Source: a virus
Lineage: Duplodnaviria > Heunggongvirae > Uroviricota > Caudoviricetes
Length of the DNA: 9,127 nt
Reading direction: 5' to 3' (one strand)
IMG/VR virus record: IMGVR_UViG_2695420600_000001
Shown: piece after piece, positions 1 to 9,127 of the stretch
Layout of the letters: the number at the start of each line of letters is the position of its first letter
How positions within the stretch are numbered: the first letter of the stretch is position 1
The notes under the pieces: model-generated
The model's database searches: none
What the model was told of the DNA's origin: nothing
What the model saw: only the letters and a program-made list of their open reading frames with translations
Position numbers and translations under genes: made by a program

Positions 1-44
<44 letters not shown>

Positions 45-658
45 GCGAGATTTGAGACGAAGGTTGTTATTTGCACTGACACAATATTGTGTGGGAATGT
101 CTGACTCCTTACCATCTCCTGTTCTGTGATGTTGTTTTGTTGCAGTTCCAGTGCTCTTTTTTCAGCACCAGAATGGTGCATTGTCGGTCAGGTTACGTAG
201 TGAACCTCTGGCAGGGGACTGATGATTCATCATTCTGGTGTTGTAAATATCTCTTCGGACAACTTACAAAATATTCTAAGCAAACCCCGGGAACACACTC
301 TTAACTGCCTTGGCTGGCGGTTTTTTGTACAGCGCTCGGTATGTGTGAGCTGGAAATCAGATTTTGCATGGACTGGAATCATGCTGTTATTTAGGGGCGA
401 AGAACTGGCTTTTTCTTCCGCCTTCTCACCAGTAACGATTAGAAAAATAATGAAATGCCCCCCTCCGGGGAGGAGGACCGTAGAAAAAAGGACCCGCCAG
501 CAAAAACATTGGGGATGAACAGCTTTCGCTACTCAGATTGCTGGCGGGTAAAGTTCCTCATGAATTAAGAATGCTACGCGATCTTTTTTAATGGAAATGA
601 AAATTATTGTCAATTAGTCGTGCGTGTTTTTTCATACAATATTGGTAAAGGTGATTCA

Positions 659-692
659 GGCCATCAGAGTTTTGCTGATGGCCTTTTTTCTT
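659..692 (+). terminator. Rho-independent terminator: perfect 9-bp stem, 7-nt loop, T-tract
   Basis: GGCCATCAG (659-667), loop AGTTTTG (668-674), CTGATGGCC (675-683), then TTTTTTCTTT. It lies 32 nt upstream of the first holin ATG. Confidence 0.7.
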
Positions 693-724
693 TCCGATAG
701 CACAGGTCTGTCGGGGGGCGGGAT

Positions 725-940
725 ATGTATCAGATGGAAAAAATATCAACAGGCATTGCCTACGGCACCTCCGCCGGCAGTGCCGGCTACTGGTTTTTGC
801 AGTGGTTGGATCAGGTCAGTCCATCACAGTGGGCTGCGATTGGTGTGCTGGGAAGTCTGCTTCTGGGGCTTCTGACTTATCTGACAAATCTGTATTTCAA
901 AATAAGAGAAGACAAGCGTAAGGCTGCGAGAGGTGAATAA
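725..940 (+). CDS. Class II holin (phage 21 S-like pinholin), copy 1 with a divergent N-terminus (MYQMEK...)
   Basis: 71-aa ORF with a Gly/Ala/Ser-rich first transmembrane segment ([20 protein letters not shown]), a second hydrophobic segment and a charged C-terminal tail ([13 protein letters not shown]). From residue 10 onward it is identical to copy 2. ATG at 725 follows a G-rich stretch, and the stop overlaps an ATG at 940 (TAATG). Confidence 0.75.
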
Positions 941-983
941 TGTCGCCATCATTACGCAAGGCTGTTGCAGCTGCTATTGGTGG
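752..983 (+). repeat. Direct repeat, copy A (232 bp), covering most of the holin gene plus the first 44 nt of the endolysin
   Basis: Identical to 1164-1395 except for one mismatch (971 C versus 1383 T); offset 412 bp. Identity ends abruptly at 983/984. Confidence 0.9.
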
Positions 984-1008
984 AATTTTAGGAAGGAGTG
1001 TCCGTTAA
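940..1008 (+). pseudogene. Truncated endolysin 5' remnant (first 15 codons of the SAR endolysin, then unrelated sequence and a stop)
   Basis: Encodes [15 protein letters not shown], matching the N-terminus of the intact endolysin at 1352, then diverges at 984 and terminates at TAA 1006-1008. Confidence 0.7.
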
Positions 1009-1136
1009 ACTCAGGCTACCTCAGTGCTTTCCTTACTGTATATATCGTTTCGCCCGCTTTTGCGTTTTTTTCTTTTCAAATCCCTTTCATTTCTCAGTGT
1101 AAAACTACGCCATCCGTTATTTGCGGAGGTGAGGCT

Positions 1137-1352
1137 ATGAAATCCATGGACAAAATTTCAACGGGCATTGCCTACGGCACCTCCGCCGGCAGTGCCGGCT
1201 ACTGGTTTTTGCAGTGGTTGGATCAGGTCAGTCCATCACAGTGGGCTGCGATTGGTGTGCTGGGAAGTCTGCTTCTGGGGCTTCTGACTTATCTGACAAA
1301 TCTGTATTTCAAAATAAGAGAAGACAAGCGTAAGGCTGCGAGAGGTGAATAA
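1137..1352 (+). CDS. S: Class II holin (phage 21 S-like pinholin/antiholin with MKSM dual-start motif), copy 2
   Basis: ATG at 1137 is preceded by GGAGGTGAGG. The 71-aa product [26 protein letters not shown]... matches the phage 21 S protein as I recall it. Its stop overlaps the endolysin ATG (TAATG at 1350-1354). The ORF-track entry 933-1352 is an upstream extension from a GTG codon and is not used here. Confidence 0.9.
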
Positions 1353-1395
1353 TGTCGCCATCATTACGCAAGGCTGTTGCAGTTGCTATTGGTGG
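1164..1395 (+). repeat. Direct repeat, copy B (232 bp)
   Basis: Partner of 752-983; one mismatch. Confidence 0.9.
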
Positions 1396-1849
1396 CGGGG
1401 CTGTTGCTATAGCATCTGTGTTAATCACTGGCCCAGGTGGTAACGATGGTCTGGAAGGTGTCAGCTACATACCATACAAAGATATCATTGGTGTATGGAC
1501 TGTATGTCACGGACACACCGGAAAAGACATCATGCTCGGTAAAACGTATACCGAAGCAGAATGCAAAGCCCTCCTGAATAAAGACCTTGCCACTGTCGCC
1601 AGACAAATTAACCCGTACATCAAAGTCGATATACCGGAAACAACGCGCGGCGCTCTTTACTCGTTCGTTTACAACGTGGGCGCTGGCAATTTCAGAACAT
1701 CGACGCTTCTTCGCAAAATAAACCAGGGCTATATCAAAGGCGCATGTGACCAGCTACGTCGCTGGACATATGCTGGCGGTAAGCAATGGAAAGGGCTGAT
1801 GACCCGTCGTGAGATTGAGCGTGAAGTCTGTTTGTGGGGGAAACAATGA
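1352..1849 (+). CDS. R: SAR endolysin (phage 21 R-like lysozyme with an N-terminal signal-anchor-release domain)
   Basis: 165 aa. The N-terminus is weakly hydrophobic and Gly/Ala-rich ([20 protein letters not shown]). A lysozyme-type catalytic region follows (GLEGVSY...[16 protein letters not shown]), with Glu, Asp and Thr in the expected spacing. Start overlaps the holin stop; stop overlaps the Rz start (ATGA). Confidence 0.9.
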
Positions 1850-2316
1850 GCAGAGTAACCGCGATTATCTCCGCTCTGGTTATCTGCATCATCGTCCGCC
1901 TGTCATGGGCTGTTAATCATTACCGTGATAACGCCATTACCTACAAAGAGCAGCGCGACAAAAACGCAAGAGAACTGAAGCTGGCGAACGCAACCATTAC
2001 TGACATGCAGCAGCGCCAGCGTGATGCTGATGCACTCGATGCTAAATACACGAAGGAGTTAGCTGATGCGAAAGCTGAAAATGATGCTCTTCGGCGCAAG
2101 CTTGATAATGGTGGTCGGGTGCTCGTCAAAGGAAAATGCCCTGTGCCATCCTCAGCCGAAACCTCCAGCGCCTCCGGCATGGGCAATGATGCCACCGTCG
2201 AACTCTCTCCAGTTGCTGGACGAAACGTTCTCGGTATCCGGGACGGAATCATCAGCGACCAGACAGCATTGAGAATGCTTCAGGAGTACATCAGGATCCA
2301 ATGCCTTGGGGGGTAG
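1846..2316 (+). CDS. Rz: Rz inner-membrane spanin (i-spanin)
   Basis: [17 protein letters not shown]... N-terminal transmembrane segment followed by a coiled-coil-like region; strongly similar to lambda Rz from memory. ATG at 1846 overlaps the endolysin stop; the ORF track's 1834 start is an upstream GTG. Confidence 0.85.
2066..2272 (+). CDS. Rz1: Rz1 outer-membrane lipoprotein spanin (o-spanin), embedded in Rz in the +1 frame
   Basis: 68 aa with signal peptide and lipobox (LIMVVGC) followed by a proline-rich segment ([12 protein letters not shown]), entirely inside the Rz reading frame, which is the classic embedded arrangement. Confidence 0.8.
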
Positions 2317-2404
2317 CGGTAATTTTACTCATTATCCTTCAAATCAGATTCTGTTGTCAGAGGAATGGGGGAAGCTGGATTCGCAAGAGCTTTTTATGGG
2401 CAGT

Positions 2405-2917
2405 TTAGCTAAAAAAAGGCAACACGAAGCTAAAACTACCAACATAAAGTGCTGACCAGCTAGCAGCTGAAATCAGACTCACTGTATACACTTTCACTGG
2501 ATGAAGTTGCAACATTCCTGCCACCAAAGGAGCAATATAACGCAGCACGGCGATAAAGCGCGAAGTGAAAAGTATTGACACAGAGTTATTTTGCAACTGA
2601 AGGCGAACCCGTTCTATTGTATTGGAACGGCTTGATATTATACATGCAAGTTGAGGGATATGCCCAATTATTATACCAAGATGGTAATTAACGATAGTAC
2701 CGCACCATGCGCCACTCATGACCGTGATTCCAGCTTCCCATGGTGAAAGAGTCGTCTTGCTGACTGTAATTACAGTGGCCATCATAATTGATGCTGGTGG
2801 CAATATCGCCGAAATGAGTAAAGTGGATTTTGTGAACGCTATTATAAAAAGAAGCCCCCATAGGCGATATGGATGAAGTACAAAATAGTTCATCAAAGCA
2901 TTTATCCACTCCATCAA
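2405..2917 (-). CDS. DedA/YqaA-family integral membrane protein (putative moron)
   Basis: Minus-strand ORF of about 170 aa with several hydrophobic segments. Segments LISAILPPASIMMATVIT...LSPWEAGITVMSGAWCGTIVNYHLG and RFIAVLRYIAPLVAG resemble the conserved core of E. coli YqaA/YqjA as I recall them. The region is AT-rich compared with its neighbours and is transcribed opposite to the late operon. Start is TTG at 2917 or ATG at 2914, with AAGGA upstream. Confidence 0.6.
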   Translation of the reverse strand: MMEWINALMNYFVLHPYRLWGLLFIIAFTKSTLLISAILPPASIMMATVITVSKTTLSPWEAGITVMSGAWCGTIVNYHLGIIIGHIPQLACIISSRSNTIERVRLQLQNNSVSILFTSRFIAVLRYIAPLVAGMLQLHPVKVYTVSLISAASWSALYVGSFSFVLPFFS

Positions 2918-3000
2918 TGTCTTTCCTTCTGTGAATTTTTCTTTGCTATTTAACCGTGATACGACTTAATTTAGGCTTAAACACCTTACATTTACAAGGT

Positions 3001-3039
3001 ACTCCTGTGGGGGGCCCTGCCACGGAGCGTCGCAGGAGT
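3001..3039. other. Inverted repeat (ACTCCTG ... CAGGAGT) flanking a GC-rich 25-bp spacer, 70 bp upstream of terS
   Basis: 7-bp perfect arms at 3001-3007 and 3033-3039; spacer TGGGGGGCCCTGCCACGGAGCGTCG is locally GC-rich in an otherwise AT-rich intergenic region. Function unknown. Confidence 0.3.
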
Positions 3040-3111
3040 GAGTGATGAGGAAGAATTAAAGCAACCTATTGTGACAGGCAGCGATAACAGTAAATCACAG
3101 GAAGCATAATC

Positions 3112-3876
3112 ATGGCAAAACCGGACTGGGAGGCCATCGAATCGGCATACCGGGCCGGAGTCCTTAGCCTCCGTGATATAGGCGAGAAATACGGCGTTAC
3201 AGAAGGGGCTATCAGGAAGAGGGCCAAAAAGCTTGGTTGGGCACGCAGTGGCGGTACGCAGGTTTGCAAAAATGGTACGCAAAAAAGGAAAGTGCGTACC
3301 AGCAGAAAGCCTGCCATTACTGGCCTTACACAAAAAAGTACGCAACTAAAAACAGAATCTACACCGGATACGAAACCGATACGCGGAATGCGTACCGATC
3401 CCCCGACTAACCCATTCCAACCCGGTAACCAGCAGGCATTAAAACACGGTGGTTATGCCCGTCGCCTTCTGCTCAAAGATGAGGTGATAGAGGACGCTAA
3501 AGCGTTGACGCTCGAGGACGAATTATTTCGCCTTCGTGCTAACAACCTTGTCGCTGCAGAGAATATTGGTCGGTGGTTGGTGTCGCTGGAAGATGCTAAT
3601 GGGGACCAGGAAAGGAAGATGCTGATTGAAAATATCAGCGCCGCCGAGAAAGCAATGATGCGCAATACAGTTCGTATTGAGTCCATCGTTGGCACGCTTG
3701 CGACGGTAGGAAAAATATTTGCTGATACAGCCTACCGCAAGGCCGCCACTGATAAGGTGTCTCTGGAGGCTGATCGTCTTCGCCGTGATGCAGGTATTGA
3801 TGATGGCAATGGAGAGCGTGACCTCAATGACTTCTACTCTGACATCCAAACCGACGCTGAATCCGGCTTTACGTAG
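3112..3876 (+). CDS. Terminase small subunit (TerS) with an N-terminal helix-turn-helix
   Basis: 254 aa. The N-terminus (LSLRDIGEKYGVTEGAIRKRAKKLGW) looks like a helix-turn-helix DNA-binding motif, followed by a basic linker; it sits immediately upstream of terL. ATG at 3112 is preceded by AGGAAG. Confidence 0.7.
   Translation: MAKPDWEAIESAYRAGVLSLRDIGEKYGVTEGAIRKRAKKLGWARSGGTQVCKNGTQKRKVRTSRKPAITGLTQKSTQLKTESTPDTKPIRGMRTDPPTNPFQPGNQQALKHGGYARRLLLKDEVIEDAKALTLEDELFRLRANNLVAAENIGRWLVSLEDANGDQERKMLIENISAAEKAMMRNTVRIESIVGTLATVGKIFADTAYRKAATDKVSLEADRLRRDAGIDDGNGERDLNDFYSDIQTDAESGFT
3253..3396. repeat. Cluster of GGTACGCA octamers in both orientations inside terS; candidate pac site
   Basis: Perfect GGTACGCA at 3253-3260 (+) and 3274-3281 (+); reverse complement TGCGTACC at 3293-3300 and 3389-3396; 7/8 match AGTACGCA at 3337-3344. 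A-tracts flank several copies. Confidence 0.45.
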
Positions 3877-5230
3877 TTTCTGGACTATGCGGGCACGTAA
3901 CAAAGTGCTTTATGGTGGTCGGTCATCGTCAAAATCATGGGATGCCGCTGGCATTGCCATATTTCTGTCGAATAAATACACCCTGCGTTTTTGTTGTGCC
4001 CGTCAGATCCAGAATAAAATCGAAGAGTCGGTGTATACCCTGCTCAAAATTCAGATAGACAGGTTTGGTCTGCGGCACCGTTTCCGTATTCTGAACAACA
4101 AAATCATTAACCGGGTTACTGGCTCGGAATTTGTTTTTTATGGATTATGGCGCAACATCGAAGAAATTAAGTCACTGGAGGGGATCGATGTGTTGTGGCT
4201 GGAAGAAGCCCACGCACTGACGGAATACCAGTGGAAAATTCTGGAGCCAACGATCCGTAAAGAGGGTTCGGAATGCTGGTTCATATTCAACCCCGGACTT
4301 GTTACTGATTTCGTCTGGCGCAACTTCGTTGTTGATCCGCCCGAAGGCACTCTCATCCGCAAAATTAACTATGACGAAAATCCGTTTCTGTCTGACACCA
4401 TGCTTAAGGTTATCGACGCGGCGCGACGCCGTGATCCGGATGGTTTTAAACATGTGTATGAGGGCGTTCCGGAGTCTGATGATGATGCGGCAATCATCAA
4501 ACTGTCTTGGATAGAAGCCGCAGTGGATGCGCACAAAACGTTAAATTTCGAACCCAGTGGAAGAAAGCGTATTGGCTTTGACGTGGCTGACAGTGGTACA
4601 GATAAGTGCGCTAACGTTTACCGTCACGGATCCGTTGTTTTCTGGGCCGACGAATGGAAGGCCAAAGAAGATGAATTACTGAAGAGCTGCCAGCGTACTT
4701 ATCAGGCGGCGCTGGAGCGTGAAGCAGATATTGTTTACGACTCTATCGGTGTTGGTGCGTCTGCCGGTGCTAAATTCTCTGAAATTAACGCTGACCGGAA
4801 GAGCGAGAACGCATACGCGCGACGTGTGAATTACCAGAGGTTTAACGCCGGTGCTGGTGTGCATGAGCCAGATGACGAGTACAACGGCATCCCCAACAAA
4901 GACTTTTTCGCAAATCTTAAGGCTCAGGCATGGTGGCTGGTGGCTGACCGTTTCAGAAATACGTTTAACGCCATTAACAACGGAGAACAGTATCCTGTGG
5001 ATGAGCTGATCAGCATAGATTCTCGTTGTCCGTTGCTTGAAAAGCTGAAACTGGAACTGACAACACCTCATCGTGATTTCGACCGTAACGGACGTGTGAT
5101 GGTCGAAAGTAAAAAAGACCTCGCAAAACGCGAGATACCGTCACCAAACGTTGCTGATGCATTCATTATGGCCTTCGCGCCAATCGATACATCGCTGGAT
5201 ATCTGGGAACAGCTGGGGAGACAGGCCTGA
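3827..5230 (+). CDS. Terminase large subunit (TerL), PBSX-type
   Basis: Walker A motif VLYGGRSSSKS near the N-terminus, then a continuous 1.4-kb ORF with ATPase and nuclease-like regions. Start is uncertain: ATG 3827 (overlaps terS by 50 nt) or ATG 3887; the ORF-track start at 3719 is a TTG. Stop overlaps the portal ATG (ATGA at 5228-5232). Confidence 0.85.
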   Translation: MTSTLTSKPTLNPALRSFWTMRARNKVLYGGRSSSKSWDAAGIAIFLSNKYTLRFCCARQIQNKIEESVYTLLKIQIDRFGLRHRFRILNNKIINRVTGSEFVFYGLWRNIEEIKSLEGIDVLWLEEAHALTEYQWKILEPTIRKEGSECWFIFNPGLVTDFVWRNFVVDPPEGTLIRKINYDENPFLSDTMLKVIDAARRRDPDGFKHVYEGVPESDDDAAIIKLSWIEAAVDAHKTLNFEPSGRKRIGFDVADSGTDKCANVYRHGSVVFWADEWKAKEDELLKSCQRTYQAALEREADIVYDSIGVGASAGAKFSEINADRKSENAYARRVNYQRFNAGAGVHEPDDEYNGIPNKDFFANLKAQAWWLVADRFRNTFNAINNGEQYPVDELISIDSRCPLLEKLKLELTTPHRDFDRNGRVMVESKKDLAKREIPSPNVADAFIMAFAPIDTSLDIWEQLGRQA

Positions 5231-6696
5231 TGGCACGAAACAAACAAGCCCTGCGGCGAACTGTGCAGGCCACAGCTGATGGTTATGAGAATTTTATTGC
5301 CCGCGTAGGGATGCAGACACCTAACCAGCACTCAGCATCCACCTACCGGGCTAATTTCACCAGTCGTAACCGCATGCTGGTGGAATGGTCCTATCGTTCA
5401 TCCTAGATCATCGGCGAAGCAGTCGATGCTATCCCGGATGATATGACCCGCAAAGGCATTCGCATCACTTCGGAAATTGATGCAAAAGATCGTGGCATTC
5501 TCGAATCACAACTGGATGAGTTGCAAATCTGGGATGCGCTGAATGACGTGCTGAAATGGTCGCGCCTCTACGGCGGCGCGGTGGGTTTCATCATGATTGA
5601 GGGGTAGGCACCAATGACCCCGCTGCGACCCGAAACCATCGGTAAGGGCAAGTTTAAGGGGATTCTCCCGCTCGACCGCTGGATGGTCGACCCGGCACTG
5701 ACCCGCCGCATTAAAGATATGGGGCCGGACCTGGGTAAACCTGAGTTTTACGATGTGGTGACCACAGCAACGGGAATTCCTGCCTGGCGCATTCATCACA
5801 GTCGCCTGATTCGCTTTGATGGCGTCACGTTGCCATTTCAGCAGAAGATGACCGAGAACGAATGGGGAATGTCGGTTGTAGAGCGTATCTGGGATCGTCT
5901 TACCGCGTTCGACAGCGCTACTGTCGGCGCGGCGCAGCTGGTCTACAAGGCGCATTTGCGTACCTACAGCGTGGAGAAGCTACGCGAGCTTATCGCACTT
6001 GGTGGTCCTGCGTATGAAGCGTTGCTGAAGAATATCGACCTGATTCGACAGTTCCAGAGTAATGAAGGCATGACGCTCATGGACTCGCGGGATAAGTTTG
6101 AAACCCATCAGTACAGCTTCAGTGGTCTGGATGACATCCTTTCGCAGTTTGTAGAACAGATTAGTGGCGCTGTTGGTATCCCACTGGTGCGGTTGTTCGG
6201 ACAGTCCCCGAAAGGATTTTCTACCGGTGATGCAGACCTTGCCAACTATTACGATCGCATCAGTTCGTTGCAGGAGAGGCGTTTACGTCTTCCGGTGCGG
6301 CGGATACTGGACATCATGCATCGTTCGGAACTTGGCAAGCCGCTGCCGGACGATTTCACGTTTGAGTTTAACCCGCTCTGGCAAATGTCTGATGTCGATC
6401 GCTCAACGGTGGCGTTAAACACCACCAACGCAATCAGTACGGCGCTGGGTGATGGTCTGATGACACTGAAAGCCGCTATGACTGATTTGCGAGAAAATTC
6501 TGACGTAACCGGCATCGGGGCATCCATTACCGACGAGGACATCGAGAATGCCGAAGATGAAGCGCCGCCCGGCATCGGCGAACCTGATGACGAACCGCAG
6601 GAGCCGTCAGGCGGAAATCCGGTATCGAACCAGCCTACGCAGGATAGCGAGGGCGGTCGGAGACATCGTAAATGGTCGCTACGATGGTTCAAATGA
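5230..6696 (+). pseudogene. Portal protein gene interrupted by two in-frame TAG (amber) codons
   Basis: A single reading frame from ATG 5230 to TGA 6694-6696 translates as MARNKQALRR...VEWSYRSS*IIGEAVDAIPDD...FIMIEG*APMTPLRPETIGKGK..., coding-like throughout. The only interruptions are TAG at 5404-5406 and TAG at 5605-5607, with no frameshift. Position after terL, the size (about 488 codons) and an acidic C-terminus fit a portal. Confidence 0.7.
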
Positions 6697-7330
6697 CAGT
6701 ATCACGGAAATTATTGCGGCGCTGGAGCGTTACAGTGAAATCATCACCCCCTGGGCGACAAAGGTCGCGGAAAACTTTACTGCGGACCTAACCCGGCAGA
6801 ACGAGAAAGTTTGGCGGCAACACAGCAAGAACATCAGTCGCGAGCTCCGCAATCTTGTGGAAAGCGCTCCTGTGGGCCAGGTGATGCAATCCATCATCGC
6901 CGAACAGGTCAAGTACATCAAATCTCTGCCTCTCGAGGCCGCAGACAGGGTGTACGACATCCAGAACAAAGCGATAGAGGCTGTTGTCACCGGTGGTCGG
7001 GCGGAGCAGTTTGCTAAAGAGATTGCATCTACCGGCGATGTTGCTAAGTCTAGGGCCGATCTGATTGCCCGAACGGAACTGGGAAGAGCAACGGGCGCGC
7101 TGGATATGGCCCGAGCGATAGCTATTGGCTCGGATGGTTATATTTGGCGTACAGCCGATGATGGCGATGTCCGAGATTCCCACGATCACATGAAAGGTAA
7201 ATTCGTCCGCTGGGATTCACCTCCAACTTTGGACGGCATGACCGGCCACGCGGGCGAGCTGCCAAACTGCCGCTGCTATAAAGAGATCGTGTTTGTTCGC
7301 GTTCCATTCGCAATGAAAAGGGCAGCATAA
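6548..7330 (+). CDS. Head morphogenesis protein (phage Mu F-like / SPP1 gp7-like minor head protein)
   Basis: 260-aa ORF directly after the portal; the segment ADLIARTELGRATGALDMARAIAIG...RDSHDHMKGKFVRWD resembles the Mu F-like domain. Start is uncertain (ATG 6548 with GAGGA upstream, or 6557/6587); any of these overlaps the portal 3' end by more than 100 nt. Confidence 0.7.
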   Translation: MPKMKRRPASANLMTNRRSRQAEIRYRTSLRRIARAVGDIVNGRYDGSNDSITEIIAALERYSEIITPWATKVAENFTADLTRQNEKVWRQHSKNISRELRNLVESAPVGQVMQSIIAEQVKYIKSLPLEAADRVYDIQNKAIEAVVTGGRAEQFAKEIASTGDVAKSRADLIARTELGRATGALDMARAIAIGSDGYIWRTADDGDVRDSHDHMKGKFVRWDSPPTLDGMTGHAGELPNCRCYKEIVFVRVPFAMKRAA

Positions 7331-7333
7331 CCC

Positions 7334-8554
7334 ATGAAATACTTTTTTGAGACCAGGCTCGGGGAAACCCGATACCGCCTGGCTGACGGCTCGTTGCTGT
7401 GCAAAGACGTGCCGATAGGACGAACAGGTAAGCAGCTCTATGGTGCTGATGACCTGCCAAAACTGAAACCCGATAAGTTCGGTGAAATAGTCGTCACGCG
7501 TTCTCCTGAGCAGGTATTCCATCCGGCCACGCTTGCCTCATTCGAAGGGATGAGCATCACGATCCTGCATCCTGAAGATGAAAACGGGAATGTGCGGCTG
7601 GTAAATCCCGAGAACTGGAAAGAGCTTGCTGTCGGGCACCTCCAGAATGTCCGGCGCGGGACGGGTGAGCAGTCTGATTTGATGCTGGCTGACCTTATCG
7701 TCAAAGACGAAAGCGCCATTCAGCTTATCGAAGATGGCCTGCGCGAAGTGTCGTGCGGCTATGACGCGGAGTACGAGCAGACCGAGCCAGGTAAAGCCGA
7801 GCAGGTCGATATTACCGGAAACCATGTGGCTCTTGTCCCTAAAGGCAGAGCCGGAAATCGTTGTGCAATTGGAGACAGAGACACAATGGCAAATCAAAAG
7901 AAAAACTGGTGGAACCGCATGCGTGCGGCCATCAAGACAGGAGATGCCGACACCATGAACGAACTGGTGGAGTCGGCTCCCGCATCGGTTACAGGAGATG
8001 AGGGGGATTTGCCGCAGGGCGTTAATCTCAACATCAACCTGTCCCCGCAGCAACCACTACCGGACAAAGCACCAGAGATGGGCGGAGATCCAACCGGCGA
8101 CAGTGATGATGACCTCAAAACATTACTGAAAGCCCTGCTGGCTAAGCTGGAAAGAAATGCCACGGGCGATAACGATAATAAGCCTGACGATAATCCGACC
8201 GGTGACGGCGAGGACGATGAAGAGGAAACCACGATTACTGGTGACTCAGCCTGGCGTGCCGAAGTTATCGTTCCGGGTATCGATCTGAGCCGTAAGATGA
8301 AACCGACCGCGTTCAAACGCGAGGTTCTGGCTTCTGCTGACAAAACGCTGGTTCGCCAGATAGTCGGTGATGCGGATATCCGCAAATTACCGAAACAATC
8401 GGTCGACATGGCGTTTAATGCCGTGTCTGAGGTTGCCAAAGGGCGAAACACCCGCGCCACCACCGGCGATGCACAGCGCCTAAACATGGGCATGACCAGT
8501 ATCGCTTCCCTGAACAAACAAAACGCTGAATTCTGGGCAAACCGTAAAGGGTAA
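7334..8554 (+). CDS. Putative head scaffolding/prohead protein with an acidic low-complexity C-terminal half
   Basis: 406-aa ORF tightly packed after the head morphogenesis gene (3-nt gap). The central and C-terminal region is rich in Asp/Glu/Gly/Thr (GDSDDDLKTLLKALLAKLERNATGDNDNKPDDNPTGDGEDDEEE). Function inferred from position and composition only. Confidence 0.55.
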   Translation: MKYFFETRLGETRYRLADGSLLCKDVPIGRTGKQLYGADDLPKLKPDKFGEIVVTRSPEQVFHPATLASFEGMSITILHPEDENGNVRLVNPENWKELAVGHLQNVRRGTGEQSDLMLADLIVKDESAIQLIEDGLREVSCGYDAEYEQTEPGKAEQVDITGNHVALVPKGRAGNRCAIGDRDTMANQKKNWWNRMRAAIKTGDADTMNELVESAPASVTGDEGDLPQGVNLNINLSPQQPLPDKAPEMGGDPTGDSDDDLKTLLKALLAKLERNATGDNDNKPDDNPTGDGEDDEEETTITGDSAWRAEVIVPGIDLSRKMKPTAFKREVLASADKTLVRQIVGDADIRKLPKQSVDMAFNAVSEVAKGRNTRATTGDAQRLNMGMTSIASLNKQNAEFWANRKG

Positions 8555-8557
8555 AAA

Positions 8558-9064
8558 ATGAATAATGTATTTCTGTACCGGATGCCTGTTGGCATTGCCG
8601 GGGCTGTCTCTCGCCCGCAGGACTTAACCGTCGAACCGGTGGTCCTTAAATCCGATAACGCCTTCGCTGCCTATGGCCTGGCTGGTAAATACGATGATGA
8701 CGGTTTTTTCGTGCCGCTGGCAGATGGTGATACCGCAGACAAGGTGAAGGGGATCTACGTGCGCCCTTATCCGACCACGTCGCAGCCGGACATGGTTCGC
8801 CAGGTGGGAACAGGCAAGAACTTCCCGGGCGACGCCATGAAGCGTGGCTACGTGACCGTTAATCTCGGTTCTGATTTTGATGCCAGCACTATCAAAAAAG
8901 GCGATCCGGTATACGTTGTCGTCTCCACTGATGAATCCATCAAAGTGCCGCTGGGTGGATTCATGTCCACGTCAGTCAGTGGCAAAAACGTGGTGCTGAC
9001 CAACGCTGAATTCACAGGTGCCGGTGATGCTGACGGCAATGCAGAAATTTCCTGGAAGATTTAA
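8558..9064 (+). CDS. Phage structural protein, possibly a head decoration or cement-type protein
   Basis: 168-aa ORF starting 3 nt after the previous stop, with no hydrophobic segments. It is too small for a major capsid protein; function inferred from position only. Confidence 0.45.
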   Translation: MNNVFLYRMPVGIAGAVSRPQDLTVEPVVLKSDNAFAAYGLAGKYDDDGFFVPLADGDTADKVKGIYVRPYPTTSQPDMVRQVGTGKNFPGDAMKRGYVTVNLGSDFDASTIKKGDPVYVVVSTDESIKVPLGGFMSTSVSGKNVVLTNAEFTGAGDADGNAEISWKI

Positions 9065-9127
9065 GGAACAGACGAATGAGGTGATGCTGCCAACTTACTG
9101 ATTTAGTGTATGATGGTGTTTTTGAGG

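What the first reader, a model, noticed from the sequence alone, without database searches (positions are those of the whole stretch)
2317..3000. Opposite-strand, AT-rich DedA/YqaA-like membrane protein inserted between lysis and packaging modules
The gene is transcribed against the late operon, has lower GC than its neighbours, and occupies the slot where lambdoid phages commonly carry lysogenic-conversion morons (bor in lambda). DedA-family proteins have been linked to envelope homeostasis, proton-motive-force-dependent processes and, in recent work, undecaprenyl-phosphate recycling. A prophage-borne copy could alter the host envelope, for example affecting phage exclusion, antimicrobial peptide tolerance or polymyxin tolerance. 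The family assignment rests on recalled similarity to E. coli YqaA/YqjA and needs confirmation.
Basis: partly seen in the sequence, partly recalled or inferred. Interest (0 to 1): 0.55.

Follow-up and report, generated by a model that had tools for sequence, protein, structure and literature searches.

The report
Prophage-borne divergent DedA membrane gene
A small inner-membrane protein gene of the DedA lipid-transporter family has been inserted, with its own control region, between the lysis and DNA-packaging genes of an E. coli/Shigella prophage. It belongs to an unstudied branch of the family that has lost the two acidic residues thought to drive transport.

Summary
A 170-aa ORF (2405-2917, minus strand) lies between Rz/Rz1 and the small terminase gene, at the GC minimum of the window (41.7% vs 50.3%).

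It is a DedA/VTT protein (Pfam PF09335, 52.4 bits, cutoff 33.9), and RefSeq already names it so. It is not YqaA-like. Its nearest K-12 paralogues are YabI, DedA and YqjA, at about 24% identity.

It belongs to a narrow clade of short DedAs restricted to Enterobacterales. In this clade the essential acidic pair E39/D51 of YqjA/YghB is replaced by Lys30/Ala42, while the arginine pair (R120/R126) is kept.

Moron status is well supported:
- Sibling prophages sharing either flank lack the gene.
- Three unrelated phage backbones carry it in the same slot and orientation.
- About 75 nt of 5' sequence travels with it.
- Omega on the window lineage is about 0.23.
- It stays intact in a decayed Shigella prophage.

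The travelling 5' region matches a PhoP-type promoter layout (direct repeat, 12 nt, TTAAAT). Chromosomal orthologues sit beside Mg2+ channel genes, and Enterobacter copies carry a perfect PhoP box.

The function is inferred, not shown: a proton-uncoupled envelope-lipid transporter expressed from the prophage, possibly under low Mg2+.

The parts
2405..2917 (-). ORF for a 170-aa DedA/VTT-domain inner-membrane protein (RefSeq WP_011069285.1, 'DedA family protein'). TTG start at 2917; an alternative ATG at 2914.
2828..2830 (-). Codon for Lys30. It aligns with the essential Glu39 of YqjA/YghB. It is Lys in 43/43 aligned clade members and Glu in 16/16 outgroup DedAs.
2792..2794 (-). Codon for Ala42, aligned with Asp51 of YqjA/YghB (LPPAS in place of LPGDS). 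The adjacent Ser43 aligns with Ser52 and is kept.
2540..2560 (-). Codons for Arg120 to Arg126 (LFTSRFIAVLRY). They align with the arginines R130/R136 at the tip of the second re-entrant helix, and both are retained.
2967..2983 (-). Direct repeat TGTTTA-AGCCT-AAATTA. It occupies the position of the PhoP-box-like repeat conserved in orthologues. It scores 9/12 against the PhoP box and carries a 1-nt insertion relative to the other copies. The overlapping TTTAAG-CCTAA-ATTAAG (2981-2965) scores 11/12 against a PmrA-type repeat recalled from memory.
2948..2953 (-). -10-like hexamer TTAAAT, conserved in orthologues 12 nt downstream of the repeat (13 nt here).
2924..2928 (-). Shine-Dalgarno AAGGA.
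2393..2990 (-). Approximate extent of the mobile cassette, defined as nucleotide homology with the copies in two other phage backbones. It covers about 75 nt of 5' region, the ORF and about 12 nt after the stop codon.
1846..2316 (+). Left flank: Rz-type spanin ('lysis protein'), the last gene of the lysis cassette. Rz1, with a lipobox, is embedded at 2066-2272.
3112..3876 (+). Right flank: the first packaging gene, a putative small terminase. Homology with DedA-less sibling prophages begins at 3110.

Best explanation
The locus is a roughly 600-bp moron, a self-contained transcription unit acquired horizontally and carried in the lysis/packaging junction of a lambdoid-type prophage, transcribed against the late operon.

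It encodes a minimal (170 aa) inner-membrane protein of the DedA superfamily. The protein belongs to a distinct Enterobacterales-only clade that branches nearest the YabI/YqjA (COG0586) group. That clade keeps the two arginines at the tip of re-entrant helix 2, which are thought to bind the lipid phosphate. It has replaced the two acidic residues of re-entrant helix 1, thought to couple transport to protons, with Lys and Ala. It also lacks the C-terminal helix of the 219-aa DedAs.

Inferred mechanism: the protein still binds an anionic lipid head group (a polyprenyl phosphate or pyrophosphate, or an anionic phospholipid). It moves or scrambles that lipid across the inner membrane without proton coupling, which alters envelope lipid-carrier or phospholipid homeostasis in the lysogen.

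Inferred regulation: the cassette brings a response-regulator-type promoter laid out like PhoP 'architecture I'. The ancestral gene belongs to a low-Mg2+ (PhoPQ) envelope-remodelling context, as it lies next to the Mg2+ channel genes mgtE or corA.

What is shown: family membership, the residue changes, mobility, purifying selection, the conserved promoter-like module and the gene neighbourhoods. What is inferred: substrate, direction of transport, expression in the lysogen, PhoP control and any benefit to host or phage.
For: Family:
- Pfam VTT_dom scores 52.4 bits against a cutoff of 33.9. hhalign to YqjA gives 97.4% probability.
- The best K-12 paralogues are YabI, DedA and YqjA.

Clade definition:
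- Only 15 representatives reach E<=1e-10 among 1.84 billion proteins.
- All 70 genomic loci are from Enterobacterales.
- The K-S-T...LPPAS motif is present in 43/43 members, against Glu in 16/16 outgroup sequences. R120 and R126 are invariant. The protein has no Asp and no conserved Glu.

Role of those residues: Todor et al. and the 2026 YqjA preprint.

Moron status:
- Absent from prophages sharing the head module (L019) or the lysis module (L020).
- Present in the same slot and orientation in three different backbones: PBSX-type terL here, lambda-like GpA in Citrobacter youngae, and Terminase_6 in a Logan contig.
- The three phage copies cluster together in an NJ tree.
- Homology is limited to about 75 nt upstream plus the ORF plus about 12 nt downstream.
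- GC is at the window minimum.

Selection:
- dN/dS is 0.24 pairwise and about 0.22-0.24 on the window branch.
- The gene is intact in a Shigella flexneri prophage that has IS2 in terL and has lost its lysozyme.
- The identical protein occurs on at least 1000 contigs.

Regulation and context:
- The module [K/C]GTT[G/T]A-N5-NATT[T/G]A, then 12 nt, then TTAAAT is found in 32/36 upstream regions, against 0.8% of background windows.
- This matches PhoP architecture I as described in PMC3335776.
- Enterobacter copies carry an additional perfect PhoP box: 12/12 in 22 loci, with a variable spacer and invariant half-sites.
- mgtE is adjacent in Enterobacter, Lelliottia, Huaxiibacter and Arsenophonus and lies nearby in Hafnia. 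corA is adjacent in all 8 Morganella loci.
- Published work links DedA proteins to divalent cations (PMC10846249).
Against: - There is no expression or functional data of any kind.
- In this window the promoter repeat is degenerate: 9/12 to the PhoP box, a score reached by about 19% of random 160-nt windows. It has a 1-nt insertion that puts it 13 nt from TTAAAT.
- The generic sigma-70 and terminator scan found no promoter between the ORF and terS and no terminator downstream of the ORF.
- The Shigella flexneri PhoPQ regulon paper mentions no DedA or phage gene in its text or supplements.
- The phage, Citrobacter and Kosakonia sub-lineage has lost the Mg2+-channel neighbourhood.
- Alanine substitutions of E39 and D51 abolish YqjA function. 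A natural K/A variant could therefore have a quite different activity, or act only as a partner or inhibitor of other DedAs.
- The AlphaFold model is only moderately confident (pLDDT 75.8, with the re-entrant helix 1 tip below 50). No solved DedA structure exists for comparison.
Confidence: 0.4

Rival explanations
1. It is an ordinary PMF-driven undecaprenyl-phosphate flippase (UptA/YghB-type) that simply adds Und-P recycling capacity to the lysogen.
For: Its nearest relatives are COG0586-type DedAs. The arginine pair thought to bind the Und-P phosphate is conserved. Distant hits include DedA-PAP2 fusion proteins. COG0586 is proposed to be the Und-P flippase subfamily.
Against: Both acidic residues tied to proton coupling, which are essential in YqjA/YghB, are replaced by K30 and A42 throughout the clade. 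Scores against the UptA equivalog models are 19.5 and 16 bits, against cutoffs of 250 and 300. Identity to any characterised DedA is at most 25%.
Confidence: 0.15
2. It acts in Mg2+/divalent-cation homeostasis, directly or as an accessory to a channel, rather than as a lipid transporter.
For: Chromosomal orthologues are adjacent to two non-homologous Mg2+ channel families, MgtE and CorA, in several genera. Enterobacter has a perfect PhoP box in the mgtE-dedA intergenic region. DedA mutants are rescued by Mg2+ or Ca2+, and a Xanthomonas DedA has been implicated in Mg2+ uptake.
Against: The phage-borne lineage carries no channel gene with it. In Morganella corA sits between uvrD and a rarD-like EamA gene, which from memory is its usual place in enterobacterial chromosomes, so that adjacency may be incidental. 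A protein with no conserved acidic residue is an unlikely cation binder.
Confidence: 0.15
3. It serves the phage rather than the host: a superinfection-exclusion factor, or a modulator of lysis timing that acts through membrane energetics next to the holin/spanin genes.
For: In three phage backbones it lies immediately downstream of, and convergent with, the spanin gene. Inner-membrane prophage proteins often mediate exclusion (general knowledge, not tested here).
Against: It is on the opposite strand with its own upstream module, so it is not part of the late transcript. Close orthologues are ordinary chromosomal genes, including in 0.84-0.93 Mb Arsenophonus endosymbiont genomes. It has no PADLOC match. 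It is retained in a Shigella prophage that can no longer lyse or package.
Confidence: 0.12
4. It is a neutral passenger: a hitch-hiking gene with no current function in E. coli or Shigella, slowly decaying.
For: The window copy has the longest branch and the lowest GC of its sub-lineage. Its promoter repeat carries a 1-nt insertion. Only 6 of 5426 complete E. coli genomes carry it.
Against: Omega on the window branch is about 0.23, with dS about 0.4, so there has been long-term purifying selection. All clade-invariant residues are retained. The ORF is intact on at least 1000 contigs, including in degraded prophages.
Confidence: 0.13

Closest known systems
E. coli YabI / DedA / YqjA / YghB (COG0586-type DedA proteins; proposed Und-P flippases)
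   Same: VTT/DedA domain. The alignment is collinear over residues 19-160. The LP motif of re-entrant helix 1, Ser43 (= Ser52), both arginines (R120/R126 = R130/R136) and the G/P landmarks are conserved.
   Different: Only 22-25% identical. It is 170 aa rather than 219-254 and lacks the C-terminal helix. Glu39 is replaced by Lys and Asp51 by Ala. It falls far below the NCBIfam equivalog cutoffs.
   Same: A short, single-domain member of the DedA superfamily (142 aa).
   Different: Barely detectable similarity (E ~5e-3 against eight sequences). COG1238 keeps the acidic residues and lacks the arginines, the opposite pattern to this protein.
Bacteriophage lambda bor (moron between Rz and cos, opposite strand)
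   Same: Same genomic slot and the same antiparallel orientation relative to the late operon. Different base composition from its surroundings. Presence/absence polymorphism among related phages. The position and orientation of bor are from general knowledge.
   Different: Bor is an unrelated outer-membrane lipoprotein. Here the cargo is a polytopic inner-membrane DedA protein. Expression in the lysogen has not been shown.
PhoP-activated 'architecture I' promoters (mgtA, phoP, slyB, pmrD)
   Same: A direct hexamer repeat with an 11-bp period sits 12 nt upstream of a -10-like hexamer. The layout is conserved in 32/36 orthologue upstream regions, and Enterobacter adds a perfect upstream box, resembling architecture II.
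   Different: The proximal half-sites read GTTGA/ATTKA rather than GTTTA. The window copy scores 9/12 and has 13-nt spacing. No binding or regulation data exist.
PHROG 33251 (phage DedA-like proteins, function unknown) and giant-virus 'SNARE-associated' proteins
   Same: They show that DedA-fold genes do occur in viral genomes.
   Different: The matches are weak (E 4e-7 to the PHROG; Foldseek hits not significant). None is characterised, and none is from this clade.

Membership tests
DedA superfamily (Pfam PF09335, VTT domain) | Profile match above the curated gathering threshold over most of the domain | tested here: met
   E 9.3e-14; 52.4 bits against a cutoff of 33.9; profile positions 3-121 of 123. 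hhalign to YqjA gives probability 97.4%.
DedA superfamily (Pfam PF09335, VTT domain) | Core fold with two re-entrant helical hairpins plus transmembrane helices | tested here: inconclusive
   The AF2 model (pLDDT 75.8, pTM 0.72) shows helix-break-helix elements at 16-53 and 112-135 and long helices at 59-86 and 140-169. No solved DedA structure is available for comparison, so the PDB and BFVD searches were not significant.
COG0586 DedA subfamily (YghB/YqjA/UptA; Und-P flippases) | Closest sequence affinity to COG0586 members | tested here: met
   phmmer E-values: YabI 2e-13, DedA 6e-11, YqjA 1e-9, YohD 8e-7, YghB 1e-5, against YqaA 5e-3 and no significant hit to YdjX/YdjZ.
COG0586 DedA subfamily (YghB/YqjA/UptA; Und-P flippases) | [quoted passage not shown] | tested here: not met
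   K30 and A42 occupy these positions in three independent alignments. Lys is present in 43/43 clade members.
COG0586 DedA subfamily (YghB/YqjA/UptA; Und-P flippases) | [quoted passage not shown] | tested here: met
   R120 is present in 60/61 aligned sequences and R126 in 61/61.
COG0586 DedA subfamily (YghB/YqjA/UptA; Und-P flippases) | Score above the NCBIfam equivalog cutoffs (PRK10847, UptA) | tested here: not met
   30.7 bits against 236; 19.5 against 250; 16 against 300.
COG0586 DedA subfamily (YghB/YqjA/UptA; Und-P flippases) | Und-P flipping activity, or complementation of DedA-deficient strains | not testable with these tools
   Requires genetics or biochemistry.
COG1238 DedA subfamily (YqaA-like) | Sequence affinity to YqaA; acidic re-entrant helix 1 and an arginine-poor re-entrant helix 2 | tested here: not met
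   YqaA scores E ~5e-3 in an 8-sequence database. The residue pattern is the reverse of that described for COG1238.
Phage moron / lysogenic-conversion cassette | Present or absent among otherwise syntenic phages, and found in unrelated phage backbones | tested here: met
   Absent in L019 and L020. Present in three backbones in the same slot and orientation. Carried by 6 of 5426 complete E. coli genomes.
Phage moron / lysogenic-conversion cassette | Base composition distinct from the surrounding phage genes | tested here: met
   41.7% against 49-54%; it is the GC minimum of the window.
Phage moron / lysogenic-conversion cassette | Own promoter and terminator (an autonomous transcription unit) | tested here: inconclusive
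   A conserved promoter-like module travels with the gene. The generic sigma-70 and terminator scan found no promoter upstream and no terminator downstream of the ORF. The ancestral terminator visible in Kosakonia is lost in the phage copies.
Phage moron / lysogenic-conversion cassette | Expressed from the repressed prophage and changes the host phenotype | not testable with these tools
   No transcriptome or phenotype data were found.
PhoP regulon promoter (architecture I/II) | Direct repeat (T/G)GTTTA-N5-(T/G)GTTTA oriented toward the gene | tested here: inconclusive
   Window 9/12, phage B and C 10/12. Enterobacter upstream box 12/12 in 22 loci and 11/12 in 2. Background frequencies per 160 nt: 12/12 about 0.001; >=10/12 about 0.03; >=9/12 about 0.19.
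PhoP regulon promoter (architecture I/II) | Box located about 12 nt upstream of the -10 hexamer | tested here: inconclusive
   Exactly 12 nt to TTAAAT in phage B, phage C, the Citrobacter copies and most Enterobacter copies, but 13 nt in the window because of a 1-nt insertion. The reference architecture is from PMC3335776.
PhoP regulon promoter (architecture I/II) | PhoP-P binding and phoP-dependent, low-Mg2+-induced transcription | not testable with these tools
   The Shigella flexneri PhoPQ study lists no such gene.

The most novel reading that the evidence does not exclude
A phage-mobilised DedA lipid transporter that lacks proton coupling. In it, the essential Glu of re-entrant helix 1 has become Lys, creating a three-fold cationic site together with R120 and R126. 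It is switched on by PhoPQ in low-Mg2+, host-like conditions and acts as a lysogenic-conversion factor in Shigella and E. coli, changing lipid-carrier or anionic-lipid distribution and hence polymyxin or antimicrobial-peptide tolerance, surface-glycan assembly or phage susceptibility. This would define a fourth functional type of bacterial DedA and the first DedA moron.
Probability: 0.2. Interest if true: 0.7.

Novelty: new variant of a known kind. Interest (0 to 1): 0.5.

Why it matters
DedA proteins have recently become prominent as Und-P and phospholipid flippases and as determinants of colistin resistance. The current model rests on an acidic pair (proton coupling) and an arginine pair (phosphate binding).

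This clade is a natural variant in which the acidic pair is gone and one position carries the opposite charge, yet the protein is under purifying selection. It is even retained in 0.84-0.93 Mb endosymbiont genomes. It therefore offers a direct test of the coupling model.

The gene is also horizontally mobile on temperate phages of Shigella, E. coli and Citrobacter, and appears to carry a stress-responsive promoter with it. If it alters envelope physiology, it would be a transmissible envelope or antibiotic-tolerance trait.

If no phenotype is found, it remains an ordinary, already-annotated accessory membrane gene.

Tried and rejected
Structure:
- AlphaFold with a 17-sequence alignment gave a poor model (pLDDT 55.9). 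A 61-sequence alignment improved it to 75.8.
- Foldseek against the PDB and BFVD gave nothing significant, because no DedA structure has been solved. The AFDB library was unavailable.

Signals and databases:
- The generic sigma-70/terminator scan found no promoter between the ORF and terS and no terminator after the ORF.
- Rfam found only the truncated tRNA at the window start. ARAGORN found nothing.
- PADLOC gave no defence-system match.
- A megablast of window 2250-3150 (the gene plus its flanks) against INPHARED phages matched only the first ~45 nt of terS at the right edge. tblastn found only relatives at 30% identity or less, mostly host fragments.

Literature:
- No paper links DedA with morons or prophages of this type. 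There is no hit for WP_011069285. The Shigella PhoPQ regulon paper and its supplements do not mention the gene.

Contexts set aside:
- A 'plasmid' copy in C. freundii is really a chromosomal fragment (icd, purB, phoPQ) with a prophage remnant, not a plasmid-borne gene.
- An IMG/VR copy at 73% identity (L118) lies just outside the left end of a Mu-like prophage. It is probably flanking host DNA, so it was not counted as a fourth phage backbone.

Readings rejected:
- YqaA-like assignment.
- Degraded fragment.
- Part of the late operon (wrong strand).

The PmrA-type reading of the window repeat (11/12) rests on a consensus recalled from memory and is not conserved in the other copies, so it is reported only as an observation.
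Full report
**1. Observation**

The window contains a 513-nt ORF on the minus strand (2405-2917), encoding 170 aa. It starts at a TTG that is followed immediately by an ATG, and is preceded by AAGGA.

It lies between the end of a plus-strand lysis cassette and the first packaging genes.
- Lysis cassette: class II holin, RrrD lysozyme, Rz at 1846-2316 with an embedded Rz1 lipoprotein at 2066-2272.
- Packaging genes: a 254-aa putative small terminase at 3112-3876, then a PBSX-type large terminase, a DUF1073 portal and a head-morphogenesis protein.

Its GC content is 41.7%, against 50.3% for the window and 49-54% for its neighbours. The lowest-GC 513-nt stretch of the window lies inside it.

**2. 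Family**

Pfam assigns the protein to the VTT/DedA domain, PF09335. The match has E 9.3e-14 and 52.4 bits against a gathering score of 33.9, and covers 119 of 123 profile positions. RefSeq already annotates the identical protein (WP_011069285.1) as 'DedA family protein'. The exact sequence is on at least 1000 contigs of Shigella and E. coli.

It is not close to any named DedA.
- NCBIfam equivalog models score far below their cutoffs: 30.7 against 236 for PRK10847, and 19.5 against 250 for UptA.
- Against the eight K-12 paralogues, the order is YabI (24.6% identity), DedA, YqjA, YohD, YghB. YqaA is barely detectable and YdjX/YdjZ are not detected.

YqaA represents a different subfamily, COG1238.

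**3. A distinct clade with altered key residues**

An exhaustive HMMER search of 1.84 billion representatives found only 15 proteins at E<=1e-10. A scan of one genome per species found 70 loci, all from Enterobacterales. The taxa were:
- Shigella/E. coli, Citrobacter and Kosakonia;
- many named Enterobacter species, Lelliottia and Huaxiibacter;
- Morganella and Proteus myxofaciens;
- Arsenophonus, including endosymbionts with 0.84-0.93 Mb genomes.

A profile search added Hafnia.

Members are 165-180 aa and end right after the conserved core. They lack the C-terminal helix of the 219-aa DedAs.

Three independent alignments (two MAFFT, one hhalign) place Lys30 at the position of Glu39 of YqjA/YghB. 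They place Ala42 at Asp51, Ser43 at Ser52, and Arg120/Arg126 at Arg130/Arg136.
- Lys is present in all 43 aligned clade members, and Glu in all 16 outgroup DedAs.
- The window protein has no Asp and only three non-conserved Glu residues.

Published work bears on these residues. E39 and D51 sit at the tip of re-entrant helix 1, are thought to bind protons, and are needed for function. R130 and R136 sit at the tip of re-entrant helix 2 and are thought to bind the phosphate of undecaprenyl phosphate. S52 is also functionally important (Todor, Herrera and Gross; 2026 YqjA preprint).

This clade therefore combines a retained phosphate-binding half with a lost, charge-reversed proton-coupling half. 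That pattern does not fit any of the three described subfamilies.

An AlphaFold model built on 61 sequences (pLDDT 75.8, pTM 0.72) shows the expected helix-break-helix elements at 16-53 and 112-135. No solved DedA structure exists, so fold searches were uninformative.

**4. A mobile moron**

Only 6 of 5426 complete E. coli genomes carry the gene.
- Prophages with the same packaging and head module start their homology at window position 3110. They have just a 58-nt gap after their own lysis genes (L019).
- Prophages with the same tRNA, holin, RrrD and Rz module carry a different plus-strand gene in the slot (L020).

Conversely, homologues at 75-78% identity sit in the same slot, convergent with the spanin gene and antiparallel to the late genes, in two quite different phages.
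- A Citrobacter youngae prophage with a GH19 endolysin and lambda-like DUF1441/GpA terminase.
- A metagenomic phage with Phage_lysozyme/DUF2514 and Terminase_2/Terminase_6.

The three phage copies cluster together in an NJ tree. They are sister to chromosomal or remnant copies in Kosakonia and Citrobacter.

Nucleotide homology between the phage copies is confined to about 75 nt upstream, the ORF, and about 12 nt downstream, roughly window 2393-2990.

The gene is under purifying selection. Pairwise dN/dS is 0.24. The three-point estimate for the window branch is about 0.22-0.24, with dS about 0.4. That is somewhat more relaxed than the 0.10-0.19 seen between chromosomal copies.

In Shigella flexneri the host prophage is degraded: IS2 interrupts terL, and the lysozyme and part of Rz are lost through rearrangement. 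The DedA cassette is nonetheless intact.

From general knowledge, lambda carries bor in this slot and in this orientation.

**5. Regulation and ancestral context**

A generic sigma-70 scan found no promoter upstream of the gene. Comparative analysis did better. In 32 of 36 upstream regions there is a conserved module 62-84 nt before the start codon (62-70 nt in all but one locus). Its layout is [K/C]GTT[G/T]A-N5-NATT[T/G]A, then 12 nt of unconserved sequence, then TTAAAT. The module occurs in 0.8% of random 130-nt windows.

This is the layout of PhoP-activated 'architecture I' promoters: a direct PhoP box 12 nt upstream of the -10 hexamer (PMC3335776).
- The two other phage copies read TGTTTA-GGCTC-GATTGA, a 10/12 match to the PhoP consensus.
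- Enterobacter species carry in addition a perfect PhoP box, TGTTTA-N5-KGTTTA. It scores 12/12 in 22 loci. The half-sites are invariant while the spacer varies.
- That box lies about 20 nt further upstream, in the divergent intergenic region shared with mgtE. It resembles architecture II.

The chromosomal orthologues are also linked to Mg2+ channel genes.
- mgtE is immediately adjacent in Enterobacter, Lelliottia, Huaxiibacter and the Arsenophonus nasoniae group.
- mgtE is 2.6 kb away in Hafnia.
- corA is adjacent in all eight Morganella loci.

DedA mutants are known to be rescued by Mg2+ or Ca2+ (PMC10846249).

Several caveats apply.
- In the window itself a 1-nt insertion degrades the repeat to TGTTTA-AGCCT-AAATTA. 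That is 9/12, a score common by chance, and it moves the repeat to 13 nt from TTAAAT.
- The overlapping TTTAAG-N5-ATTAAG resembles a PmrA-type repeat, but that consensus is from memory and the match is not conserved elsewhere.
- The Shigella PhoPQ regulon study does not list the gene.

**6. Interpretation**

Firmly established:
- It is a DedA-superfamily inner-membrane protein of a distinct clade.
- It is carried as a horizontally mobile cassette in the moron slot of several temperate phages.
- It is under purifying selection.
- A conserved response-regulator-type promoter module travels with it.

Most likely but inferred:
- It still binds an anionic lipid head group through R120/R126, now joined by K30.
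- It moves or scrambles that lipid across the inner membrane without proton coupling.
- It thereby modifies envelope lipid-carrier or phospholipid homeostasis in the lysogen, ancestrally as part of the low-Mg2+ (PhoPQ) response.

Rival readings are scored separately: a canonical Und-P flippase, a direct Mg2+ role, a phage-serving exclusion or lysis function, and a neutral passenger. None is excluded.

**7. Novelty and score**

The family assignment is already in public annotation, and no function is demonstrated, which limits the score. I found no description, in the literature I could search, of three things:
- the charge-reversed re-entrant helix 1 shared by a whole clade;
- the clade's mobilisation by at least three phage lineages;
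- its PhoP-box and Mg2+-channel context.

I rate it a new variant of a known kind, with interest 0.5.

Noticed in passing
window 725-1395: There are two holin ORFs (725-940 and 1137-1352). Positions 734-983 and 1146-1395 are 98.4% identical direct repeats flanking a 162-nt insert (984-1145). Positions 1023-1155 (most of the insert plus the start of the second holin copy) match the upstream region and start of the holin gene of another lambdoid prophage in the same genomes. FDAARGOS_944 has a single copy. This is either inter-prophage recombination giving a tandem hybrid duplication or an assembly artefact.
   Followed up: partly
window 1-41: This is the 3' part of a tRNA gene, cut by the window edge. 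In the matching genome it is the last (tRNA-Gly) of a four-gene phage tRNA array (Ile, Arg, Thr, Gly) upstream of the lysis cassette.
   Followed up: partly
window 2066-2272 (+): An Rz1-type o-spanin ORF is embedded out of frame inside Rz. It has a lipobox (LIMVVGC) and a proline-rich tail. RefSeq does not annotate it in the matching genome.
   Followed up: no
L021 (Shigella flexneri SFBU1023), corresponding to window 815-2070 and ~4490: The Shigella copy of this prophage is defective. A 1.3-kb insertion (IS2 in related E. coli records) splits terL. The segment with the lysozyme and the 5' part of Rz is missing, and the upstream piece is inverted. The DedA cassette and terS are untouched.
   Followed up: partly
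L029-L057 (Enterobacter, Huaxiibacter, Lelliottia), about 100 nt upstream of the DedA start: A perfect PhoP box, TGTTTA-N5-KGTTTA, is conserved across Enterobacter species in the divergent mgtE-dedA intergenic region. Its half-sites are invariant and its spacer varies. This predicts an undescribed PhoP-regulated pair consisting of a short MgtE (333 aa) and a short DedA.
   Followed up: partly
L071-L083, L100 (Morganella): The orthologue sits between an EamA (rarD-like) gene and corA, about 10 nt from corA and convergent with it. From memory, E. coli has yigF/yigG at this position.
   Followed up: no
L099 (NZ_CP056259.1, C. freundii 'plasmid' pRHBSTW-00902_4): This 82-kb record, typed as a non-mobilizable plasmid, carries chromosomal housekeeping genes (icd, purB, mnmA, phoPQ). 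It also carries a prophage remnant (Ail/Lom, ars genes, DinI and the DedA homologue) abutting icd. It is probably a chromosomal fragment rather than a plasmid.
   Followed up: no
L118 (IMGVR_UViG_2847583173_000003): A 73%-identical copy lies just outside the left end (repressor, MuA, MuB) of a Mu-like prophage. It is next to SRAP, SMEK and DarT/Macro (DarTG-like) genes, so it is probably flanking host or defence-island DNA included in the viral contig call.
   Followed up: partly
L102 and L065, L079, L084-L087 (Arsenophonus endosymbionts): The short K-S-T/LPPAS DedA is retained in endosymbiont genomes of only 0.84-0.93 Mb. That suggests a housekeeping role there. Whether it is the only DedA left in those genomes was not checked.
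   Followed up: no

Follow-up and report, generated by a model that had tools for sequence, protein, structure and literature searches.

Known pac sites are few. In phage P1, pac consists of many TGATCA/G hexamers in two clusters, is dependent on both Dam and IHF, and involves PacA/PacB and control by GATC methylation. In phage lambda, the iterons of ori are situated within gene O, such that the sites for the N-terminal domain lie in the linker-coding part of its own gene. P22-like phages reportedly exchange the DNA-recognition part of TerS and the pac site together, and Sf6 is said to have its pac inside its own terS gene, both points being attributed to Leavitt et al. in 2013.

How small terminases select viral DNA is still a matter of controversy and is regarded as unclear (PMC9611059), and DNA binding by TerS in vitro is weak and mostly non-specific (PMC4737164). 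P22 pac, a single sequence of 22 bp, is asymmetric and lies inside terS (PMC9611059, PMC8022706); a synonymously recoded form of it (pac-wobble) has been made (PMC11260489). In SPP1 and SF6, TerS is a ring of HTH domains that is thought to wrap bent DNA (PMC4737164, PMC9611059), and the pac region (pacL boxA, pacC boxB and pacR boxC) of these headful phages carries direct repeats where the terS region begins. These repeats were once taken to be TerS sites, but they extend across promoters and the beginning of the gene, show little conservation between the two phages, are not preferred by the isolated DNA-binding domain, and have little effect on its binding (PMC4737164); repeats near terS are thus not automatically recognition sites. 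Among phages lambda, 21, and N15, differences in the cosB R sites are matched by differences in the gpNu1 recognition helix, and together these set packaging specificity; one of the N15 cosB sites (rR2) is inside the terS gene (PMC4669245).

We describe here an array of a short repeated word inside the terS gene of an E. coli prophage, present in a 9,127-bp stretch of DNA referred to as the window. The nearest precedent is the lambda-like cosB (R3/R2/R1, with the gpNu1 winged-HTH), which similarly has short repeats in both orientations and an N-terminal HTH in TerS. However, lambda cosB is associated with a precise cosN nick, an IHF site, a lambda-type TerL, and sites that are mostly upstream of terS, whereas the array is associated with an Sf6-like TerL and has up to nine much shorter (7-8 bp) sites, all in the coding region. 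The array would therefore act in the manner of cosB without belonging to that class, as the TerL type and the location of the sites within terS both set it apart. The SPP1/SF6 pac shares with the array its direct repeats and a headful phage background, but differs in that the array word is invariant, highly multiplied, gene-internal, and co-varies with the recognition helix; with no boxA/boxB/boxC organization across a promoter and no G1P match, the array is, on sequence comparison, not of the SPP1/SF6 type. As in P22 and Sf6, the putative site is within the terS gene of an enterobacterial headful phage, although P22 pac does not contain many copies of one short word and the TerS proteins are unrelated in sequence; by the same comparison, a multi-copy 8-mer array whose TerS matches none of the solved TerS chains is not a P22-type pac. 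The array resembles P1 pac in having multiple copies of a short word, although the word in the window contains no GATC, and resembles lambda ori and gene O in that protein specificity and site travel together, although that system serves replication initiation and its protein is unrelated. In a literature search that covered only a minority of subscription papers, we found no paper linking GTACGCA to a terminase or pac site, or describing the array or its variants, and no member of the family for which virion ends, pac fragments, a TerS footprint, or transduction had been reported; the array thus appears to be an undescribed variation on the known pac/TerS-site theme, though an earlier description is possible.

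The array within the prophage terS gene

The prophage has the gene order terS-terL-portal-MuF, the last encoding a Mu-F-like protein, together with head proteins, and its terS region is found in 209 of 5426 complete genomes. The 254-residue small terminase subunit is encoded at 3112..3876 on the plus strand (PHROG phrog_370 'terminase small subunit', E=7.5e-95 over residues 1-252), directly upstream of and overlapping terL, and the RefSeq CDS of FDAARGOS_944 has the same coordinates. The large terminase gene (3827..5230, plus strand) has an open reading frame extending from 3719, with 3827 as the RefSeq start, and its product is of the PBSX/Terminase_3 type (Pfam PF04466, E=4.5e-38; TIGR01547). 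The closest solved relative of TerL is the headful-packaging enzyme Sf6 gp2 (PDB 4idh, E=8e-79 over residues 23-462), in keeping with the earlier note's suggestion that a PBSX-type TerL fits headful packaging; these matches (PF04466, the TIGR01547 PBSX family, and Sf6 gp2) indicate that TerL is of the headful type that would be expected to accompany a pac site. The portal gene contains two amber codons that are absent from the near-identical FDAARGOS_944 prophage, and the copy in the window is therefore probably defective.

The segment coding for the HTH, a three-helix N-terminal domain of residues 1-42, is at 3112..3237 on the plus strand, with the recognition helix (EGAIRKRAKKL, residues 31-41) encoded at nucleotides 3202-3234. 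AlphaFold predicts the HTH at residues 1-41 (pLDDT 81-92; helices 6-15, 20-27, and 31-41), disorder across residues 48-98 (pLDDT about 30), and then long C-terminal helices. The array begins 128 nt into the gene and occupies codons 43-96, so that it falls in this predicted disordered, Lys/Thr/Gln-rich linker and is, as first described, between the HTH and the C-terminal part of the protein. A sequence search of TerS against the PDB returned nothing relevant, with no similarity to solved TerS chains, gpNu1, or G1P; an HTH profile gave only Lrp/TetR HTH matches below threshold, and Foldseek with the full-length TerS model gave coiled-coil noise and no significant TerS match.

The octamer GGTACGCA is present five times in the 9,127-bp window by exact search, compared to 0.14 copies expected, and none of 200 shuffles reached five; the earlier note had likewise judged such recurrence to be improbable by chance. 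Four of the five are the perfect copies that it had noted within terS, two direct (at 3253 and 3274) and two inverted (at 3293 and 3389), and the only copy outside of the cluster is at 5957-5964 on the minus strand. It had counted a single 7/8 copy as well; near-copies are indeed present, but with one mismatch allowed there are two in the cluster, GGCACGCA at 3240 and AGTACGCA at 3337. Alignment to relatives reveals two further decayed copies, GGTTTGCA at 3261 and CTTACACA at 3324, at positions where most relatives have GTACGCA. The array thus has about eight (G)GTACGCA(A) units, with the 7-nt core intact in five and decayed in three.

Site 1 (3240..3247, plus strand) is the 7/8 copy GGCACGCA, read as W-A-R-S in the G-GCA-CGC-A frame, and is GGTACGCA in close relatives. 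Site 2 (3253..3260, plus) is perfect and is read GGT-ACG-CAG (G-T-Q), and is followed by site 3 (3261..3268, plus), the decayed GGTTTGCA, which matches at 6/8 positions and codes for V-C here, the Klebsiella relatives having GGTACGCA and V-R. Site 4 (3274..3281, plus) is perfect, codes for G-T-Q, and precedes an A6 tract; site 5 (3293..3300, minus) is an inverted perfect copy convergent with site 4, presenting TGCGTACC on the plus strand and coding for V-R-T. The start-to-start spacing between these two sites is 18 bp and is kept in relatives, and the octamer-N11-octamer arrangement at 3274-3300 is an inverted pair, just as the earlier note described it; at 3273-3301 it extends to perfect 9-nt arms, TGGTACGCA and TGCGTACCA, with 11 nt between them. 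Site 6 (3324..3331, plus) is the decayed CTTACACA, with 5/8 matches, and is CGTACGCA or CGCACGCA in relatives. Site 7 (3337..3344, plus), AGTACGCA, retains a perfect GTACGCA core and is read AGT-ACG-CAA (S-T-Q), and site 8 (3389..3396, minus) is an inverted perfect copy (TGCGTACC, M-R-T) positioned 51 bp past site 7, as in most relatives. The units are spaced by 13, 8, 13, and 12 bp, with the convergent unit at +18 bp and a second sub-cluster ~45-50 bp away. The A-tracts noticed beside the copies reflect genuinely A-rich flanks, with A at 50-78% in positions +8 to +11 past the core across relatives, in part because these include Lys codons.

Two near-matches at 3367-3385, GATACGAA and GATACGCG, were considered and are probably not sites, because RothC and Stx-type TerS proteins, whose repeats are different, nonetheless retain the TKPIRG peptide encoded there. 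A scan for promoters and terminators around the cluster revealed nothing above chance, and the region upstream of terS is not conserved among relatives. Because of the decayed copies and the amber codons in the portal gene, the array may be a relic that is out of use in this particular genome.

Constraint on the DNA word among relatives

We compared 72 non-identical terS loci from IMG/VR and phage records, taking terS nucleotides 100-330 as the array region. The core GTACGCA is present 464 times in this region (27.9 per kb), compared to 71 copies (0.064 per kb) in the 1.11 Mb of phage DNA that flanks it, and the array is thus approximately 440-fold denser. Local enrichment of the octamer had been named as a check on the idea of a pac site, and the motif is indeed concentrated at one locus and rare elsewhere. 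Copy number varies from three to nine among relatives, with gains and losses in whole 12-bp units, and Klebsiella phages with DNA ~88% identical (GZ7, Mulock, Chronis, a Wanchaivirus, and others) have as many as seven direct cores and two inverted ones.

The core occurs in three coding contexts. It is read xGT-ACG-CAx ([G/S/R]-T-Q) in 254 copies and GTA-CGC-Axx (V-R-[K/N/S]) in 147, and a further 74 copies are inverted and read xTG-CGT-ACx ([V/M]-R-T). Gly-Thr is encoded by GGTACG in all 164 linker cases but never among the 66 Gly-Thr pairs in other parts of terS, Thr-Gln uses ACGCAR in 262 of 274 cases, and a Ser preceding Thr-Gln is coded AGT, such that GTACG is kept. Third-codon-position entropy is 0.23 at the sites, rising to 0.77 at the other linker positions and 0.96 for the C-terminal domain. 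This codon usage indicates that selection acts on the DNA word, and excludes the peptide as the constrained unit.

These patterns bear on whether the copies are simply a by-product of a low-complexity basic linker of GTQ/VRK repeats that was expanded by replication slippage, with the copies being recent duplicates. In favor of this reading, whole 12-bp units are gained and lost between relatives, the linker is Lys/Thr/Gln-rich and predicted to be disordered, and GTACGCA runs are also seen in unrelated collagen-like GTQ repeats. However, an in-frame process cannot place one word in two frames and on the opposite strand, and the synonymous positions are fixed across relatives ranging from E. coli to Aeromonas. 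The word also persists where only the HTH is shared and the protein context is otherwise unrelated, and every copy of the array changes when the recognition helix does. We therefore rejected this reading on the evidence of frame, orientation, and codons, and regard it as extremely improbable. The earlier note had stated that its proposal would fall if the repeats were a by-product of a peptide motif, and this is ruled out by the use of three frames and orientations, the fixed synonymous positions, and the tracking of the HTH by the repeat.

Association of repeat words with the recognition helix

The word accompanies the HTH onto other TerS bodies. Phages HK639, SEN34, GF-2, and ST11phi8.1 (ST11-VIM1phi8.1) have a phrog_1206 TerS body with only residues 1-45 in common with the window protein, yet each has three to four GTACGCA and an inverted GCGTAC straight after the HTH-coding segment. 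Aeromonas phage pAEv1818, in which the HTH region is 60% identical, has five copies in direct and one in inverted orientation, and a metagenomic contig (L172) with a third TerS architecture combines the helix SEGAIRKR with three GTACGCA in a gene upstream of terL and portal. In a converse scan, 80 viral loci were found to have GTACGCA three times at close spacing, and 59 of these have an HTH-terS context. Of the 59, 55 have an HTH match 0-120 nt upstream, with the balance made up by two truncated terS open reading frames (L117 and L127), one locus cut by a contig end (L171), and the L172 architecture. The remaining loci are mostly collagen-like or simple tandem repeats.

On the HK639/Shamal scaffold, three repeats keep a 15- and 12-bp spacing, and their sequence varies according to the recognition helix. 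Each word on this scaffold was counted separately in the 206 nt that follow the HTH and in the remaining parts of the loci. GTACGCA goes with helices EGAIRKR, DGAIRKR, and EGAVRKR (48 copies after the HTH, 5 in the rest of the loci), GTTCGCA with DTAIRK[K/R] (170 and 13), GTATCCA with HGAINKR (12 and 0), GTTGCCA with HTAIQKR and HQAISKR (12 and 1), and GTGACCA with HNTILKR (4 and 0), and the general repeat unit is GGT-NNN-CA. The coded dipeptide shifts alongside the repeat DNA (VR, VS, VA, and VT), showing that the peptide follows the DNA and not the reverse. The block-diagonal form of this helix/word matrix indicates that word specificity is matched to the DNA-binding domain of TerS, as would be expected of a pac site, and the concerted change of all array copies with the helix is, at the level of sequence, the pattern of co-evolution between a DNA-binding domain and its sites, although the base is about six helix/word pairs that are partly clade-correlated.

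The C-terminal scaffold of the window protein is also found with other N-terminal domains. With a RothC-type domain (...SAKRYIK) the repeat is TGCGAAT, often as the palindrome TGCGAATTCGCA (TGCGAAT(TCGCA)), and a further N-terminal variant has TGCGCAA repeats. The C-terminal domains of Chronis and RothC are 99% identical but their cassettes of N-terminal domain plus repeats are different, Chronis having the EGAIRKR HTH and the GTACGCA array and RothC the other domain and TGCGAAT. The junction is a conserved TKPIRG-coding stretch just past the array, and the comparison of these two genes identifies a natural swap of an HTH-plus-sites cassette. Separately, we observed that an Stx-phage relative of the window TerS has three GATCAT units with 12-bp spacing in the same linker.

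It might be argued that the array is read by a factor other than TerS, such as a host nucleoid protein, another phage regulator, or a satellite element. The A-rich spacers could suit a bending protein, and arrays of the same word are found at a few places that are not terS (L104, L142, and L136). Against this, the word is tied to the adjacent HTH segment across three TerS architectures, and it switches with the helix on conserved scaffolds in hosts from Escherichia to Pseudomonas, which a host factor would not predict, and we regard this explanation as very unlikely.

The convergent pair at 3273-3301 could also form a hairpin with a 9-bp stem in the terS mRNA, controlling translation, stability, or terS/terL coupling. 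The hairpin is present in the minimum-free-energy fold, with a z-score of -2.15 relative to shuffles, and both the convergent pair and its spacing are conserved. However, most copies are direct and have no pairing partner, the inverted copy in HK639-type genes is about 28 nt off and imperfect, and a role in RNA leaves the tracking of the HTH recognition helix by the word without explanation. Because the stem arms are themselves the invariant motif, compensatory variation in support of pairing cannot arise. With covariation impossible and a z-score that is modest, we rejected RNA structure as the main explanation, and give it scarcely any weight.

A putative multi-site pac and its proposed recognition by TerS

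Because the word changes together with the DNA-reading helix in related phages, the GGTACGCA array is best interpreted as a packaging site bound by TerS. The earlier note had proposed the cluster as a candidate pac site, and the combination of local enrichment, constraint on the DNA, and co-variation of helix and word supports that proposal; we consider it probable that the cluster is the recognition part of the pac site, as a multi-site array bound by a ring of TerS HTH domains. Binding by TerS, the wrapping geometry, and use as the packaging start are all predictions from sequence. The ends of the deposited records of relatives were inspected for information on pac but all open at terS or terL by convention, and are uninformative.

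We envisage that TerS forms a ring with its HTH domains facing outward, and that each HTH would read one repeat through its recognition helix (EGAIRKRAK). Several weak contacts, spaced by 8-13 bp on A-rich and bendable DNA, would together generate a specific wrapped complex, which would then recruit the Sf6-type TerL, or position it, to make the initial cut of a headful packaging series. A dimeric binding protein had been suggested earlier, and this is possible for the pair at 3274-3300. Most of the copies, however, are direct repeats at 8-13 bp spacing, a predominance that a dimer leaves unexplained and that is better fitted by a ring of HTH domains. Placing the sites in DNA coding for a disordered linker would presumably have little cost to the protein. 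The HTH-coding segment and its sites would move by recombination between TerS bodies as one specificity cassette, and since the reader and sites are within about 290 bp, they could be inherited jointly as a single recombining unit.

The helix/word pairs also suggest a recognition code, which we put forward tentatively, as a reading with a little less than an even chance of being correct. In such a code, one HTH of the ring would be used per 8-bp GGT-NNN-CA, with two to three helix residues setting the triplet, and the cassette would be mobile and swapped. E-G..R would correspond to ACG, D-T..R to TCG, H-G..N to ATC, both H-T..Q and H-Q..S to TGC, and H-N-T..L to GAC.

The co-variation of HTH and repeat points to the HTH protein as the reader of the repeat but is silent as to purpose, and TerS could instead bind the array in its own coding DNA or mRNA for autoregulation of terS/terL transcription or translation, with packaging starting elsewhere. 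The position of the sites inside the gene and upstream of terL would make a roadblock feasible. The established role of DNA binding by TerS is, however, packaging-site recognition (PMC9611059, PMC4669245), P22-like phages have pac inside terS (PMC8022706), and we saw no second enriched motif that is a candidate for pac in flanks of up to 20 kb. Autoregulation in place of packaging is thus unlikely, although the two functions could coexist.

The family with this putative packaging array is unusually legible, having one invariant 7-8-bp word, three to nine copies, and a fixed architecture, and it provides five or more naturally occurring specificities on a single scaffold as well as natural cassette swaps. 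The wrapped-ring model is therefore directly testable, by altering copy number, spacing, and orientation, and by swapping helices. If the code is true, this would be the first pac system with a directly testable ring-to-repeat register, and packaging specificity, and hence the DNA that is transduced, would be both predictable from sequence and reprogrammable. Pac sites and packaging specificity could also be predicted from sequence for prophages of E. coli, Klebsiella, Salmonella, Aeromonas, and Pseudomonas, which number in the hundreds, with a bearing on how resistance and virulence genes are moved by generalized and lateral transduction.

Exchange of DNA-binding domains and repeat words in terS

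The C-terminal halves of terS in phages Chronis (locus L004, 1508-2248) and RothC (locus L093, 455-1195) are 99% identical, whereas their N-terminal DNA-binding domains are unlike and the repeat word is GTACGCA in Chronis and TGCGAATTCGCA in RothC. The recombination junction between the two genes lies at the conserved stretch GATACGAAACCGATACGCGG, which occupies 3367-3386 in the window and there holds two near-copies of the array word. This stretch is kept even in TerS types with other repeat words, because it codes for the conserved TKPIRG motif, and the array probably does not include it.

The TerS of the Stx2a phage Stx2_KIH15-140 (L094) is related to the C-terminal domain of the window TerS, and at the same linker position as the window array (L094 nucleotides ~735-830) its gene carries three GATC-containing units, ATCGATCAT, ATTGATCAT and ACCGATCAT, spaced by 12 bp, together with two copies of TGCGCAAA. 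The pac site of P1 contains hexamers under Dam control, of which these GATC-containing units are reminiscent.

A palindrome between the sub-clusters, and arrays outside terminase genes

A perfect 12-bp palindrome, GCCAGCGCTGGC, separates the two array sub-clusters in the Klebsiella relatives (~1717-1728 in L001), of which only the outer arms are left in the window (GCCATTACTGGC, 3311-3322). That the palindrome is a cleavage site or the site of a second factor is pure speculation.

Two high-GC viral contigs, L104 (~6793-6840) and L142 (~3521-3560), contain GTACGCAGCCG three to four times with an 11-bp period, followed by an inverted TGCGTACC in L104 and by only a partial GCGTACC in L142, with a helicase-like ORF immediately downstream of the array. 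An EGAIRKR-type helix-turn-helix, the kind that accompanies GTACGCA in TerS, was looked for in these two loci and found in neither. In viral locus L136, GTACGCA occurs three times (5264-5293, spaced by 11-12 bp) within a 282-amino acid replication-module ORF, not a terminase gene; this triplet could be due to chance or be an unrelated iteron-like array.

The window prophage and the boundary of its packaging module

The portal gene (5230-6696, plus strand) contains two in-frame TAG codons, at 5404-5406 and 5605-5607, where the prophage of E. coli FDAARGOS_944 has TGG and CAG; the two prophages differ at 8 of 6471 nucleotides, and the window copy is probably defective.

Most other E. coli prophages and the Klebsiella phages resemble the window from ~3105-3110 onwards, no more than ~7 bases upstream of the terS ATG. 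Upstream of terS, the 190-bp spacer (2918-3111) and a DedA-family gene that runs divergently on the minus strand (2405-2917) are common to three genomes only; this is a mosaic junction where the packaging module begins.

What the first reader, a model, noticed from the sequence alone, without database searches (positions are those of the whole stretch)
5230..6696. Portal gene carries two in-frame amber (TAG) codons but is otherwise intact
The portal frame is continuous and coding-like for about 489 codons, interrupted only by TAG at 5404-5406 and TAG at 5605-5607. There are no frameshifts or deletions, and the flanking terL and head genes look intact. TAG is a genuine stop elsewhere in this window (it ends Rz and terS), so genetic-code reassignment is unlikely. 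That leaves a recently inactivated (cryptic) prophage, a phage maintained in an amber-suppressor host, a laboratory amber mutant, or sequencing errors. Two nonsense changes of the same type within 200 bp of an essential gene is not what slow random decay usually looks like.
Basis: seen in the sequence. Interest (0 to 1): 0.7.

Follow-up and report, generated by a model that had tools for sequence, protein, structure and literature searches.

The report
Dead portal gene in Shigella prophage remnant
The two in-frame TAG codons are real, but they are ordinary inactivating mutations in the portal gene of a broken, insertion-sequence-riddled prophage remnant carried by Shigella sonnei, not a sign of suppression, recoding, a laboratory mutant or a sequencing error.

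Summary
ATG 5230 to TGA 6696 is a 488-codon portal frame (Pfam Phage_portal_3/DUF1073) broken only by TAG at 5404-5406 and 5605-5607. Intact alleles in E. coli prophages and in phages carry TGG (Trp59) and CAG (Gln126) there, so both stops are single G:C>A:T transitions at conserved residues.

The window is a whole draft contig. From 1858 to 9127 it is 100% identical to complete Shigella sonnei chromosomes. All complete genomes read (lineages II and III included) have both TAGs. The three resulting ORF fragments occur in about 2,600-2,750 assembly blocks, so this is not a read error or a laboratory mutant.

The element is defective anyway. IS1 cuts off the major capsid gene after 4 nt at 9080, and complete genomes carry IS2 in the holin. 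TAG terminates Rz and terS, and no suppressor tRNA lies nearby.

"Same type" (P about 0.25-0.33) and "within 200 bp" (P about 0.22) are unremarkable. The first stop sits on a Dcm CCTGG 5-methylcytosine hotspot.

One loose end remains. S. dysenteriae strains carry the same 360-aa ORF starting just after codon 126, so Q126am may be older and shared. I could not obtain their DNA.

Verdict: ordinary, already-known kind. Low interest.

The parts
5230..6696 (+). Portal-protein pseudogene (Phage_portal_3 / DUF1073 / TIGR01555), 488 codons with two internal TAG codons.
   Evidence: The intact allele hits Pfam PF06381 at E=3.3e-106, TIGR01555 at 255 bits and the Pam3 portal 8hds at E=2.2e-37.
5404..5406 (+). 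Amber codon 59. The ancestral codon is TGG (Trp59), changed by G>A at 5405. This is the G paired with the 5-methylcytosine of Dcm site CCTGG at 5402-5406.
   Evidence: Trp59 is at least 90% conserved in 14 homologues.
5605..5607 (+). Amber codon 126. The ancestral codon is CAG (Gln126), changed by C>T at 5605. This is not a Dcm site.
   Evidence: Gln126 is invariant in 14 homologues.
6152..6152 (+). Third S. sonnei-specific change in the gene: C>T, giving Ala308Val.
5230..5406 (+). 58-aa N-terminal ORF fragment.
   Evidence: Called as a gene in 2737 assembly blocks.
5443..5607 (+). 54-aa middle ORF fragment, which exists only when both TAGs are present.
   Evidence: Found in 2758 blocks. Pfam PF06381 at E=2.6e-10.
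5614..6696 (+). 360-aa C-terminal ORF fragment. A GAGG-like motif at 5599-5602 lies upstream of ATG 5614. Expression is not shown.
   Evidence: Found in 2576 blocks. UniRef names it Q3Z426_SHISS, S. sonnei. The motif was read.
3827..5230 (+). Large terminase subunit (PBSX family), intact. Its TGA stop overlaps the portal ATG (ATGA).
3112..3876 (+). Putative small terminase subunit, intact, ending in TAG.
   Evidence: SEN34 has a terS at the same position.
6587..7330 (+). Mu F / SPP1 gp7-like head morphogenesis gene, intact.
7334..8554 (+). DUF2213 (Pa193_gp24-like) head gene, intact, with the S. sonnei-specific change S403N.
8558..9064 (+). Head cement / decoration gene, intact.
9076..9079 (+). 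The first 4 nt (ATGA) of the DUF2184 major capsid gene. The rest is cut away.
   Evidence: Compared with L001, where the capsid gene starts at 11663.
9080..9127 (.). Terminal 48 bp of IS1. This is the truncation point of the prophage and the contig end.
   Evidence: In complete genomes IS1 is followed by chromosomal genes for a lactonase, a LysR-type regulator, an aconitase-like protein and a pectinesterase.

Best explanation
This is a nonsense-mutation pseudogene of the portal protein of a SEN34-like prophage that has decayed into a remnant in the Shigella sonnei chromosome.

How it works: translation of the portal message stops at codon 59, and would stop again at codon 126, so no 488-aa portal can be made. 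The element could not build heads in any case. IS1 has removed the major capsid gene and everything downstream. In complete genomes IS2 splits the holin and other IS elements replace the tRNA/late-promoter region.

The two stops are independent single G:C>A:T transitions that accumulated under relaxed selection. TGG>TAG at codon 59 is the expected product of 5-methylcytosine deamination at a Dcm CCTGG site. CAG>TAG at codon 126 is an ordinary C>T transition. It was probably the earlier hit, because a TAG126-only allele (a 125-aa plus a 360-aa ORF on the ancestral background) appears to exist in S. dysenteriae 155-74.

Shown: the alleles, the ancestral codons, fixation in S. sonnei, the IS truncation and the Dcm context. 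Inferred: the order of events, Dcm activity in the ancestor, and neutrality.
For: Ancestral codons:
- Intact 1467-nt alleles with TGG59 and CAG126 occur in the closest E. coli prophages at 99.4-99.9% identity.
- Phages vB_EcoM-689R2 and SEN34 have the same two codons.
- Trp59 is nearly invariant and Gln126 invariant across 14 homologues down to 57% identity. Both align to the same residues in the solved Pam3 portal.

Distribution:
- None of the 142 (codon 59 probe) or 273 (codon 126 probe) E. coli complete genomes holding these segments has either TAG.
- Window 1858-9127 is 100% identical to complete S. sonnei chromosomes, all TAG/TAG.
- These include 53G (lineage II) and 75/02 (lineage IIIc), identified through PMC5447701.
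- The three ORF fragments occur in 2576-2758 assembly blocks and are always together where read.

Other damage to the element:
- IS1 cuts the capsid gene and IS2 sits in the holin.

Selection and mutation:
- The nine lineage-specific substitutions are 3 synonymous, 4 missense and 2 nonsense, and 6 of the 9 are G:C>A:T. This fits relaxed selection.
- Position 5405 is the 5mC-paired G of one of only three Dcm sites in the gene.
- Dcm sites were the tenfold amber hotspots in lacI (Coulondre 1978, as reviewed in PMC12606429).
- Among 8 Trp codons tested, nonsense-type N-terminal fragments on multiple contigs exist only for the two that lie in Dcm sites, W59 and W186.

Background: Shigella reference genomes each have at least 199 pseudogenes (PMC7373316).
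Against: - Two nonsense changes among only three substitutions in the gene is uncommon a priori under neutral spectra (P = 0.004-0.011). Two nonsense among nine substitutions, both in the same gene, gives P = 0.006-0.012. The Dcm hotspot and after-the-fact selection of the case reduce this excess but do not remove it.
- The same ORF start (M129) in S. dysenteriae Sd197, 1617 and 155-74 needs horizontal transfer, shared descent or recurrence if it reflects the same TAG126. A simple story of decay inside S. sonnei does not cover that.
- I did not scan a whole S. sonnei genome for suppressor tRNAs.
- I did not verify Dcm activity in the lineage.
Confidence: 0.9

Rival explanations
1. Sequencing or assembly error: the TAGs are artefacts of this draft contig.
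For: The left 1.86 kb of the contig does look mis-assembled. It has duplicated holins, and its lysozyme variant is unique to this contig.
Against: From 1858 onward the contig is identical to independent complete genomes, all TAG/TAG. Four IMG/VR proviruses carry both alleles. The three fragments occur in about 2,600-2,750 assembly blocks.
Confidence: 0.01
2. The portal is still made by amber suppression or read-through, using a host or phage suppressor tRNA or leaky UAG, so the phage is conditionally functional.
For: Only 12 portal subunits are needed per head, so low read-through could in principle suffice (my own reasoning). Relatives of this prophage carry a tRNA cluster just upstream. A Q126am-like allele may occur in several Shigella lineages.
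Against: The relatives' tRNAs have anticodons CAT, TCT, TGT and TCC or TAC, and none has CTA. No CTA tRNA lies within 10 kb either side in five S. sonnei loci, where the cluster is IS-disrupted. TAG terminates Rz and terS in the same element. The major capsid gene and all downstream genes are absent at this locus, so no particle could form whatever the portal does. S. dysenteriae copies carry missense changes at invariant residues such as P318L and W186R, which indicates lost constraint.
Confidence: 0.03
3. A laboratory amber (sus) mutant, or chemically mutagenised phage stock.
For: All three changes in the gene are G:C>A:T transitions, the signature of hydroxylamine, EMS or nitrosoguanidine.
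Against: G:C>A:T is also the dominant spontaneous class. The alleles are chromosomal and fixed in clinical S. sonnei of lineages II and III from several countries. The element is IS-truncated.
Confidence: 0.005
4. The portal knock-out, or the retained 360-aa fragment, is adaptive. It might avoid a portal-sensing defence system, or poison the portal rings of superinfecting SEN34-like phages. Alternatively, an already amber-bearing element spread horizontally between Shigella lineages.
For: There is an excess of nonsense among few substitutions. The same ORF start after codon 126 appears in S. sonnei, in S. dysenteriae type 1 and in S. dysenteriae 155-74, and S. sonnei and S. dysenteriae type 1 are separate cgMLST clusters (PMC8795385). 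A plausible Shine-Dalgarno motif precedes ATG 5614. Convergent gene loss is documented in Shigella (PMC7373316).
Against: I obtained no DNA for the S. dysenteriae loci, so the lesion there could be different. S. sonnei is too young a clone for conservation of the fragment to mean anything. There is no expression or phenotype evidence. The S. dysenteriae type 1 fragment carries changes at conserved residues, which argues against a retained function.
Confidence: 0.055

Closest known systems
Intact portal allele WP_000113499.1 of E. coli prophages (FDAARGOS_944, FDAARGOS_943, VL40)
   Same: Same 1467-nt gene in the same gene order (terS, terL, portal, Mu-F, DUF2213, cement). Only 3 nucleotide differences in the gene.
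   Different: Those alleles have TGG59, CAG126 and GCA308, and encode a full 488-aa protein. FDAARGOS_944 and VL40 also keep the major capsid and tail genes downstream.
Salmonella phage SEN34 (Brunovirus) gp3 portal; Escherichia phage vB_EcoM-689R2
   Same: Same head module. DNA identity over the aligned module (window 3112-9079 for SEN34, 5177-9079 for 689R2) is 82.8% and 94.5% respectively. Both portal genes are 1467 nt with TGG59 and CAG126. PHAST named SEN34 as the homologue of this S. sonnei region.
   Different: These are functional, isolated phages with complete genomes. The S. sonnei copy is truncated and has two stops.
Pam3 portal protein (PDB 8hds) and other solved portals (9jlf, 9l01, 8fvh)
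   Same: Sequence homology at E=2.2e-37 over residues 15-413. Trp59 and Gln126 align to W and Q.
   Different: Distant relatives. No structure was modelled here.
Spontaneous amber hotspots at Dcm (CCWGG) sites in lacI (Coulondre et al. 1978)
   Same: The 5405 G>A change is at the 5-methylcytosine position of a CCTGG site and creates TAG. Hotspot behaviour is described in PMC12606429.
   Different: The lacI hotspots were CAG>TAG at CCAGG, whereas here it is TGG>TAG on the opposite strand of CCTGG. The second stop, at 5605, is not in a Dcm site.
Shigella pseudogene and IS-driven genome degradation (Hawkey et al. 2020, PMC7373316)
   Same: Nonsense pseudogenes together with IS insertions and IS-mediated deletion in one locus, fixed in a lineage.
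   Different: That study found conserved S. sonnei pseudogenes to be IS-interrupted (24 of 24). This gene is inactivated by point nonsense mutations, although its element is IS-truncated.
Conditional-lethal amber mutants of phage portal genes (e.g. lambda Bam, P22 gene 1 am, T4 gene 20 am; from my own knowledge)
   Same: In-frame UAG in an essential portal gene.
   Different: Those are laboratory-selected, grown on suppressor hosts, and sit in otherwise complete phage genomes. None of that applies here.

Membership tests
Phage portal protein, Pfam PF06381 (Phage_portal_3 / DUF1073), TIGR01555 | Profile match above the curated cut-off | tested here: met
   The repaired or ancestral protein scores 355 bits against a cut-off of 33.8 and 255 against 196 for TIGR01555. 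The window fragments of 360 aa and 54 aa also match.
Phage portal protein, Pfam PF06381 (Phage_portal_3 / DUF1073), TIGR01555 | Homology to an experimentally solved portal | tested here: met
   Pam3 portal 8hds at E=2.2e-37, and four further portal structures.
Phage portal protein, Pfam PF06381 (Phage_portal_3 / DUF1073), TIGR01555 | Position immediately downstream of the large terminase in a head module | tested here: met
   The terL stop overlaps the portal start at 5227-5230. A Mu-F-like gene follows.
Phage portal protein, Pfam PF06381 (Phage_portal_3 / DUF1073), TIGR01555 | Uninterrupted reading frame encoding the full-length protein | tested here: not met
   There are two internal TAG codons, so this is a pseudogene of the family, not a functional member.
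Nonsense pseudogene in a defective (cryptic) prophage | Stops at positions where orthologues have sense codons, with single-nucleotide changes | tested here: met
   TGG>TAG and CAG>TAG.
Nonsense pseudogene in a defective (cryptic) prophage | Alleles reproducible in independent assemblies, i.e. not an error | tested here: met
Nonsense pseudogene in a defective (cryptic) prophage | Other disabling lesions in the same element | tested here: met
   IS1 truncates the capsid gene at 9080, IS2 sits in the holin, and IS elements occupy the tRNA region of complete genomes.
Nonsense pseudogene in a defective (cryptic) prophage | No production of full-length protein or particles | not testable with these tools
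   This needs proteomics or an induction experiment.
Suppressor-dependent (amber/sus) phage or stop-codon reassignment | TAG not used as a terminator, and in-frame TAGs spread over many genes | tested here: not met
   TAG ends Rz and terS. All other genes in the window have no internal stops.
Suppressor-dependent (amber/sus) phage or stop-codon reassignment | A tRNA with a CUA anticodon in the phage or the host | tested here: inconclusive
   None was found in the window, in three relatives, or within 10 kb either side in five S. sonnei loci. The whole host genome was not scanned.
Suppressor-dependent (amber/sus) phage or stop-codon reassignment | An otherwise complete, propagatable phage genome | tested here: not met
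   The major capsid gene and all downstream genes are missing at this locus.
Dcm 5-methylcytosine deamination hotspot mutation | G:C>A:T change at the inner C (or its paired G) of CCWGG | tested here: met
   Met for 5405, in CCTGG at 5402-5406. Not met for 5605, in the context GGGCAGG.
Dcm 5-methylcytosine deamination hotspot mutation | Host lineage has active Dcm methylation | not tested
   Assumed from general knowledge of E. coli and Shigella. No dcm gene or methylome was examined.

The most novel reading that the evidence does not exclude
The Gln126 amber may not be a private S. sonnei accident. It may be an allele shared with S. dysenteriae type 1 (Sd197, 1617) and S. dysenteriae 155-74, which all annotate the same 360-aa ORF starting right after codon 126. 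If the DNA confirms the identical TAG, there are two readings. Either an already portal-defective prophage moved between independent Shigella lineages, by recombination or by helper- or read-through-assisted packaging. Or portal loss at this codon arose repeatedly, through selection or an unrecognised hotspot.
Probability: 0.12. Interest if true: 0.4.

Novelty: already known. Interest (0 to 1): 0.12.

Why it matters
It matters little beyond housekeeping. The result shows that a striking-looking double amber in an essential phage gene is normal pseudogene decay in a pathogen known for genome degradation. It also shows that "same stop type" and "close together" are weak signals, given E. coli codon usage and a G:C>A:T-biased mutation spectrum.

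Three small practical points follow:
- The region that PHAST labelled an "intact" prophage in S. sonnei 75/02 (75/02pp10) cannot be functional.
- The first stop is a clean natural example of a Dcm-site amber hotspot.
- The possible sharing of the Q126 amber with S. dysenteriae is a cheap, testable lead on exchange or convergent decay of prophage remnants among Shigella lineages.

Tried and rejected
- **Natural gene boundary.** Rejected: all homologues are single proteins of about 480-490 aa.
- **Code reassignment or a phage suppressor tRNA.** Rejected on stop-codon usage and tRNA scans.
- **Single-TAG intermediates in E. coli.** The 61-nt allele probes found none in 5,426 complete E. coli genomes.
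- **Intermediates in the homologue search.** The top 120 cluster representatives held no 99%-identical 125-aa or 417-aa fragment.
- **S. dysenteriae DNA.** The single genome-contig scan returned only intact alleles, in S. flexneri SFBU1023 and E. coli ECMA0423. IMG/VR held only four S. sonnei-type double-amber proviruses. The metagenome scan found nothing. A literature search for strain 155-74 found nothing.
- **Exact look-ups of hypothetical intermediate proteins**. These are informative but ambiguous without DNA, because contig-end partial genes can mimic truncations.
- **Single-strand deaminase or clustered hypermutation event.** Considered and rejected: the three changes are G>A, C>T and C>T on the + strand, so they involve both strands.
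Full report
**1. Observation**

The frame from ATG 5230 to TGA 6696 translates to 488 codons. It has exactly two internal stops, TAG at 5404-5406 (codon 59) and TAG at 5605-5607 (codon 126). The mechanical ORF list shows three pieces in one frame: 5230-5406 (58 aa), 5443-5607 (54 aa) and 5614-6696 (360 aa). The neighbouring genes have no internal stops. These are terS 3112-3876, terL 3827-5230, the Mu-F-like gene 6587-7330, DUF2213 7334-8554 and the cement gene 8558-9064. TAG is the natural terminator of Rz and terS.

**2. What the gene is**

With the two stops repaired, the protein is a portal. It matches Pfam PF06381 Phage_portal_3 at E=3.3e-106 and TIGR01555 at 255 bits. It is homologous to the solved Pam3 portal 8hds at E=2.2e-37 and to four other solved portals. 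Homologues across Enterobacterales are single proteins of about 480-490 aa. The stops therefore do not mark natural gene boundaries.

**3. Ancestral codons**

- The closest E. coli prophages are FDAARGOS_944, FDAARGOS_943 and VL40, at 99.4-99.9% identity over the long aligned segments. They annotate an intact 1467-nt gene, WP_000113499.1.
- Ungapped comparison gives only three differences inside the gene: 5405 A versus G, 5605 T versus C, and 6152 T versus C.
- The changes are therefore TGG(Trp59)>TAG, CAG(Gln126)>TAG and GCA(Ala308)>GTA.
- Phages vB_EcoM-689R2 and Salmonella phage SEN34 also have TGG and CAG.
- In 14 homologues down to 57% identity, Gln126 is invariant and Trp59 is at least 90% conserved. 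Both align to W and Q in Pam3.

**4. Where the window comes from, and how widespread the alleles are**

- The window is the entire 9,127-bp contig CXCN01000154.1 of assembly GCA_001251255.1. Neighbouring accession prefixes (CXBN to CXDS) are S. sonnei drafts attributed to Holt et al. 2012 in PMC5447701. The assignment of this particular assembly is my inference.
- The 360-aa fragment is exact in 2,576 assembly blocks, mostly on 5-10 kb contigs. Ten chromosome-scale loci were read.
- Window 1858-9127 is 100% identical to these loci, and all of them are TAG/TAG with T at 6152.
- Two of them are identified in the literature: HE616528 is S. sonnei 53G (lineage II) and CP019689 is S. sonnei 75/02 (lineage IIIc). 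UniRef and NCBI names for the fragments say Shigella sonnei.
- The 58-aa and 54-aa pieces occur in 2,737 and 2,758 blocks, and are always together with the 360-aa piece in the places read.
- Four IMG/VR proviruses carry both alleles.
- None of the 142 or 273 complete E. coli genomes that hold these segments has either TAG.
- Sequencing error and a laboratory origin are therefore excluded. The alleles predate the split of lineages II and III.

**5. State of the surrounding element**

- In the window, 9076-9079 (ATGA) is all that remains of the DUF2184 major capsid gene. IS1 begins at 9080.
- In complete S. sonnei genomes, IS1 is followed directly by chromosomal genes: lactonase, a LysR-type regulator, an aconitase-like protein and a pectinesterase.
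- Upstream, a 1,331-bp IS3-family element (IS2-sized) splits the holin gene. Other IS elements replace all or most of the tRNA cluster that relatives carry.
- The prophage is therefore non-functional whatever the state of the portal.
- PHAST nevertheless labelled this region (75/02pp10, homologue SEN34) "Intact" in PMC5447701.

**6. Is a double TAG unusual?**

I used the ancestral gene and three mutation spectra.
- P(both TAG | two nonsense) is 0.25-0.33. CAG (17 codons) and TGG (11 codons) dominate the stop-adjacent codons.
- P(two portal nonsense sites 201 nt apart or closer) is 0.22-0.24.
- What is uncommon is the count. Two nonsense among three substitutions in the gene gives P = 0.004-0.011. 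Two among the nine S. sonnei-specific substitutions in 1858-9079, both in one gene, gives P = 0.006-0.012.
- Those nine substitutions are 3 synonymous, 4 missense and 2 nonsense. Six of the nine are G:C>A:T. This fits relaxed selection and the normal spontaneous bias.
- Two things soften the excess. The case was picked out after the fact from a genome type with at least 199 pseudogenes (PMC7373316). And 5405 is the G paired with the methylated C of a Dcm site (CCTGG at 5402-5406), one of only three Dcm sites in the gene. Such sites were the roughly tenfold amber hotspots in lacI (PMC12606429).
- As a crude natural test, I looked up N-terminal fragments ending just before each of eight Trp codons. 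Multi-contig entries exist only for the two Trp codons in Dcm sites: W59, and W186 (185 aa, 88 contigs). There were none for W53, W110, W151, W212 or W221. W101 appeared only as an NCBI "partial" on an 891-bp contig. Without DNA this is suggestive only.

**7. Suppression or recoding**

- No tRNA is called in the window. Positions 1-44 correspond to the 3' part of the relatives' tRNA-Gly gene (L001 2970-3044; the window starts at L001 3001).
- The relatives' tRNAs have anticodons CAT, TCT, TGT and TCC or TAC.
- Five S. sonnei loci of 21 kb contain at most a CAT tRNA.
- Together with TAG terminators in the same operon and the missing capsid gene, a suppressor-maintained phage is very unlikely.

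**8. Unresolved lead**

- Exact-sequence look-ups show that S. dysenteriae Sd197 and 1617 annotate a 360-aa protein (ABB62211.1) starting at the same Met129. It has ancestral Ala308 plus four missense changes of its own, including W186R and P318L at conserved positions.
- S. dysenteriae 155-74 has the fully ancestral 360-aa version, EGI96254.1, on a 185-kb contig.
- A 125-aa N-terminal ORF (Met1-Gly125, Trp59 intact) also exists on three contigs. The 123-aa and 367-aa alternatives do not exist.
- The only single-step stops between Met122 and Met129 are GAG124>TAG and CAG126>TAG. A TAG126-only allele therefore probably exists outside S. sonnei. That makes Q126am the older hit, and W59am (at the hotspot) plus A308V later S. 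sonnei events.
- S. sonnei and S. dysenteriae type 1 are separate cgMLST clusters (PMC8795385). A truly shared TAG126 would imply transfer of a dead element or recurrence.
- I could not obtain the DNA, so this stays a hypothesis.

**9. Verdict**

This is a real feature with an ordinary explanation: a nonsense pseudogene of the portal in an IS-truncated, SEN34-like prophage remnant fixed in Shigella sonnei. It is an already known kind of thing, and interest is low. The only open question is the modest one about possible sharing of the Q126 amber with S. dysenteriae.

Noticed in passing
window 715-1395 (holin copies at 725-940 and 1137-1352): The window has two near-identical class II holin genes separated by 43 nt of lysozyme start plus 162 nt of foreign upstream sequence. 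This sits exactly where complete S. sonnei genomes have a 1,331-bp IS in a single holin. All 8 mismatches to S. sonnei lie in 1473-1857, and the resulting lysozyme protein exists in this contig only. It is probably a short-read assembly chimera through paralogous lambdoid lysis cassettes.
   Followed up: partly
window 9080-9127; L004-L013 about 13515-14250: An IS1 end directly abuts the first 4 nt of the major capsid gene. In complete genomes, chromosomal genes (lactonase, LysR regulator, aconitase-like, pectinesterase) follow. The rest of the prophage is deleted or relocated.
   Followed up: partly
S. sonnei 75/02 CP019689 3461614-3492646 (prophage 75/02pp10): PHAST labelled this region "Intact" (homologue SEN34) in PMC5447701. 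The locus has a double-amber portal, IS2 in the holin and no capsid or tail genes at this site, so the label is wrong.
   Followed up: yes
proteins P0122, P0196, P0150 (S. dysenteriae Sd197, 1617, 155-74): The same 360-aa portal ORF, starting right after codon 126, is annotated in S. dysenteriae strains on an Ala308 background. A matching 125-aa N-terminal ORF with Trp59 intact also exists. This suggests a TAG126-only allele outside S. sonnei. The DNA was not obtainable.
   Followed up: partly
protein P0197 (185-aa N-terminal portal fragment, 88 contigs): A truncation ending exactly before Trp186 exists on many contigs of unknown organism. Trp186 is the other Trp codon lying in a Dcm CCTGG site (window 5783-5787). 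It may be a second natural Dcm-hotspot amber, or an IS or contig-end artefact.
   Followed up: no
annotation of homologues (H30, H77, H81, P0138, P0153 and others): NCBI and UniRef name some members of this DUF1073 family "anti-CBASS protein Acb1 family protein". Pfam now calls PF06381 Phage_portal_3, and the protein is homologous to solved portals. This looks like an annotation conflict in public databases.
   Followed up: no
window 2405-2917 (- strand): A DedA/VTT-domain membrane protein gene (TTG start, 170 aa) lies on the opposite strand between the lysis cassette and terS. It looks like a moron-type cargo gene, conserved in the E. coli relatives.
   Followed up: no
window 1-44; L001 2734-3044: The window starts inside the last gene of a prophage tRNA cluster (anticodons CAT, TCT, TGT and TCC; TAC instead of TCC in VL40) located upstream of the lysis genes. 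In S. sonnei complete genomes this cluster is largely replaced by IS elements.
   Followed up: partly
window 1897 and 2024 (Rz); L002 10510-11253; L006 11721-12940: There is further decay around the portal. S. sonnei-specific Rz changes are C18R and A60D. FDAARGOS_943 has IS2 in terL and an internal stop in the Mu-F gene. One S. sonnei assembly splits DUF2213 into 264 and 158 aa, which may be an assembly indel.
   Followed up: no
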